Positions 1-64,000 of a stretch of 64,000 nucleotides of DNA are shown piece after piece. This stretch comes from an uncultured Candidatus Binatia bacterium (lineage in GTDB: Bacteria; Desulfobacterota; Binatia; UBA9968; CAXXLF01): assembly GCA_965218425.1 (NCBI GenBank), contig OZ244621.1:2272001-2336000 (forward strand). The letters run 5' to 3'. Position 1 is the first letter of the stretch. Each line of letters opens with the position of its first letter. Under the pieces are notes generated by a model, which made no database searches, was not told the origin of the DNA, and worked only from the letters and a program-made list of their open reading frames with translations. Position numbers and translations under genes: made by a program.

Positions 1-243
1 GCCCCAGATCGATCCCAGCTCCTGGCCTCCGGTCGATCGCCAGACGTCCTGGCCGGCCCGGATTTGATCGCCCGTGAAAAGCAGCCTTCCGTCGGTGGTT
101 TCGACCCGCTCGGGCACGGGCGGCGCTTCCTGGTAGATCTCGCCGCCGTAATACAACAGCACGCCGAACGAAGCGACGACGACCGCGGCCAGGACTATCC
201 AAAGATAACGCAGGCGCGGGTCCGCCGTGTTCTGATCTGTCAT
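1..243 (-). CDS. norB: Quinol-dependent nitric oxide reductase (qNOR) large subunit, 5' part; runs off the window edge
   Basis: Not in the ORF track. Manual translation from ATG 243 (GGAG RBS upstream) gives MTDQNTADPRLRYLWIVLAAVVVASFGVLLYYGGEIYQEAPPVPERVETTDGRLLFTGDQIRAGQDVWRSTGGQELGSIWG. The TM helix, APP.P and GQ.VW...GGQ..GSIWG are qNOR N-terminal signatures. Confidence 0.85.
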   Translation of the reverse strand, partial: MTDQNTADPRLRYLWIVLAAVVVASFGVLLYYGGEIYQEAPPVPERVETTDGRLLFTGDQIRAGQDVWRSTGGQELGSIWG

Positions 244-637
244 ACGAGCTCCTTGCAAGGGTCAGTCAAAAGTTTCGAAAGTGACGGCGATGCGGTCGGG
301 GGAGGCGCGGGGATCGCCTGTTTCCGGACGTATGGGGAGCCGATTGTCTCTTTCTCCGGCTTGAACCCGGCGGAAAGCTGCACTTTTCCTCCTCCCATTA
401 TTTGCGCGGCTGCTGAAATCGAGTCGCCGGCGTTCGCGTCGCGTCGTCCCGGCTTACCGCCGGGTTCATCCCCGTTTGCAGACGCATCCGATTGTATTTG
501 TTATCAGGACGAAATTCCAGCCATTCGAATTGCCGTTGCACGATTCAACCTCGGCGCGGGCGGGGCCGCTTTCCCGACCCCTCGTTCACGACGCCGCGGC
601 GGCGATCAACGAACAGAGGTTTGTGCAAAGGAGCGGT

Positions 638-760
638 TTAGCAAAATCCGGCGCCGCAGACCGCAATCTCGCTGTCGAGCGGCTCATCGACGCGATTGCA
701 GACCCCGGACCCGGCGTCGGGAAGAAACTCCACCCATGCGGGCGTATCGATCAGAGTCAC
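638..760 (-). pseudogene. vapC: Truncated VapC (PIN) toxin
   Basis: GTG start overlaps the vapB stop (GTGA). Reads (M)TLIDTPAWVEFLPDAGSGVCNRVDEPLDSEIAVCG, then stops after 40 aa; LIDT.AW.EFL is a PIN N-terminus. Confidence 0.7.
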
Positions 761-960
761 GTCGACCGGCCGGCCCGCATCTCGTCTAGGTCGCCGTCCC
801 GGCCGGACCCGCGAAGCCGTCGGGCTTCATCGATGCCGAGTGGCGCCGCCGCAAGGGCTCGAAGCGCAAAGTTGACCGCCTCGCGCTTTGTTTTCAGACG
901 GCAACGGCGCATGACCTCCGCGCACGCCTCATCGTCGATATCCACATTGGTGCGTGACAT
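757..960 (-). CDS. vapB: VapB-family antitoxin
   Basis: MSRTNVDIDDEACAEVMRRCRLKTKREAVNFALRAL; RTN.DIDD and TKREAVN.AL motifs; coupled to the vapC remnant. Start moved to ATG 960. Confidence 0.8.
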   Translation of the reverse strand: MSRTNVDIDDEACAEVMRRCRLKTKREAVNFALRALAAAPLGIDEARRLRGSGRDGDLDEMRAGRST

Positions 961-1036
961 ATGCCCGGCATACACCGTAGTAGGATGCCGGCCAAGGGTC
1001 TTGAGGGCGTATGAGAGGGCTCCGCCTGTAGCCGTT

Positions 1037-2161
1037 TTACGGGTTTTTCCTGCCGAGGAAAGCTCCGAGAAAGACGCCTCTGCTTCCGTCGTCTTCAAGA
1101 AATTCCCCCCCGGTTGTCCCTACGACCAGGCGGGGGTCGCCGACGCTGTCGGGGACGTTGGAGAACTTTCCGCCCCATGCCCCGCTCGATCGGGTAACCG
1201 TGCGCCCGGGACTCACCACCCTTACCTCGTTGCTTCGGAAGGTCCCGTCCGAAGCAAAGGGCGTCTCGCCAAGATGGATCTGAACGTTGGTAGAGTCGGT
1301 AATCCCGATCGTTCTCCCCGATGACCCATCGACGCGGTAGCCGCTAAGCGTGACCGCGCCCACACAGCCGACGCAGCCGTCTATGGTGCCGTCGCCGAAG
1401 TCGGCGGTTAGGGAGGCGGTCCCGAAGTATTCCCCGACCTCGGCGCTTCCCTGAGCAACGTCGGCCCAGTTGTATCCGTATTGGTAGGCATAGAAACCTT
1501 GGGCCGGTCCATTGTAGATCGCGCGTCCCTGGATAGGCAGGGTCGGCGGGTTGGATAATGAGAATTCGGGGCCGTGGACGAAAGCTCCCGCCTCGATATC
1601 TCCGGTGAAACTCAGGTCATCGCCGCGGGGAAGATAGAGCCAATAGCCGCCCGCCAGGTAGTCTGACGGGTCATCGTTGACCCAACTGACCACGGTATAT
1701 GCGACGGCGGCGGCATCTCTCGTGACGCTCAACAGCCCCCAGTCGCGTGTGGAGTATCCCGCTATGAGGGGGGTGCCGAGAGCGGTCGTGACGGCGTTTC
1801 CGGCCGTATCGAGCCTGATGGAGCTCCCATCCTCGCGCATGATGTTCACGGTCAGGTTGCGACCGTCGAATGTCGTGGTGGCGGTGTCGGAGGATACGCC
1901 GTTATTCCTGTTCGTCGACTGCGTGACGCTCCCGAACCGCGGAAGGGCGGTGGCCGCTTCGGCTGCGGCGTCCAGCGCCTCGGCCGGCTTGGCCGTCTGG
2001 ACATCGCTGAGCGGGAGATCGGGCAGAAGATCCGTTATGGCGTCAACGATCGGTCCGCGGGCGCTGCCGCTGCCGCCGAAACAGCCGGACAATACCAGCG
2101 AAAAAGACGCGGCTATGGCTAGTGTCGCCGGGGACGAGAGTTTGTTCATCTGGGAAAACAT
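1037..2161 (-). CDS. Lipoprotein with transferrin-binding-like C-terminal beta-barrel
   Basis: Lipobox LVLSGC; AIY.G.A.G, LTADFGDGTIDG and WGGKFSN...VGTTGG beta-barrel motifs. Start uncertain (ORF track start 2248). Confidence 0.6.
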   Translation of the reverse strand: MFSQMNKLSSPATLAIAASFSLVLSGCFGGSGSARGPIVDAITDLLPDLPLSDVQTAKPAEALDAAAEAATALPRFGSVTQSTNRNNGVSSDTATTTFDGRNLTVNIMREDGSSIRLDTAGNAVTTALGTPLIAGYSTRDWGLLSVTRDAAAVAYTVVSWVNDDPSDYLAGGYWLYLPRGDDLSFTGDIEAGAFVHGPEFSLSNPPTLPIQGRAIYNGPAQGFYAYQYGYNWADVAQGSAEVGEYFGTASLTADFGDGTIDGCVGCVGAVTLSGYRVDGSSGRTIGITDSTNVQIHLGETPFASDGTFRSNEVRVVSPGRTVTRSSGAWGGKFSNVPDSVGDPRLVVGTTGGEFLEDDGSRGVFLGAFLGRKNP

Positions 2162-2423
2162 GGATAGGGGCGCCTCTCCTTCGTCTCGTGTTCTGATGAA
2201 CCGGAGCGCGTAGATGCGTCGTGGTGGCCTCACAGGCATCCGTATCATGTATGATTATCGATTATAGCCTATTTATGCCCCTTTTAACACCCGTAACGGA
2301 CATGCCGAAATGCTCGTTGCTATGGAGCGGCGGCCCGGGGCGTTGACTGTATTGTCAGGAAGCCGAACGGGGGCCCATGATCGGATGTGAGCCCCCGTCG
2401 CCGGTTGGTCGTTTTGGAGGTGA

Positions 2424-2921
2424 TTACCTTTTCCGATGTCGGCCGCGCCCGCCTCGCCCTGAGAGCAAGCGCATGAACCAACGGTCGGCTTTTTTGATTT
2501 GCTCAGGACTAAGAACGTTGCGTGTGGTGAGCACCGTATCCGTGCGCAACCGCAGACGCCGCTGCCTGAGTTTTCCGATCTCGTCCAGTTTTGCGCTGAT
2601 TTTGTCTTGATCGACTTTCTCCTGGGTCACAAGCTCGCCCAGCTCGATGCGGGCCACTCTCAGATCGGCCCTGAGCTTTATGGACTTTTTCCGAGCATTC
2701 CTCAGTATTCCACGGACCTCTTTGGCCTGGTCGTCACTCAGTCCAAGCCGATCTTGCATTCGTCTCATGCCGCGGCCGCGCCGCCCTCTATCGGCGCTTC
2801 TGACATTGACCGGTCTCGTTTCGGATACTGCCGTCCCGCTATCGGGCGCCTGGCCGAGAGCGGTGTCCGCGAGCAGGCCCATTGCGAACAAAGGGATCAT
2901 CAGGATCGGGATCTTTTTCAT
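2424..2921 (-). CDS. Spy/CpxP-like periplasmic protein
   Basis: Signal peptide; LGLSDDQ and VLSPEQ (LTxxQ-like) motifs; helical, Arg-rich. Confidence 0.75.
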   Translation of the reverse strand: MKKIPILMIPLFAMGLLADTALGQAPDSGTAVSETRPVNVRSADRGRRGRGMRRMQDRLGLSDDQAKEVRGILRNARKKSIKLRADLRVARIELGELVTQEKVDQDKISAKLDEIGKLRQRRLRLRTDTVLTTRNVLSPEQIKKADRWFMRLLSGRGGRGRHRKR

Positions 2922-3310
2922 GCTGTCCTCCTTTAAGAAACGGTTTTCGGTGATTAGACGGCACCGGGTTCCGGGGTACGAGGGTAGCCGTTTTATGTTT
3001 TTTTCGGAGTCCGCCCCGGCCTCCTGTAGTTCAATGGCATCTCAGATCATCCCGGATAGTCCCGGATAGTCCCACATGAACAAGCCGCTCGGGCTCCAGA
3101 CGGGGGTTCTCAGGTGGGCCTGAGAAATAGGCCGTCAGGGGTTGCAAACCGTGAGAATGAATTGATATAGACGGAGTAGCCCATATTATCGCTACGGCGC
3201 GTTTTGCCGGGCATGGCTCAAGGTAGAGCAGGGCGCGGCGTAGCATGGCGAGGCTGGGTGTAGGGTTGGACGCTTTCAAAGATTTCAACGCTAGTTTCAG
3301 GCGCATGCGG

Positions 3311-3577
3311 ATGGGGTCGGAGGCGCTCATTATCGACACCCACGCCGACATCCAGGAATTGGTGAAATCCGGCATGGAGCAAGCCACGGCTGAAACCTTG
3401 GTGCGCCAACGTGTGCGGCTGTTGGAGAGCAACATCGTCACCAAGGACAACATAGACTTGCTACGGCAGGAAACCGCGAGACTGACAGCCGCTGCCGCGA
3501 CCAAAATTATCAAGTGTGTTGTCGTCACCGGTTTAGCGGCAGTCGGCCTGGTCATCGCCGCGATAAAATACCTCTAA
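3311..3577 (+). CDS. CCDC90/DUF1640-like small coiled-coil membrane protein
   Basis: IDTHA..QEL.KSG....AE and VTKD.I motifs, C-terminal TM helix. Start could be 3245, 3305 or 3311. Confidence 0.55.
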   Translation: MGSEALIIDTHADIQELVKSGMEQATAETLVRQRVRLLESNIVTKDNIDLLRQETARLTAAAATKIIKCVVVTGLAAVGLVIAAIKYL

Positions 3578-3769
3578 CCCCCGTCGTGAAGGTCAGGGTC
3601 AGAGCCTATTAACTAAAGGGGCCTTGCGGCGGCGAGGAGCAAAGCAGCTACCATCCCCATTTACACATTAACGCAGATCGAGAGGCTCGACCGCCCAACC
3701 TCATGTACAAGAAAGGGCGGCGGTTTTCATCGTCGCCCCAAAAAATGACCGAATCACGATACGAGCCGG

Positions 3770-4134
3770 TTACTGGCTTCCCGGCGTCGTTTGTGCGGCG
3801 CCAAAGGCTCCGACTATGCTGTCCTTATCGAATGTGCCGCCGACTTCCTCATGTGCCGTACCATAAGAATCGGCCTTGGATTGTTCCATCGGGTGCTTTG
3901 AAATCACCATTCGCGACGTCGACGTCCCTCCATGTCATGTCGTCACGGCTGGTACCGCGATTGAGGTCGTAGATTTTGGTGAAGTCAATATCCATGTTGG
4001 CTTGATCTAAATCAAAGGTAAGGGAAACCTCGCCTTGGAGCGTGTTTACCTTGTATTCCGTATCGCTTATGTCTCTGCCAACCATGACGCCTACCCACGC
4101 GGCATCGCCGGAGGGATTGGAACCCGATGCCTTA
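3770..4134 (-). pseudogene. Orphan C-terminal beta-barrel fragment of a transferrin-binding-like lipoprotein (frameshifted)
   Basis: ASGSNPSGDAAWVGVMVG...IQGRF, then a frameshift near 3865 to YGTAHEEVGGTFDKDSIVGAFGA; no N-terminus. Confidence 0.6.
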
Positions 4135-4307
4135 CTAACGGAGATGGTACGGACTCCGTTTGAACTTTACCAATAAAGAAAACAGAGAAGAAAAGAACCC
4201 GGAAGCCAAAATACGACAAGGCGGTCCGCATAGATGGATCGCCTGAAGAGGCCTAACTCGTCGCGGGAGCCGGCCCCGGTTCGGCCCCGGCGCGGCCCAG
4301 CCTCGCT

Positions 4308-6848
4308 TCACAACGATACTTTGGCGATCAGGAATATCGTGCGTCCCCGGACGGAATCCAGAGTCTCTTCCGCGGTCAGCGCTCCAGGGTCCGTGGGGTC
4401 GGTGGACGGACCGCGATCGCCGACGTTGAGGACGCCGCCGACGAGGTCCATTCCGCTCAGGCCGAACGCACCGCTCCAGCGCAGCGTGACGTCGTGCCCC
4501 ATCCACGCCTTGTAGCGGGCGGTTCTCTGGCGGTTCCAGTGGCCCGAAACTCCATAAACGCTCCAGTTGGCGGTAATGACGCCCCTGGTGGCGCGAAGCG
4601 ACGCATGGATGCGGTTGCGCGGGTAGTCGCTCGGTTCCAACTCACCGGCCACGCGCTCCTCGTACCGGGTCAGGTGCGACCAGCGGGCATCAAAGGTCAT
4701 GTCCACCCAATCGGCTTTCCAGCCGGCCCGCCCCCGCAAATCGATACCCGAGACATTGGTTTCCCCGCTGTTGACCAGCGGGCTCTCGATCCGTGTGATG
4801 AGACCTCCGTCGCGCACGACTGCCGCGCCGGACGGCAAGCGCCCCTCCGCGTCCAGGTCGATGACGGACTGCGCGGATAATGTAGCCGGTTGGTCGGAAA
4901 TCCCGATCCGAAACCAGTCCACGCTCAGGGAAAAGGGACCCAGGCCGGCCACCGCGCCGAGGCTGAAGCTCTGGGCTTCATCCGGCTTCAGGTTCGGATT
5001 GCCTTCCCTCACGCGCTCCACCTGAGTTTCGTCGCAATCTTTCAGGTCGCCGGCATGAGTTTTCGTGTCGCAGACGTTCGGATAGTCGATTGCCTCGCGC
5101 AGGTGCAGATCACGCAGGCTTGGCGCCTTCGAGCCCTCGCTCCAGGACCCGCGGAACGTGAGGAACTTGTTCAACCGGTACCGGCTCGCTACCGAGTGGG
5201 AAACCGTCGCGCCGACATCGTCATGGTCATCGCGCCGCACGGCGAGCACGACATCCCAGTCGCTGTGCAACGGCAGGGAAACCTCGGCGAACCCTGACCA
5301 GCGCCGGCGCTTGCCCGCCGCCGAAATGCCGCCGGATCCGAGCACGTCGCCCGCTTGATGGGAACCGCCGAGAACGTCCTTATAATCGTAGACGTTCCGC
5401 CAATCCTCGTAAGCGACCTCGGTGCCCGCCGCCCACCGCACATCGCCGCCGCTTAGCGCGAACGCCGTTCCGTCCAAGGATACCCGAGCCGCCTTGTGGT
5501 CCGTGACCCGATCGCGGTCCAGCAGGAGCCCGGTCTCGCGAATGGCCCCCAGGTGCCCTTTGAGATCGTACCGCCTCTCGTCGATGGCCCTTTGGACCGC
5601 GCTTTCGCTTACGAAGGTACCGCCATCCTCGGCGGTATCGTGACGATAGTACCGGAAGTGCGCGTCATAGCCGATGCCGACCGCGAATCGTCCCCGGACG
5701 CCGAGCGTGAGTTCGTATTCCTCAAGGTCCGTGCGCCAGTCGCGATTGCCGTGGCCGATGAACCGATGGGCCACTCTGATTCTGTCCGGAATATCGCTGA
5801 TTCCGAGATCCCGTTGAAGTTCGCTGCGGAGCTCCGCCGGGGGCGTGAAGGAGAAGGTGCCGACCGACGGGGCGTAGCGGAACTTGGTGTCGCCCCGTGC
5901 GGCCCGGGCGTCGACGTACACGCCCGCGGCCTCGCCAAGCGGGTGATCGAGGTTGAGAAACAGGCTCTCCTTCTTGACACGCTCCGTATTCCAAGCGATC
6001 TCGGGCCAGGCGAAGCCGCAGCCCGTGCCGGGAACACCGATGGGCTTGGTGAGCACACCGGTGTACGCGCTTCCCCGGCAGTCGCCGAGGGCACGCGCGA
6101 CCGAGCCGTCATCGGTGCTGATGAATAGGGTGTTGCCGCCCACCGAAACGTTGGACGCGTCAGCGAACGGGCCGCCCGGCGTCCACGAAGCGCGGCTGTA
6201 GTCCCGGTCCGCACTGCGGATTTCCTGCCTGCGGAAGACGTCCGCGCCGATCACCATGTGACCTCTTCCGAGCGCGCCGCCCCACAGACCGCTCAGGTGC
6301 TTGGTATCGCCGCCCGCGCCGGTGGGCCGGTCGAGGCTTCCCTGGACCTCGACGCCCTCATAATCGCGCCTGAGAACGACGTTGACCGCGCCGGCAATGG
6401 CGTGTCCACCGTGCAAGGCGGCCGCGCTGTCGCTCAGGATCTCGATGCGCTCGACGGCCGATAGCGACAGGAGGTCGAGGTCGAATGTCGAATCCGAAAC
6501 GCGGCGCCCATTGACGAGAACCGCGACCCGGCCGCTCCCGAGGACGAACGGCCGGTGGGCGCCGAAGCTGTTGTAGTGCAAACGCCCCAGCAACAGGTCC
6601 GAGACGTTCTTCATGCCGGACAACTCGATATCCGTCCGGTCGATCACGGCGAGGGGGCGCGCCGCGTCCGCGGCGGCGGCGGGAATGTGGCTGGACACCC
6701 CGAGGCCTCCGCCCGCCGCCTCGACTTGCGGCGAGGCCGCGCATGTCACCGCCACGATCGCTAAGGCGGCGACCGGCCGAAGTATCGCACGGGCTCGGCG
6801 TTCGCGGACCGGCAAGCGCGGAAGCCGAATACGTAGTGCTCCGTTCAT
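4308..6848 (-). CDS. TonB-dependent receptor
   Basis: Plug motifs (VIDRTDI, VLVNGRR, AVERIEILSD.AAALHG..AIAGAVNVV), GNPNLKPDE, C-terminal GRTIFL beta strand; 846 aa. Confidence 0.9.
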   Translation of the reverse strand: MNGALRIRLPRLPVRERRARAILRPVAALAIVAVTCAASPQVEAAGGGLGVSSHIPAAAADAARPLAVIDRTDIELSGMKNVSDLLLGRLHYNSFGAHRPFVLGSGRVAVLVNGRRVSDSTFDLDLLSLSAVERIEILSDSAAALHGGHAIAGAVNVVLRRDYEGVEVQGSLDRPTGAGGDTKHLSGLWGGALGRGHMVIGADVFRRQEIRSADRDYSRASWTPGGPFADASNVSVGGNTLFISTDDGSVARALGDCRGSAYTGVLTKPIGVPGTGCGFAWPEIAWNTERVKKESLFLNLDHPLGEAAGVYVDARAARGDTKFRYAPSVGTFSFTPPAELRSELQRDLGISDIPDRIRVAHRFIGHGNRDWRTDLEEYELTLGVRGRFAVGIGYDAHFRYYRHDTAEDGGTFVSESAVQRAIDERRYDLKGHLGAIRETGLLLDRDRVTDHKAARVSLDGTAFALSGGDVRWAAGTEVAYEDWRNVYDYKDVLGGSHQAGDVLGSGGISAAGKRRRWSGFAEVSLPLHSDWDVVLAVRRDDHDDVGATVSHSVASRYRLNKFLTFRGSWSEGSKAPSLRDLHLREAIDYPNVCDTKTHAGDLKDCDETQVERVREGNPNLKPDEAQSFSLGAVAGLGPFSLSVDWFRIGISDQPATLSAQSVIDLDAEGRLPSGAAVVRDGGLITRIESPLVNSGETNVSGIDLRGRAGWKADWVDMTFDARWSHLTRYEERVAGELEPSDYPRNRIHASLRATRGVITANWSVYGVSGHWNRQRTARYKAWMGHDVTLRWSGAFGLSGMDLVGGVLNVGDRGPSTDPTDPGALTAEETLDSVRGRTIFLIAKVSL

Positions 6849-7123
6849 TCTAGATCCTTTCGGTGGCGCGACGGTCCGGATGAGGGAACCGGTATCATTC
6901 GTTTTGCTGATCGGTTCTCGCCGAAAAAGTCATTTTTTCTCAGGTCTCTCCAGCGATTTACGGTACCAAAATGCCGTGCGTAAACTAATAACTCGACAAT
7001 AAGGTATCAAGATATTGATTCTTGTAGCAGAATCCCCCATCCAATTGAAGATCATGATCGTTCTTTAAAAGAGAACCGCGAGAGTTTGTTCCTTATGGGG
7101 GCGTGGAAAGGGACAGGGATTTC

Positions 7124-7153
7124 TTGACATATCATTATTTGTCATGACATGCT
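7124..7153 (+). promoter_or_regulatory. Sigma70-like promoter and palindromic operator of the TA operon
   Basis: TTGACA at 7124-7129 and a perfect palindrome TGTCATGACA at 7140-7149, just upstream of the antitoxin gene. Confidence 0.5.
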
Positions 7154-7182
7154 GAGGTTAGAGGAGAGAGGAGAAGTGTGCC

Positions 7183-7410
7183 ATGCCCCGGACTCGTGAG
7201 AAATTTGCTACCCAGGTCAACGCCGAGATTCTGGCCACGGTCCGCGCGATCGCGGAGAAAGAGGGCCGCCAGCTTCAAGCGCTCGTGGACGAGGCGCTGG
7301 CCGACCTGATCGAGAAGCGAAGACAGGCCCGACCCCGTCCGCACGTCATGGCCGCCTATCTCGGCAGCCATGACAAGTACGACGATCTCTACAAGAAGCT
7401 CGCGAAGTGA
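7183..7410 (+). CDS. Putative RHH-type antitoxin of Doc
   Basis: 75 aa; KFATQV...IL..VR.IA..EGR.LQ.LVDEAL; GTGA overlap with doc. Confidence 0.7.
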   Translation: MPRTREKFATQVNAEILATVRAIAEKEGRQLQALVDEALADLIEKRRQARPRPHVMAAYLGSHDKYDDLYKKLAK

Positions 7411-7784
7411 CGGACTACCTCACGCCGGTGGAAGTTCTCGCCATTCACGCGGATCAGATCGAGCGGTACGGGGGGTCGCCCGGCGTCCGGGACCCTGGTC
7501 TTTTGGAGGCGGCGCTCTATCGGCCGCAAACCGGCTACTACGCCGATCTCGTTGAGGAAGCCGCTGCGCTGTGGGAGAGTCTGGCCCAAAACCATCCGTT
7601 CATCGACGGTAACAAGCGCACGGCCTTTGCCGCGACGTACACGTTTCTGGCGATCAACGGCGCACAACTCACGGTCGACGCCGGTGAGGCCTACGCCTTC
7701 ATTTCCGGACTGTACGAAGCAGGAACGTTCCGCTTTGACAATTTGGAACCGTGGCTGCGGCGCAGCGTCAAGGTTGGCGCGTAA
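7407..7784 (+). CDS. doc: Fic/Doc death-on-curing family toxin
   Basis: HPFIDGNKRTA Fic/Doc motif and GVRDPGLLEAALYRP. Confidence 0.9.
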   Translation: MTDYLTPVEVLAIHADQIERYGGSPGVRDPGLLEAALYRPQTGYYADLVEEAAALWESLAQNHPFIDGNKRTAFAATYTFLAINGAQLTVDAGEAYAFISGLYEAGTFRFDNLEPWLRRSVKVGA

Positions 7785-8109
7785 ACAAAACAAGACGGGC
7801 CGCACGTCTATACTTGACGCGTCGTCAAGCATTTCTATGTTTTATCAATATCTTCCATCTCTTCAAAGGAACTCGTTTTGCAGGAAAACAAGCTAATATG
7901 CTGAAAATGCCTTTGAATGCCTTTTTCTTAGCTATACTAATCTACTTGTTCTTCTAATTGTTCTTACTGATTCAATGATCCGGGTAAATCTGCGGTTAAG
8001 GCTCTTTACGCCTTTAGTGTCTCGGCGCGAAAAACTTTGTGGACCGGTGTTGTTGAGGATTCCATGGGTTAAGATCCAACAGGTCAGGGGAGCAGTGAAT
8101 TTTTCCGGT

Positions 8110-9153
8110 TTATTTCTTGGCAGTGAAGATCAGGGTCTTCGGGTAATGGTCCACCCAACCGAACCAGAAGGAGGGGGTGACAGGTACGGCCTCCAACCTT
8201 TGACCTTTCATTTGACCCTGAACGGCCTTTCCCGTTAGCCCATTCCACACGGAGCCGGTTGTGTCGTCGGTAAGAAAGGTGCCTTTGTAGTTTTCCGGCT
8301 GCGTCTTCTTGAATGTAAGAACCCGGTCTTTCACCTGGCGTTTAAACACCATCCCCGTCGCGCTGTCCTTTTCGAAGACCGCAAGAATTGGGATCCCTTG
8401 GAATACGTCATTGACCACCGGCTGCTTGCTCAGGACGGAATAGGGGTAAGCCTTCGCTTTTCCATCGATCACTAATCCAAGTACGTATTCTTTGGGATAG
8501 ACCCTCTTATCAGACAAGCGAGTGGGAATAATCCCCGTGTCTGCGGAACTATAGTATGATTCGTAAGGGTCCCGTCCCAAGCTGAGGGGAAAAGGCCGTC
8601 CACTGGTTAAAACCTTGGAGTCCGGGTAGAGTCCCATCCAGGTCCCCCAACGAGTAAACGTGGATTCCATGGGTTTGAGCTTGTTCCCGTCCATTGGGCC
8701 TTTGACCGCCGCTCCCACCAGGTGGCTCCAGAGGCTGTCCGTTTGGTGGTCGTACATTATCAGAGAATTGGCATGGAGTTTCCCTGAGACCCCAAAGGTC
8801 AACTCCTTGTCTGCGATTCTACGGTCATACACGATGGCCGTATAACAGAGGGGTCACCAGGTGACCGCGATGGGTATGCCGCCAACTTTGTCGTTGACGA
8901 TTTCAACCCGGCTCAGTGTGGCTACGGGGTAGGCGCGACTGTCCCCATTGATTTCCACACCGATGACGGATTCGTCCGCCTTGAGCCATTGGGCACTTTT
9001 GCCGTCCTGGAACTCGGGGGAGAGGATGGCCGCAATGGCATCCTTGGCCAGGACGGTAATAATCTCATTCGGACGAAGGTCTGCCGCATGAGAATGATTT
9101 GGCAGGAATAGTAAGACCAACAGGATCAGCCATAGGGGAAGACAGTATTTCAA
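8110..9153 (-). CDS. Secreted DUF3179 selenoprotein (Sec100, UxxC)
   Basis: Two in-frame ORFs are joined by TGA 8854-8856: PIAVTW-U-PLCYTAIVYDR, where the family motif is VTxCPLC. TTG start 9153 with AAGAGG RBS, signal peptide, FGVSGKL and MYDHQTDSLWSH motifs, downstream hairpin. Confidence 0.85.
8824..8846 (-). promoter_or_regulatory. Putative SECIS hairpin (DUF3179)
   Basis: GUUAUACG-GCCAU-CGUGUAUGAC starts 7 nt after the UGA; the loop begins with G. Confidence 0.55.
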
Positions 9154-9166
9154 TGGGCCCTCTTGT

Positions 9167-9985
9167 TTAGCTCTGGATAGGTTTGGAAGCGGACCGGGCG
9201 AGGTGCAGGAGCTCCTGGATGGGTCTCTTGGAAACCAGAAGGCAGATTCGTTCTCCCATGCGGTGCATGACCCCATTTATCCCATCGTTGGAGAAAGTAT
9301 AAAAACTGACCTTTCTCTCCGGATCAAAGAGCCTGCGGGCTTGTGGTGGAGCGTCTTGTTCCGTGCCGAGAAAGGTAAAACAACTGACAGAAGGACCGGT
9401 GCCCTCGTACACGGCAATGAGGATATCGCGATTGCCGACTTCTTTGACCGTGCCGCCGACGGCCTTTAATCCCGCGGAGGATAGATCATAACCCATTGGC
9501 GCGAATTTGCCCTCCATGGCCTGGTGCAATTGGTTTTTAATTGCTGATGGGCTTTCGGCTCGGACAAAGGAAAGGTCGCCTGAAGCAATCTGTGCATGCG
9601 CCTCTATGGCTGCCAGAGGCATAGGCTGACCGGTCGGCCAGGTCAGGTAAAATAAAGGGACGAGCAGTAAAATCAGTGCGGCCGATGCAAAGGCGGGGCG
9701 GGTGATGAAATTGGGTGTCCGGGAGAACCCTTTACAACCTTGGGTTGGTTCGGTGGCCTGAGGTGAGATATGGTGATCCGCGAGGATCTTTGCTCTGAGA
9801 TCGGAGGGGGCGGACACTTTGGCGCCGATGGAAAAGAGCTGTTTTTTGAGCTCCTTTTCCTGCTCAAATACGGTTTGACAGTTCACGCAATTTTTTAGAT
9901 GGCTCTCTATGGCCTGTCGCTCGAGGTCATTTAGTTCGCTATCCGCTAGAGCGGTTATAAGCTCCTCGGCCTCTTTACAAGTCAT
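9167..9985 (-). CDS. Membrane-anchored zinc-binding anti-sigma factor (zf-HC2)
   Basis: MTCKEAEELI...HLKNCVNC (HxxxCxxC), a single TM helix and an extracytoplasmic domain. Confidence 0.85.
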   Translation of the reverse strand: MTCKEAEELITALADSELNDLERQAIESHLKNCVNCQTVFEQEKELKKQLFSIGAKVSAPSDLRAKILADHHISPQATEPTQGCKGFSRTPNFITRPAFASAALILLLVPLFYLTWPTGQPMPLAAIEAHAQIASGDLSFVRAESPSAIKNQLHQAMEGKFAPMGYDLSSAGLKAVGGTVKEVGNRDILIAVYEGTGPSVSCFTFLGTEQDAPPQARRLFDPERKVSFYTFSNDGINGVMHRMGERICLLVSKRPIQELLHLARSASKPIQS

Positions 9986-10030
9986 TTCCGTTACTTTCCT
10001 TCCTCCATGCACAATAGCTATAACCTATAC

Positions 10031-10056
10031 AACGTCGTTCCTACCCCAGGAGTTCC
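10031..10056 (-). promoter_or_regulatory. ECF (SigH/SigR-type) promoter for anti-sigma and DUF3179
   Basis: GGAAC-N17-CGTT on the minus strand, about 45 nt upstream of the anti-sigma ATG. Confidence 0.55.
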
Positions 10057-10202
10057 CGAAATATTACCCCTTTACGGCGGCAAATCGATATCATAGCTCT
10101 TGGATGATCCGGGTGATTGTGGTAAGGGGTCTCTTCGTTCCGTGTCTTGTCCTAGAAAATATTCTGCACGGAGTCTTGCACGATGACAAGGGGAGAAAGT
10201 TT

Positions 10203-11573
10203 ATGACCACGAAATACGATGCCATCGTTATCGGTACAGGCCAGTCGGGCCCTTCCCTGGCCGCGCGGATGGCGGGTGAAGGAATGAAAGTTGCCATCAT
10301 TGAACGCAAGTCGTTTGGTGGCACCTGCGTTAATACCGGTTGAATACCCACCAAGACCCTGGTGGCCAGTGCCCATGCCGCTCACATTGCAAGGCGTGGG
10401 GCTGAATACGGGGTGATGATCGGCGGGCCGGTCACCGTGGATATGAAAAAGGTCAAGGAGCGTAAGGACAAGGCGGTGCAGCGGTCCAATCAGGGAGTGG
10501 GCAATTGGGTCAAGAACCTGAAGAACGCTAAGGTTTACGAAGACCACGGGCGGTTCGAGGGACCCCACGCGGTGCGTGTGGGAGGGGAGCTCATAGAGGC
10601 GGATAAGATTTTCATCAATGTCGGCGCGCGCGCGTCGGTAATGGACCTCCCTGGGGTAAATTACTTCACCAATTCGAGCATCATGGAGGTGGATTTTCTC
10701 CCAAAGCACCTGATCGTGGTCGGCGGAAGCTACATCGGCCTGGAGTTTGGTCAGATGTACAGACGCTTCGGCAGCGAAGTGACCATCGTGGACCGTGGGC
10801 CTCGGTTGACCCAGCAGGATGATGAGGACACTTCCCTGGCGATCAAGGAGATTTTGGAAGCGGAGGGGGTGAACGTTCGGCTCGAAGCTGAATGTATTTC
10901 TGCTGCGCAAAAGGGCGATCAGATCACCGTCAATTTGGACTGCAAAACCGGAGGTAAGGAGGTAACGGGTACCCACCTGCTGCTCGCCATCGGACGGCGT
11001 CCCAACACGGACGACCTGGGCATAGATAAAGCAGGCCTCGAAGTGGATCGGCGGGGGTACATCAAGGTGGACGATCGGCTTCAGACCAACGTGCCTGGAG
11101 TTTGGGCCATTGGGGACTGCAATGGCAAGGGAGCCTTCACCCACACCTCGTATAACGACTATGAAATTGTTGCGGCCAATCTGTTCGACGACGACCCACG
11201 CCGGGTCAGCGACCGAATTTTAACCTATGGGATGTTTATCGATCCGCCCCTCGGACGCGCGGGAATGATCGAAGATGCAGTGAAAAAATCAGGCCGCAAA
11301 GCGTTGATAGCAAAGAGGCCCATGACTCGTGTGGCGCGCGCCGTGGAGAAAGGCGAGACACAGGGATTTATGAAGATCTTGGTGGATGCCGAAACCAAAG
11401 AGATCCTCGGGGCCGCCGTCCTTGGTGTTGGTGGCGATGAAATCATTCATTCCATCCTGGATGTGATGTACGCCAAGGCGCCCTGCACGGTTATTCAGCG
11501 GGCTGTCCACGCCCACCCAACGGTGTCGGAGCTGATACCCACCATGCTGGGGGACCTGAAGCCGCTGGAGTGA
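10203..11573 (+). CDS. Class I pyridine nucleotide-disulfide oxidoreductase selenoprotein (C42-VNTG-U47); MerA/RclA/Lpd-like
   Basis: ATG 10203 with GGAG RBS; IGTGQSG FAD motif; GGTCVNTG-TGA(10341-10343)-IPTKTL continues in frame into the 403-aa ORF; GGSYIGLE; HPTVSE dyad. No C-terminal CC pair and no NmerA domain. Confidence 0.85.
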
Positions 11574-11727
11574 TGTGTCCTTCGCTTGGGCAAATGAGCA
11601 TCAGGGCAAGCCCATCAATTATGAACGGCTAATCTGGACCCTTCCGCGGCTGGTACAGTGCTTGTACGTGTTTCGACCAGTTCGCAAGATGGATGATGCA
11701 TGCCCCGGGCTGAGACCCGGGAAGTCT

Positions 11728-12318
11728 TCATTCTCGCTTTTTCCCGCCTTGTTTAACCTCTTCCACCATGTAGCATCGTAGGTATTGGTGAAGGTATTTT
11801 CTACCCCGGGAAAGTCTGGAGCGAATGGTTCCCAAGGGGCATGAGAGCACCTCCGAGGCCTCTGCATATGAAAGCTCTCCCATGTCCACCAGTACAATGG
11901 GCGCTCTAAATTCTTCAGGGATTTTGGTCAGGGCCTCATTGACCTTGACGCTCAATTCTTTAGTGTAGACATTGTCTTCCGGCCCTGGCTCCGGTCCCGG
12001 AAGCGTCTCCCAATAATCTAAGCCCTCTTCGTCCCAGAGACCCCGTCCTTCCACGGCCGCCCATCTTCTCTTCCTGTGGTGGTGATCGAGAAAAAAGTTA
12101 TAGAGGATCCGACTCAGCCACGCCTTCAGGTTGGTTCCAGGGGTGAACTGTTCGAATGAATCAAGGGCACGTAGATAGGCTTCTTGGACAAGGTCTTGAG
12201 CTTCCTGAGGGTCCCTCGATAGGTGTAGGGCAACTCGATAAAGGTGATCGAGGTGTTGCAGCGCCTCTTGGGCGAAGCGCTCTCTCCCGGCTTTGGTGTT
12301 TTTGCCCCTCCGTATCAC
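11728..12318 (-). CDS. ECF sigma-70 factor (SigH/SigR-like)
   Basis: AQDLVQEAYLRA, FTPGTNLKAWLSRIL, LSYAEASEVLSCPLGTIRSRLSRGR. Confidence 0.92.
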   Translation of the reverse strand: MIRRGKNTKAGRERFAQEALQHLDHLYRVALHLSRDPQEAQDLVQEAYLRALDSFEQFTPGTNLKAWLSRILYNFFLDHHHRKRRWAAVEGRGLWDEEGLDYWETLPGPEPGPEDNVYTKELSVKVNEALTKIPEEFRAPIVLVDMGELSYAEASEVLSCPLGTIRSRLSRGRKYLHQYLRCYMVEEVKQGGKKRE

Positions 12319-12324
12319 GCGGCC

Positions 12325-12353
12325 ATTCTAGCTGAGGGGATGGCCCGTGTCTA
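12325..12353 (-). promoter_or_regulatory. Sigma70-like promoter giving a probable leaderless ECF sigma mRNA
   Basis: TAGACA-N17-TAGAAT ends 6 nt before the GTG at 12318; no RBS. Confidence 0.5.
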
Positions 12354-12577
12354 CTTACTTAAATAGTGGTTCAGGTTTCGAGTCCACCACACCCGTGGGC
12401 CGATTCCCTCTGGGGAAGAGTTCCCACGGGCTCTACGACGTGGTGGGAAACACCTTTAGAGTGGACCTCCACGCCCGGAGAATAGTTTTGAAGGGATGTT
12501 CCTGGGATGATTTACCCGGCGCCTGTGGGGCGGCGCAAAAAACCGGAGGCGGCGGGAAGTGGGTTTATCCGGGTTGA
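12347..12577 (+). pseudogene. SUMF1/FGE-sulfatase (EgtB/PvdO-like) domain remnant
   Basis: TTPVGRFPLGKSSHGLYDVVGN and VLKGCSWDD resemble FGE C-terminal motifs; only about 76 aa. Confidence 0.6.
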
Positions 12578-12678
12578 AGTGGGTTGATGCGGGCTGACGG
12601 AACGAAGATGTTGATTTTGACTTGCCGCGAGATTGCTGATATTACCGAAATCAATCTGGTCGTATCGAAGAGGCGTCT

Positions 12679-13641
12679 ATGCAGAGCTTCGCTGAGAAAA
12701 TAAGACAAAGCGGCGACAGCTTCCTCAAGCGCAAGGTGGAAACCCTGCAGGTTAACATGGGGAAGTACTGCAACCAGGCATGCCTGCACTGTCACGTGGA
12801 GGCGGGACCCACCCGGAAGGAAATCATGACTCTGGAAACGGTAGAGTCGGTGCTCCGTTTCCTCGAGAAGTCCGATGTGCCCACAGTGGACATCACGGGG
12901 GGCGCGCCGGAGCTCAACCCGCATTTCGACTACCTCGTGGAGCGCAGCGTCCAGCTTGGCCGCCACGTGATGGACCGATGCAATCTCACCGTCATCTTTG
13001 AACAGGGGAAGGAGTATCTCCCGGACTTCTTTCAAAAAAACCGGGTGGAGCTGATCTGCTCTCTTCCCTGCTACACAGAGGGGAACGTAGACCAACAGAG
13101 GGGCAAAGGGACCTTCAATCTGAGTATCCGGGCGCTGCGGCTTCTGAACGGCCTGGGATATGGAGTCGAAGGCACGGGTCTGGAGCTGCAATTGGTCTAT
13201 AACCCGGTGGGGGCTTACCTTCCGTCGCCCCAGGAACGATTGGAACAGGACTATAAGACTATCCTCAAGGAAGAATACGGCATCGTTTTTAACCATCTCT
13301 ACTGTCTTACCAATGTGCCCATCACTCGATTTGAGACCTTTCTGAAGGTGCGAAACGAGTATGACCGGTATATGGAGCTGATCCAGTCCGCGTTCAACCC
13401 GGATACCGTGGACAAGGTCATGTGCAGAAACATCTTGAGCGTAGGATGGGAGGGGTCCGTTTACGACTGTGACTTCAATCAGATGCTGGAGCTGCCGGTC
13501 TCGAACCGACAGGGTAAGCCGCTAAAGATCCAGGACCTCCATGCCGATGGCCTGGAAAATCAATCAATCGTGGTCGGAAATCACTGCTACGCCTGTACGG
13601 CGGGAGCCGGGAGTAGCTGCGGCGGTTCATTAATAGCGTAA
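12679..13641 (+). CDS. arsS: ArsS-type radical SAM / Cys-rich (DUF3641) protein
   Basis: LQVNMGKYCNQACLHCH, DITGGAPEL, SLPCY...NVDQQRG, YDCDFNQML, HCYACTAGAGSSCGG. Confidence 0.85.
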   Translation: MQSFAEKIRQSGDSFLKRKVETLQVNMGKYCNQACLHCHVEAGPTRKEIMTLETVESVLRFLEKSDVPTVDITGGAPELNPHFDYLVERSVQLGRHVMDRCNLTVIFEQGKEYLPDFFQKNRVELICSLPCYTEGNVDQQRGKGTFNLSIRALRLLNGLGYGVEGTGLELQLVYNPVGAYLPSPQERLEQDYKTILKEEYGIVFNHLYCLTNVPITRFETFLKVRNEYDRYMELIQSAFNPDTVDKVMCRNILSVGWEGSVYDCDFNQMLELPVSNRQGKPLKIQDLHADGLENQSIVVGNHCYACTAGAGSSCGGSLIA

Positions 13642-14035
13642 CCGCCGCTTTGCGCTGATGGTAAAACGCAAAGCGCATGGCGCTATACGCAAAGCGTCTT
13701 TTCAGTGACGGGTTACGAGTACCGAGTGGAAATTGAGGGTGGGTCAAGGGTGTAGTGAAGTCCGCACTGTCAACCCTCCACTCCCTAACCTGACCCTTAA
13801 ACACTTTCCACCGGCTACACCGTTTTCTGCTTACTGCGATCTTCATACGGTTTTCTTTGGCGTCTTGGCGCGAAAAACTCTTTTGAATTCGTTCTTTTAA
13901 AGAATTGATGGGTAGAATTCTAACGGCAAGGCGGGGCCGTGCAGGTCAGGCAGTGAGATTGAGGCGCCTAGACCCGGCCCCCCACAGGACCCGCAATTCG
14001 TTTGGGTTTTGCTCAGCTAGATGGTAAATTACCCC

Positions 14036-14215
14036 ATGGCTGATACATTCCTAAAGCGCAAGAAGGAGCAGGATCGGCAGAAAAAAAAGAGGGAAAAAGA
14101 GGCCATGCGACAGGACCGTAAAGCGGAAAAAGCGAATCGTAGGCCCCTGACTCCAGGCGAAGACCCTGACATCGCGGGGATCAAGCCCGGCCCTCAACCG
14201 CCGATCGACTGGTAA
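14036..14215 (+). CDS. Small basic hypothetical protein
   Basis: MADTFLKRKKEQDRQKKKREK...EDPDIAGIKPGPQP; coherent 59-aa ORF. Confidence 0.55.
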   Translation: MADTFLKRKKEQDRQKKKREKEAMRQDRKAEKANRRPLTPGEDPDIAGIKPGPQPPIDW

Positions 14216-14380
14216 TCCGCCCCTTCACGAGCAACCTGACGTCCTTCCGCATTCACCCCTTGGACCAGAGGCCAAGTGCCGTCCTCTTTCAGCCTTATGA
14301 AAGACTTTTGCATGTCTCCGAACCCGGCGTTCTTTACCGCTCTCTGCCGGCAATCGTTGATCCGAATCGCTAAACGCGAA

Positions 14381-15685
14381 TCAGGCGCTATCCTCTGCTT
14401 TACTCTGCTTCCGATCCGACTCCAGTGACGCCAGCGCCTCCTTTACCAGCTTGCGCCGTAATTCTTTCTCTTCCTCGCCCGTCAGGTTTGCCGCGCCGGT
14501 GACGTGGACTATGCCGTTGCCCAAAACGACGCGGTTGGAACCGACCATCTTTGCAATGGGCATGGCCGAGGTAATCTGGACCACCGGGATGCCCGCCTTT
14601 TCCAGCTCGGTTGATATCGCAGCTCCGCTGCGAGTGCTCGTTCCTCAGGTGGAGGTGAGGATGACGGCGTCGACCTCCTCCCGCTTCACTTTTTCGGCCA
14701 TCTCCCTGCCCAGGCGCCGCGTGTTCGAGAGCGGGTTCGATAGACCAGATGTGGAGATGAACTCGTGGTGGAGTTTTCCGATCCTGCCGCTTCTTTCCAT
14801 CTCGCGCATGGCGTCGAGGGGCACGAGACGGTCCGGATCCTGTTGAACGAATCTCGGATCATAGCCGCCGTGAGAGATCTCGTAGTCCTCCCCCCTGAGA
14901 TCATCCCGGCCGTCGATGCTATAGGAGCCCCACCGGGTGGCGGCTTGTCCTTCGATTTTGTCCGGGTTGCCCTTCGGAACGAGGCCGCCGTCGGTGATGA
15001 GCATGACCTTGGCCTTCGAAAGATCCCCCACGGCGGAGGGCATGGGAACCGGTTTAAAGGAAGTCGGCAACATCTCAGACTCGAAGGGCTCTCCTTTCAC
15101 TTTCGTCAGGAGCATATCAACGAGCCGGACGGCGGCCGTCCGATCCGCCAGTTGATCGCGCAGGATACCCCGGGAAAGGTAGCCTTCCTCTGCGGGCAGC
15201 CCGATGGACTTACCGTGGACGAGCTTTCCTCCCAGACGCGCCATTTTGGTTAGGACTTGCCGCATCTTGGCGGGGCTCGCACCCGAATTCACGATATAGA
15301 GCGCTTCCCGGTTGAGATCCGCCCCCGGGTTCTCGCTGCCCATCCCGGTAACGACGGGAATCCCCAGGTTGGACTGAACGGCGGCGCAGAGGGACCCCGC
15401 CGCCATCCCATATCGACCCGCTTCGAAGCAAGGACCGGCAACGAACAGCTCTGCACCCGCCTCCCGGACCTTTGCCAGCACCGCGGCCGTCAACTCCTCC
15501 TGGTGTTCCACGGCATGGTTGTCTCCGGAAATGAGGGTCATAACCACACGTGAGCCATCGCCCAGCAGTTGTTCCAACAGCCTCCCCGGTCCTACGGCCC
15601 CCTCACGCGCCTCAAGGGGCATGCCCGCCTGCTCCTCTCCCCCGACTCCGCCGAAAAACTGATTCAAATAGTGTACGATTCGCAT
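14381..15685 (-). CDS. grdB: Glycine/sarcosine/betaine reductase family selenoprotein B (Sec347)
   Basis: MRIVHYLNQFFGGVGGEE, AGPCFEAGRYG, DGGLVPKGNPDKIE, HGGYDP. VDAVILTST-TGA(14645-14647)-GTSTRSGAAISTELEKAGIPVVQIT continues in frame to stop 14381. Confidence 0.92.
14617..14633 (-). promoter_or_regulatory. SECIS hairpin (grdB)
   Basis: UCGCAGC-GGA-GCUGCGA: perfect 7-bp stem, 17 nt long, starting after an 11-nt spacer from the UGA. Confidence 0.8.
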
Positions 15686-15718
15686 TTTTTGACCCTCCTC
15701 ACCGGATTCGCGACTGGA

Positions 15719-16999
15719 TCAAGTGACCAAAGCCCGCATTCTCGAGGCTCCCTGTTGATTGGTGACGCCGGCAACGTTCGCAGCGGCGACCTTCGTCGGT
15801 CCGGCCAACACCCTCCTCAACTCCGGGGTCGCGGCGATGATCCGATCCACCGGTGCCAACGTGTAATTCGTTCCGTTTCCGCCGTTGTATACGATGGCAT
15901 TCACCTCCGGAAAGTTGAAGAGCAGAGCCGACTCGACCCGCCTGTCCCTTGCCATGTCCGAGACCATGACAGTGGTTTTTATGCCCATACCTTCCAGGAG
16001 CCGAGCGGTCTCCGCCAAGTCGGCATGGGGAACACCGCCGCCGTACTTGGTTAGAATGACGGCGTCCGCTTTCAACGCCCACCTGACCAGATTCGCAGCC
16101 GTCCGACAGTTTCGGTCGCGGTCGAAGTTGTCGGAACCGGCAACGGTCGCCACCGTGCCCACGAAGTTGAGATGCCGCGCATGGTGGCGACCGTAGAGCT
16201 CCAGGATCACGGGGTGATTTTGATAGAAGTAGGTTTCCGCGCCGCCGATGGAAGAATGGTACGATGGGACGACGGCGCCGTCCAGCCACTCGTCGGGATG
16301 AAGCGGGATGGGCAGCATCCCTTCCGTGTTGGCGCCATAGAGAATGGGCTCGTCCACGCCGGGCTTTCGCTGGCGCGAGAAGATCTGGCCTACATATGCG
16401 ACCCGGGGAAGCCCCTCGCGTCCCGCCTCCGCGGGACCCGCCGGGTCGAATTGACGGGTGGATGCCGCAGGCTGACTCGCCGCAATGCGGGCCATATGAA
16501 CCGAGAGCCTGAGACCGGCCCGACGATACGCTTTTCCGATGCTTTGAGCGGGCAACTCCGAACGCGTACGGGGAATCGCCACCAGGTGGTGCAACGAGGA
16601 GTAATTGCTGCCTTCAGCGGCTGCCCCGCTCATCTCCAATACCCGGCCCGTCACGCCCCTGGACTCTCCCGGAGACCTCTCCGCCAGAACGGTGACGACG
16701 GCTCCTTCGAGCACATGGGTCGTCCCCATGCCCGCCGTTTCCGGCGCACCCAGGATGCCCGGGAAATCAGGGCTTGAGCCCTCTCCTTTAGCTCTGGGCT
16801 CGATGATGTCGAAGACGGGCGCGGCCCGACAACTCTCGCCGGGGCGCACGATTTGGAAATCCACGCCGGTAAGGGCATCGTCTTCAAGAACCAACCGGCG
16901 CAGTTCCTCCGGATCGACGACGAGGACCGAGCCGTCGAGACGGGCCGGTGTTTCCAAGCGGATCTCCGTGATGGGGTGACATGCCAGGGTCAAACGCAT
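15719..16999 (-). CDS. grdE: Glycine/sarcosine/betaine reductase component B proprotein (GrdE/GrdG/GrdI family)
   Basis: IVRPGESCR...DIIEPRAK, FPG..G....AG.GTTHVL, LHPDEWLDGAVV, TYFYQNHPVILELY.RH...LNFVG, ADAVILTK.GGG.P..D. Confidence 0.85.
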   Translation of the reverse strand: MRLTLACHPITEIRLETPARLDGSVLVVDPEELRRLVLEDDALTGVDFQIVRPGESCRAAPVFDIIEPRAKGEGSSPDFPGILGAPETAGMGTTHVLEGAVVTVLAERSPGESRGVTGRVLEMSGAAAEGSNYSSLHHLVAIPRTRSELPAQSIGKAYRRAGLRLSVHMARIAASQPAASTRQFDPAGPAEAGREGLPRVAYVGQIFSRQRKPGVDEPILYGANTEGMLPIPLHPDEWLDGAVVPSYHSSIGGAETYFYQNHPVILELYGRHHARHLNFVGTVATVAGSDNFDRDRNCRTAANLVRWALKADAVILTKYGGGVPHADLAETARLLEGMGIKTTVMVSDMARDRRVESALLFNFPEVNAIVYNGGNGTNYTLAPVDRIIAATPELRRVLAGPTKVAAANVAGVTNQQGASRMRALVT

Positions 17000-17119
17000 T
17001 TTTCTTTCCTCTCGTGAAGACCCGGCAAGGGACCGGGAGTCCTCCAGGAGCGAGCGCAATCTCAGACCGGCTACTGCTCTGCTTATACCTCAAAGCAAGC
17101 TTGCCGCCAAGGGTTCAGC

Positions 17120-17587
17120 TTATCCGTCGGCGAGCCCGGAGCGAACCTCCCGCATCGCCGTGGCGATAGCCTCGGTTTCCACTGCCATCTCGATCAGGCC
17201 CACCTCGTCGGCGTAGGTCTCGGGGTCCACCTGCTCCTTGATCTCGGGCTCGGTGATGTGGAAGACGGGGAGTTTCAAGCCGACGCCGCCGAGCGCTCCC
17301 GCCCAGGTCGGATCCCCATCGGTCATGGTCAGGCCGAACAGTTTGCTGCTCTCTGCGGTGGGAGTTCCGAGAAGGACAACGACACCGGCAGTCCCCGTGG
17401 CGTCTACCTTCCGTTTGATTTCTTCTTGACCTTCCAGGTCAAGCGCGCCCGACGCCGTTCAGACGAAACAGTGGGTGAGTTCAAGGATGACTTCGGCGCC
17501 CGCGCTTTTCGCGCAAAGAGCGATGGAGTTGCCTTGAACGCCGTCTCTTTCTCCCAGAACAATGACTTTCTTCCCGTTCAGCTTCAT
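17120..17587 (-). CDS. grdA: Glycine/sarcosine/betaine reductase selenoprotein A (CxxU, Sec43)
   Basis: Only the 3' part is in the ORF track. MKLNGKKVIVLGERDGVQGNSIALC...THCFV-TGA(17459-17461)-TASGALDLEGQ...GDPTWAGALGGVGLKLPVFHITEPEIK. Confidence 0.93.
17425..17443 (-). promoter_or_regulatory. SECIS hairpin (grdA)
   Basis: CUUGACCU-GGA-AGGUCAAG: perfect 8-bp stem, 15 nt after the UGA, same GGA loop as grdB. Confidence 0.75.
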
Positions 17588-17770
17588 AACGCCCCCGTCA
17601 TTCATATCGAGCCGAGACTACGACCTCGCCAAGCCGGAACATCTAGCAGAGGACAGTAGGCGGCAAGAAATCAACCTCTTGACCTTACTTTTCTTAAATT
17701 TAGCTTTGACCGCCGCATACCGCTTACTGCGAACTGCTTACTGGTTTCGCTTTGCGCGAGTCATCCCCGG

Positions 17771-19222
17771 TTAGTTTTTCGGGTTACGCTCCAATACAAA
17801 GGATAATCCGTCCGCCATCTGAGTCATGCGGCCTAAAAACAGGCTCCCTTTGGCCAAGAACATGGCTCGATCCATAGCCCCCGACACGATACGGTCCACT
17901 GCGTGCCCCAGGAAAGGGATCGCCGAGGCGATATGGCCCTGAGTCGGGGCATAACCGGGCATTCCGTGTGTTTCCGCAAAACTTGAAATCTCGTTAGGGG
18001 CGATCTCTTTGTTCCGCGCCGCCAGGGCGGCGATAAGCCTGTAGTTCGTCAACGGAACGTTGCCGTTTCCGGACGGTTCCGTCACCTCCGGGTTGTGCAG
18101 CTCGGTGGCGTACTTGTCGATATCCCCGAAGCGCAATTTTAGTTTCTGCAGCGGCTCGGCCACCAGTGAGCCGAAGACGGCCTGCTGGCTCGAGCCGGCA
18201 CCCACCCGGTGCATACCGACGGAATCCAGCCTTAGCCAAGGATGTTTCCCGTCGTCCCCGGAGACGTGGATGGCAACTCCCGCCAAAACATCCTCCAAGA
18301 CCGGTTGTTCGTGTTTGAGATGGCCTTGAAACTTCATCCCGAGTTTCGCCAGAGAGCCGCCCCCGACGACCACCACATTGCGGAACACACCCGCGCTCAC
18401 GAGGCTGCCGGCCAGCAGCAAAGCATGGTTCGGACCCGAGCAAAAGCCTTTGACGTCGACCCCGCTCGCCATGGAGCACCCGCACATTTCCCCGATGGCC
18501 TTCGCCAGGTTTCCTCCGCCGCGCTGGTAACGGTCGCCCACCGCCTCCTCGCCGCTGTTTAGAACATAATCAATGGCAGCGGCCTGTGCGCCTTCACCCT
18601 TCAGGAGCGTCTTCAGGGCCACTACCGCCGTCGCCTTGCAGGCCAGGTTCTCGAGGAGAATGTCGGGCGCAAGGGAGCGGTCCTCCCGATCGCCCGGCAG
18701 GACGCAGCCCACCAATTGCCCGTCCCGCAGATTGAGGGGGAGCGCGGGCGACGGACCGTCGATCCGAGCCTCGATGGCGGAGAGCGGCTTGCCGTCGTTG
18801 AGGTTCGCGGCTTCCACCTTCCCGAAGAGCGGATGGAGTTCCAACGCCCGCCGCGCCGTCCCGAGAAAACCTTCCTCGAGCCAAAGCAGCCCGAAGAGAT
18901 CGCAGAGCTTCATGACGGCGTAAAACTCCTCTTCCGGCATGAATTCACCATGCCGTTGCCGCCGTTCCGTATCCTGTCTCACGGCAAACCAGGGCCGTTG
19001 GAGGGATTTCAGTTCATCGGGGTAGATGGATCCTAGAAATACCCGGTTCGGCGGATAGGACAAAGCGTCCTCGAAGGAACGGAGCCGCTCCCGAATTCGT
19101 TCGCTTACCGCCGCTTCCCGGACGATTTCACGCGCCGGTTTCGAGCCGTGGGTGACAAGTCCGGGCGTATGAGATAAAAAGTAGCGAACGGCCTTGATGA
19201 CTGGTTGATTTCCCGGGGGCAT
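17771..19222 (-). CDS. grdC: Glycine/sarcosine/betaine reductase component C beta subunit (FabH-like)
   Basis: LRSFEDALSYPPN, LENLACKAT, EEAVGDRYQRGGGNLAKAIGE, DVKGFCSGP, ELHNPEVT, PGYAPTQGHI, KGSLFLGRMT. Confidence 0.92.
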   Translation of the reverse strand: MPPGNQPVIKAVRYFLSHTPGLVTHGSKPAREIVREAAVSERIRERLRSFEDALSYPPNRVFLGSIYPDELKSLQRPWFAVRQDTERRQRHGEFMPEEEFYAVMKLCDLFGLLWLEEGFLGTARRALELHPLFGKVEAANLNDGKPLSAIEARIDGPSPALPLNLRDGQLVGCVLPGDREDRSLAPDILLENLACKATAVVALKTLLKGEGAQAAAIDYVLNSGEEAVGDRYQRGGGNLAKAIGEMCGCSMASGVDVKGFCSGPNHALLLAGSLVSAGVFRNVVVVGGGSLAKLGMKFQGHLKHEQPVLEDVLAGVAIHVSGDDGKHPWLRLDSVGMHRVGAGSSQQAVFGSLVAEPLQKLKLRFGDIDKYATELHNPEVTEPSGNGNVPLTNYRLIAALAARNKEIAPNEISSFAETHGMPGYAPTQGHIASAIPFLGHAVDRIVSGAMDRAMFLAKGSLFLGRMTQMADGLSFVLERNPKN

Positions 19223-19230
19223 GGTCCAGC

Positions 19231-19260
19231 ACTATATCCATTAGGGGCTTACCGGGTCAA
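19231..19260 (-). promoter_or_regulatory. Sigma70-like promoter of the grd operon
   Basis: TTGACC-N18-TATAGT, 8 nt before the grdC ATG (near-leaderless). Confidence 0.5.
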
Positions 19261-19347
19261 TCCTGCTCGAAACGGACGGACACAGTTGAATACTCTCTCG
19301 CAATCCTACGTTTCCTCCCACGCCGAGGCTGCCGGGGCGAATCGCTG

Positions 19348-20847
19348 ATGATCCGTCTCTCAACGATTCCCAATCGGGCGCACCTGATCAACTGGTTTGA
19401 ATGGGGGGAAGAGGCGTTCCGCGCGGCTCGAGGCCACAATAAGCCCTTGATGCTTTTTTTGCACGCCTTTTGGTGCCGTATCTGCCAGCGAATGGACGAG
19501 GACGCCTTCTCTAACGACGAGAATATCACGTTGCTGAACGCCTACTTCGTCTCGGTCCGGGCGGAGAACGCGAAGCGGCCCGACGTGGACGTTCGCTACA
19601 ATCAAAACGGGTGGCCCACGATTGTTTTCATGACCCCGGAGGGGGAACAGCTCGCCTGCGCGAACAGCCTTGACGCGGAGGCGCTCGGAAGCCTTTTGGT
19701 TCGGGTCTATGAGGCTAATCGGAAGATTCGAAACGAAGTTCGCGGGAAAAAGGGAACACTCGCACGGGCCCCACGCGAGGCCGCGAGTCGGCCGGACCCC
19801 ATCGACCATCGGGACTCTGGCGTTTCGGAGATTACCCAGCTGATCATGGGGCTCGCCGACCGCGTTCACGGCGGCTACGGGCATGGTCGGAAATATATCC
19901 ATTCGGATGCGAACGATTTTTTGCTCTCCCGTTATGGAGCGGCAAAGAATTCCGACTATCTCGATCACGTGTGTTTAACTCTCGACCGGATGCGGGAGAG
20001 TCCGATCCACGATCGTGAAGAGGGCGGGTACTACCGCACTGCCTCCGGTGAGGACTGGAGCGGCCCCCACCGGGAAAAGCTTCTGGCGGATCAGGCGGGC
20101 ATCCTTAACAACTGCCTGGGGGTTTTCGAGATCACTAAAAACCCAACCTATGCGCGTATGGGTGAAGGCATTATCGACTACCTGAATAACAGGCTTTTGG
20201 ATTCTTGCAGCGGAACCTATTTCGGTTGCGAGGATTTTATTCGAAGCGAAGACAAGGATGCTTCTTCCCGGGCAGGGTATTTCTCCATCCTGGACGACTG
20301 TATTTACACGGACGCGAACGCCGACGCCATCGGCGCTTACCTCAGAGCCTATGCCGTGTTGGGCAAGTCGGCCTGCAAGGAGATTGCGTTAAAGGCGCTG
20401 GAATTCATCTGGGACAAATGCCGGAGTCCCCGAGGGGGAGTCTATCATTACTTCGACGGCGCGCCTCACGGGCCGGGATTGCTCGATGATCAAGCGCGCC
20501 TGGGCGCGGTGTTGGTGCATGCATGGAAAGCCACCGGCGAAACTCGGTATCTGGACCGCGCGAAGGATTTGGCCGAATTCATTCTGGCGAGACTGAGAAA
20601 CCCGGCCGGCGGCTACTACGATCTTTCGGCGCCGGGAGCCGCATACCTCCGCTACCCGCTGACTCTGATCGAACGGAACGGAGCCGCTGCGGCGTTTTTT
20701 TTCGCCCTCGCCGAGTCCAGAGGCGAGGCCAAATACCGGGACGCAGGGGTTTGGGCCATCGGCGCGTTCACGGGAGATTTCGGTCGGTACGGAATTCACG
20801 CGGCGGGGTTCGGTCGAGCGCTCGCTGAATTCGTGCGGCGTCCTTAG
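19348..20847 (+). CDS. YyaL/SSP411-like thioredoxin-domain protein (DUF255 plus alpha/alpha barrel)
   Basis: INWFEWGEEAFRAA, WCRICQRMD, RPDVDVRY..NGWPTIVFMTPEG, GGYYR....DWSGPHREKLLADQA. Confidence 0.88.
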   Translation: MIRLSTIPNRAHLINWFEWGEEAFRAARGHNKPLMLFLHAFWCRICQRMDEDAFSNDENITLLNAYFVSVRAENAKRPDVDVRYNQNGWPTIVFMTPEGEQLACANSLDAEALGSLLVRVYEANRKIRNEVRGKKGTLARAPREAASRPDPIDHRDSGVSEITQLIMGLADRVHGGYGHGRKYIHSDANDFLLSRYGAAKNSDYLDHVCLTLDRMRESPIHDREEGGYYRTASGEDWSGPHREKLLADQAGILNNCLGVFEITKNPTYARMGEGIIDYLNNRLLDSCSGTYFGCEDFIRSEDKDASSRAGYFSILDDCIYTDANADAIGAYLRAYAVLGKSACKEIALKALEFIWDKCRSPRGGVYHYFDGAPHGPGLLDDQARLGAVLVHAWKATGETRYLDRAKDLAEFILARLRNPAGGYYDLSAPGAAYLRYPLTLIERNGAAAAFFFALAESRGEAKYRDAGVWAIGAFTGDFGRYGIHAAGFGRALAEFVRRP

Positions 20848-20923
20848 TGCAAGCGGCTTGCGAAGGATACTCGCGCGGGATAAGACTTCACTCATCGACT
20901 CACCTAAGGAACGGGAGGAAAAA

Positions 20924-21328
20924 ATGGCTGAAAGCGCGCTTCGAGGGAGTTGTCTTTGTAAATCGGTTCAGTATGAGTTGTGGCCGCCGTTAACGAGGTT
21001 TAACCACTGCTATTGCTCGAGGTGCAGGAAGGCCACGGGAGCCGTGCGGGCAACGAATCTCGGGGTGCCCGTCAACCAGTTCCGTTGGACCAAAGGAGAG
21101 GAGATGATCTCGCGTTACGATCTTCCCGAGGCAAGAAGCTTTGCCACGGCCGTCTGTACCCGATGCAATTGTCCCGTGCCTCATGCCTCTCGGAACGGTG
21201 AGCAAATGGTTGTCCCCTCGGGTACGCTGGACACCGATCCGGGGTCCAAACCTACCGTTCACAGGAATTGGGGCAGTCGGGTGAGTTGGGCGGCCCTGGA
21301 CGAGTCCCACCTGCCGTGTGAAGAGTGA
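20924..21328 (+). CDS. GFA/CENP-V family Zn protein
   Basis: GSCLCKSVQY, HCYCSRCRKATG, CTRCNCP; GGAGG RBS. Confidence 0.88.
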   Translation: MAESALRGSCLCKSVQYELWPPLTRFNHCYCSRCRKATGAVRATNLGVPVNQFRWTKGEEMISRYDLPEARSFATAVCTRCNCPVPHASRNGEQMVVPSGTLDTDPGSKPTVHRNWGSRVSWAALDESHLPCEE

Positions 21329-21454
21329 AAAAAAAGTAAAAGGGTAAAAGTCCGTCCGGCGCCCTTATGTTACCTGATGAGCGGACCCCGGGCACGGCAA
21401 ATTCGTAAGATCGGAACGCCCGCCGCCGGGCTTAAGTTTGGGGTGGATTAATAT

Positions 21455-22642
21455 ATGAGTGGATTGCGCGTACTGGTCGGCACGCGAAAGGGAGCATTTA
21501 TCCTGACTTCGGACGCAGTGCGCCGGCGGTGGCAGGTCAGTGGTCCCCATTTTGCGGGCTGGGAGATCTACCATGTGAAAGGCTCTCCCGTGGAACCGAA
21601 CCGACTCTATGCATCGCAGTCCAGTGGCTGGTTCGGGCAGATCATTCAACGTTCCGATGACGGCGGCAAGACTTGGCATCAACCCGGTACACCAAAGGGG
21701 GAGCCCGCCGCCACCCCGCAAGGCATGCCCAAGAGCGAGAGCAACAGGTTCGTTTACGATTCGTCTCCCGAAACCGGCAAGCCGCTTACCACGCACCAGT
21801 CGTACGACGGCACTCCACAACCGTGGGAGTTCAAGCGAGTCTGGCACCTCGAACCTTCGCTGAGCGATCCTGACACTGTCTATGCCGGAGTGGAAGACGC
21901 GGCCTTGTTCCGCTCCACCGACGGCGGGCAGACGTGGCAAGAAGTCTCCGGTCTGCGCGGCCACGGCACGGGATCTTCATGGCAGCCGGGTGCGGGTGGG
22001 ATGTGCCTGCACACGATCCTTCTGGATCAGAGCAACCCGAACCGGATCTTCACCGCCATTTCGGCCGCGGGCGCCTTCCGCAGCGACGACGCCGGCAAAA
22101 CGTGGCAACCCATCAACAGCGGTTTGAAGTCCGAATACATTCCCGACCCAACAGCGGAGGTGGGGCATTGCGTGCACCGCCTCGCCATGCATCCTTCGCG
22201 TCCGGACGTGCTTTTCATGCAGAAGCACTGGGACGTCATGCGAAGCGATGATGCCGGCGGATCATGGCGCGAAGTGAGCGGCAATCTGCCCACTGACTTC
22301 GGGTTTGCCGTTGACGTTCACGCGCATGAGCCTGACACCGTCTACGTGGTTCCCATCAAGAGCGACTCGGGGCATTTCCCTCCCGAGGGAAAGCTCCGGG
22401 TGTACCGCAGCCGCACGGGTGGAAACGAGTGGGAGCCGCTTACCAAAGGGCTGCCGCAGCGCGATTGTTACGTCAACGTGTTGCGCGACGCCATGGCAGT
22501 GGACTCGCTGGATTTGTGCGGCGTGTACTTCGGCACCACCGGCGGGCAGGTATACGCCTCAAGCGACGCGGGTGACAGCTGGATCCCCATCGTTCGGGAT
22601 CTCCCGGCTGTGCTTTCGGTTGAAGTCCAGACTCTGCCATGA
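21455..22642 (+). CDS. BNR/Asp-box repeat beta-propeller (exo-alpha-sialidase-like)
   Basis: Repeated [24 protein letters not shown] and [19 protein letters not shown]-terminus. Confidence 0.85.
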
Positions 22643-22935
22643 TCCGGGTGGCGCTCCCTACGCAACTCAAAAAACTCGCGCGGGTCGAGGGTGAGGTAAG
22701 GCTCCAAATCGAGGGTCCGGTCACGCAGGGCTCGGTTCTCGATGCCCTCGAAGCCCGGTATCCGATGCTCCGCGGGACCGTCCGCGATCAGGTCACGCAA
22801 AAGCGGAGAGCGTTCGTGAGATTTTTCGCCTGCGGAGAGGACCTGTCCCATGAAACGCCGGACACCGCGCTGCCTGAAAAGGTCGCCACGGGCGCGGAAC
22901 CGTTTCTGATCGTTGGCGCCATCGCCGGGGGCTAG
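22639..22935 (+). CDS. MoaD/ThiS ubiquitin-like protein
   Basis: Ends [19 protein letters not shown] overlap with the BNR gene. Confidence 0.88.
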
Positions 22936-23410
22936 AGCCGGCAAGGCATCGTGCAAGTTGCTATTATGTCCCCGGAACTCGAAAGTAAATATGTCGAAGT
23001 CCGTCCCCGAATACAGGCGATGTTTGCGGCGAGAAAATAAATCCGTCCCCATTGATGATTACTGATTAACTTCGCGGCCGTCTTCGAGTCTCAATCGGAG
23101 GCACTCATCACCGACGTTAAAGAAGCGGCTTTTGCACGTCCAGTCCTCACCTCGATAGTTCAGCTTTGCTTGTTTTCCCGGCAATCATGTTGTGAAAAGC
23201 AAAACGTAGAGGCGCGGCACGTATTCACTTATGCGGTGGACGAATCACAGGCCGCGGGAGATCGTCAAGATTGAAAGGCCTGACCCCGTGACCGTGACTG
23301 ACCCCGGCCACACTCTCCACATCGCCCGTTGCCTTGACAGGCAATAGGACGAGTGATATTGCCAAAGCACGGATACTCTGGTGCGATGAGGCAGTGACAA
23401 AGGAGGCGAG

Positions 23411-24895
23411 ATGGCTTTAGGGACGGCTGAGATTGTGAAAGACGGCACCGATAAACCTTCGCAGGCCCCCCTGCTTCTGACCCGCGACCTGCATGGTTTT
23501 GTCCGGGAGTACGAGCGGGCCTATCCCGACGAGGTGGTGCACATCGAGAAACCGGTCGACGGCAAATGGGAGATCACCGCTCTGACCATGAAGCTGGAGC
23601 AGGCGAAGCGGTTCCCTTTGCTGGTCTTCCATAACGTCCTCATTAACGGCAAGCGGGCGGAGATGCCGCTGATGACCTTCATGATGGCAAGCCGCCTCAG
23701 GCTCGCTCGCGCCATGGGGGTTACGGTGCAGGAGGCCGGGATAGACTGTTTCGAGCGGGTGCAGCGGCGCGTGAAGCCCGTGGTGGTCTCCCGGTCGAGA
23801 GCCCCGGTCAAACAAGTGATCGAGAAAGGGGCGGAGATAGACGTTCGGCGCTTTCCCGCGCCTCACCATCACAAGATGGATCCCGGAAGGTACATCACCG
23901 AGGGACTGTTTCTGACCTTCAACCGCACGAGCGGCCTCGACAATTCCGCGTATCATCGCGGCTGGCTCTCGGGACGCGACGAGATTCGCGTCCACCTGGG
24001 TCCCCATTCACACAACAGACGCAATCTCCGGGAGTACGAAGGGGCCGGCGAGGACATGCCCGCCGCCTATTGGATCGGCCATCACCCGCTGGTCCTCCTG
24101 GGCGCGGAAAACCATATCGGACCCGATGAGAGCCATTACGAGACCGCCGGGGGGACCCTGGGCAGTCCCATGAGGCTCGCACCGTCGGAAACTCTGGGAG
24201 AGAACTTTCTCGTGCCTGCGGACGCCGAAGTGGTCATCGAAGGCTACGTGCCCCGCAACCTGCGGGGGCCCGAGGGACCCTTCGGGGAATTCACGCGCTA
24301 CGTGGGGCCCCAGAACTGGGGGCCGATGTTCAAGGTCACTGCGGTCACCCGCCGCCGGGACGCCTACTGGGACGACGTCATGGTCGGGCACACCCACTGG
24401 CTGAGCAGCCTGACCAAGGAAGGCGACGTGCTCCGGGCCGTGCGTAAGCTCGTCCCGGGCGCCAAAGCCGCCCATGCCCCTATGTCCGGGTGCGGCGTGA
24501 TGCACATGTACCTCCAGATCAAAAAGACCCTGGAAGACCACGGCAGGTCGGCCGCCATCGCGGCGTTCGGCTCGAGCCCCGGGATCAAGCATGTGTTCGT
24601 CTTCGACGAGGACGTGGATATCTTCCAGGAGAAGGAGGTCCTCCTGGCGCTCGCCACCCGATTCCAGGCGGACCGCGGCCTCATCGTCTTGAACGACATG
24701 ATCGGCACCGCCCTGGACCCCAGCTCCCCTGGAAAGACCCGAACAACCAAGATCGCCTTCGACTGCACCAAGCCGTTGGGCAAGCCCTTCGCCGAGCGAC
24801 TATCGATCCCGGAGGAGATCCTCGAAAAGATGGACCCGCTGGAGCTGGTGGGAGGGGATCGTTTCGAAAAGATCCCCATGGAGCCCTGGGGTTAA
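23411..24895 (+). CDS. UbiD family prFMN-dependent (de)carboxylase
   Basis: VPADAEVVIEG, EGPFGEFTRY, VFDEDVDIF, LATRFQADR, LDPS. Confidence 0.9.
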   Translation: MALGTAEIVKDGTDKPSQAPLLLTRDLHGFVREYERAYPDEVVHIEKPVDGKWEITALTMKLEQAKRFPLLVFHNVLINGKRAEMPLMTFMMASRLRLARAMGVTVQEAGIDCFERVQRRVKPVVVSRSRAPVKQVIEKGAEIDVRRFPAPHHHKMDPGRYITEGLFLTFNRTSGLDNSAYHRGWLSGRDEIRVHLGPHSHNRRNLREYEGAGEDMPAAYWIGHHPLVLLGAENHIGPDESHYETAGGTLGSPMRLAPSETLGENFLVPADAEVVIEGYVPRNLRGPEGPFGEFTRYVGPQNWGPMFKVTAVTRRRDAYWDDVMVGHTHWLSSLTKEGDVLRAVRKLVPGAKAAHAPMSGCGVMHMYLQIKKTLEDHGRSAAIAAFGSSPGIKHVFVFDEDVDIFQEKEVLLALATRFQADRGLIVLNDMIGTALDPSSPGKTRTTKIAFDCTKPLGKPFAERLSIPEEILEKMDPLELVGGDRFEKIPMEPWG

Positions 24896-25004
24896 AAGAG
24901 ATTAGCTGAGGGAGATCCCAAACCGAAGGCGACCTCGCTTACGTTGATTCCCTCCGGGCTATTTGCAAACGGCAATAAGGCAAGCCTGCCCCCTCCAAGT
25001 CGTT

Positions 25005-28001
25005 TCAGGCCTCGGGCCGTTCGTACGTCAGACCGAACACCGTGTCCGTCATCCAACGCCGAAAAGACTCGTTGTCCATGAACTGCTTGAAAAGCTCGGT
25101 GTCGTCCTTGAGCACGGCCGTCATCACGCGCGCCAATGCCTTATCGTGCTCGATACGGGCGTTCTGCTTGTCGGAGTTCCGCTTCGCGTTCCGGTAGGCC
25201 GTGTCCGCCGCGACGCGATTCGGGATGTCCTCGGTGATCAGCCTGTGCACCCGGTCCGAGTCGGTCCACCGGATATTCCCGAACATCTCGTTGAAGGTCT
25301 TGAGGATGTTCGAGAGGCGGTCGAGTTCGGGTTCAGGTTTACGGCCGCCGCCGCCGGCCGGCACCGGCCCGATCTCGGCTTCCTCGTCCGGCAGTCGGAC
25401 CTGCATCGCCGCCTTCTTCTCGACCCGGTAGCTGTCCATGTCGATGGACTCAAGGATGCCTCTGGACAGATCCTCTTCCACGGGCGCGGGGAGCTTCGGC
25501 ACGAGGAAGTTCAGGAAGATGGAGAGCCTCTCCCACTCGGCGTTCGTGTAGGGCAGGATAGCGGCGAGGAAGTCGTACGCGCGCCCGAACGCCTTGGCCT
25601 TGCCCTTGAAGTCCACCTGCCCGTCCTCGTCGAGCTGCTCCCTGTAATGCGCAACGCAGGCGTCGAGGATGGGGTCGAGCCGGTCGCGGTCGGCCCCACC
25701 GAGGTAGAGCGTCACGAGCCGGTCGATCTCCGCGTCGGCATAGACCTGGTAGCCGTCGAGGGCGGCCTTGAGGTCGTGCAGCTTGTTGGGATCGGTCTCC
25801 TCGCTCAGGATCGTCGTCCGGTAGTAGTCGGCGAACGCCGCTTGGATGGTGTTGGCATCGTTCATGAAGTCGAGGACGAACACGTCGTGTTTCTGCGGGT
25901 GCGCCCGGTTGAGACGCGACAGCGTCTGGACCGCCTTGATCCCGGACAGGACCTTGTCCACGTACATCGTGTGCAACAGCGGCTCGTCGTACCCGGTCTG
26001 GAACTTGTCGGCGCAAATGAGGAACCGATACGGGTCCTGCCGGATCTCGTCGGCGATCCGCCCGGGCGGGAAGCCGTTGAGGGACGCCTCACTGACCTTA
26101 CCCCCGCCATACTCGTGCTCGCCCGAGAAGGCCACGATGGCCTGATACGGGCTCCTGCGCTCCAGGAGGTACTGCCGGATCGCGTGGTAATACTGGACCG
26201 CGCGCTCGATGCCGCCCGTCACCACCATCGCGCGGGCCTTGCCGCCGATCTTGTGGAGCGCCAGCACCTGTTCGTGGAAGTGGTCCACCATGATCTCGGC
26301 CTTGAGCCGGACGGCATGGTCGTGGCTCTCGACGTAGCGGCGCAGCTTCTTGCGGGCGCGCTTGGTGTCGAACTCGGGATCACCCTCGATCTTCTTGACG
26401 AGCTTGTAGTAGCTCTCGACCGGCGTGTAGCGCCCGAGCACGTCCAGGATGAAGCCCTCCTGGATCGCCTGCTTCATGGTGTAGCCGTGGAACGGTCGGC
26501 GCCTGGTCTTCCCGCCCGCGTCGTACGCTTCGCCGAAGGTCTCCAGCGTCTTGTTCTTGGGCGTGGCGGTGAAGGCGAAGTAGCTCGCGTTCGTGAGGAG
26601 CTTCCGCGCGTCCATGATGCGGTTGATCATGTCCTCGGCGGTCTCGTCCTCCTCCTCGGCGCCCGCCTCGGAGAGCGCCATGTTGAGCGCTGCCGAGGTC
26701 CTGCCGCCCTGGCTGGAATGCGCCTCGTCGATGATGATGGCGAAGCGCCGGCCCCGCTGCTCGTTCCCGATCTCTTCGAGGATGAACGGGAACTTCTGCA
26801 CCGTCGAGATGATGATCTTCTTGCCGCTCTCGATAAACGCGCGGAGGTCGCCCGAGCGTTCGGCGTGACCGACGGTGGCCCCGACCTGGGCGAACTGCTT
26901 GACCGTGTCGCGGATCTGCTTGTCGAGGATGCGCCGGTCGGTTACCACGATGATGGAGTCGAACGCCTCCGCGCCGTCTTTCCTGAGCCCGATCAACTGG
27001 TGGGCGAGCCAGGCGATGGAGTTGGACTTCCCGCTGCCGGCCGAGTGCTCGATGAGATACCGTTTCCCTGCGTCGTGCCGGCCGACGTCCGCCAAGAGGT
27101 TCCGCACCACGTCGAGCTGGTGGTAGCGCGGCCAGATCTGCACCGCACTCCTCTTGCCCGTCTTCTCATCCTTGGCCTCGACGACCTGCGCATAGTTCTC
27201 CAGGATGTCGGTCAGCCCGTTGCGGGTAAGCAGGCGCTTCCAGAGGTAGTCGGTCTTGAGGCCGTTCGGGTTGGGCGGATTGCCCGCGCCGTCGTTCCAG
27301 CCCAGGTTGAAGGGCAGGAACCACGAACCCTTGCCCTTGAGGTGCGTGCAGAACCGCACCTCGTGGTCGTCCACCGCGAAGTGCGCCACGCAGCGGCCAA
27401 ACTCGAAGAGCTTCTCGCGCGGGTCGCGGTCGCGTTTGTATTGCTGGACGGCGTCCTCGACAGTCTGCTTGGTGAGGCTGTTCTTCAGCTCGAAGGTGGC
27501 TACCGGCAGGCCGTTGATGAACAGGCCCAGGTCGAGAGCGAGCTGCGTCTCGTCGCGGCTGTAGCGGAGCTGGCGCGTGACCGAGAAGCGGTTCTGGGCG
27601 TAGCGTTCAGCGGCGAGGGGGTTGCCGGGAGACGGCGCGCCGTAGAAGAGTTCGGCGTGATGCGGCCCGTCCTTGACCCCCTTGCGGAGCACGTCGATGA
27701 CGCCGCGCTTGCCGACCTCGCCTTGAAGACGCGCCAGGAACTTGCGCCGCGTCGGGCCGTCCTCTTCCAGGGCGAGCACCTCGGACGCCTTCGGTTGCGT
27801 CTCCCGCAGGAACTCCGAGAGCTGGACCAGGTCCACGCAATACTCCCGGTCGTAGTCGTTCGGGTTGCCGCAGATCCAGCCGGCGCCATAGGCGGCCGGA
27901 CGCTCGCGCACCACGCCCGCTTGCGCCGGATCGCAGGGGGCTCCCGTCAGAGCCGCGCAGATGAGGCTTTCAAGTCCCTTCTCGCCGGTGTCGGTGGTCA
28001 C
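25005..28001 (-). CDS. hsdR: Type I restriction endonuclease subunit R
   Basis: FINGLPVATFELKN nuclease motif, HSAGSGKS Walker A, IIDEAHSS, FTATPK, KFQTGYDEP, QTLSRLNR; intact 998 aa. Confidence 0.95.
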   Translation of the reverse strand: MTTDTGEKGLESLICAALTGAPCDPAQAGVVRERPAAYGAGWICGNPNDYDREYCVDLVQLSEFLRETQPKASEVLALEEDGPTRRKFLARLQGEVGKRGVIDVLRKGVKDGPHHAELFYGAPSPGNPLAAERYAQNRFSVTRQLRYSRDETQLALDLGLFINGLPVATFELKNSLTKQTVEDAVQQYKRDRDPREKLFEFGRCVAHFAVDDHEVRFCTHLKGKGSWFLPFNLGWNDGAGNPPNPNGLKTDYLWKRLLTRNGLTDILENYAQVVEAKDEKTGKRSAVQIWPRYHQLDVVRNLLADVGRHDAGKRYLIEHSAGSGKSNSIAWLAHQLIGLRKDGAEAFDSIIVVTDRRILDKQIRDTVKQFAQVGATVGHAERSGDLRAFIESGKKIIISTVQKFPFILEEIGNEQRGRRFAIIIDEAHSSQGGRTSAALNMALSEAGAEEEDETAEDMINRIMDARKLLTNASYFAFTATPKNKTLETFGEAYDAGGKTRRRPFHGYTMKQAIQEGFILDVLGRYTPVESYYKLVKKIEGDPEFDTKRARKKLRRYVESHDHAVRLKAEIMVDHFHEQVLALHKIGGKARAMVVTGGIERAVQYYHAIRQYLLERRSPYQAIVAFSGEHEYGGGKVSEASLNGFPPGRIADEIRQDPYRFLICADKFQTGYDEPLLHTMYVDKVLSGIKAVQTLSRLNRAHPQKHDVFVLDFMNDANTIQAAFADYYRTTILSEETDPNKLHDLKAALDGYQVYADAEIDRLVTLYLGGADRDRLDPILDACVAHYREQLDEDGQVDFKGKAKAFGRAYDFLAAILPYTNAEWERLSIFLNFLVPKLPAPVEEDLSRGILESIDMDSYRVEKKAAMQVRLPDEEAEIGPVPAGGGGRKPEPELDRLSNILKTFNEMFGNIRWTDSDRVHRLITEDIPNRVAADTAYRNAKRNSDKQNARIEHDKALARVMTAVLKDDTELFKQFMDNESFRRWMTDTVFGLTYERPEA

Positions 28002-28019
28002 GCTATCCCTCTTCCATCT

Positions 28020-28337
28020 TCAGATCGGGACCTCTCTCAGTTCACCGGGGCGTATTTCGTCAAGGACAGTGCGATTCTCTTCTATCCGCGGCTGGATATA
28101 GGGCCATGCCGTGGACAGCAGGACGACAATCGCCAGTCGCCTATCTGTGAGATTCCGCTGGTATCGCATATTCTGGTCAGTGGTGATGAGGACTTCGTAG
28201 CCTTCCTGCTCGGCCTCCTCAACCAAGTCTCCATTTCCGAGTCCTGACTATCCTTGCTCCGCTGCCGTATCCACCGAGTGTCCGTGCAGATGCCCTCGAA
28301 GCGGCTTAGGCGTTCCCTGGTCGAATAGAATCTTCAC
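28020..28337 (-). pseudogene. DUF5615/VapC45-like PIN toxin with nonsense codon
   Basis: MKILFDQGTPKPLR...AAEQG-TAG(28248-28250)-SGLGNGDL...LITTDQN; the TAG sits at the usual Trp of GW..L.NG. Confidence 0.8.
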
Positions 28338-28561
28338 GGTTCTACGGAAACTTTGAGGGACTTTGCCGCGTGTTCGAGAACGGCTCTGACCTTCCATTCC
28401 TCCACGCCCTCGAACCAATCCAGGAACTGTTCTATCGTGGCGCCGCTCTCAAGGTTCTCGAAGAGGGCAGATACGGGCACTCTGGTTCCGGTGAACACCC
28501 AGGCTCCACTAAGCCTGCCGGGTACGCTTTCGACTGCCGGGCACTTTCCCCAGTCCGTCAT
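28334..28561 (-). CDS. DUF433 family antitoxin
   Basis: PGRLSGAWVFTGTRVPVSALFENLESGATIEQFL. Confidence 0.88.
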   Translation of the reverse strand: MTDWGKCPAVESVPGRLSGAWVFTGTRVPVSALFENLESGATIEQFLDWFEGVEEWKVRAVLEHAAKSLKVSVEP

Positions 28562-29364
28562 ACCGTCACCTCGGCAGGAGGGTGTAGGTTTCTATCTACA
28601 CGGTCTGTCAATGGGCCGTCTTCCTCTGACGAGTCCTGCTCGTCCGCCTCATCGGGCAACCGTGCCGCCGCTTCGCGAACGTCGAGCTTGCCGGTGACCA
28701 CGTCGGCGATGAGGCGGGTGCGGTACTCGCGGAGGAGGTTGATTTGGTGCTGGGCGCGGTCAATAGCAACGTCGATAATGGCGGCAGCTTTGTCGAGATA
28801 CGTAACGATGGCGGCTTGTTCGGGGAGGGGGGGTAAAGCAAGGATGAGAGCTTTGACCATGCCCGAGTTAAGCCCGCGCATGATCGAACCCTTCCCCGCA
28901 ACCGCGATCTGCTTCTTCACATAGGTGGACTCGTCAATAAGCCGCGAGGCGAATCTGACATTGATGCTAACGTCAGTTCGCAATCGAAGGAGATGCGAAT
29001 CCATGATACCCATGGGGGCATCGTCAGGAACATAGGTACACCTTCCGGTTGTTCCCATCATCGTCACCAACAGATCATTTGGGAGCACTTTGCAAGCGGA
29101 TAGTTCGTTGAATTTCTCTTGGTCGACGAATTTCGTGCCGCGATCAAAGTCCCTGGCAATGACGTTGGCCTGGCCGTACACTTTGTAACCCGATGGTGAC
29201 ATCTGTTCGAGCTTCAGTTGGCTGCCGAAAGGGCCGATCTTAATCCCGTCATAAGTGCGGAGCTTTCGGCGAAGTGCGTCAACCTCCCAATGCACTGGAA
29301 CCTCGCCCAGCCATGGCACGCCAGAGTCCTTCATCGCGGGGTAGGGCTTGAGATCGGCGATCAT
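28558..29364 (-). CDS. hsdS: Half-size Type I specificity subunit (single TRD)
   Basis: KPYPAMKDSGVPWLGEVPVHWE, one TRD (GPFGSQL), PPLPEQAAI, LLREYRTRLIADVVTGKLDVR. Confidence 0.85.
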   Translation of the reverse strand: MIADLKPYPAMKDSGVPWLGEVPVHWEVDALRRKLRTYDGIKIGPFGSQLKLEQMSPSGYKVYGQANVIARDFDRGTKFVDQEKFNELSACKVLPNDLLVTMMGTTGRCTYVPDDAPMGIMDSHLLRLRTDVSINVRFASRLIDESTYVKKQIAVAGKGSIMRGLNSGMVKALILALPPLPEQAAIVTYLDKAAAIIDVAIDRAQHQINLLREYRTRLIADVVTGKLDVREAAARLPDEADEQDSSEEDGPLTDRVDRNLHPPAEVTV

Positions 29365-29516
29365 GCTTCAGCCTCTCTGTTACCCATTTGCTTTTCGAAG
29401 GCTTGGCGCACGAGGCCCATCACGTAAGGCGGTTCGTCCGGCGTGCTCAAGACTACCTCCACGTCGCCGTTTCCACTGTGACCGATTCCCGTCATATCCC
29501 GAGCCTGACCCCTGGG
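29361..29516 (-). pseudogene. C-terminal remnant of a DUF5655-type domain (as found on DUF262/GmrSD-like proteins)
   Basis: PRGQARDMTGIGHSGNGDVEVVLSTPDEPPYVMGLVRQAFEKQ; its stop overlaps the half-hsdS ATG. Confidence 0.6.
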
Positions 29517-29689
29517 ACTGGTTGCATTTCATTGCGCCTGCATCGCGCTGCGTAGGCATTGAAGTTCTCCGGAAAAGCGCGTTTGAACTGAAGCGCAATT
29601 CCGCGCCCCATGACCCCGACGCAGTTGACGGTATTGACCAGAGCTTCGGCTTCTTCGGCGAGGATGTCGCCGGTCTTGTATTCGATCAT
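29517..29689 (-). pseudogene. darG: DarG macrodomain antitoxin, 5' fragment
   Basis: MIEYKTGDILAEEAEALVNTVNCVGVMGRGIALQFKRAFPENFNAY; truncated after about 57 aa. Confidence 0.8.
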
Positions 29690-29707
29690 GGCCTTTCCCC
29701 TTCCTCG

Positions 29708-29820
29708 TCAGTAATACCACTCTTTCTTGATTTCAACAGGAGATCGTTCTCGGGAATGATAGAAGGCAGACGGTCTACATGGACGATGTGGTAGATCTTG
29801 GGATCGGCGGGTACCGGCAT
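29708..29820 (-). pseudogene. darT: DarT (DUF4433) toxin with large internal deletion
   Basis: N-terminus MPVPADPKIYHIVHVDRLPSII is joined out of frame to the C-terminus PVEIKKEWYY*, directly upstream of darG. Confidence 0.75.
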
Positions 29821-30259
29821 GGTCAGTACTCGGCATCCGACAGTTCGACATCTTGGTCAATGGGTTCGCGCCATTCCTCAAACTCATCGACTGGCTCCGG
29901 TCCCTCGACCTCGTCCGGGAGTCTTGCCGCCGCCTCGCGCACATCGAGCTTGCCGGTGACAATATCGGCGATGAGTCGGGTGCGGTATTCGCGGAGAAGG
30001 GCAAGTTCGCCGTGCGAGAGGTCAATAGCACGCCGTGCGTCTGCCGACTCTTTGCCGACGACCTCGACGATAGTGCGCTGCTCCTCCTGTGGCGGACACA
30101 GCAACTTGATACGAAGGAACTCCTCCGGGTACATCCTCAGTCGTGACGAGCGGATACCCGTTGACCGGCGGATGTACTCGCTCTTATATGACGCCGTACG
30201 CAGCAGGAGATCAGCGTACTCGGCAAGCAGTCTCGAAGAGCGGTGTGGTTGGTAGACAG

Positions 30260-31527
30260 TGACCTTGCCCCCTAAAACGAGTCCAGGTGAAATGTTAGGG
30301 ATTTTGATTTTAGGAAGGAGGCAAGGATGGCAAGAAAGCGATTTACGGCCGAGCAGATTATCCTCAAGCTGCGTGAGGCGGAGGTGAGCTTGGCCCAAGG
30401 GAAGGCGGTGGGCCAGGTGTGCAAGCAGGTGGGGGTAACCGTGCAGACCTACTACCGGTGGAGGAAGGAATATGGAGGCCTGAAGATGGATCAGGCCAAG
30501 AGGCTCAAGGCCTTGGACAAGGAGAATGCGCGGTTGAAGAAGCTGGTGGCGGATCTATCGCTGGACAACCAGATCCTGAAGGAAGTGTCCTCGGGAAACT
30601 TCTAGGCCCGGCGAAGAGGAGACGAGCGGTGATATGGGCCAGAGAAAGATTGGGACCTGATCGAGTCTCCGAACGCCGGGCTTGCCAAGTGTTGGGACAG
30701 CCGCGATCGACGCAACGAAGAGTCCGAGAGATCCCGGAAGAGGAAGCAAGACTAGTGGCTCGGATGATGGAGCTGGCCAGCGAATACGGGCGATACGGCT
30801 ACCGGAGGATTACGGCCATGCTGCGTGGGGAGGGGTGGAAGGTCAACCACAAGCGAGTGGAGAGGCTCTGGAGGCAGGAAGGGCTGAAAGTCCTCAGCCG
30901 TCAGCCTAAGCGAGGGAGGCTCCGGTTGACTGATGGCTCCTGCATTCGCCTGAGACCGGCGCATCGAAACCATGTGTGGAGTTATGACTTCGTGCACGAG
31001 CGAACCGAAGACGGTCGGGCCTTTCGGCTGTTGAGCATCCTGGATGAATACACCCGGGAGTGCTTGGCGATTGATGTGGCCAGACGGATGAATCACCGGG
31101 ATGTGCTGGAACGGTTAGCGGAGCTATTCGTGGAACGGGGCGTGCCGCAGTCCCTTCGGTCCGACAATGGCCCCGAGTTTACGGCTCAGGCTATCCGGGA
31201 CTGGCTCAAGGCCATTGGTGTCAGGACACTCTACATCGAGCCTGGCAGTCCTTGGGAGAATGGCTACGTGGAGAGTTTTAACGGAAAACTCAGGGATGAG
31301 CTGCTCAACCGGGAGGTGTTTGAAACCCTGAGGGAAGCTCAGGTGCTGATCGAAAGATGGAGAAGAGAGTATAACCAGCGGCGGCCTCACAGCGCCCTGG
31401 GCTATCGTTCTCCGGCACCGGAGGCCTTTCTGCCCAGAGCGCAGGCTGGGAATTCATCCCCATGGGCTGGACTCCAGATAATTCCGGCTCTAACTTAAAG
31501 GGTGGTACCACTCCTGGGGGCAGGTCA
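30260..31527 (+). mobile_element. Complete IS3-family insertion sequence (1268 bp; likely IS407 group)
   Basis: TG...CA ends; imperfect IRs TGACCTTGCCCCCT and TGACCTGCCCCCA; 4-bp TSD ACAG at 30256-30259 and 31528-31531. Confidence 0.93.
30327..31498 (+). CDS. IS3 transposase OrfA/OrfB joined by a programmed -1 frameshift
   Basis: OrfA HTH 30327-30605; phased slippery heptamer G_GGA_AAC at 30593-30599; OrfB DDE motifs [21 protein letters not shown]. Confidence 0.9.
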
Positions 31528-32518
31528 ACAGCATACGAGGGGCTGACTATTCCAGTCTGCCTAGCAACGCCCAGAGCGCCCATCCAAGCCCACATCGTAT
31601 TGATGACCAGATCGCCGGGCCTACACAACTTGTGCCCGACGTTCGACACCGCCATAAACATCGTGATGTTCTTCTCACTTCGCGGCGTTACTCCGGTAAT
31701 GTGAGACACGGACAGCAATTCCTCTGAGCCGGTCTCAGAGCGCTCATCCGTTTCCCGGAAGCACCATTTCGCTGGCCTTATTTCCCAATGCGCCGGCACC
31801 TTTCCCAGCCACTCAACGCCGGAGTCCTTGTAGGCCGGGTAGGGCTGGCCGGTGCAGATGTCCACTTGGCCCGTGACGGCGCGGTGGATGATGGCCTGCT
31901 TCTGCTCCTCCAGCAACTTGATCAGCTTCTGCTTGGCGCGGATGTAGCGCCGGATGCGCCGGTCGGCGTGGTCGAGGAAGCGGACGATGGCAGCCTGTTC
32001 GGGGAGGGGGGGGATAACTGTTCTAATCTCTCGGATTTCACTTTCACTAATAGCGGGTACTGGCCCTGGTTTCGCAATTGTTGCTAAATCAAGGTGCTCC
32101 AGCAGCAACAAGACGAACTGCGGGTTGCCACGACGGACGATGCAGCCCATCAGATTGTTGTCTATACAGCATGGACGCTCGACCACTCGCCTCTTGTTGG
32201 TCAATAGTGCCCCGCCAACTTTAGGGAACACGATTGTTCTAGACGGGAAAATGTTTGCGCCAAGTCTTGATGCGGTACTACGAGCAACGGAGTTATTCCA
32301 ACTCCCCATCACTCTGTCGTTATTGGGAAGGTTCATATCGGAGACTTTGAAAAACGGCAGTTCCAGGTTCTGTTGGCCTTGTTCCAAAATTGGAAATCCA
32401 GCTCCGCTACTGAAATGCCCTAACCGCTTCAAGGCTATCACTTCCCAATGCGACGGCACATCACCGAGCCACTCGACACCGGAGGGCTTGTAGGCGGGGT
32501 GAGAGTGGATTCTGGCAG

Positions 32519-35111
32519 TCATGTGAGACCTGCACTTTGCACCGGGACACGAACGGCCAGCCGGTCTCTCACTTCCTGGTAGATTGGAATGTTGATTCCT
32601 TCGGCAACTTCCAGCGTCACGGCCAAGCCGAACCGTATCGGAGCAGGTATATCACTGGCATCGGCACGACAGTTGACTTTGATCGCAATGGTGTCCCCGT
32701 CCTGGAAGGCCACCGCCCTAGCACCTTCAAGAACCTCGTGCTGAACCGTGCTTCTTTGGACCGCAAAGCCGTCGGCGCAAACGCGGTCGGGTGCTATATC
32801 GTATTTGGGATTGAACCAAAGGTGAGCGATCCGATAGTTCTGACTGGTACTGCTAACCGGAGAGATCCATGCGAGCGTAATTGTCAAACGCCTGCGCTCG
32901 TTCACAGCTGACAGGCTGGGTGGCAGTGGAAGGATGAACTCAGCTCCTTCGCCATCGCTGAGTTCGCCAAACCCCAACACCGTGACGCGTTGCTCCGTGC
33001 CAGCCATGACCTTCGCGAGATCGACCGAGCCGTATCCCAAGAACCGTCCGAGGTACTCCTTGAGGACTCGGCTATTTTGGGCGTTCTTCAGGGCGGACTC
33101 GTATCGGAATCTAGCATCTGCCCAGTCTGCGCTGTGCACAAGAAGTGCTTTGATCAAAACCACGTCGAAGTCCGTGGGCAGGGGCGTGTCTAGTTGCCGG
33201 CGGAGTTGCTCGATCAGTTCATAAAGAAAGTATGCACCGCGTGCAGCAAGAGCCGCGGCATCGCTTGTGCCTCTTGTGTGCATTTTTCGGTTCAACTGCC
33301 CCGCGTTACCGGGAGTAGCAACGCAGTGTCCAGGAGGGCTAGTAAACCCGTTGGCCTGCAGAGTGGCCTTGGTATGAGGTAGTTCCCATCTTCTCGCCCA
33401 GGAACTGCCTTCCGCCTGGCAGGAAAACATCGGGCTTAATAGCGCGCCGGTATCCTGGTCCATGAGCGCTGATCACGTTCGGTAAATCTGTCCCTACAAA
33501 AGGGTCGATCAGGCGGTTCAGCGAGGGGGATGACGCATCTGCATGTACTGCCCCAATTGTGAGGCCGTTCAGCGTCTCGGCAGGTGATAACAGCCGCCGG
33601 TTACGCGTGTCCATCGCAAGCGCCTTTACCACAGCTCGTTCCCGTTCTTCGGCTGTTAGGGTGCTTAGGTCAGACCTTGGAAGGTCCAACTCAATATCCT
33701 GGAGATGATTGCCTGCACTGACTATGAACAGGATGTTGTACTTCCATGAAAGCCAGTCCAGGAGTCGCGCCCAGGAACTCATCTCACGGATAAGAGGACG
33801 CGTTTGATCGCATATGGACAGATTGATAATGCGAACGCTGAGTGCTGCTGGTGGCTCACCGTTTTCGGTCTCGTATAATCTCCGCACCGACCTATGGATC
33901 AGGTCTATTGGCAGCACATTCGTGGGTATGGCTTCCTCGATGAATCGCCCGGTAGAGTCGCGTCGGGGTTGCATGACCGGTCTCGTGTACAGCGGTTTTC
34001 CTGTCGCATCGCCGTGTTCATTGAGGTCTCCATGACAGATAAGTGATGTCATTGCGGTGCCATGCACACGCTCGTGTGCCTGGTAGGCGTTCTCGTAACC
34101 ATCCGGATCGTCGATGATCAACCGTCCGTCGAGCAGTTGGTGTCCCGTCAGAGGCATGCCGTCGAACAAGGCCACGACGGGGTCTCCCTGGGGCAGCTCT
34201 GGCTTCGGCTCATCCTGAAGAGAATCCGTCTCCTCAGAATCTTCGGACATACGAATCGCGCACTGCCCGACCGGACGCAGGTGCATTATGTCTTCGCACT
34301 GAAGCAACCTAACCTCCTGGAAGGCATGGAGTCGGTCGATGATATCCTGGACTCGGGTTCGGTGTAGTCGTCCCAGAACGGCATGGTAAGCAATGTCAGG
34401 AATGACACATTGCTGGATCACTTCACCGTTCAAGGACGCGATAATTTCGCGAATATTGGATTCAGCCTGTTCTGGGCGTCTGTCATCCGCCCTGAACCAT
34501 AACTCGATTTCGAAAGGAACGTTTTCTTGTCCGTACTGTAGGCGATCCTGCCAATCCTCCATGAGGCCGGTCTCCCGAATCCGATCCTCTGCGTCCCACG
34601 GCCGTATGGTATGGAGGCATTCGAATGCGTGTTTCCATGGAGCCAAGCCCCTGGCAAACTTCGTGTTACGATTCTTCCGCCACTCTCGAAATAAGTTATA
34701 CAATTCCTGTAACGCCTGCAGGTCAGTCATTACAAGGAAGAGTTGGCCTTTCAGTTGCTTGTCCGGACTCTTCTCATCCTCGAAGCCGTAGTCGGGAGAA
34801 ATGTCGTCGAGTTCGTATTCAGCTAACCACTCCAACCCCGACACCTTTTCCACCGCTCGGATAAAGTTCTGTATTGAGCCAATGGTTTCAATCACCAGGA
34901 CCTGTTCAGGTTGAAGGCCAAGAGGATGATCCTGAAGGGCAAGGCGTTTTTTTTCCATGTTCTCTTGAAGGCGTTGGAACTGCGGCTCCAGCCGTTCTGC
35001 CTGTCGTGATGCGTCCGGGATACTAACTTTCCCTCCGCCTCCACCACGTTTAGCGCGTTCAGTGCGGGCCGGTTCAGAAAAGACAAGAAGCGGAAGGTTG
35101 GTCTCGGCCAT
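32519..35111 (-). pseudogene. ietS: S8 subtilisin-like protease of an IetAS-type system, frameshifted
   Basis: Asp (VALFDG), His (HGTAM) and oxyanion Asn (SAGN) lie in ORF 33339-35111; catalytic Ser (GTS) lies in ORF 32519-33463. One extra base near 33377 explains the shift. Confidence 0.8.
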
Positions 35112-35113
35112 GA

Positions 35114-36109
35114 TTAACTGCTTGCCTCTCTACTACTGGACTCCTTGAGTGTGAACCGCTTCTTCCAATGGTACAGGTGCTGTTCAACCATATGCTTAAT
35201 GTTCCCACCCGGCTGTTCCAATACGATTTTTCGGAGGATGTCAGTCCCGAAGTCCTCGACTTCCGCGAAGCTCAAGCCCCGCATTCGCTGTCCGAGACTA
35301 CGCGGGGATAGCCCGAGCGGATGTCCGGTCCGCTTCTCGAACCGATTGAACCACTCCTCAATCTGACTTTGAGTGGGCTGCGGGAGCTCCAATCGAATCT
35401 GGAAGCGGCGCCATACGGCACGGTCGAGAAGTTCAGGATGGTTGCTGGCCGTCACGACCACTACGTAGCTGGGAAGGGCATCGATCTGGAGCAGCAGCGA
35501 ACTCACGACTCGCTTAATCTCTCCGGTTTCGTGCAGGTCACCGCGTTCCTTTCCCACCGAGTCGAACTCGTCGAAGAACAGCACACAGTGGCGAGATCTG
35601 GCGTGCTCGAAGACTTGGCTTATCCTTTGCGCAGTCTCGCCCAGGTAGCTGCCGATGACTGCTTCATAGCGGACTACCATGAATGGAACGCTCAAGGCGT
35701 CGGCAAGTGCCTCCGCCAGAGTGGTCTTGCCATTCCCTGGAGGCCCGGCAAGCAGTATGCGGTTGCGCGGTTCGAGGTTGTACGACCGAAGCAGATCGGC
35801 GCGGTGCTGTTCGGTCACCAGTTCGCGAATGGTTTCCTCAGCATCGGCGGATAGTATAAGATCCTGCAGGCGGCGTACCGGGACAACATCTGCCACGAGA
35901 GGACCTGCCACCGAATGGGACGACCGTGACGCTGGCTGCGCATAGCGACCGTTCTCGATCTGAAGCTGCGCAAGCAACCGATCGGCTAGAATGGTGTGGT
36001 TCTTCGCACGCTCGTCGGCAGCCAGTGCCTCGACGGTCTTCCGGACTTGGCTCTCGTCGCCTTGTCTACTGGCCTTTATCAGGCTCAGGATCAAGTCTGA
36101 TCGTGCCAT
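35114..36109 (-). CDS. ietA: AAA+ ATPase of an IetAS-type system
   Basis: GPPGNGKT, SYLGET, FFDEFD, ETGEIKRVVSSLL, LDRAVWRRF; directly upstream of the S8 protease. Confidence 0.85.
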   Translation of the reverse strand: MARSDLILSLIKASRQGDESQVRKTVEALAADERAKNHTILADRLLAQLQIENGRYAQPASRSSHSVAGPLVADVVPVRRLQDLILSADAEETIRELVTEQHRADLLRSYNLEPRNRILLAGPPGNGKTTLAEALADALSVPFMVVRYEAVIGSYLGETAQRISQVFEHARSRHCVLFFDEFDSVGKERGDLHETGEIKRVVSSLLLQIDALPSYVVVVTASNHPELLDRAVWRRFQIRLELPQPTQSQIEEWFNRFEKRTGHPLGLSPRSLGQRMRGLSFAEVEDFGTDILRKIVLEQPGGNIKHMVEQHLYHWKKRFTLKESSSREASS

Positions 36110-36111
36110 GG

Positions 36112-38121
36112 TTATCTCCTGTTACTCTCGGCAGGACGGTTAGACGTTTCGGCTGCCATAATCTTCTGTAGCAACCCCTCGGTTTCCTTCTCCACTGCCA
36201 GAATATCCGCCCGGATCTCTTCCAGCGTGCGCAGCGGCTGCGGCTTGTAGAAGTAGCGGGTGAAGCTGATCTCGTAGCCGGTCTTGACGCTCGCCGGGTC
36301 GTACCAGGCGTCAGGGGCATAGGGCAGCACCTCGCGGCGAAGGAATGCTTCAATTCCGCCTTCCTCCAACAGCGGCGCCTGCTCGGTGTCCCGCAGGTCG
36401 GTGTCCGGCTCGTACTCGACGACAGCCGGCTTGCCTTTGACGGTCGCCTCGAACAGGCCGCGCAGGGGGTCGGGCTCGACGCCCTTCCTGTGGATCTTCT
36501 TGATGACGGGCGGCGCGCTCTCGTCCCTCTCGGCGGTCTCCTTGAGCGCCTTGATCTCCTTCGGCGCGTAGACGCGGTCGGGGTCTATCCCCGTGAGCCG
36601 GAGGGGCCGCTCGACCGTCACCTTCCGATACCCGAAGGCGGCGTTCGGGAAGATCTTCGACTGCTCGGTCTCCTCGAAGGCCAGGAACGTGTCGCAGATG
36701 CGCTGGATGTCCTCGTCGGACAGCTCGCAGTTCTTCTTGCCGAGGTTCTTCCGGAGCGGCTTGTACCAGGGCGCGGCGTCGATGAGCTGGACCTTGCCTT
36801 GGCGATGGGCGGGTTTCCGGTTGGTCAGCACCCAGATGTAGGTGGCGATGCCGGTGTTGTAGAACATGTTGAGCGGCAGCGCGACGATCGCCTCCAGCCA
36901 GTCGTTTTCGATGATTCAGCGGCGGATGTTGCTCTCCCCCTGACCGGCGTCTCCGGTAAAGAGCGACGAGCCGTTGTGGACCTCGGCGATGCGGCTTCCC
37001 AGAGGGGCGCCGTGCTTCATCTTCGAGAGCATGTTCGCCAGGAACAGCATCTGACCGTCGCTGGAGCGGGTGATGAGCGAGTACTCGGCATCGCCGCCGT
37101 GTTCGATCAGAAAGCGCCGGTCCTTGATACCCTCCTTGCCGCCCAGGCGCTCCAGGTCGCTCTTCCAGCTCTTGCCGTAGGGCGGGTTGGAGAGCATGAA
37201 GTCGAACTCGCGGGACGGAAAGGCGTCGTTGGAGAGCGTCGAGTGTTCCGGCCCCCCGATGATGTTGTCGGCGGCTTCCCCCTCGCCCTTGAGGAGGAGG
37301 TCAGCCTTGGCGATGGCGTAGGTCTCGGCGTTGATCTCCTGGCCGTAGAGATGGGTGGCCGCCTGCTTGCCGCGCTGCCCGGCAATCTGCGTCAACGCCT
37401 CCTCGGCCACCGTCAACATGCCTCCGGTGCCGCAGGCGCCGTCGTATACCAGGTAGGTCCCGGAGTCGATCCGGTCGGCGACAGGCAGGAGGACCAGCTT
37501 CGCCATGAGCTGCACGGCATCGCGGGGGGTCCAGTGCTCGCCGGCCTCCTCGTTGTTCTCCTCGTTGAAGCGGCGGACCAGCTCCTCGAAGACCGTGCCC
37601 ATCGCGTGGTTATCGAGGCCGGGGTGTTTGATCGACCCGTCGCCGTGGAGGACCGGGTGCGGACTCAGGTTCACGTCCGGCGAAAGGAACTTCTCGATCA
37701 GCGTGCCGAGGGCGTCGGCCTTGGACAGGCGGGGGATCTGGTTCCGAAACTCGAACTTCTCCAGGATGTCCTGCACGTTCGGCGAGAAGCCGTCGAGATA
37801 CGCCTCGAAGTCGGCCTTGAGCTGCTGTTGGCCGGCGCGGGCCTTGAGGTCGGGCAGCGTGAACTTCGATGTGTTGTGGAACGCCTGGCCGGCGGCCTGA
37901 CGCAGTGCCTGGTCCTGGTGGATGATCTTCGCCTGGTCGAGCGAGGCCTTCATCTCCAGCACGGCCGGCTTGCTCGGCTCCAGGAGGGAGTCGAGCCGCC
38001 GCAGCACGGTCATGGGCAAGATCACATCCCGATACTTGCCGCGGACGTAGAGGTCTCGCAGCACGTCATCCGCGATGCCCCAGATGAAGTTGGCGATCCA
38101 GCCGAGTTGAGATTGGTCCAC
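36112..38121 (-). pseudogene. hsdM: Type I N6-adenine methyltransferase with internal nonsense codon
   Basis: ANFIWGIADDVLRD, YDGACGTGGML, SNPPYGKSW; GESNIRR-TGA(36916-36918)-IIENDWLEAIVALP continues in frame, and the TGA replaces a conserved Trp. Confidence 0.9.
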
Positions 38122-38754
38122 GGGAATCCTGGAAAGGCTCTGCCGGGATGTCCTTTTCGGCCGCCCCGGCACGTATTATTTAAGGTAACCGATCCACGGC
38201 CGCGATACAATGTATTGTATTGGGCCGCCACATCTTGCACTCTTCGGGTCTTCGCGTGCTCAATGAGATGAGCCAACCCCCCGGGTGCAATGTCTTCGCA
38301 ATAAGCTTCCCTGAAGGCTGTGGTCGGGACAATCGCTGACTTGTTCAGCGCCTCGATACCGTAGCAGCGTCCCCTCCGGTCACTACCGCTTTTTTGGTGT
38401 AGTTCGATCAATCGAAATGAACGAAACACGTTATCTACTGCACAAGACGTGACCCAGTGTTGCGCTCGGCGACGTCGTAGGCTCAGAATGAGGCGCCGCC
38501 CACCCCGATTTAACGGCCCTGAAAGGGCCGTTTTTCGACCCCTAAATGCCCCGGAAAATCCGGCCGGTTTCCGGCCCATTTCCAATTATTTCCGTCCGCC
38601 TACGCTCAATCGGTCAATCCCCCGGCGTGCTCTTCTACGTTTCATGATGCGATAGTAGGCGCCAGGGCACTCGATCCGCAGTGGACGTGACATGCGTGGG
38701 ACTCACTACGGCCAAGTTATCGCTATTCGTCCACCGATTATCACCCGGTCTCAC

Positions 38755-39546
38755 TTACTTGACAGTATCGAACCCGGCCATGTCCTTCGCCCGCGAGGGC
38801 TCGATCCGTTCGACTCCGTCGTCATCGACGGTGAAAAAAGACCTCTCCTCGTACATGCAGCCGGACGGGCAGTCGCCCCAAGCCCTACGGAAGATGACAT
38901 GCCAGGTCCCGCGCGACTTCGTTGCTTCGATATCGGAACCATCTCCAAGCAGCACATCGGGCTCCGCGTAGCTGACGCACTCCATCGCCTGGTAAGCCCT
39001 CCTCGCTGCGTCGATGTTCAGCGGTTCGTCGAAGTACATGGCGACCACACCGGTGGAGAAGAACGGCCGCACGGCCCACAGACCTAGTTTTGCATTGAGG
39101 GCATCGAACTCCGCGCGTGCGGTGCGGAGCGGGACGGAACCGCGTTCATCGTCAAGGAGACCGGACACGGCTTCCAACAGCTTCGGCTCCAGACCGAGAA
39201 GAAGCGTCCCGAGCTTATGATCCTCCCGTGCGGAGATCTCCGCCATCGCCGGATACGCGTCTCGGATCCGCGCCAGAACCCGCCCGATCTCGCGGCCGAG
39301 CTCGCGTCGCCGACTTGCGTCCAACAACAAGTCATCGCTTTCTCTTCGCAGGATGCGATCGGCCAGAACGGCAGCTTCCGTGGAGGCCGACGGTTGCCAG
39401 GGGTCCGCGCGGGCGAAGATCCGGACTTCGGCCTCTGCCGATGCTTCCGGGGGCGATGCGCCGCAGCCTGCCAGGGCCAGGGCGCAGCACGCCGCAAACC
39501 CGAAGCAAATCCACTCGGTCGGCCCTTTCAGACGTGACAGATCCAT
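38755..39546 (-). CDS. Hypothetical lipoprotein
   Basis: Lipobox ALAGC; C-terminal AWGDCPSGC motif. Start uncertain (ORF track start 39633). Confidence 0.55.
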   Translation of the reverse strand: MDLSRLKGPTEWICFGFAACCALALAGCGASPPEASAEAEVRIFARADPWQPSASTEAAVLADRILRRESDDLLLDASRRRELGREIGRVLARIRDAYPAMAEISAREDHKLGTLLLGLEPKLLEAVSGLLDDERGSVPLRTARAEFDALNAKLGLWAVRPFFSTGVVAMYFDEPLNIDAARRAYQAMECVSYAEPDVLLGDGSDIEATKSRGTWHVIFRRAWGDCPSGCMYEERSFFTVDDDGVERIEPSRAKDMAGFDTVK

Positions 39547-40337
39547 CTCGAACGAAACACTCCTTAGCCGGCTGCCGACAATAAAGTATTTTAATTTATA
39601 TAGCAACGGCATGTTCCCAGGACGCAAAGGCAAGTGGTCGGCTATTTCGATAATGCTGAGATGACACTAAATGACGAGCCGGATTCAAATTGAACTCACA
39701 GGCGTGAAGTATATTGAGCGGCTCGACCTGAAAATCGTCGAACAGAATCTGCCGATAGCTATCAACAATTAGATCGCCCCGCCTTGGTTCACGCGAAGGG
39801 AACGGAATGACCGGGCATATTTCGTCTGGCCGCAGTTTTTCGCGGATCAAGGACAAGCGTTCGGCCAGTCTTGAACAGCTTTGTACCGCTATATTGTCTC
39901 CAGATAATAACGTTCCGTAACGGCTATATAAAGCTTTTAATCATGTGGAGGTATCCGGAGTGCAGGATTACCCGTCTTCAGTTGTCCGGCAAAATAACCG
40001 ACTGAAGCCTAACATTCGTTGCTACCTGTAGAGGTCAACACAGGTATTCGAACAGAAAACAAAATGAAATTGGCATTGAAGTCAGGTATGATTTTTCGTA
40101 TTTCGAACCTGCCACAAAATAGAAAGCCGCACGAAAATTGGTTAGCCCCGCCGATGGAATCGGTATGGGGCATAACCCGCCCGGTACTGAGGACCGAGGT
40201 GCACGTTCGGTTCCCGGCTCAACTCCGCCGCCCGCTCCAGGTCCCCCGCCTGGTGCGCTTCCTTCCGTCGATCCACGGGCTTTCGCCGGGCGCCGTCGCT
40301 GCCTTGCTCCGATCGACCGGCCCGCAGGGTCACAGAC

Positions 40338-41189
40338 CTACTCCACCGCTGCGATCCATTCCTTCTTCCAGGCCCCGACGCTCTTCCCTGTGACCCTCAA
40401 GATGCTTCCCCCGGTATCGCTGGCGGAATAGATCCGCATGATTTTCGAAACGCCTGTGTTCTTTAGGAGATAGCCGACGTAGGAGCCGGCAAAGATGTAG
40501 AACATCCGGCGCACGCGCCGATCATGAAATCCCGGAACGCCGTTTTTACCGATGAGATCCAAGGCTTCCAACGCCGTGTGTCGCCCCTCACGCAGCAGGT
40601 CTCGCGTCAATTCGTCAATCGGCGTGCCGAAATTCGGGAACGCCGGAAAGCCATCCAAGCGGTCGTTCAGATGCGCCGCCAGCCCCTCCTTCAGCCACAG
40701 TGCGTGCCAATCCCAACCGATAATATGAACCGTCTCGTGAAGAAAGGGCGTCCGCTGTTGCTTGGCGAAAGAGAGGAAGATGATGGGATGTAGGTATTTT
40801 CGGGGCTGGTAGCCGGTTATCGTGTGCGAAGGCTTGCGTCGGCTATGGACGAAATATTCGATCCTCTTCTGCTTATAGATATTGCTTGGAAACTTGACCC
40901 CCAAGAACGCTTCAACTTCGGCAATCCCCTTGTCGATCCGGCGATGCAGCTGTCGCGAAACGTCCTTGGAGAGGTAATCCGCTTCCACCCAGACAATGGA
41001 ACGTTCGGAGACAAGCTTTTGCCCGCTCTCTTTGATGGACTCGATCATGCGGATGTCGCGGCACTTCCCTGCGATTGGCCCGTGCAGGCATTCTGCGGCC
41101 TGTCCTCTCCCCGCCTGAGTGGCTATGAGAGCGCAGCCTATGACCAACGCCGAGCGCCGAATGGGCCATGTTTTCCATACGCCCCGCAT
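40338..41189 (-). CDS. Secreted gluzincin-like (peptidase MA) protein
   Basis: Signal peptide; LHETVHI (HExxH) followed by WLKEGLA (third ligand E). Confidence 0.65.
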   Translation of the reverse strand: MRGVWKTWPIRRSALVIGCALIATQAGRGQAAECLHGPIAGKCRDIRMIESIKESGQKLVSERSIVWVEADYLSKDVSRQLHRRIDKGIAEVEAFLGVKFPSNIYKQKRIEYFVHSRRKPSHTITGYQPRKYLHPIIFLSFAKQQRTPFLHETVHIIGWDWHALWLKEGLAAHLNDRLDGFPAFPNFGTPIDELTRDLLREGRHTALEALDLIGKNGVPGFHDRRVRRMFYIFAGSYVGYLLKNTGVSKIMRIYSASDTGGSILRVTGKSVGAWKKEWIAAVE

Positions 41190-41320
41190 GATCGTCCTTT
41201 TTTAAAATTAACCCGATTCCGCTCTTCCAGTCAACATAGCCCCTGGTAGTGGTTCAGTCTGAGCCGTCGGAAAAGAGTTTTCCCGTTGACCGTCATACTT
41301 GCTGGGGTAATATTCAATGC

Positions 41321-41540
41321 ATGCCAACCAAAGGACCGGGTAAGAAGCGAGACTTCACACAGATCGCCAAAGCCATCATCGACAAGGTGACCGGCAACAC
41401 CCCACCAGAGAAACCGGATACCAGAAACCCGCACTCTGTCGCGCTGAGCAGGCTATGCGCGAGCAAAAGAGGGTAAGCGCGGGCCAAAAGCCTTTCAGCG
41501 AAGCGACGAAGGGAAATAGCTCAAAATGCAGTACTGGTGG
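41321..41540 (+). pseudogene. Small basic histone-H1-like/RNA-binding family protein with in-frame TAA
   Basis: RDFTQIAKAIIDKVTG...NPHSVALSRLCASKRG-TAA(41474-41476)-ARAKSLSAKRRREIAQNA matches the NP.AVALGR.G..KGG.ARA..LS...R.EIA family. Confidence 0.6.
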
Positions 41541-41780
41541 CGAGCAGCAGGCAGAATATCATATTTGGAAAGGCGTTAAAGATTCCCCCTTGTCCCCGGA
41601 GAGGGATGCCGCTTGCTTACAGCCGGTAAGTGCTTGTTGACCCGACAATCAAAAAACCGCCGCTATCGAGGCCACGGAATCCGTTGGGTCAAATGTCGAT
41701 CAACGTCCGATCGCCCTCCGGCATAGCGGCATTGAGCGGCAACTGGAGTCAGTTGCCGCCGTCTGCCGTTATTCTTGACC

Positions 41781-43343
41781 CTATTTATCCAGCCAGAGGT
41801 AATTGAGCCCGCCGCCATGGTAGCGGAAGTGACCCCCACTATCCGTATTGAAGCCCTTGACGTAGTCCCGGAACATAAAAAAGCGGGGTGTAAAGCCGAT
41901 GGGTATATCCGGTATGTCTTCGGTCACTTTGGCGACAATTTTTTGAAAGAGTTCCTTCCGCTTCTCGGGATCGGACTCGACCTCGGCCTGTTTAATGAAT
42001 GAGTCCATCTCCTTGTCGCAGTAACCGGCTGAATTTGCGGCCCGTTTCTTCAGATCGTGTTCGCATATGAACTCAGGCCCATACGTAGGGTAAGGATCGG
42101 GATCGAATGAACCCCCGGAAAACCTCAAGGCGAAATCGCCTGAGCGTTGGCTTGCGACATAGGCACTGTAGTCCATGACCTGAAGGACGACCTTCAAGCC
42201 GATCTTTTTAAGCTGGGCCTGAAGCGTTGCCCCTTCGGTTTCCATGTCTTCGCCCTGCCGCCCCGTGATCGCGATCGGCTCTCCCTTATAGCCGGATTCC
42301 TTCAGGAGGGCTTTGGCCTTTTTGAGATCCAGCTTCGGCGTAGGTATCCCCTTGAAATGCCAGACATGCCCCTTGGGATATAGTTGGTTGGTAGTTTCTC
42401 CAAACCCAAAATAGGCTGCCTCTAGAATTTCCTTTTTGTTGATGGCATGGGCTACGGCCTGGCGCAGCTTCTTGTTGTTGAAGGGCGCGCCTGCGACGTT
42501 AAAGTTGAGGTGGCGATAACCGGCATGAGGGGCTTGCACATGGCGGATCCCTTTGATCTTGCCATTGAGGACCTGCTTCACCCACTCGTAGGGAGCCCGC
42601 TCGATGATGTCCACGTCTCCCGCGCGCAATGCCGTGAAGCGCACGGTGGAATTCCGGATGGGCCTGATTACGAGCTTGTCGATGAAGGCCTTGTGCCCCC
42701 AATAGCCGTCATAGCGTTCGAGGACGATTCGCTGCCTGGCCCGCCACTCAACGAACTTGAACGGCCCGGTCCCCGGGGGAAACGAGCTGGGCTTGGAAAT
42801 ACCCGCTTGCACGGATTCTTTGGGGATGACGGAAAAGGCGCGGATGTCCGAAAGCAGCGAAAGAAACGCCGGGCTGGCTTTTTTCAGGGAAATCTTCAGC
42901 GTATGTTTATCTACGGCTTCCGCCCGCTCAACCAGGGTGAGCCGGACAAAACCGTAGGCTCCATTCTTGGGATTCTTCGTGTAGTCGATGGCGAACTTCG
43001 CGTCTTCTGCCGTCACCTCCCGGCCGTTGTGGAATTTGACTCCTTTGCGCAGCCGGAACGTATATTGCCTGCCGTCCTTGGAGATCTCCCACGACTCGGC
43101 GAGGTTCGGGCGAATTTTTCCCTCTAGATCAATGGTCAAGAGCGACTCGAACATGAGGTCACGGAGGGATTTATCGGTGGATGAAGTTCTGACCAGAGGG
43201 TTCATCATGGTCAGATCCTTACGGGTTGAAAAGGTTAAAGTGCCGCCCCGCTTGGGTTGGCCTTGCGCGTTACCGGCCGGCGCCGCAAGGGCCAATAAGA
43301 AGGATGATAAAACTAGGCCTGCAATAATATTCCATTGCTTCAT
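41781..43343 (-). CDS. ABC transporter substrate-binding protein, family 5 (DppA-like), orphan
   Basis: PKRGGTL, PNLAESWEISKDG..YTFRLRKGVKFHNG, GTGPFKF, LRQAVAHAINK. Confidence 0.92.
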   Translation of the reverse strand: MKQWNIIAGLVLSSFLLALAAPAGNAQGQPKRGGTLTFSTRKDLTMMNPLVRTSSTDKSLRDLMFESLLTIDLEGKIRPNLAESWEISKDGRQYTFRLRKGVKFHNGREVTAEDAKFAIDYTKNPKNGAYGFVRLTLVERAEAVDKHTLKISLKKASPAFLSLLSDIRAFSVIPKESVQAGISKPSSFPPGTGPFKFVEWRARQRIVLERYDGYWGHKAFIDKLVIRPIRNSTVRFTALRAGDVDIIERAPYEWVKQVLNGKIKGIRHVQAPHAGYRHLNFNVAGAPFNNKKLRQAVAHAINKKEILEAAYFGFGETTNQLYPKGHVWHFKGIPTPKLDLKKAKALLKESGYKGEPIAITGRQGEDMETEGATLQAQLKKIGLKVVLQVMDYSAYVASQRSGDFALRFSGGSFDPDPYPTYGPEFICEHDLKKRAANSAGYCDKEMDSFIKQAEVESDPEKRKELFQKIVAKVTEDIPDIPIGFTPRFFMFRDYVKGFNTDSGGHFRYHGGGLNYLWLDK

Positions 43344-43394
43344 GGTAAAGCCCTCCTTTTGAAGCGATTGATTACCATTAGGTCATGGCCATGT

Positions 43395-43607
43395 CAATAT
43401 CTCGCCCGCCGGCCGGTCTTGCCGTCGGGGAGATGGATCGCGGCGTCGAACCGGGCGGCGGCATCGGCGTGGTCGATTTCGTCGATCGGCCTCCTGCCGA
43501 AGGCGGGGAGGATGCGGGCCTTGAGATAGATGCGCGCGGTCTTGCGCCCGGAGGGTTTCCAATTGGGGTCGGGGCGGCGCAGATATTGCTCGGCGAACGC
43601 CTTGAAA
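43395..43607 (-). pseudogene. Internally deleted tyrosine recombinase/integrase remnant
   Basis: FKAFAEQYLRR.DPNWKPSGRKTARIYLKARILPAFG..PIDEI (core-binding domain) is joined to IHLPDGKTG (catalytic-domain Lys loop). Confidence 0.55.
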
Positions 43608-43688
43608 GATTGAAACAGCCAAGGTCTTGTTGTACCGATCTTTCAGTTCCTGTAGCGTCGGCCTTAACGGGCCGGTGAGGATTGAAAT

Positions 43689-44427
43689 ATGATCAAGGCT
43701 GCATTCCTGACCTGTTTGACGGTCGTGCACGCGATCCTGTTGGCAAGCGCCGCCGGGGCCCGGTCGATGGAAGCGGCGCACGCCGCATTCGCCGAAGGCC
43801 GATTTGTCAAGGCCGCCGAGATCGGCCAAGCCCTCAAGACATCCGACGGATATGCGCTGGCGGCCAAGTCGCTGGCGATACACGGCTACTTAATCGCAAA
43901 AGAGGAAGAGAAGCAGGCTTTGTTCGACCGCGCCATGCTGTTGGCGGAAGAGGCGGTCCGGCTCGACGCGGCCAATCCGGAGGCCCATCTCCAGTCGGCC
44001 CATGCCATGGGCCGATACGCGCAGACAATCGGCATGTTGCAAGCAGTCAGTGGAGGATATGCGACGAAGGTGCGCGAGGCCGTCGGAGAGGCGCTACGGC
44101 TGGACCCGAAAATGGCGGCCGCTCATTTGGGCCTGGCCACGTGGCACGCGGAACTCGTCAACGGCGCGGGTTTAATGTCCGGTTTTCTTTATGGGGCTAC
44201 CGAAAAGCAAGCTCATGCACACTACGAGCGGACCCTTGAGCTTGCGCCCGATGAAAAGGTGGCGTTTGTCGAATACGCGTTCGGCCTTTTGCTGATGGGC
44301 GACCATAAACCGCGAGCAGGCGCGTGATTTGCTCATGAGCGCGATCAAGATGCCGTCCAAGGACGCTTTCGACCGTCTCATTCACCAAAAGGCGGTGGAG
44401 CGACTGGCGTCCCTCGACGGCAGGTAG
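43689..44427 (+). pseudogene. Secreted TPR-like protein with a frameshift near 44307 (may be a sequencing error)
   Basis: Signal peptide, AVRLDAANPEAH, ALRLDPKMAAAH; another frame continues NREQARDLLMSAIKMPSKDAFDRLIH to TAG 44425-44427. Confidence 0.6.
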
Positions 44428-44507
44428 TCAAGTCGAAGAAGTTCGAAGTCTGAAGTTTGAAAATAGGGCAAAGGCTTTTCTTCTCCCTATAATCCGCACC
44501 GCGACGC

Positions 44508-44883
44508 TTACGGGATAACCTCAAAGCTCATTTGCCGGAGGTGATGGTCCAACGTCAATGCCCGGCAAATTCGCAATTCTCGCATGAGAACAAAGCCGCG
44601 GCAGTTGGTAAAGGGGAACTCCTTGTCCCGGTAGCGGAAGAAGGGCGACCGTGCCAATTCTCTTCGTGCTTCGTCAATGGACTCGATCCGCAGTCGCGCC
44701 GCGCCGTCGATTTGCGGCTACCAAGCTTCAGCGGCATCAAGACCAAGGCGGAACCGGATGGTGGTTAACGTCTCGTCGATCACATAGTCGGTGGTCGCTA
44801 GCGCGCCTCCCTCCGATAACCGTTGACCCCGAGCTTGCCGTATGGCCGAGTTCGCGGCATCGGTGCGGTCGGTGGCGGCAATC
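44508..44883 (-). pseudogene. vapC: Degraded PIN/VapC toxin
   Basis: Not in the ORF track: LATTDYVIDETLTTIRFRLG...AW-TAG(44718-44720)...FFRYRDKEFPFTNC..FVLMRELRI..ALTLDHH; 5' end missing. Confidence 0.75.
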
Positions 44884-44989
44884 TACTTTTGAGGACCAAG
44901 GTCTGAATGCCAGACCTATTCATCGGATATTTCACGTCTCAAATAGTGACACAAGGAACCGATTCCCGGTCAACCGGACGTTCAGCTTC

Positions 44990-45412
44990 AGCCAAGTTTC
45001 GAAGCGGCGTTGCCAAGGAGACTTCTCGCCTCCTCGAAGGATGTAATGCGAAGAGGACCGAGCACGCCGGCGTCTCGGCGGCCTCCGTTTGGCAGAAGAA
45101 AAACCGCCGGCTATCGAACTCCTCCGGGTCCGTCCAGTGCTCCAACAGTCGCTTGGTAATTCCCGTAACGCCCGGATACCCGGCTTCGCGCCATGCCCGC
45201 ACGCACGGCCGAATCCGGTTGACCAGAGGGATCTCGATGAAATGGCCCGGGTCATCGAATGATCGGGAGCCCTCCGAGGCAATGACGTATCCGGCCGGGC
45301 GACGACCTTCTGCAAGATCGAACAGATGCGTCGTCCGATCGTAACTCCAGTGCCGGGCCGGCTCCTCGTAGGGTGAGTTGACGATCAGCTGGTCAATAGT
45401 TGTTCGCGCCAT
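44990..45412 (-). pseudogene. N-terminal fragment of a Type III restriction (Res) subunit
   Basis: IVNSPYEEPARHW, GRRPAGY, LVNRIRPCVRAWR..GYPGVTGITKRLLEHW, FFFCQ.EA.ET; then loses similarity. Confidence 0.75.
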
Positions 45413-45414
45413 TA

Positions 45415-45545
45415 TCAGCCCTGTGAAGGAATGTCAGGCTCAGGCGGCACGAGTGGTTCGAGCAGGGCGATCAACCTTGGCAGGTCTTCCCGCACCGTTT
45501 GCCACACAATATCAAGGTTTATGCTGAAATACGCATGCCGACGAT
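45415..45545 (-). pseudogene. HEPN/DUF86 (HepT-like) C-terminal remnant
   Basis: RHAYFSINLDIVWQTVREDLPRL. Confidence 0.65.
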
Positions 45546-45729
45546 TTCCTCCCACGGAATGGCTGACAACTGTCCGCGAGTGGTTTCGATTATCTGTAGT
45601 GGGGTCGGGTAGAGGGCCTAAGGTCCAGGGGCACGTTCCGGCTGAGTAGATCCGTGACCGCATGACCGTGTCGTCCAAAGTGAGCCTTCGCGTCAGCCGC
45701 ACACGATCTTGCGGGCCTTCCAGCGTTTT

Positions 45730-45905
45730 CCGGTTCAGCAGCCGTTTCTGATACACCACCTGATTCTGTTCATCGATCAGTCCCACGACACTGTTGTTAG
45801 AGTGCAAGTCGATGACACCGTACAATTGCATAAGCTCCCTCCTTGAGTTGTAATGTTGGTTATCAAACCAACTTACCGCCTCTTGGTGGAGCCTTCTAAA
45901 TGATT
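45730..45905 (-). mobile_element. IS110-family transposase 5' remnant with upstream end sequence
   Basis: MQLYGVIDLHSNNSVVGLIDEQNQVVYQKRL (DEDD RuvC-like first Asp) from ATG 45831 with GGAGG RBS; truncated after about 33 aa. Confidence 0.65.
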
Positions 45906-46012
45906 ATCAAATCTTTTGCTGACAAATTAGTGGTCCAGCTTGCAGCTGAAAACCGATGGCCCGTCATTTAGATTTGATGCCGGCGGTCAAGTAGATAAGG
46001 GGTTTTTCACCT

Positions 46013-46278
46013 TTAGTTAAGGATGTCTTTGAAAATATGCGGGGGAGCTACTCCGGAACCGGAGGTGAACCAGAGCATAGGTCCGAACTGTTGGATGGCC
46101 AGGTTCCCGCTGAAGTAGAGCCCCGGGATACTTGACTGGAAATGTTCGTCCAGGAGGGGGAATCCTCCGGATACCTTCAGGTGAATAAGAATAGTTTCAT
46201 AATCTAGAAAAAAGAGGTTGGATACCGCAGGCCGAAAACCCGTGCCTAGGATGATATGGTCCGCCTCCAGCGGCTGCG
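46013..46278 (-). pseudogene. C-terminal fragment of an NAD(P)/FAD-dependent oxidoreductase
   Basis: EADHIILGTGFRP...PLLDEHFQSSIPGLYFSG..A..FGP; no start. Confidence 0.6.
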
Positions 46279-46281
46279 GAG

Positions 46282-47406
46282 TTAAGGCTCGCCGTAAAAA
46301 CGCACGGCGTTGTCGTACAGGAATTTTCCCTTCTGTGCCTTCGTGAGGTCGGTTCGGTTCACCAGCTCCGTCGCCGCGTTCTCCCTTGCCTCGCCGTGCG
46401 GAAAGTCTGAAGCGAAAAGCACGTGGTTTTCACCCATGAGCTCGATCTCACCGGGCAAGAGCGGGTCCTCGGCCTCCGGGGCCACGAACAACTTTCCCGA
46501 TTTGAGATAGTGTCCGATATCTCTCTGCGGCAGTGTCTTTATCGCCGCGTCTGTCCGGTAGGTTGGAAGATAGTGGCCAATACGCCCCGCCATGTAAAAT
46601 AGCCACTCGGCTCCAAATTCCAAGAAGGCTACCTTTAAGTCGGGATACTTGTCGAGCATGCCATGTCCCACCACCGCCACAAAAGCAAGTACCGCGGGGA
46701 GGGACATTCCGATGGCATGGGCATCGAGTCTGCTCTGGCAGAGGCGCTCGAAGGGAGGGAAGCTCATTCCCATGTGGACGCAGAGCGGAAGCCCGCTATG
46801 GGCCAATTCATCCCAGACAGGACCGAAGGTGGAATCAGACAACATGCACTCCCCCGCTGTTCCGTATACAACCGCGGCGCTTGCCCCCATTCCCAGCATC
46901 TCTTGGAGAGCCTCGCACCCTTGTCGGGAATCACGCAGAGGCAGGAGGCCGGCCCACTTGAGCCGCTTTGAGAAGTGGGTACACTGGCGTCCGACGTAGC
47001 GGTTATAGGCTCGAAACAGGACCGCTTCGAAGGTTGGGTCCGACGTAGCATTGGCATACAGCGTCGTGGGAAATACAAATTGAACATCAATTCCTGCCCT
47101 GTCCAGTTCACGAATTCGAGACTCCGGGTTCGACAGGTCAAGACTTTCTACGACCTGCGGTGATGCGCCGAACTCCTCAAGGACATCCGTTGGCTTATTG
47201 GCGCCTTGAGTAGCCGGCCCAAATGGGTGAGGCTGCATTCGACCATCCATCAGCCACCCTGTGTTCCATCTGCCCATACCGTCGTGGTCAGAGACTCTTA
47301 CGGCACGAGGACGCCGCGCCGCGTACTCGGGAGGCAGGTCTTCCCACATCTTGGGACTCAAAATTACATGCGCATCAGCATCGTAAATGCGATAGTCCTG
47401 AAACAT
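46282..47406 (-). CDS. Amidohydrolase-2 family metal-dependent hydrolase
   Basis: DADAHV, QFVFPT, LPLCVHMG, AFLEFGAEW, LFASDFPHGE. Confidence 0.9.
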   Translation of the reverse strand: MFQDYRIYDADAHVILSPKMWEDLPPEYAARRPRAVRVSDHDGMGRWNTGWLMDGRMQPHPFGPATQGANKPTDVLEEFGASPQVVESLDLSNPESRIRELDRAGIDVQFVFPTTLYANATSDPTFEAVLFRAYNRYVGRQCTHFSKRLKWAGLLPLRDSRQGCEALQEMLGMGASAAVVYGTAGECMLSDSTFGPVWDELAHSGLPLCVHMGMSFPPFERLCQSRLDAHAIGMSLPAVLAFVAVVGHGMLDKYPDLKVAFLEFGAEWLFYMAGRIGHYLPTYRTDAAIKTLPQRDIGHYLKSGKLFVAPEAEDPLLPGEIELMGENHVLFASDFPHGEARENAATELVNRTDLTKAQKGKFLYDNAVRFYGEP

Positions 47407-47699
47407 ATTTACCGTCCCCCGTCAGCAAAATGATTTCCCAAACATTCTCTACATGAGTATGAACACTTGGCGCGCCCCATAAATGTTTCCGGTCAGTCCA
47501 CGCCCCGTCCCTTTAGCAGAAAAGAGTGTCCGACATCAAGCTACTAGGTCAATTCCCTATATACGCTTCCTTAGCATTGTGTTTTTGATATCGAAATTAT
47601 CGGTCTAACAGCCAAATTTGGTTGTGCTGCAATTTTCAGATTTAAAAACAGTCAATTGGCTTGGTCCAGCGCGGCGTGGAAGAAAGATTGTCAAGATAT

Positions 47700-48080
47700 C
47701 CAGGCCCGACCCCTTGACCTTCCACTTCGATAGGCCATAAGGGTCTTTATTGTCCGACCTTGTCGGTTGGCTCCAAAATAATCCACCTTCAATAAATGGG
47801 TGCCGATCTTTAAAAGAGCCCGAGAGGTTCTTTAATTCCTTAGGAGTCGCTGGACTCCCGCGCACCTTTAGTTTGCCCTCTTTTTTTGCCGCTCGATCCG
47901 GGGCTTGGGCAATTGGAGCTCTTGGTCGATCCCGTCCAGAATGGAAGGGTCAAGCTTGAATCGTTCCAGCAGCTCCGGCGTTGATTTCGGTATTTGCGCG
48001 GTAAACCCATTTTGCGGGAGTATTAGCAAGAGGGCCAGGAAGCATAAAGAGCCCGTAAGTTTCTTGGAGTTTTTTACCAT
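47700..48080 (-). pseudogene. Degraded extracellular solute-binding protein
   Basis: Signal peptide MVKNSKK..., frameshift in an A-run near 47880 into KEGKLKVRGSP...FKDRHPFI; degenerate beyond. Confidence 0.45.
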
Positions 48081-48391
48081 GGCCTTTCTCCTTTCGTGGA
48101 GCCCACGCATAATAGTTCCACTTGGATTCTGTCGAGGCGCGTCCTCCCAGCGAACCGTATCTCAGTATTTTATTGACAATTGACATGCATTCGAAGCTTT
48201 ACTAGAGGTTACCTGAGGCAGGAACTCTCCAAACATTAGCGAAACTTTCGGTAGGATATGAGGCCAGCGAGGGCGGGGAGCGGCAAGGACCAATAATTTC
48301 CAAAGGTTTATTAGCCGGCCGGGATTGTAGGATTCCCTGATCCGAATTCTGTTAAAGGTTTTTAACGGGAGGCTCTTGAAGAGTTAAGAAA

Positions 48392-50707
48392 GTGAAAATG
48401 AATAACACAAGTTCTGTAACAGGTCAGGCAAGATCGGCAGACATCGCGCGGGCCCTCAAGGTTTCCGAGCAACGCCTCGATGGCCCGTTAAAGGTGAGTG
48501 GACAGGCGCGTTTCACAGCTGACGTATGCCTCCCGGGGATGTTGTGGGCCAAGTTTCTATTGAGCCCTGTAGCCCACGCGCGCGTCGTTTCTGTTGACGT
48601 ATCAGCCGCCAAAGCGTTCCCGGATGTGCATGCTGTGCTGACGGGTGCTGATATTGGCCAAAGACGGTTCGGCCGCCAATATTATGATTGGCCAGTGCTG
48701 GCAACCGACCGAGTAAGGTTCATCGGTGATCGAGTGGCCGCAGTGGCGGCCACGAGCCCGGAGGTTGCTGAGGAAGCAGTGAATCTTATTAAATTCGAGT
48801 ATGAAGAGCTTCCTTCTGTCTTTGATCCAGAAGCTGCTCTGGGCGATAACACACCCATCCTGCATCCTGACCGGTCAGAGTACTATTACCGGTCAGGTCA
48901 GTTTCCGGCAGTGCCCCACCCGAACCTGCAAGGGCATCGGCTGATACAGAAAGGTGATTTGGACATTGAGGGGGCTTTTGCCCGGGCTGACCGCGTCTTC
49001 GAGGACATCTACACGGCTCCACGTCAGCATCAGGGCTTTATCGAACCGCATACAGCCGTAGTCTGGATTGAATCCGATGGAACGGTGCGCGTCGTGTCGA
49101 CCAATAAATCTCCGTTCCTGTTAAGGCATCAATTGTCAGTGGTCACTGGAGTTGTTCCCGAGCGGATCATGGTTGACAGCATGTATATCGGCGGTGACTT
49201 TGGTGGCAAGGGGCTCTCAATCGACGAGTTTGCCTGTTATTACCTAGCTCAGGCAACCAGCCTTCCCGTAAAATCGGTTATGTCATACACGGATGAACTA
49301 CAAGCCTCGAACCCATTGCACTCCGCCAAATTCTATTTGCGTACAGGAGTAACCAAAGATGGCCACATCATTGCGCACCAATCCCGCGTGTTCTTTAATG
49401 GCGGCGCCTATGCTGCGGGGAAACCAATTCCAGGCCTAACTCCTCCGTCTGGGTGGGGTGCCCTTGAGGTTTACAACGTGCCCAACGCCCGAATGGAGAC
49501 CTTCCTCTGCTACACCAACACGGTCCCGGCTGGGCAAAGGCGGGCTACCGGCGCTGTGTTCTCCGCGCTGGCAGGCGAGGGGCATGTGGATCATATTGCG
49601 CGAGAATTGCAGATGGACCCGCTGAACTTCCGGCTCGCGAATGCGATTCGTGACGGCGACACGGGCCTCGCAGGGGAAGGTATAAGGAACCCAAGGGTTC
49701 TCGCTGTACTGGAAGCGATTCGAGGCAAAACAAAGTGGGGTAGGAAAGCCAAGCGACCAAACCATGGACGTGGGATAGCGATACGTCGGAGCCATGTAGG
49801 CCAAGGCAAAACGGAGACTGCCTTTCACCTTCGCCCCGTAGGAAAAATTGAAACGGTCTACGGGACGCCGGATCAAGGTAGCGGTTCCCACACGGTGATC
49901 CAGCGAATCGCAGCCGCTGTGCTTTCAGTCAAACCCGAGCGAATTCTGGTAAAATATGAGACGACCGCAAAGGCACCTTACGATCCAGACGGCGCGGGTT
50001 CGAGCCGGGTGACCCATATTGCAGGGCAGAGCGCAATCTCGGGGGCGACAAAACTTAAGGAGAAGTTAGAGCATCTTGCCTCGGAGGTAATGGGCTGGCC
50101 TGCAGGCAAGGTCAGCCTCAAGCAGGACAGGTTTGTGGTCGGTCGTGGATCCTCGAATTGGGCGAGCTTTGAAGAGGTTACAGACCGCATTTTACTTCAA
50201 GGGCCAGTAGAGGTCCTCGGCTCGTATGATAGCAGCAGCCAACAACCGGAAGCTCGCGACTTTAATTTCTGCGCGTACATGATTGAGGTCCGAATAGATC
50301 CAGTCACTGGTCAAGTTCACCCCATCGAGGCGGTCATGGCTGTGGACGTTGGGACCATCATCAACCCAATTGCCCACCAGGGTCAACTGGAAGGCAACTT
50401 TGTCTTCGGGCTGAGTAGCGCATTGATGGAAGAGTTACTTGTCGAGGATGGGAAAGTTACCAATCTAAGTCTGGGCGAGTATAAACTTCCGACAACAATG
50501 GACATACCTCCGTTACAAACTGTCTTAGTGCCCACTGACATCGGACCCGGCCCCTTCGGGGCTAAATCAGTGGGTGAGATCGCAAACAGCGCAGTTGTTC
50601 CTGCTATTGCCAATGCTGTGTACGACGCGGTCGGGTGCCGTGTCATGACCTTACCCATCACTGCGGAAAGAGTGTTCAAAGCCCTCAGAAAATCAGACAA
50701 GGCGTGA
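48392..50707 (+). CDS. Xanthine dehydrogenase family molybdopterin-binding large subunit
   Basis: KVSGQARFTAD, HQGFIEPH, IGGDFGGK, DQGSG, GSSR, DVGTIINP, GQLEG, GAKSVGE. Confidence 0.93.
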   Translation: MKMNNTSSVTGQARSADIARALKVSEQRLDGPLKVSGQARFTADVCLPGMLWAKFLLSPVAHARVVSVDVSAAKAFPDVHAVLTGADIGQRRFGRQYYDWPVLATDRVRFIGDRVAAVAATSPEVAEEAVNLIKFEYEELPSVFDPEAALGDNTPILHPDRSEYYYRSGQFPAVPHPNLQGHRLIQKGDLDIEGAFARADRVFEDIYTAPRQHQGFIEPHTAVVWIESDGTVRVVSTNKSPFLLRHQLSVVTGVVPERIMVDSMYIGGDFGGKGLSIDEFACYYLAQATSLPVKSVMSYTDELQASNPLHSAKFYLRTGVTKDGHIIAHQSRVFFNGGAYAAGKPIPGLTPPSGWGALEVYNVPNARMETFLCYTNTVPAGQRRATGAVFSALAGEGHVDHIARELQMDPLNFRLANAIRDGDTGLAGEGIRNPRVLAVLEAIRGKTKWGRKAKRPNHGRGIAIRRSHVGQGKTETAFHLRPVGKIETVYGTPDQGSGSHTVIQRIAAAVLSVKPERILVKYETTAKAPYDPDGAGSSRVTHIAGQSAISGATKLKEKLEHLASEVMGWPAGKVSLKQDRFVVGRGSSNWASFEEVTDRILLQGPVEVLGSYDSSSQQPEARDFNFCAYMIEVRIDPVTGQVHPIEAVMAVDVGTIINPIAHQGQLEGNFVFGLSSALMEELLVEDGKVTNLSLGEYKLPTTMDIPPLQTVLVPTDIGPGPFGAKSVGEIANSAVVPAIANAVYDAVGCRVMTLPITAERVFKALRKSDKA

Positions 50708-50745
50708 ATCGCCTGACCTAGGGAACCCCTGGCGGTTTCTTGTTC

Positions 50746-51536
50746 TTATCGTAATAAATAGGTGGCGGTAAACTCGGGTTTGCGACGCTCGGTGAAGGCA
50801 GCGGACCCTTCATCATAGGCTTTGCTCTGGCGCAGGTGTGCGTAGTACTCACGATGCACTTTGAACCCTTCTTCCCAGCCCTGGATATCGTACAACAGTT
50901 TGTAGATGTACTCTTTGGTATGAGCGGCGATGAGTCTTCCGTTCCGATTGATGGTTGTGCATAGTTTCATGCAGTCATCAACCAGCTTGTCGGGTTCACA
51001 GATCTTTTGCACCAACCCGAGTCGAAAGGCCGTCTCGGCGTCAACCATTTGGCCGGTGAAGGCAAACCAGAAGGCCCGGCCCGAGGTGAGGGTTGTCAAG
51101 TATGAAGGCCAAGCAGCCAGATGAGACCAACGGACCTCAGAGCAACCGAATTTCGCCTGTGGGACACAGTATCGAACGTCGCAGTTCAGGGCGAGACTGA
51201 AGCCGCCACCGACGGCAAAGCCGTTGATCGCGGCGATAACCGGCTTGTTCATCTCCAGGTCGCGCAGGTTCGAGTAATTCCGATTTCCAAAGCGTGGTTT
51301 TGAAACTCACCTCTTGCCGCGGCCAGGTTTTCTTTCAAGTCCCCACCCGCGCAAAAGGAATCCCCGGAGCCGGTTAAAATAATGGTCCAGACATCGTCGT
51401 CGTCCTTGGCCCTTTGCCACGCCTCGTCCAAAGCCCGGTGAAGGTCACTGCTGATGGAATTCTTTTTCTCTGGACGATTGAGCTGAATGATTGCCGTATG
51501 TGGCTCTCGTTTTTCGTAGATTAGAAGGTCTGCCAT
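50746..51536 (-). pseudogene. Enoyl-CoA hydratase/isomerase family, frameshifted near 51303
   Basis: LNRPEKKN and FCAGGDLKE in the 5' ORF; KPVIAAINGFAVGGG in the 3' ORF. One missing base in a T/A run rejoins them. Confidence 0.8.
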
Positions 51537-51613
51537 GGCCGCTCCCTTTTTCTGATACAGAAGACCATCGGATTAAATGGATGCCTAATCTCAGGATCCA
51601 ATGGTTCGATCGT

Positions 51614-52030
51614 CTATTCATGAATGTCGATGAACACGCAATCGAGGTCAGACAGGTGGGACTTCCCGTAGCGACAGGTTGCTAATAGCGCGAGTCTTGC
51701 CTCCCTATCCGGACCCAGCCCTACCGGCTTTGCGGCGCTGGACGGGTCGGACTTCTCTAGATTTTCTAAATCCTTTCTTACGGTATCGATGCTTTCGACT
51801 TTGAAACCTACATGGTCCAAACTGGGTTTCTCGATCCCTGTCCCTTTGAAATTCGTGATGTCCCAAGAATTAATTACTAGAGTTACCCTCCCATCGGTCA
51901 GGTAATAATTAGAATCCTCCAGTGCTTTGTCCTCCTCTTCGAGTTCAAATATCTCCCGATAAAACCGTGCAATTTCTGGCGGATCTAGGACACGCAATAC
52001 GAAGTGGTCTATAGGCGTGAATAAGGGGTC
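51614..52030 (-). pseudogene. VOC/glyoxalase family, C-terminal half only
   Basis: IDHFVLRV.DP...ARFY.EIF.L, YYLTDGRVTLVI, LDHVGFKVES; no credible N-terminal domain. Confidence 0.6.
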
Positions 52031-52321
52031 AAGTTGACCCCTTTGCCTCCAACGAAAACACCGTTGAAACTCCGATTTTTCAAGCCGGAAATCTCCTGAG
52101 GATTTCCAGGGCATTCGCAATGAATTCTGTCCGCTAACAAAAGCCGTTATGTCAGGCGGGCGAGCCCCGGGTAAGTACCGGGTGAGAAACCGTGCGCAAT
52201 GCGCGTCGGAGACGGTACGGATAGCCTCAGGAACCGTGGCGGTTCCGGCTGTCCCGGCGAGCGGACGCGCATCTTCCCGCCTGAGACCTCGATCCCGCCG
52301 AGGGGTGGATGCCGGTCAAGG

Positions 52322-53224
52322 TCAGCGGCGTCGAATGCGCGGATCCAGGGCGTCGCGCAGGCCGTCGCCCATGTAGTTCACGCTCAATACGGTCAGCGAG
52401 ATTGCAAGACCCGGCCAGATCGCGCGGGCCGGAGTGATGTTGAGGAAAGGCACACCGTCGTAAAGCAACCGACCCCAGGTCGGGAAATCGGACGGGAATC
52501 CGAGACCGAGAAAACTCAGTGCGCTTTCCGTAATGATCGCTTGCGCGATGCCGAGCGTGGCCGCAACCATGATCGGGCTCAACGCATTGGGGAAGACATG
52601 CCGCAGGATGACCCGGTGCGGCCGCGCGCCGAGGCCGCGGGCGGCGAGGACAAACTCCCGCTGTTTGATCCCGAGCACCTCTCCGCGAACGATACGCGCG
52701 GTCTGCATCCAGCTTGTGATGCCGATGACGACTACGATCAGGATGAATATTCCGACCTCCGATCCCAGGGTGGATCGCAGCGGGTCCCGGAATAACATGA
52801 TGCTGACGAGCAGCAACGGCAGAACCGGCAACGCCAGGAAGAGATCGGTCAGCCGCATCAGCAAACCGTCGAGTCTCCGTAAGAAGCCTGCCATGACGCC
52901 GATGAAGGCTCCGAGGGTCAATGACAGAACCATTGCGGTGACTCCCACGGCAAGCGAAATCCGCCCGCCTGCCAGCACCCGGGCGAACATGTCGCGGCCG
53001 AGATTGTCCGTGCCCATCGGGTGAGCGAACGACATGCCCTGGTTCTTGGCCTTGTAGTCGAGAAATTGCGGGTCGATGCCGTGGACGGCGGATCCGAACA
53101 GGACCGCCGACGCGATCAGCGAAAATGCCGCGGCGCCGACCAGCGCACCCTTATGTTTCAGGAACTGATGCCAGACATATTGCGTTGGCGAGCGGTATCG
53201 CTCGGAATGAACCGGTTCAGTCAT
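52322..53224 (-). CDS. Peptide ABC transporter permease (OppC/DppC-like)
   Basis: HPMGTDNLGRD, EFVLAARGLGA, ESALSFLGLG, GDGLRDALDP. Confidence 0.92.
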   Translation of the reverse strand: MTEPVHSERYRSPTQYVWHQFLKHKGALVGAAAFSLIASAVLFGSAVHGIDPQFLDYKAKNQGMSFAHPMGTDNLGRDMFARVLAGGRISLAVGVTAMVLSLTLGAFIGVMAGFLRRLDGLLMRLTDLFLALPVLPLLLVSIMLFRDPLRSTLGSEVGIFILIVVVIGITSWMQTARIVRGEVLGIKQREFVLAARGLGARPHRVILRHVFPNALSPIMVAATLGIAQAIITESALSFLGLGFPSDFPTWGRLLYDGVPFLNITPARAIWPGLAISLTVLSVNYMGDGLRDALDPRIRRR

Positions 53225-54236
53225 ATCGAATCTGCGGGTCCAATACCCCGTACAGGAGGTCCGCCACCAGATTGAACATCACGATCAGGACCGCGAAGAT
53301 AAACGTCACGGTTTGCACGGTGGGGATGTCGGCGCCTTCGATTGCGCCGATCAGCAACTGACCGACACCGTTAATGCGGAATATCTGTTCGGTGATGATG
53401 GCCCCCGCGAAGGTCGACGGGAGTCCGAGTGCGATCACCGTGACGACCGGTATCATGCTGTTGCGTAGCACGTGGACCAGGATGACGACCGGTTCCGCGA
53501 GCCCCTTGGCACGCGCGGTGCGCACGTATTCCTGTTTGAGGTTGTCGAGGACCGCGGAGCGGGTGAAGCGACTGAGCTGCGCCGCGTTGAACAGCCCGAG
53601 CACCATGACCGGCATGATCATCTGCTTGACCTGGTAGACGAAGCCGTCGAGGTCGGTCACCTTGTGGGTGGTGTCGTAGATCGACGGCAGCCAGCCGAGA
53701 ATGGCGCTGAAGATCACGATGAGCACCGTTCCCGTGAAGAAGGTCGGAATCGAGAAGCCTACCATGGTGACGAAAGTGCCGACCTGGTCGAAGACCGAGT
53801 ACTGCCGGTAGGCGGAGAAGACACCGACCGGCACCGCGATCAGGATGGCGACAAGGTAGGAGATGCCCACGACGGTCAGGGTCTGCGGCAGCCGAGTTGC
53901 GATCAGGTCCACCACCGGCGAGCGGGTCGACCATGAGCGCACGCGCAGGCGCTCGCCGGAATTACCGATCTCGATTCCCCACAGCTGCTCGAGCATATTA
54001 AGCGGCTCATTGATCATGAACTGCTCAAGCCACCTGAAATAGCGGATGTGGAACGGCTGTCCGAGCCCGAGACTCTCCCTGATCATTTTCCGGGTCTCCG
54101 GAGGGATCGTCAGCGGAAGTTGAGCGGTGGGGTCATTCGGTGCCAGGTCGAGCAGTGCGAAAATGACGAAGCTGATCGCCAGCAGCGTTGGGATCGAGAA
54201 AAGCAGGCGTCTGGCCGCGTACCTTAACATGGACAT
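53217..54236 (-). CDS. Peptide ABC transporter permease (OppB/DppB-like)
   Basis: RLPQTL, YVRTARAKGL, TEQIFRINGVG, DLLYGVLDP. Confidence 0.92.
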   Translation of the reverse strand: MSMLRYAARRLLFSIPTLLAISFVIFALLDLAPNDPTAQLPLTIPPETRKMIRESLGLGQPFHIRYFRWLEQFMINEPLNMLEQLWGIEIGNSGERLRVRSWSTRSPVVDLIATRLPQTLTVVGISYLVAILIAVPVGVFSAYRQYSVFDQVGTFVTMVGFSIPTFFTGTVLIVIFSAILGWLPSIYDTTHKVTDLDGFVYQVKQMIMPVMVLGLFNAAQLSRFTRSAVLDNLKQEYVRTARAKGLAEPVVILVHVLRNSMIPVVTVIALGLPSTFAGAIITEQIFRINGVGQLLIGAIEGADIPTVQTVTFIFAVLIVMFNLVADLLYGVLDPQIRYD

Positions 54237-54315
54237 GGCTCGTGCGCTTGACGGATCACGGGAAGCGTGCGGGCTGGGGGTGCCGCGGGCCTTCCAAAAT
54301 CAGCTCCACGTCACG

Positions 54316-56022
54316 CTACTTCCGGCGGCGCCACTCCTGAATGTTCCATGGTGTTGCGTCCCAGGCGTTATGCCGGACGCCGTCGAGGGACAGCGCCTTT
54401 GCGGCGACATCGCCGCGGTGGATCAGGGGGATCAACGCACCGTAGTCCACCAGCATGTCGTTCATCGACCTGGCAATGGCCGCGCGTTTCTCGATCCCCG
54501 CCGTTTTGGCAAACAACTCCGCCAGCTTGTCGTATTTCGGGTTGCAATAGCGTGGCACATTGCGGCCGATCCATTGCTTTTCGGGACCCGGGATCTCATC
54601 GCAGATCCAGTTCTGCGTGTAGGCCTGTGGATCGGTCCCGTCGAAGTTGTCGGTGTACATCTCGATGTCCGCGTAGAACTTCTGGTAGGTGTCCGGGCTC
54701 GACGGATCGCTGCCGAAAAACACCGACGCGTTGATGTTCTTCAACTCGGTCTCGACGCCGATCTCACGCCACATCTGCTTGATCAGGGCCTGGGTGCCCT
54801 GACGGACGGAATTGGTCGAGGTCTGGTAGAGGATCGAAAGCCGGGTCCCATCCTTTGCGCGAATGCCGTCCGGGCCACGGGTCCAGCCGGCGGCGTCGAG
54901 CAGCCTGTTGGCGCCCGCGATGTCCTGGGTCTTGCACCAGTCGTTGGCGGTCGAGGCATAGACCGCCGGGGCCGGGAGAATGTTGCAGGTCACCCGACCT
55001 GCGGGACCGTAACCGGCGTCGACCAGGATCTCCCGGTCGATGGCCATCGACAGCGCACGCCGCACCGCCGGATCCGAGAGGAAGGGGTGCGGGTTCCCGC
55101 CGCCCTGGTAGGTTGCTCTTTTGTCGCCCAGCGCCGGATCGGGATTGCTGAGCTGCACCACCAGGCGCTCGACCATGGTACCGAAGGCCGATATCACCTC
55201 GCCCCTGCCGGTATCAGCCATGGCAGCGAGGATCTCGGGCTCGACCTGGAGATTCCAGGCATAGTCGAACTCGCCGGTCTGAAGTACGGCGCGGGCCGCC
55301 GAAACCGCATCGCCGCCGCCCTTCAGCAGAACCGAGGAGAAGGCCGGCAGGTCGGGATCGCGGTATCTGCCGTTCAGTTCGTACCGGACGACGTCGTTGG
55401 GCCGGAATTCCTTCACCTTGAAAGGGCCGGTACCGATGGGACCGAAGTTCTGCCTGGTGCACTCCGGCGCCTTTGCACCCATGCAGTTCTCGAATTGCCG
55501 CTTCTGTATGACCGGCGAGACCGAACCGACGAACGGAGCGTAGGGGAACGGCATCGGAACACCGAAAGATATCCGTACCGCGTGGTCGGCGACAGCCTCG
55601 ACGGACTCGACGTCCTGAAACCGGCTGGCCGCGTTGCAGCCGCCTTCGGGATCCATGCAGTAGGCTGCCGTGAACGCGACGTCCGCCGCGGTAAACGGTG
55701 TGCCGTCCGACCACACCACGTCATTCCTGAGCTTCCAGGTGATCGACATAAGATCCGTCGAGACTCCGCCATTCTCGACGGTTGGAATCTCCGCAGCCAG
55801 CGCGGGAACCATGATGCCGTTCTCGTCGTAGCGCGCCAGTGGCTCGAGGATGATCGAAGCCGCGTGGATATCCTTGGTTCCCCCCGACAGGAACGGGTTC
55901 AGGATCGACGGCGCCTGCCAGTAGAGTATCTTCAACCGGCCGTCGGTCCCTTGCTCGGCGACGGCCGCGGAAGCGAGCGTCGCGACGGCGAACGCTGTCA
56001 GGATGAACGATCGTGGTTTCAC
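54316..56022 (-). CDS. Peptide ABC transporter substrate-binding protein
   Basis: YWQAPSILNPFLSGGTKD, EIPTVENGG, GPIGTGPF, DPAVRRALSMAIDR; GTG 56022 precedes the signal peptide. Confidence 0.9.
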   Translation of the reverse strand: MKPRSFILTAFAVATLASAAVAEQGTDGRLKILYWQAPSILNPFLSGGTKDIHAASIILEPLARYDENGIMVPALAAEIPTVENGGVSTDLMSITWKLRNDVVWSDGTPFTAADVAFTAAYCMDPEGGCNAASRFQDVESVEAVADHAVRISFGVPMPFPYAPFVGSVSPVIQKRQFENCMGAKAPECTRQNFGPIGTGPFKVKEFRPNDVVRYELNGRYRDPDLPAFSSVLLKGGGDAVSAARAVLQTGEFDYAWNLQVEPEILAAMADTGRGEVISAFGTMVERLVVQLSNPDPALGDKRATYQGGGNPHPFLSDPAVRRALSMAIDREILVDAGYGPAGRVTCNILPAPAVYASTANDWCKTQDIAGANRLLDAAGWTRGPDGIRAKDGTRLSILYQTSTNSVRQGTQALIKQMWREIGVETELKNINASVFFGSDPSSPDTYQKFYADIEMYTDNFDGTDPQAYTQNWICDEIPGPEKQWIGRNVPRYCNPKYDKLAELFAKTAGIEKRAAIARSMNDMLVDYGALIPLIHRGDVAAKALSLDGVRHNAWDATPWNIQEWRRRK

Positions 56023-56706
56023 ATCAAAGGCACCAGGGCAAAGGTCACCTATTAGAAGGCGGTAGTCAAGAGGCAAGACTGATCCGCTGAGAAATAATTC
56101 CCTTTGGTTCACCCGCCGGCATTGTGATCGCCGGTAACGCGCGCCTGTTTTCGTTGGTTCGGTGTCGGACATGGTCCGCACCACTCACCCATCAGGATCA
56201 AGTCTTGGCCTATATACTTGATGTCACAATTACATAGGCGATACGGGTTCTAGTGCTGAACGATCGATTTCCCTGTTCGGTCTGAACAGCCCCGGACCAG
56301 GCCCATTACCCGCGACTTTGCAAGCGCTTTCAGGGCGACGTGTCCAGCATAAGGCGCAAGCGAGTTTCGTCATCCCCGTGCATAGCGCATTTTGCTTCTT
56401 TCAACAGGAATTGGCAGCCTATATTGTTCGAGGTACCCAGGTCCCTTTCCGCTGCCCGAACTCGCCGTCGAACGGCCTGTCGCTGCGCTGTGACATTCAC
56501 AACCCGTTCGACGCCGGCTACGCGACGATAACACTGGCACCTGAAAGCGGGATCATGCTATCATCCTCACCATGAGGATTATCGCGCTGGCGGCCCTAGA
56601 GGGTCTTTCTCGATGCCGGCCGCCTAGCATCAGGGGAATGATGCGCCCATGTGATGATCGTTTCGATCGCTGTTGAGAACTGTCCGGCAATGGAGGAGAG
56701 GTGATC

Positions 56707-57675
56707 ATGAAATGGTTGATTGGAATGGCCGCGGGTATGGTCCTTGCCGCCGGCGCGGCGCATGCCGGCGAGACATGGAATATGCCCACGGCTTACGCGG
56801 ACTCGAACTACCATACCCGCAACGCCAAGCTGTTCGCCGAAGCGGTGGGGCTCTGCACCGGGAGCGAGTTGAAGATCGTCGTGCACGGAGACGGCTCGCT
56901 GATCAAGGGCGACCAGATCAAGCGCGCCGTACAGACCGGCCAAGCTCCCATCGGCGAACGGCTCCTGAGCGCACATCAGGACGAGAACGCGCTGTTCGGG
57001 TTCGACTCGGTGCCGTTTCTGGCCTCGTCCTTCGAGGCGTCGGAGAAACTCTGGCGCGCGGCGAAGCGGAAACTGACCGCGATCCTCGCCGACCAGAACC
57101 TGGTGTTGCTCTATTCGGTGCCCTGGCCGCCGCAGGGGATGTACTTCAAGAAGGAGATCACCGCCGTGGCGGACATGGCCGGGATCAAATTCCGCGCCTA
57201 TAGCGCCGCTACCGCTCGGCTCGCGGAACTCGCAAAGATGTTGCCCGTGCAAGTCGAGGCCGCCGAGCTCATGCATGTACTGGCGACCGGGGTGGCCGAG
57301 GCCTTCATCTCCTCGGCCGCGACCGGTTATTACCGCAAGGTCTGGAAACATGTCGGCTATTTCTACGACACTCGGGCTTGGCTGCCGCGCAACTACGTGT
57401 TCGCCAATAAGGAAGCGTTCGAGACCCTGAGCTCGCAGGCACGTAACTGCCTGCGCTCCTCCGCCTTGTTGGCGGAAGCCGCGGGCACGACGCGCGCCCG
57501 CGAGCTGATGGGATGGCATCTGAAGCAGCTTGCCGCCAACGGTATGAGCGTACGGGCGCCTGGCAAGCAGCTCGCCGCCGATCTCGCCGAGATTGGCGCG
57601 ACGATGTCGGCCGAGTGGGCCGCCGCCGCAGGAAGCGACGGCGCGGCGATCATCAAGGCCTATAAGATGCAATAA
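56707..57675 (+). CDS. dctP: TRAP transporter substrate-binding protein, orphan
   Basis: W.MPTAY...NYHT.N, IKRAVQTGQAPIGE, YSVPWPPQG, GIKFRAY. Confidence 0.9.
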   Translation: MKWLIGMAAGMVLAAGAAHAGETWNMPTAYADSNYHTRNAKLFAEAVGLCTGSELKIVVHGDGSLIKGDQIKRAVQTGQAPIGERLLSAHQDENALFGFDSVPFLASSFEASEKLWRAAKRKLTAILADQNLVLLYSVPWPPQGMYFKKEITAVADMAGIKFRAYSAATARLAELAKMLPVQVEAAELMHVLATGVAEAFISSAATGYYRKVWKHVGYFYDTRAWLPRNYVFANKEAFETLSSQARNCLRSSALLAEAAGTTRARELMGWHLKQLAANGMSVRAPGKQLAADLAEIGATMSAEWAAAAGSDGAAIIKAYKMQ

Positions 57676-58103
57676 AGGGAGGAGCGCAAGCCTCAGCCTC
57701 CCCCTTGTGAAGGCGGCCATGACGCCGACGTTATGCCGCCTTCCGCCGCCCCCCTCGGATGACACGGGAGTGAGGGAGTTGGAATGAGGCAAGAAACGTG
57801 GCGATCTATATCGGAGGACTGCAAAGGGCTATGATACAGTTCCGTCAGTGGAATCATCTTATGGGGTAGAAAGTAAGATGGCGGGATCTGGAAAGCCACG
57901 GAAACGGATTGAAGAGATCGAGAGACATATTCTCAGCCGGCAAGCGTAGGCTTGACCCCTTGCCTTCTAACACCCGACCATGCGGGTTTCAATGTCATGG
58001 AAGCAAGGCATTCACTTGCGCCCGGCGCCGGTGTTCGTTACCGTAGTCGGGTGGAGCGGGATTCAGACTTCGCCGTCCTTCGCGCGGCAATTCGGATGTC
58101 ACA

Positions 58104-58964
58104 GTGGGATTCGTAACCGACGTTGTTCTACCGATTGCGCTTGCCTTCATCATGTTCGCGCTCGGCCTCGGTCTTACCTTCGGCGACTTTGCCCGGGTCG
58201 CGACGCGTCCGCGCGATTTCGTTGTGGGCCTCCTGTCCCAGGTCCTGCTACTGCCCGTGGTGGCCTTCCTGCTTGTCAGCGTGTGGCCGCTGCCGCCGGA
58301 GTTGGCGCTTGGCGTCATGATCATAGCGGCGGCCCCGGGGGGTGTGACTTCCAACATCCTGACCGCGTTTGCGCGGGGTGACGTGGCATTGTCGATATCA
58401 CTGACCGCGGTGATGAGCCTGCTCTGCGTCGTCACCGTTCCGTTCGTCGTTACGTTCTCCTACAGTCATCTCGTAGGCGGCGATACCGCAGCCGACGTGT
58501 CCGTTGCCCGCACGGCGGTCAGCGTGTTCGTCATTGTCACTCTACCCGTTCTGATTGGCCTATTGGTGCGTCGGCTGGCCGGAGGCTTTGCCGTCCGGTT
58601 CGGGCCGACGGCGCGAAAGATTTCGGCCGTGCTTTTCGTGCTGGTCCTGGCGAGCGCGATCTACCAGGAGCGCAACAACATCGTCAACTACTTCGCTCAG
58701 GCTGGCCTGGTCACGCTGGTGCTCAACCTGGCCATGATGGTGCTGGCCTATCTTTTGGCACAGCTCTTCGCTTCCGGCCTGCGCCAGCGTATCGCCATCA
58801 CCATCGAATGCGGCCTTCAGAACGGCACCTTGGCCATCGCCGTGGCCACCTTGCTGTTCGGCAGCGGCCTCGCCACAATTCCCGCGGCAACTTACAGCCT
58901 GATCATGTTCGCGACCGCGCTCATCTTCATCACGATCCTGCGCTGCCGCGTTCCGGAGCGGTAG
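58104..58964 (+). CDS. Bile acid:sodium symporter family transporter
   Basis: LALGLGLT..DF, PGGVTSN....ARGDVALSISLT, IECGLQNG. Confidence 0.92.
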   Translation: MGFVTDVVLPIALAFIMFALGLGLTFGDFARVATRPRDFVVGLLSQVLLLPVVAFLLVSVWPLPPELALGVMIIAAAPGGVTSNILTAFARGDVALSISLTAVMSLLCVVTVPFVVTFSYSHLVGGDTAADVSVARTAVSVFVIVTLPVLIGLLVRRLAGGFAVRFGPTARKISAVLFVLVLASAIYQERNNIVNYFAQAGLVTLVLNLAMMVLAYLLAQLFASGLRQRIAITIECGLQNGTLAIAVATLLFGSGLATIPAATYSLIMFATALIFITILRCRVPER

Positions 58965-59096
58965 TGGAGCCGGCTGGTCCGTTATCGGTTGGGACTATCC
59001 GATCTCGTCTTCGGCGCGGCGAAGCAGTAAAGATCAAGCCGTTTGTGTCAAAGGGATAAACGCAGCCGCAGATAATAACAACCAAGGAGGTTCGAA

Positions 59097-59387
59097 ATGC
59101 TGTCACAGATTCGCATTTACACGATCAACAAGGGCCAGATGGAGGCCTTCCTCAAGCACTTCAAAGAGGAAATTATTGTGGTGCACGAGAAAATCGGCCT
59201 TCCTATTATCGGCACTTGGGTGAACCGTCCGCAGAACGAGTTTATCTGGGTCAGGACCTACAGAGACGAGGCGGACCGTGAGGCGAAGGGCAAAGCGTTC
59301 CAGGCGGAGATAAAAGCGGCCGGGATCAAGCTGGGAGGGAACGTCGCGAAGATGGAAGTACGCGATGTCGAAACGGCGTTCGCCTAG
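59097..59387 (+). CDS. NIPSNAP family protein
   Basis: QIRIYTINKGQM..F, IIGTW, EFIWVRTY; GGAGG RBS. Confidence 0.8.
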   Translation: MLSQIRIYTINKGQMEAFLKHFKEEIIVVHEKIGLPIIGTWVNRPQNEFIWVRTYRDEADREAKGKAFQAEIKAAGIKLGGNVAKMEVRDVETAFA

Positions 59388-59851
59388 CCGGCAACGCGCT
59401 CCTGAACCACGGTTGGCGGGGTGGTCCCGGATATCTGCCTGAAGAGGGGGCAAGTTGAATCGACCCGGGTTTCGAAGGGGATTACGCGCGCTGCCAGGTC
59501 GGACCGGCCGATTTCGCGGCTTGGCAAAAAGTATGGACTGGGCCAGCCGCGTAAAGAGTCAGAGGGGTCGGGCCTTGCACTCTATGAAAGGGGACGTTGC
59601 GACTTTTATGACCTTCTGCGCGTGGTTGGACACGCAGCGGGACATTGTGTCGCTAATCTTGTCGTGGGCAGGCGCGTCGAGGCGCTTGTGTTGTTTCAGC
59701 TCAGTCCGGCGATATGCTATTCTTGATCACGCTCGTTCTTGGAGACCGACTCTGTCCCCTGGGCCTGAAGGTCAACCCTATCCGGAAGCTTCCTTGACCC
59801 TGTCAGCCTAACAGACAAAATACCGTCATGTCTCCTATGAAAGGATTGCAG

Positions 59852-60505
59852 ATGAGATCCATTATTCGTTTCCTCGGAGTTTTGCTCATGGGGTGCCTGG
59901 TCGCCACTAACGCGCATGCGATGCAGGATGATGTGGATCAAGCCTTGACGATTTTCAAACGCTTTCAGAGCATTCCCGAGAACGCCATTCCACCAGCGGT
60001 GATGCGGGACGCGAAGGGCCTGGCGATACTTACCGTCACAAAAGCCGGTTTCATCTTTAGTGGTCGAGGAGGGACGGGCATAGTCGTCGCGCGAACCGGT
60101 AAAGGTTGGAGCGGTCCTTCAGGGATCGGTTCGGGAGGGGTAGGCGTGGGATTTCAGGCTGGGGCCAACACCACTGAATTCGTGATCGTTCTCAACACGG
60201 ACAAGGCCGTTGACGCGTTCGCAAAAAGGGGTAACGTTACCCTCGGGGGCGCCCTCAGTGTTGCGGTCGGACCCGTTGGACGCTCCGCCGAAGCCGACGT
60301 GGCCATCCAGGCGGCCATGTACACTTACAGTCGCTCCCAGGGAGTCTTCGCCGGCGTATCTTTGGAGGGTACCGTCATTGGCGTGCGGACCAAGGCCAAC
60401 GCGAAATACTACGGCAAGCCCGTCAAAGCGAAAGATATTCTCGCAGGCAAGGTGAAACCTCCAGCCGGTGCGCAGAACCTGTTGAAAGAGTTATCGAAAT
60501 ACTGA
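59852..60505 (+). CDS. Ysc84/SYLF lipid-binding domain protein
   Basis: IP......AKGLAI, KAGFIFSGRGG.G, WSGPS, GFQAG, YSRSQGVFAGVSLEG; signal peptide. Confidence 0.9.
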   Translation: MRSIIRFLGVLLMGCLVATNAHAMQDDVDQALTIFKRFQSIPENAIPPAVMRDAKGLAILTVTKAGFIFSGRGGTGIVVARTGKGWSGPSGIGSGGVGVGFQAGANTTEFVIVLNTDKAVDAFAKRGNVTLGGALSVAVGPVGRSAEADVAIQAAMYTYSRSQGVFAGVSLEGTVIGVRTKANAKYYGKPVKAKDILAGKVKPPAGAQNLLKELSKY

Positions 60506-60635
60506 AGGTGGTCGATGTTTTTGCCTTCACGCCAGGACTGACTAGGTTCTGGGGTCAGACCTGGATATATGGATAATCTTGCAGACCGTGGTTTCGAACG
60601 GTGCGATCAACGCCCTGTCATTTTCGTAATCGTGG

Positions 60636-61142
60636 TTATGCGTGTTCGGACACGTATTGGCGCATGGTGTCGAGGGTCTTTTCGCCGATACCTTTAATGT
60701 CCTGAAGCTTGTCTTGGTCCAGGGCTTTTTTGAGATCCTTGAGGCTTCGGATCTTATATTTTTTACTAAGGACCCGGATCGTCTTTGCGCCGAGGCCGGG
60801 TATAGCCGTTAACTCCAGGACGGTTTTCGGGACCCGGTGTACCCATTGCTCCATCTTGGCGCAGGTGCCCGTCTTGAGGAACTCTCCGATGATCCCGGCA
60901 ATGGTAGCGCCCACGCCGGGAATCTTGTTAAGGCGTCCCTCCTGATGTAATTGAATTACCGATTCGGGAAAGCGCGAGATGGTATAGGCTACCCGTCCGT
61001 ACTGTTTCGCGTGGGATTCGTCGTATCCGCAAATAATCAGATAGTCTCCCATACCTTTGATCTGGTCGGCAATCTTATCATTGCCGCGCCAGCGCTTCCT
61101 GCCTTTCGCATCGGTATAGGATTGATCTCCGTTGGTTGTCAT
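60636..61142 (-). CDS. Helix-hairpin-helix protein resembling the PolX N-terminal region
   Basis: N..IA......, LNKIPGVGATIA..I.EFL.TG, L.AIPGLGAKT, IKGIGEKT; no polymerase palm. Confidence 0.7.
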   Translation of the reverse strand: MTTNGDQSYTDAKGRKRWRGNDKIADQIKGMGDYLIICGYDESHAKQYGRVAYTISRFPESVIQLHQEGRLNKIPGVGATIAGIIGEFLKTGTCAKMEQWVHRVPKTVLELTAIPGLGAKTIRVLSKKYKIRSLKDLKKALDQDKLQDIKGIGEKTLDTMRQYVSEHA

Positions 61143-61327
61143 AGGGGAAAGACCGCGAAGAGTTTTAACGCAGATTTACGCGGATACTTGAATAGCAAAG
61201 AGCAGAGCACTCAGAGAAGTGAGCAATAAGCAGTGTTCTCCCGTGGCTCAGTACTCTTTTCTCAGTACTAAATGGCGTCTTTGCGCGAGGTATCTTTTTT
61301 CCGAGTCCGGAATCCAAACCCCCAGTT

Positions 61328-62020
61328 TTAAAGCATACCGTGATCGCTGAAACTGAAATACCGATCGTGACCGATCACCACATGGTCCAGGACCCGGATG
61401 CCCATCACTTCTCCTACTTCTTTTAACCTTCTGGTAATCTCTATATCCTCCTGGCTGGGGGTAGGGTCGCCGCTGGGGTGATTGTGGACAAAGAGCACTG
61501 CTGCGGCGGATTCCCGGATGATGGGATTGTAGACCTCACGGGGATGCACCAAAGAGGCAGTGAGGGATCCCTCGGAGATTTTGACCTCACGAATTTTCCG
61601 GTTTTTATTGTTTAGGAGGACCGCGTAAAAGATCTCACGATTCACTTTGTGGAACTTGTCCTGGAAGTGCCGGAAGACGTTTTCCGGGGATTTTAATGGT
61701 TCTCCCGCCTTCCATGTTTCACGTCCCATTCTACGGCCTATTTCCAGGCAGGCCTTGATCTGGGCCAACTTGGCTGAGCCTAAACCTTTGATAACCCTCA
61801 GTTCCTTTGGGGAAGCCTCGTCGAGGCCTTTTAGCCCATTAAACCGTTTTAGTAGGGCCCGGGCATGATCCAGGGCGGTTTCTTTTGTACTTGCGTTTCC
61901 GGTTCTCAGGATGATGGCGAGGAGCTCGGCCTCGGTGAGGGATTGAGGGCCGTTGTGGAGGAGTTTTTCCCTGGGCCGGTCCTCTTCCGGCCACTCTTTA
62001 ATGGTTTGGTATCGAGCCAT
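61328..62020 (-). CDS. radC: RadC / JAB domain protein
   Basis: DRPREKLL..G..SL..AELLAIILRTG, VHPREV, VHNHPSGDPTPS.ED, LDHVVIG. Confidence 0.95.
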   Translation of the reverse strand: MARYQTIKEWPEEDRPREKLLHNGPQSLTEAELLAIILRTGNASTKETALDHARALLKRFNGLKGLDEASPKELRVIKGLGSAKLAQIKACLEIGRRMGRETWKAGEPLKSPENVFRHFQDKFHKVNREIFYAVLLNNKNRKIREVKISEGSLTASLVHPREVYNPIIRESAAAVLFVHNHPSGDPTPSQEDIEITRRLKEVGEVMGIRVLDHVVIGHDRYFSFSDHGML

Positions 62021-62045
62021 AATAATGCCTATTCCAATAACAAAC

Positions 62046-62150
62046 TTTTTCGCGCCAAGACACCAAGCTCGCAAAGATAAGAATCTAGCTCTTGTTTCCG
62101 AACCTGGCGTTCTTTGCGCCTTTGCGCGAGTTGTCTTTATCCGAATCCCT
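62046..62150. repeat. REP/MITE-like palindromic intergenic repeat
   Basis: TCGCGCCAAGACACCAAGCTCGCAAAGA ... CCTGGCGTTCTTTGCGCCTTTGCGCGAG. Related copy at 63683-63777; half copies at 8003-8036, 13855-13879, 17745-17770 and 61272-61315. Confidence 0.65.
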
Positions 62151-62167
62151 TTAACTGATGCCCAATA

Positions 62168-62647
62168 TTACTTTTTACGGCTAAAGGTTCCGCTTTTGCC
62201 GCCACTTTTTTGAGTTAGCTGGATCTCGCCGATGGTCATCTCACGATCGGCGGCTTTGCACATGTCATAGATGGTAAGTGCGGAAACTGACACGGCGGTC
62301 ATGGCCTCCATCTCGACGCCGGTCTGGCCTGTCACTTTTATGGTAGCTTCAATTTCCACCCTGGAAGGGTTCTTCTCAGGAGTGAGAGTGATTTCAACTG
62401 ATGTAATGTTGAGGGGGTGGCACATGGGGACGAGGTCGGACGTCCTTTTAGCTCCCATGATTCCGGCCACCCGGGCCACGGAAAAAACGTCTCCCTTTGC
62501 CACTCTTTTTTCTATAATCATGGCGAGGGTTTCGGCACGCATGAGTATTTTTCCCCGCGCCGCCGCCACTCGGCAGGTTATGTCCTTTTCCGTCACGTCC
62601 ACCATCCGCGCGCGGCCTTGGGCGTCCAAATGGGAGAGTTTGGCCAT
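62168..62647 (-). CDS. moaC: Cyclic pyranopterin monophosphate synthase
   Basis: LSHLD..GRARMVDV, KGDV, LVPMCHPL, TGVEMEA, IYDMCKA, KSGGKSG. Confidence 0.97.
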   Translation of the reverse strand: MAKLSHLDAQGRARMVDVTEKDITCRVAAARGKILMRAETLAMIIEKRVAKGDVFSVARVAGIMGAKRTSDLVPMCHPLNITSVEITLTPEKNPSRVEIEATIKVTGQTGVEMEAMTAVSVSALTIYDMCKAADREMTIGEIQLTQKSGGKSGTFSRKK

Positions 62648-62718
62648 GGTTGCCTCCTTAGACCCGATGGGATCTGCAGTTTCTTCCTGCCAAAGGGTTT
62701 TTATGGTACAAGAATCAC

Positions 62719-63660
62719 ATGGAGAAAAAAAGCCACTACCGCGTAATCATTCTGGGATCCGGTCCGGCGGGCCTTACCGCCGCCCTCTATGCGGCCAGGG
62801 CAGAGCTGGAGCCCCTGGTGATAGAAGGGAGCCAGCCGGGGGGCCAACTAACCATTACCACCGACGTGGAGAACTATCCAGGATTTCCCAAGGGTATCCT
62901 TGGTCCCGAACTGATGGATGAATTCAAAAGACAGGCGGAGCGATTTGGTACCCGGACTTTATTTGGCGATGTGACAGAGGTCAGCCTCCAGAAAAGGCCT
63001 TTTCAGCTCGAAGTAGGTAAAAATACCCTCACGTGCGATACTCTTATTATTTCAACGGGTGCCTCGGCAAAGCTTTTGGGGCTGGAATCGGAAAAGAAAC
63101 TGATGGGATACGGCGTCTCGGCCTGCGCCACCTGCGACGGTTTTTTCTTTAAAGAAAAGGAAGTGGTCTGCGTCGGGGGAGGAGACACGGCCATGGAGGA
63201 GGCCACCTTTCTCACCAAGTTCGCTTCAAAAGTCCATGTGGTCCATCGCCGGAACAAGCTCCGGGCATCGAAAATCATGCAGGATCGCGCCATGAAAAAC
63301 CCCAAGATCAATTTCATCTGGGACAGTGTAGTGGAAGAGATTAACGGTGATTCCCAAAATGGTGGCGTCACCGGTGTGAGGCTAAAGAACGTAAAAACGG
63401 GAAAGACCGAGGAGTTTAAGTGTGACGGTGTGTTTCTGGCCATCGGGCACGAACCCAACAGCAAGCCCTTCGCGGGACAGTTGGAAATGGATGAGCAGGG
63501 ATATATCCTCACCCATGACGGTACCAAGACCAGCATTCCTGGCGTCTTTGCCTGTGGCGATATACAGGACCATGTCTATCGTCAGGCTGTCACCGCTGCC
63601 GGCTCCGGTTGCATGGCGGCCATCGATGCGGAACGGTTCTTGGAAAGCCAGGAATCCTGA
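62719..63660 (+). CDS. trxB: Thioredoxin-disulfide reductase
   Basis: [55 protein letters not shown]. Confidence 0.97.
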
Positions 63661-63682
63661 TCACGTCAACAAAGATTAAAAA

Positions 63683-63777
63683 TTCTCGCGCCAGGACGCC
63701 AAGCTCGCAAAGAAGAGATGTTTTCTCGCTGAGGGACTTAGCGCCCTTTGCACAAGCCATCCCATTCCGGATCCCTT
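63683..63777. repeat. Second copy of the REP/MITE-like repeat
   Basis: TCGCGCCAGGACGCCAAGCTCGCAAAGA is near-identical to 62050-62077, with a degenerate right arm. Confidence 0.6.
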
Positions 63778-64000
63778 AATCCAGAATTCAGCAGAGAATT
63801 TAAATATCATTGACTCCTCTTTAAAAAGAGCAATGTTTTTGTTTGTCGTCGGCTCCCGACAAACAAAAGGTTAATTCTCTGCGCCCTCTGCGGTGAGATG
63901 TCCGAATCTTTATCTGCGAGAGTCTGCGTTTAATCGTATTTGACGCTTTGCGCCATGCGCTTTGCCTTTTTGGTTACCAATAGTTGTTTGCCATCTGGTA

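Follow-up and report, generated by a model that had tools for sequence, protein, structure and literature searches.

The grdC-grdA-grdE-grdB genes on the minus strand of an uncultured Candidatus Binatia bacterium, located at 14381-19222 of the window (the whole analyzed stretch of 64,000 nucleotides), raise the question whether they encode one of the known glycine, sarcosine, betaine or fluoroacetate reductases or a reductase of a type of its own. With a probability of roughly 0.55 we assume that the locus represents a functional, non-canonical Grd-type selenoprotein reductase of a distinct clade, in which an unprocessed GrdE-like subunit and a Sec-containing GrdB-like subunit with a U-x-x-S-x-x-S motif would make up protein B. 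It is most likely a C-X bond reductase that would work without a pyruvoyl group and would not end in acetyl phosphate. The locus and its surroundings comprise the following features:

17771..19222, minus strand: grdC, 483 amino acids, thiolase-like component C beta subunit with Cys261 in GFCSG (NF040746, 615 bits, cut-off 450)
17120..17605, minus strand: grdA, selenoprotein A of 161 amino acids with the Sec codon at 17459-17461 in CFVU (PF04723, 174 bits; NF040748, 177 at a cut-off of 130)
17400..17458, minus strand: hairpin in grdA, SECIS candidate with an 8-bp stem and a GGA loop directly downstream of the UGA (z = -1.59, alone not significant)
15719..16999, minus strand: grdE-like protein B subunit, 426 amino acids, canonical cleavage site without Cys (PF09338, 246 bits)
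16235..16282, minus strand: site loop D240-E255 of GrdE (DGAVVPSYHSSIGGAE), with Tyr247 aligned to the canonical cleavage Cys in three alignments and Ser246 as the preceding residue
14381..15685, minus strand: grdB-like selenoprotein B, 434 amino acids, with Sec347 encoded by 14645-14647 (PF07355, 430 bits; TIGR01918, 455 bits)
14636-14638 and 14627-14629, minus strand: codons of Ser350 and Ser353 in the GrdB motif U-G-T-S-T-R-S
15527-15529, minus strand: C53S change in GrdB, from the comparison with GrdB rows
14590..14644, minus strand: hairpin in grdB, SECIS candidate with an 8-bp stem and a GGA loop, starting about 13 nt past the UGA (whole fold no better than shuffles, z = -0.33)
19348..20847, plus strand: gene of a DUF255 (Thioredox_DsbH) protein, 499 amino acids, divergent from grdC (PF03190, 75 bits; PF13899, 50 bits)
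62719..63660, plus strand: trxB, thioredoxin-disulfide reductase, outside the operon and 43 kb off (TIGR01292, 423 bits, cut-off 343)

The gene order, the Sec residues of GrdA and GrdB and the stretches STUGTSTRSGA and DGAVVPSYHSS, which had been described in an earlier note on this DNA, were all seen again. Each of the four genes is intact and single-copy, both UGA codons are kept, and a search for the Sec machinery, as suggested in the same note, found selA, selB, selD and tRNA-Sec in the genome (4.46 Mb in a single contig, 97% complete). CFVU is kept in 15/15 related GrdA rows, GrdC additionally matches DUF5940 and, weakly, ACP_syn_III, and the protein B pair is complete, as the GrdB-family selenoprotein gene adjoins the GrdE-family gene.

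Since GrdA and GrdC exceed their equivalog cut-offs, one could assume an ordinary, divergent glycine, sarcosine or betaine reductase with a known substrate, in which GrdC would form acetyl phosphate, either unaided or with the housekeeping PlsX replacing GrdD. We consider this unlikely, as GrdB and GrdE lie far under every substrate-specific cut-off. The window GrdB reaches 421 of 602 with the GrdB model (TIGR01917), 472 of 800 with GrdF (NF040794 and NF040793 for GrdF/GrdG) and 424 of 775 with GrdH (NF040795), and GrdE with its best NCBIfam models only 172 of 780 (GrdG) and 140 of 675 (FarE, NF053623), so that the description of the locus in the earlier note as a divergent member of the Grd family holds. 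Moreover, the GrdB motifs given for glycine (AHGGxD...TxGNxTxV) and sarcosine (IHGGYDR...TTGTGT) in the literature (PMC9751293) are both unmatched by the window GrdB, which reads SHGGYDP...STSGLSNP. UGTCTRC is the motif of bona fide GrdH rows (837 and 828 bits), and their GrdI loop SGSFMPCSS differs as well. Because of these scores and of the published motifs, glycine reductase proper and sarcosine reductase GrdF/GrdG were rejected, the former also due to Tyr247 in the Cys column, and betaine reductase GrdH/GrdI was rejected because of its scores and loops.

The UxxCxxC motif of the general Grd complex is absent from the window GrdB, which has UGTSTRS instead. The canonical traits that the earlier note gives for comparison were confirmed in real loci, as UGTCTRC occurs in 12/12 Firmicute GrdB/GrdH rows, SGNC in the canonical GrdE, and grdD after grdC in all six Firmicute loci carrying a full grdC. 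UGTSTRS, for its part, is present in 68/87 related GrdB rows, and the UxxSxxS clade consists of Binatia, SAR202/Dehalococcoidia, Nitrospinota and others. A FastTree phylogeny of 84 GrdB rows places the 67 U..S..S rows on one side of a branch with an SH-like support of 100, a split that persists when the motif columns are dropped. Furthermore, independent contigs of two studies (runs X1 and X2) span 14381-17441 and differ from it at 0 and 1 positions, the single one being 16018 in grdE. The Ser codons are therefore genuine, and sequencing errors as well as chance are ruled out. A decaying copy or a remnant without catalytic function, marked by C53S and the loss of cysteines, is also highly improbable. 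GrdB position 53 is indeed Cys in 85/88 rows, and its exchange might impair the enzyme of this one genome, but two other clade members have Val there. Against decay also stand the four intact frames with both UGA codons, and apart from C53S the window departs at no position with at least 95% agreement in GrdB, GrdE, GrdC or GrdA. The Ser residues are fixed in 68 rows from several phyla, which points to selection and not to decay.

In the window GrdE the site reads DGAVVPSYHSS, with Tyr247 in the canonical Cys column. The lack of this Cys had been taken as a distinctive trait, but it is the majority state of the superfamily: the canonical Cys is present in only 4/108 GrdE-like representatives, Tyr is the commonest residue of the column (49/108), and Cys is missing from the 16-column site stretch in 66/81 GrdE rows. 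Within the clade, a P/T-S-Y/L-type loop is kept in 64/65 GrdE rows and the SGNC Cys in none. A Cys-less E subunit has published precedents in betaine GrdI and fluoroacetate FarE/FarB. Alternatively, GrdE could still be a proprotein that undergoes serinolysis at the conserved Ser246, and amine substrates would then still be bound as Schiff base. Most pyruvoyl enzymes are processed at a Ser, by subtraction 64/65 clade GrdE rows have Ser in this column, and the system also has Ser in place of Cys in UxxSxxS. Nevertheless, we regard such a cleavage as quite unlikely, because in three alignments it is Tyr247 and not Ser246 that occupies the canonical Cys column, where Tyr is the most frequent residue anyway, because the clade member L046 has Ala in the Ser column, and because the residue preceding the Ser is variable (P, T, A, I, F). 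An unprocessed GrdE-like subunit is the preferred reading. The GrdE loop co-varies with the GrdB loop, PS[LF]xSW going along with ST[CS]GR and [PT]SY with STSGL, which is the pattern expected of two walls of one substrate pocket. The substrate probably differs between sub-clades.

The absence of grdD, noted before for the window, extends to the complete genome, as neither the GrdD model NF040747 nor tblastn with a verified GrdD (from L074, 588 bits) gave a match there, and the sole PlsX homolog is a housekeeping one in an rpmF-plsX-fabD context. With just 28 bits on the GrdD model, this PlsX speaks against its use in an ordinary reductase. Of 16 clade hosts examined, all have GrdC, 15 of them above the cut-off, and none has GrdD above its cut-off, with 3/3 Firmicutes as positive control. 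The five complete Binatia-labelled genomes carry one grdC-grdA pair apiece. A comparison of 25 GrdC sequences showed C261, H338 and H430 to be invariant, C261 regardless of whether grdD is present or absent. Eleven of the 16 clade hosts lack acetate kinase, among them this complete genome and three further complete ones, whereas 3/3 Firmicute hosts have it, and a search of seven genomes (this one and six relatives) gave no PTA_PTB. The proposed route with an end product other than acetyl phosphate agrees with this genome, which has neither GrdD nor acetate kinase nor Pta, and the lack of the last two argues against an ordinary reductase. In favor of an ordinary reductase, 5/16 clade hosts do have acetate kinase, and betaine GrdI is likewise unprocessed. 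Moreover, grdD is missing beside canonical-like proteins B in G103 (SGNC and UGTCTRC) and G028 (SGNC and UGTGTRC), which shows that an apparent glycine reductase can do without GrdD, and GrdC alone or with a helper may still make acetyl phosphate. The absence of grdD is hence not specific for the clade, as non-Firmicute genomes with a canonical-type protein B show it too. G045 shows the opposite combination, grdD together with a Cys-less GrdE. The earlier idea that UxxSxxS, Cys-less GrdE and missing grdD form one syndrome is thereby not supported, as the three traits come apart in these genomes.

The earlier note had also stated that the operon lacks trxA and trxB, and indeed neither occurs within 10 kb of it, but the DUF255 protein beside grdC had been missed. 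Its N-terminal part is a thioredoxin-fold domain carrying C43-x-x-C46 (19474-19485), and in its C-terminal domain, which is of the barrel type, C294 is invariant; PDB 7tkv is a relative. Its cluster neighbors GrdE in 36 loci, AFWCxxCQ is present in 35/38 DUF255 rows (the remaining three are fragments), and among the 42 clade loci flanked by 3 kb or more on both sides, 29 have DUF255 within 6.5 kb and 13 do not. The gene occupies the place of trxA in canonical operons; trxA itself adjoins canonical and U..S..C loci and, among the clade loci, only L041. As judged from this gene linkage, the DUF255 protein is likely a dedicated reductant or protector of the Grd system. The window TrxB shares 44% identity with its operon-encoded counterpart in L074 and is a possible NADPH-linked reductant. 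The flanking genes of the clade loci gave no consistent clue to the substrate.

The haem-copper oxidase COX1 is present in 16/16 clade hosts and in 0/3 Firmicute hosts, and the clade is widespread in oxygen-respiring soil and ocean bacteria. Because of this oxygen respiration, the probable role of the system is to cleave C-X bonds in catabolism, and not to conserve energy in the Stickland manner. By homology with the known reductases, from which every step is deduced, an alpha-substituted acetate (X-CH2-COO-) would be bound by protein B; a pyruvoyl Schiff base would not be involved, as Tyr247 takes the place of the pyruvoyl-forming Cys. The selenolate of GrdB Sec347 would displace X, the carboxymethyl group would be passed to Sec49 of GrdA, and GrdA Cys46 would close a selenenyl-sulfide bond, upon which GrdC Cys261 would capture the C2 unit as thioester. 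As GrdD, acetate kinase and Pta are lacking, the acyl group would probably not be released in the form of acetyl phosphate, but of acetate or acetyl-CoA. The DUF255 CxxC protein would be the likely dedicated reductant or protector for the disulfide or selenenyl-sulfide, and TrxB or some other flavoprotein would recharge it. Tentatively, the loci of Binatia, SAR202 and Nitrospinota might even represent an unrecognized Grd-type class, in which all cysteines around the active selenol are replaced, DUF255 is the dedicated partner, and C-X bonds of alpha-substituted acetates, for example osmolyte-like onium compounds, haloacetates or N-substituted glycines, are cleaved with release of the C2 unit as acetyl-CoA or acetate. 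If true, the chemistry of glycine reductase would have a non-Stickland and possibly oxygen-tolerant use, and a genome would carry several paralogous substrate modules.

Among the known systems, the fluoroacetate reductase FarB/FarE of Cloacibacillus porcorum (Synergistota) comes close in its motifs. According to its description, FarB lacks the CxxC beside Sec and FarE the processing cysteines, but both form an active reductase that feeds GrdA and is held to need no Schiff base (PMC10838667). Similar to the window locus, it is thus a Grd-type protein B module with a CxxC-less B, a Cys-less E and a shared GrdA, and this pairing is already published. FarB/FarE itself was nevertheless rejected, as the window GrdE fails the FarE model and an antiporter is absent from the operon. 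In the FarE-like representative P0127 the site loop is shorter, the far operon contains an antiporter (farA) and a radical-SAM gene (farC) but no DUF255, and Far hosts are strict anaerobes with grdC and grdD. An ArsS-type radical-SAM gene lies convergent to the window grdB and is common only to the closest relative, L002. The betaine reductase GrdH/GrdI of the Peptoclostridium type shares the unprocessed E-type subunit, there because its substrate cannot form a Schiff base, and the use of GrdA and protein C in common with other reductases. It differs in the GrdH and GrdI loops and in the GrdH score, and the betaine locus L095 has grdD, trxA and trxB, none of which is in the window operon. With the clostridial glycine reductase GrdABCDE and TrxAB (L074, Thermobrachium celere), the window has in common the CxxU selenoprotein A, the invariant GrdC Cys, the GrdB Sec in STUGT and a substrate-binding protein B feeding shared GrdA and GrdC. 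In contrast, UxxCxxC, the SGNC site of GrdE, grdD right after grdC and the operon trxB and trxA are missing, and the L074 host has acetate kinase but no haem-copper oxidase, the opposite of the window's host. Finally, a U..S..C group of Desulfobacterota and Dehalococcoidia (L061, L062, L064, L079, also the G028 and G036 pairs) keeps the second Cys (UGTSTRC, UGTGTRC, UGTANRC) and has an operon trxA instead of DUF255. Its GrdB are 47-50% identical to that of the window, and similar to the latter it combines a Cys-less or Tyr-type GrdE with GrdC without GrdD outside the Firmicutes.

The operon is best read as probably encoding a working Grd-type reductase. It runs on the minus strand in the order grdC-grdA-grdE-grdB with selenocysteine in GrdA (CFVU) and in GrdB (STUGTSTRSGA), just as the earlier note had described it, and each of the four genes is present in one copy in the genome.

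Features of the operon and of its divergent neighbor
14381-15685, minus strand: grdB-like gene; UGA at 14645-14647, giving STUGTSTRSGA
15719-16999, minus strand: grdE-like gene, 426 aa; its own stop codon is TGA
17120-17605, minus strand: grdA; UGA at 17459-17461, giving CFVU; NF040748 177 bits against a cut-off of 130 (equivalog passed)
17771-19222, minus strand: grdC, 483 aa; NF040746 615 bits against a cut-off of 450 (equivalog passed)
19348-20847, plus strand: DUF255/Thioredox_DsbH protein, 499 aa, divergent from grdC and overlooked in the earlier note

GrdB of the window passes only the broad subfamily model TIGR01918 (455 bits) and stays below the cut-offs of GrdB (421 against 602 bits), GrdF (472 against 800) and GrdH (424 against 775), and GrdE, whose site loop is DGAVVPSYHSSIGGAE, stays below those of GrdG (172 against 780 bits) and FarE (140 against 675). 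A PDB sequence search gave zero matches for GrdB or GrdE. The genome-wide search for sel genes that had been proposed as a check found the selenocysteine machinery, namely tRNA-Sec, selA, selB and a Sec-containing selD. The latter (G000:C1:1307623-1308549) has an in-frame TGA, so that the selenophosphate synthetase is itself a selenoprotein, with selA, selB and tRNA-Sec clustered no more than 12 kb away. As SECIS candidates, short GGA-loop hairpins lie 3' of both UGAs; after either UGA the hairpin folding energies are no better than those of shuffles, and in an Rfam search of the whole window the gathering score was reached by no family.

To place the serines of GrdB, one genome per species was scanned for relatives, 138 of which were found; the best 80 loci were kept and all of these were read through the UGA, together with five reference rows. 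UGTSTRS is present in 68 of the 87 rows counted, UGTCTRC in 12, UGTSTRC in four and UGSSTRC in one, and two rows are unreadable due to split hits. Among these best 80 of 138 relatives the UGTSTRS rows share 63-91% identity with GrdB of the window, and their records are labeled as Binatia, "delta proteobacterium", Thermodesulfobacteriota, Dehalococcoidia/SAR202, Nitrospinota, Acidiferrales, Udaeobacter and others. When the 84 rows with 400 aa or more were put into a FastTree, in which support is local and no root is inferred, the 67 U..S..S rows had one side of a branch to themselves (SH-like support 100), and the split persists when the motif columns are dropped. Moreover, the stretch from grdB to grdA is covered by contigs of runs from two studies, which show 0 and 1 differences; the one mismatch lies in grdE, and one of the runs may represent the source sample. 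No RNA run was among those listed for the operon. Since the motif recurs in 68 of 87 rows and the contigs agree, the serine codons are not errors, and the objection that they might be read errors falls away. In the other uncharacterized GrdB pairs the first cysteine after Sec is variable (S, G, A or C); the second is lost only in the UGTSTRS clade and kept in every other GrdB group read through. A further serine of the window's GrdB, at codon 53 (15527-15529, TCC), stands where 85 of 88 GrdB-family rows have the cysteine of a "CGD" motif; the contigs of four runs are identical to the window there, and two clade members have valine at this position.

GrdE of the window carries Tyr247 in the column of the canonical cleavage cysteine, which agrees with the earlier note's calling it Cys-less. 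However, this does not mark out the window's system. HMMER run over all 1.84 billion representatives, clustered at 50% identity, gave 921 GrdE-like clusters with E <=0.001, of which 181 have E <=1e-30; among the 108 full-length proteins of the best 150 representatives the cleavage column holds cysteine in four and tyrosine in 49. Because cysteine is that rare, a Cys-less GrdE is the rule in this largely unstudied superfamily, in which 102 of the 108 have no NCBIfam match at E 1e-110. These 921 clusters make up an extensive, unexplored collection of probable protein B modules, that is, of GrdB plus GrdE-type subunits. The neighboring Ser246 as an alternative pyruvoyl precursor, which would leave GrdE processed in spite of Tyr247, is a minor rival to a protein B that would work without a pyruvoyl group.

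The canonical features given in the earlier note hold in the Firmicute loci examined. Seven of these combine UGTCTRC in GrdB with SGNCVSAC in GrdE, and grdD directly follows grdC in all six that carry a full grdC; the glycine reductase locus of Thermobrachium celere (L074) reads trxB-trxA-grdE-grdA-grdB-grdC-grdD. The window's genome, a single contig of 4.46 Mb and 97% complete, gave no match to the GrdD model NF040747 and none in a tblastn search with the verified GrdD of L074 (588 bits). Its only PlsX homolog lies between rpmF and fabD and reaches 28 bits on the GrdD model, so the absence of grdD noticed within the window extends to the whole genome, in which there is also no PTA_PTB protein and no candidate whatever for acetate kinase. 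Across 16 clade hosts (the window's genome, five complete chromosomes and 10 MAGs) GrdC is found in all 16, above cut-off in 15, and GrdD above cut-off in none. The earlier note had proposed testing whether UxxSxxS, the Cys-less GrdE and the absence of grdD co-occur in a clade. They do insofar as UGTSTRS forms one branch whose 16 hosts examined have no GrdD above cut-off, but both other traits reach beyond it. GrdD is absent from two MAGs of the U..S..C group, which keeps the second cysteine, and from G028, G036 and G103, which are 90-100% complete and contain GrdC. Since G103 and G028 lack grdD in spite of a protein B of canonical type, and G045 of the same phylum has it (544 bits) despite a Cys-less GrdE and UGSSTRC in GrdB, loss of grdD is a wider trait outside Firmicutes and no signature of the UGTSTRS clade. 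Both have modules that look like canonical glycine reductase: in G103 (100% complete) the locus L102 (G103:C81) has SGNCVSAC in GrdE, UGTCTRC in GrdB and grdC, and in G028 (94% complete) its counterpart L101 (G028:C170) has SGNC, UGTGTRC and grdC. The G045 locus (L100, G045:C4:226000-238000) reads grdE-grdB-grdC-grdD-trxA-grdA, followed by acetate kinase (G045:C4:235486-236655). The GrdC motif is EEACGD in 12 of 12 Firmicute loci, for eight of which the presence of GrdD was verified, and EEAVGD in 13 of 13 others; Cys228 of GrdC was nevertheless dropped as a marker of a GrdD partner, as G045 has grdD yet EEAAGD, which G103 without grdD has as well. Nothing PlsX- or Pta-like that could substitute for GrdD lies beside grdC-grdA in the five complete genomes, where the neighbors are a weak M20-like gene and an Opp-type transporter.

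The DUF255 gene recurs with these operons. Relatives adjoin GrdE in 36 loci, some lying immediately upstream in the same orientation and others divergently, and of the 42 clade loci flanked by 3 kb or more on each side, 29 have one within 6.5 kb. The motif AFWCxxCQ can be read in 35 of 38 rows, the remaining three being fragments, and an alignment of 22 sequences shows no variation at C43, C46 and C294; the window's genome has one paralog only, distant and 27% identical. As every canonical and U..S..C locus has trxA as a neighbor but only one clade locus does, the DUF255 protein occupies the place that trxA has in other operons. In the five complete chromosomes its gene travels with grdE-grdB, and the single grdC-grdA pair is megabases away; this suggests a link with protein B no less than one with GrdA. 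In the alignment of the Grd-linked subfamily the third invariant cysteine, C294, lies in G-C-x-D, and the C-terminal barrel domain holds many invariant polar residues; this domain may itself bind something. A class-I flavoprotein disulfide reductase (10203-11573, plus strand) has Sec in its redox-active pair (CVNTGU); taking U as C, it reaches 775 bits on NF004992 (cut-off 629), and it could be a candidate for reducing the DUF255 protein or GrdA. Convergent with grdB lies the gene of an ArsS-type radical-SAM (seleno)protein, here in the Cys form (12679-13641, plus strand; TIGR04167 443 bits against a cut-off of 300), a neighbor shared only with the closest relative, L002.

Among the best 80 of 138 relatives, several genomes carry two or more clade pairs. 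In Peptoclostridium, substrate-specific modules use one common GrdA and GrdC, and the several pairs per genome beside a single GrdA and GrdC would fit such modules in the clade as well. One GrdE loop and one GrdB loop co-vary across it: PS[LF]xSW[FIM]G in GrdE goes along with ST[CS]GRxNPLSN and SHGGYD[TA]RF in GrdB, and [PT]SY..., the type of the window, with STSGLxNPLSN and SHGGYDP[RQK]F. The glycine and sarcosine signatures given in PMC9751293 fall in the same two GrdB regions. By Pfam annotation, neighbors of clade loci include SBP_bac_5, subunits of Rieske oxygenases and Mo-hydroxylases, hydantoinase A/B, M20 and M24 peptidases, isochorismatase, RidA, CoA-transferase III and MFS. They suggest, inconsistently, catabolism of amides, N-heterocycles or amino-acid derivatives; a substrate assignment from gene context was rejected, as no theme is common to all sub-clades.

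Glycine-reductase-type selenoenzymes are described in the reviews PMC13188914 and PMC10298544 as a means by which strict anaerobes obtain ATP via acetyl phosphate by substrate-level phosphorylation, and aerobes are said there to retain selenoproteins rarely. Here the Grd machinery occurs in genomes with heme-copper oxidases, without GrdD and mostly without acetate kinase: COX1 is present in 16 of 16 clade hosts (506 bits for subunit I in the window's genome) and in 0 of 3 Firmicute hosts, and acetate kinase is absent in 11 of 16 clade hosts, four of them complete genomes, and present in 3 of 3 Firmicute hosts. In the literature collection searched, we found no account of the UGTSTRS clade, and nothing on Binatia with grd genes or SAR202 with betaine reductase; one preprint matched SAR202 together with glycine reductase, and work on GrdB- or GrdE-like proteins was confined to the fluoroacetate papers and one preprint. 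Soils and the dark ocean are rich in the host lineages. Provided that the clade is active, it would bring reductive C-X cleavage into the turnover of small N-, S- or halogen-bearing acids, give a DUF255 thioredoxin-like protein its first functional context, and offer natural variants for probing the roles of the UxxCxxC cysteines and of GrdD; our survey shows most of the GrdE-like superfamily (921 clusters; 102 of 108 without NCBIfam match at E 1e-110) to be uncharacterized.

By homology with the Arkowitz-Abeles/Andreesen scheme, as summarized in PMC10298544, the working reductase would combine a protein B without pyruvoyl group, a GrdB selenol without adjacent thiols, the DUF255 CxxC protein as partner and an acyl-GrdC intermediate that would be resolved otherwise than to acetyl phosphate. 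Known systems share parts of this. In fluoroacetate reductase, according to PMC10838667, FarB is without CxxC and FarE, like GrdI, without both processing cysteines. In betaine reductase, two bona fide GrdH (837 and 828 bits against a cut-off of 775) read UGTCTRC, and GrdI of the same loci reads SGSFMPCSS, without the cleavage cysteine.
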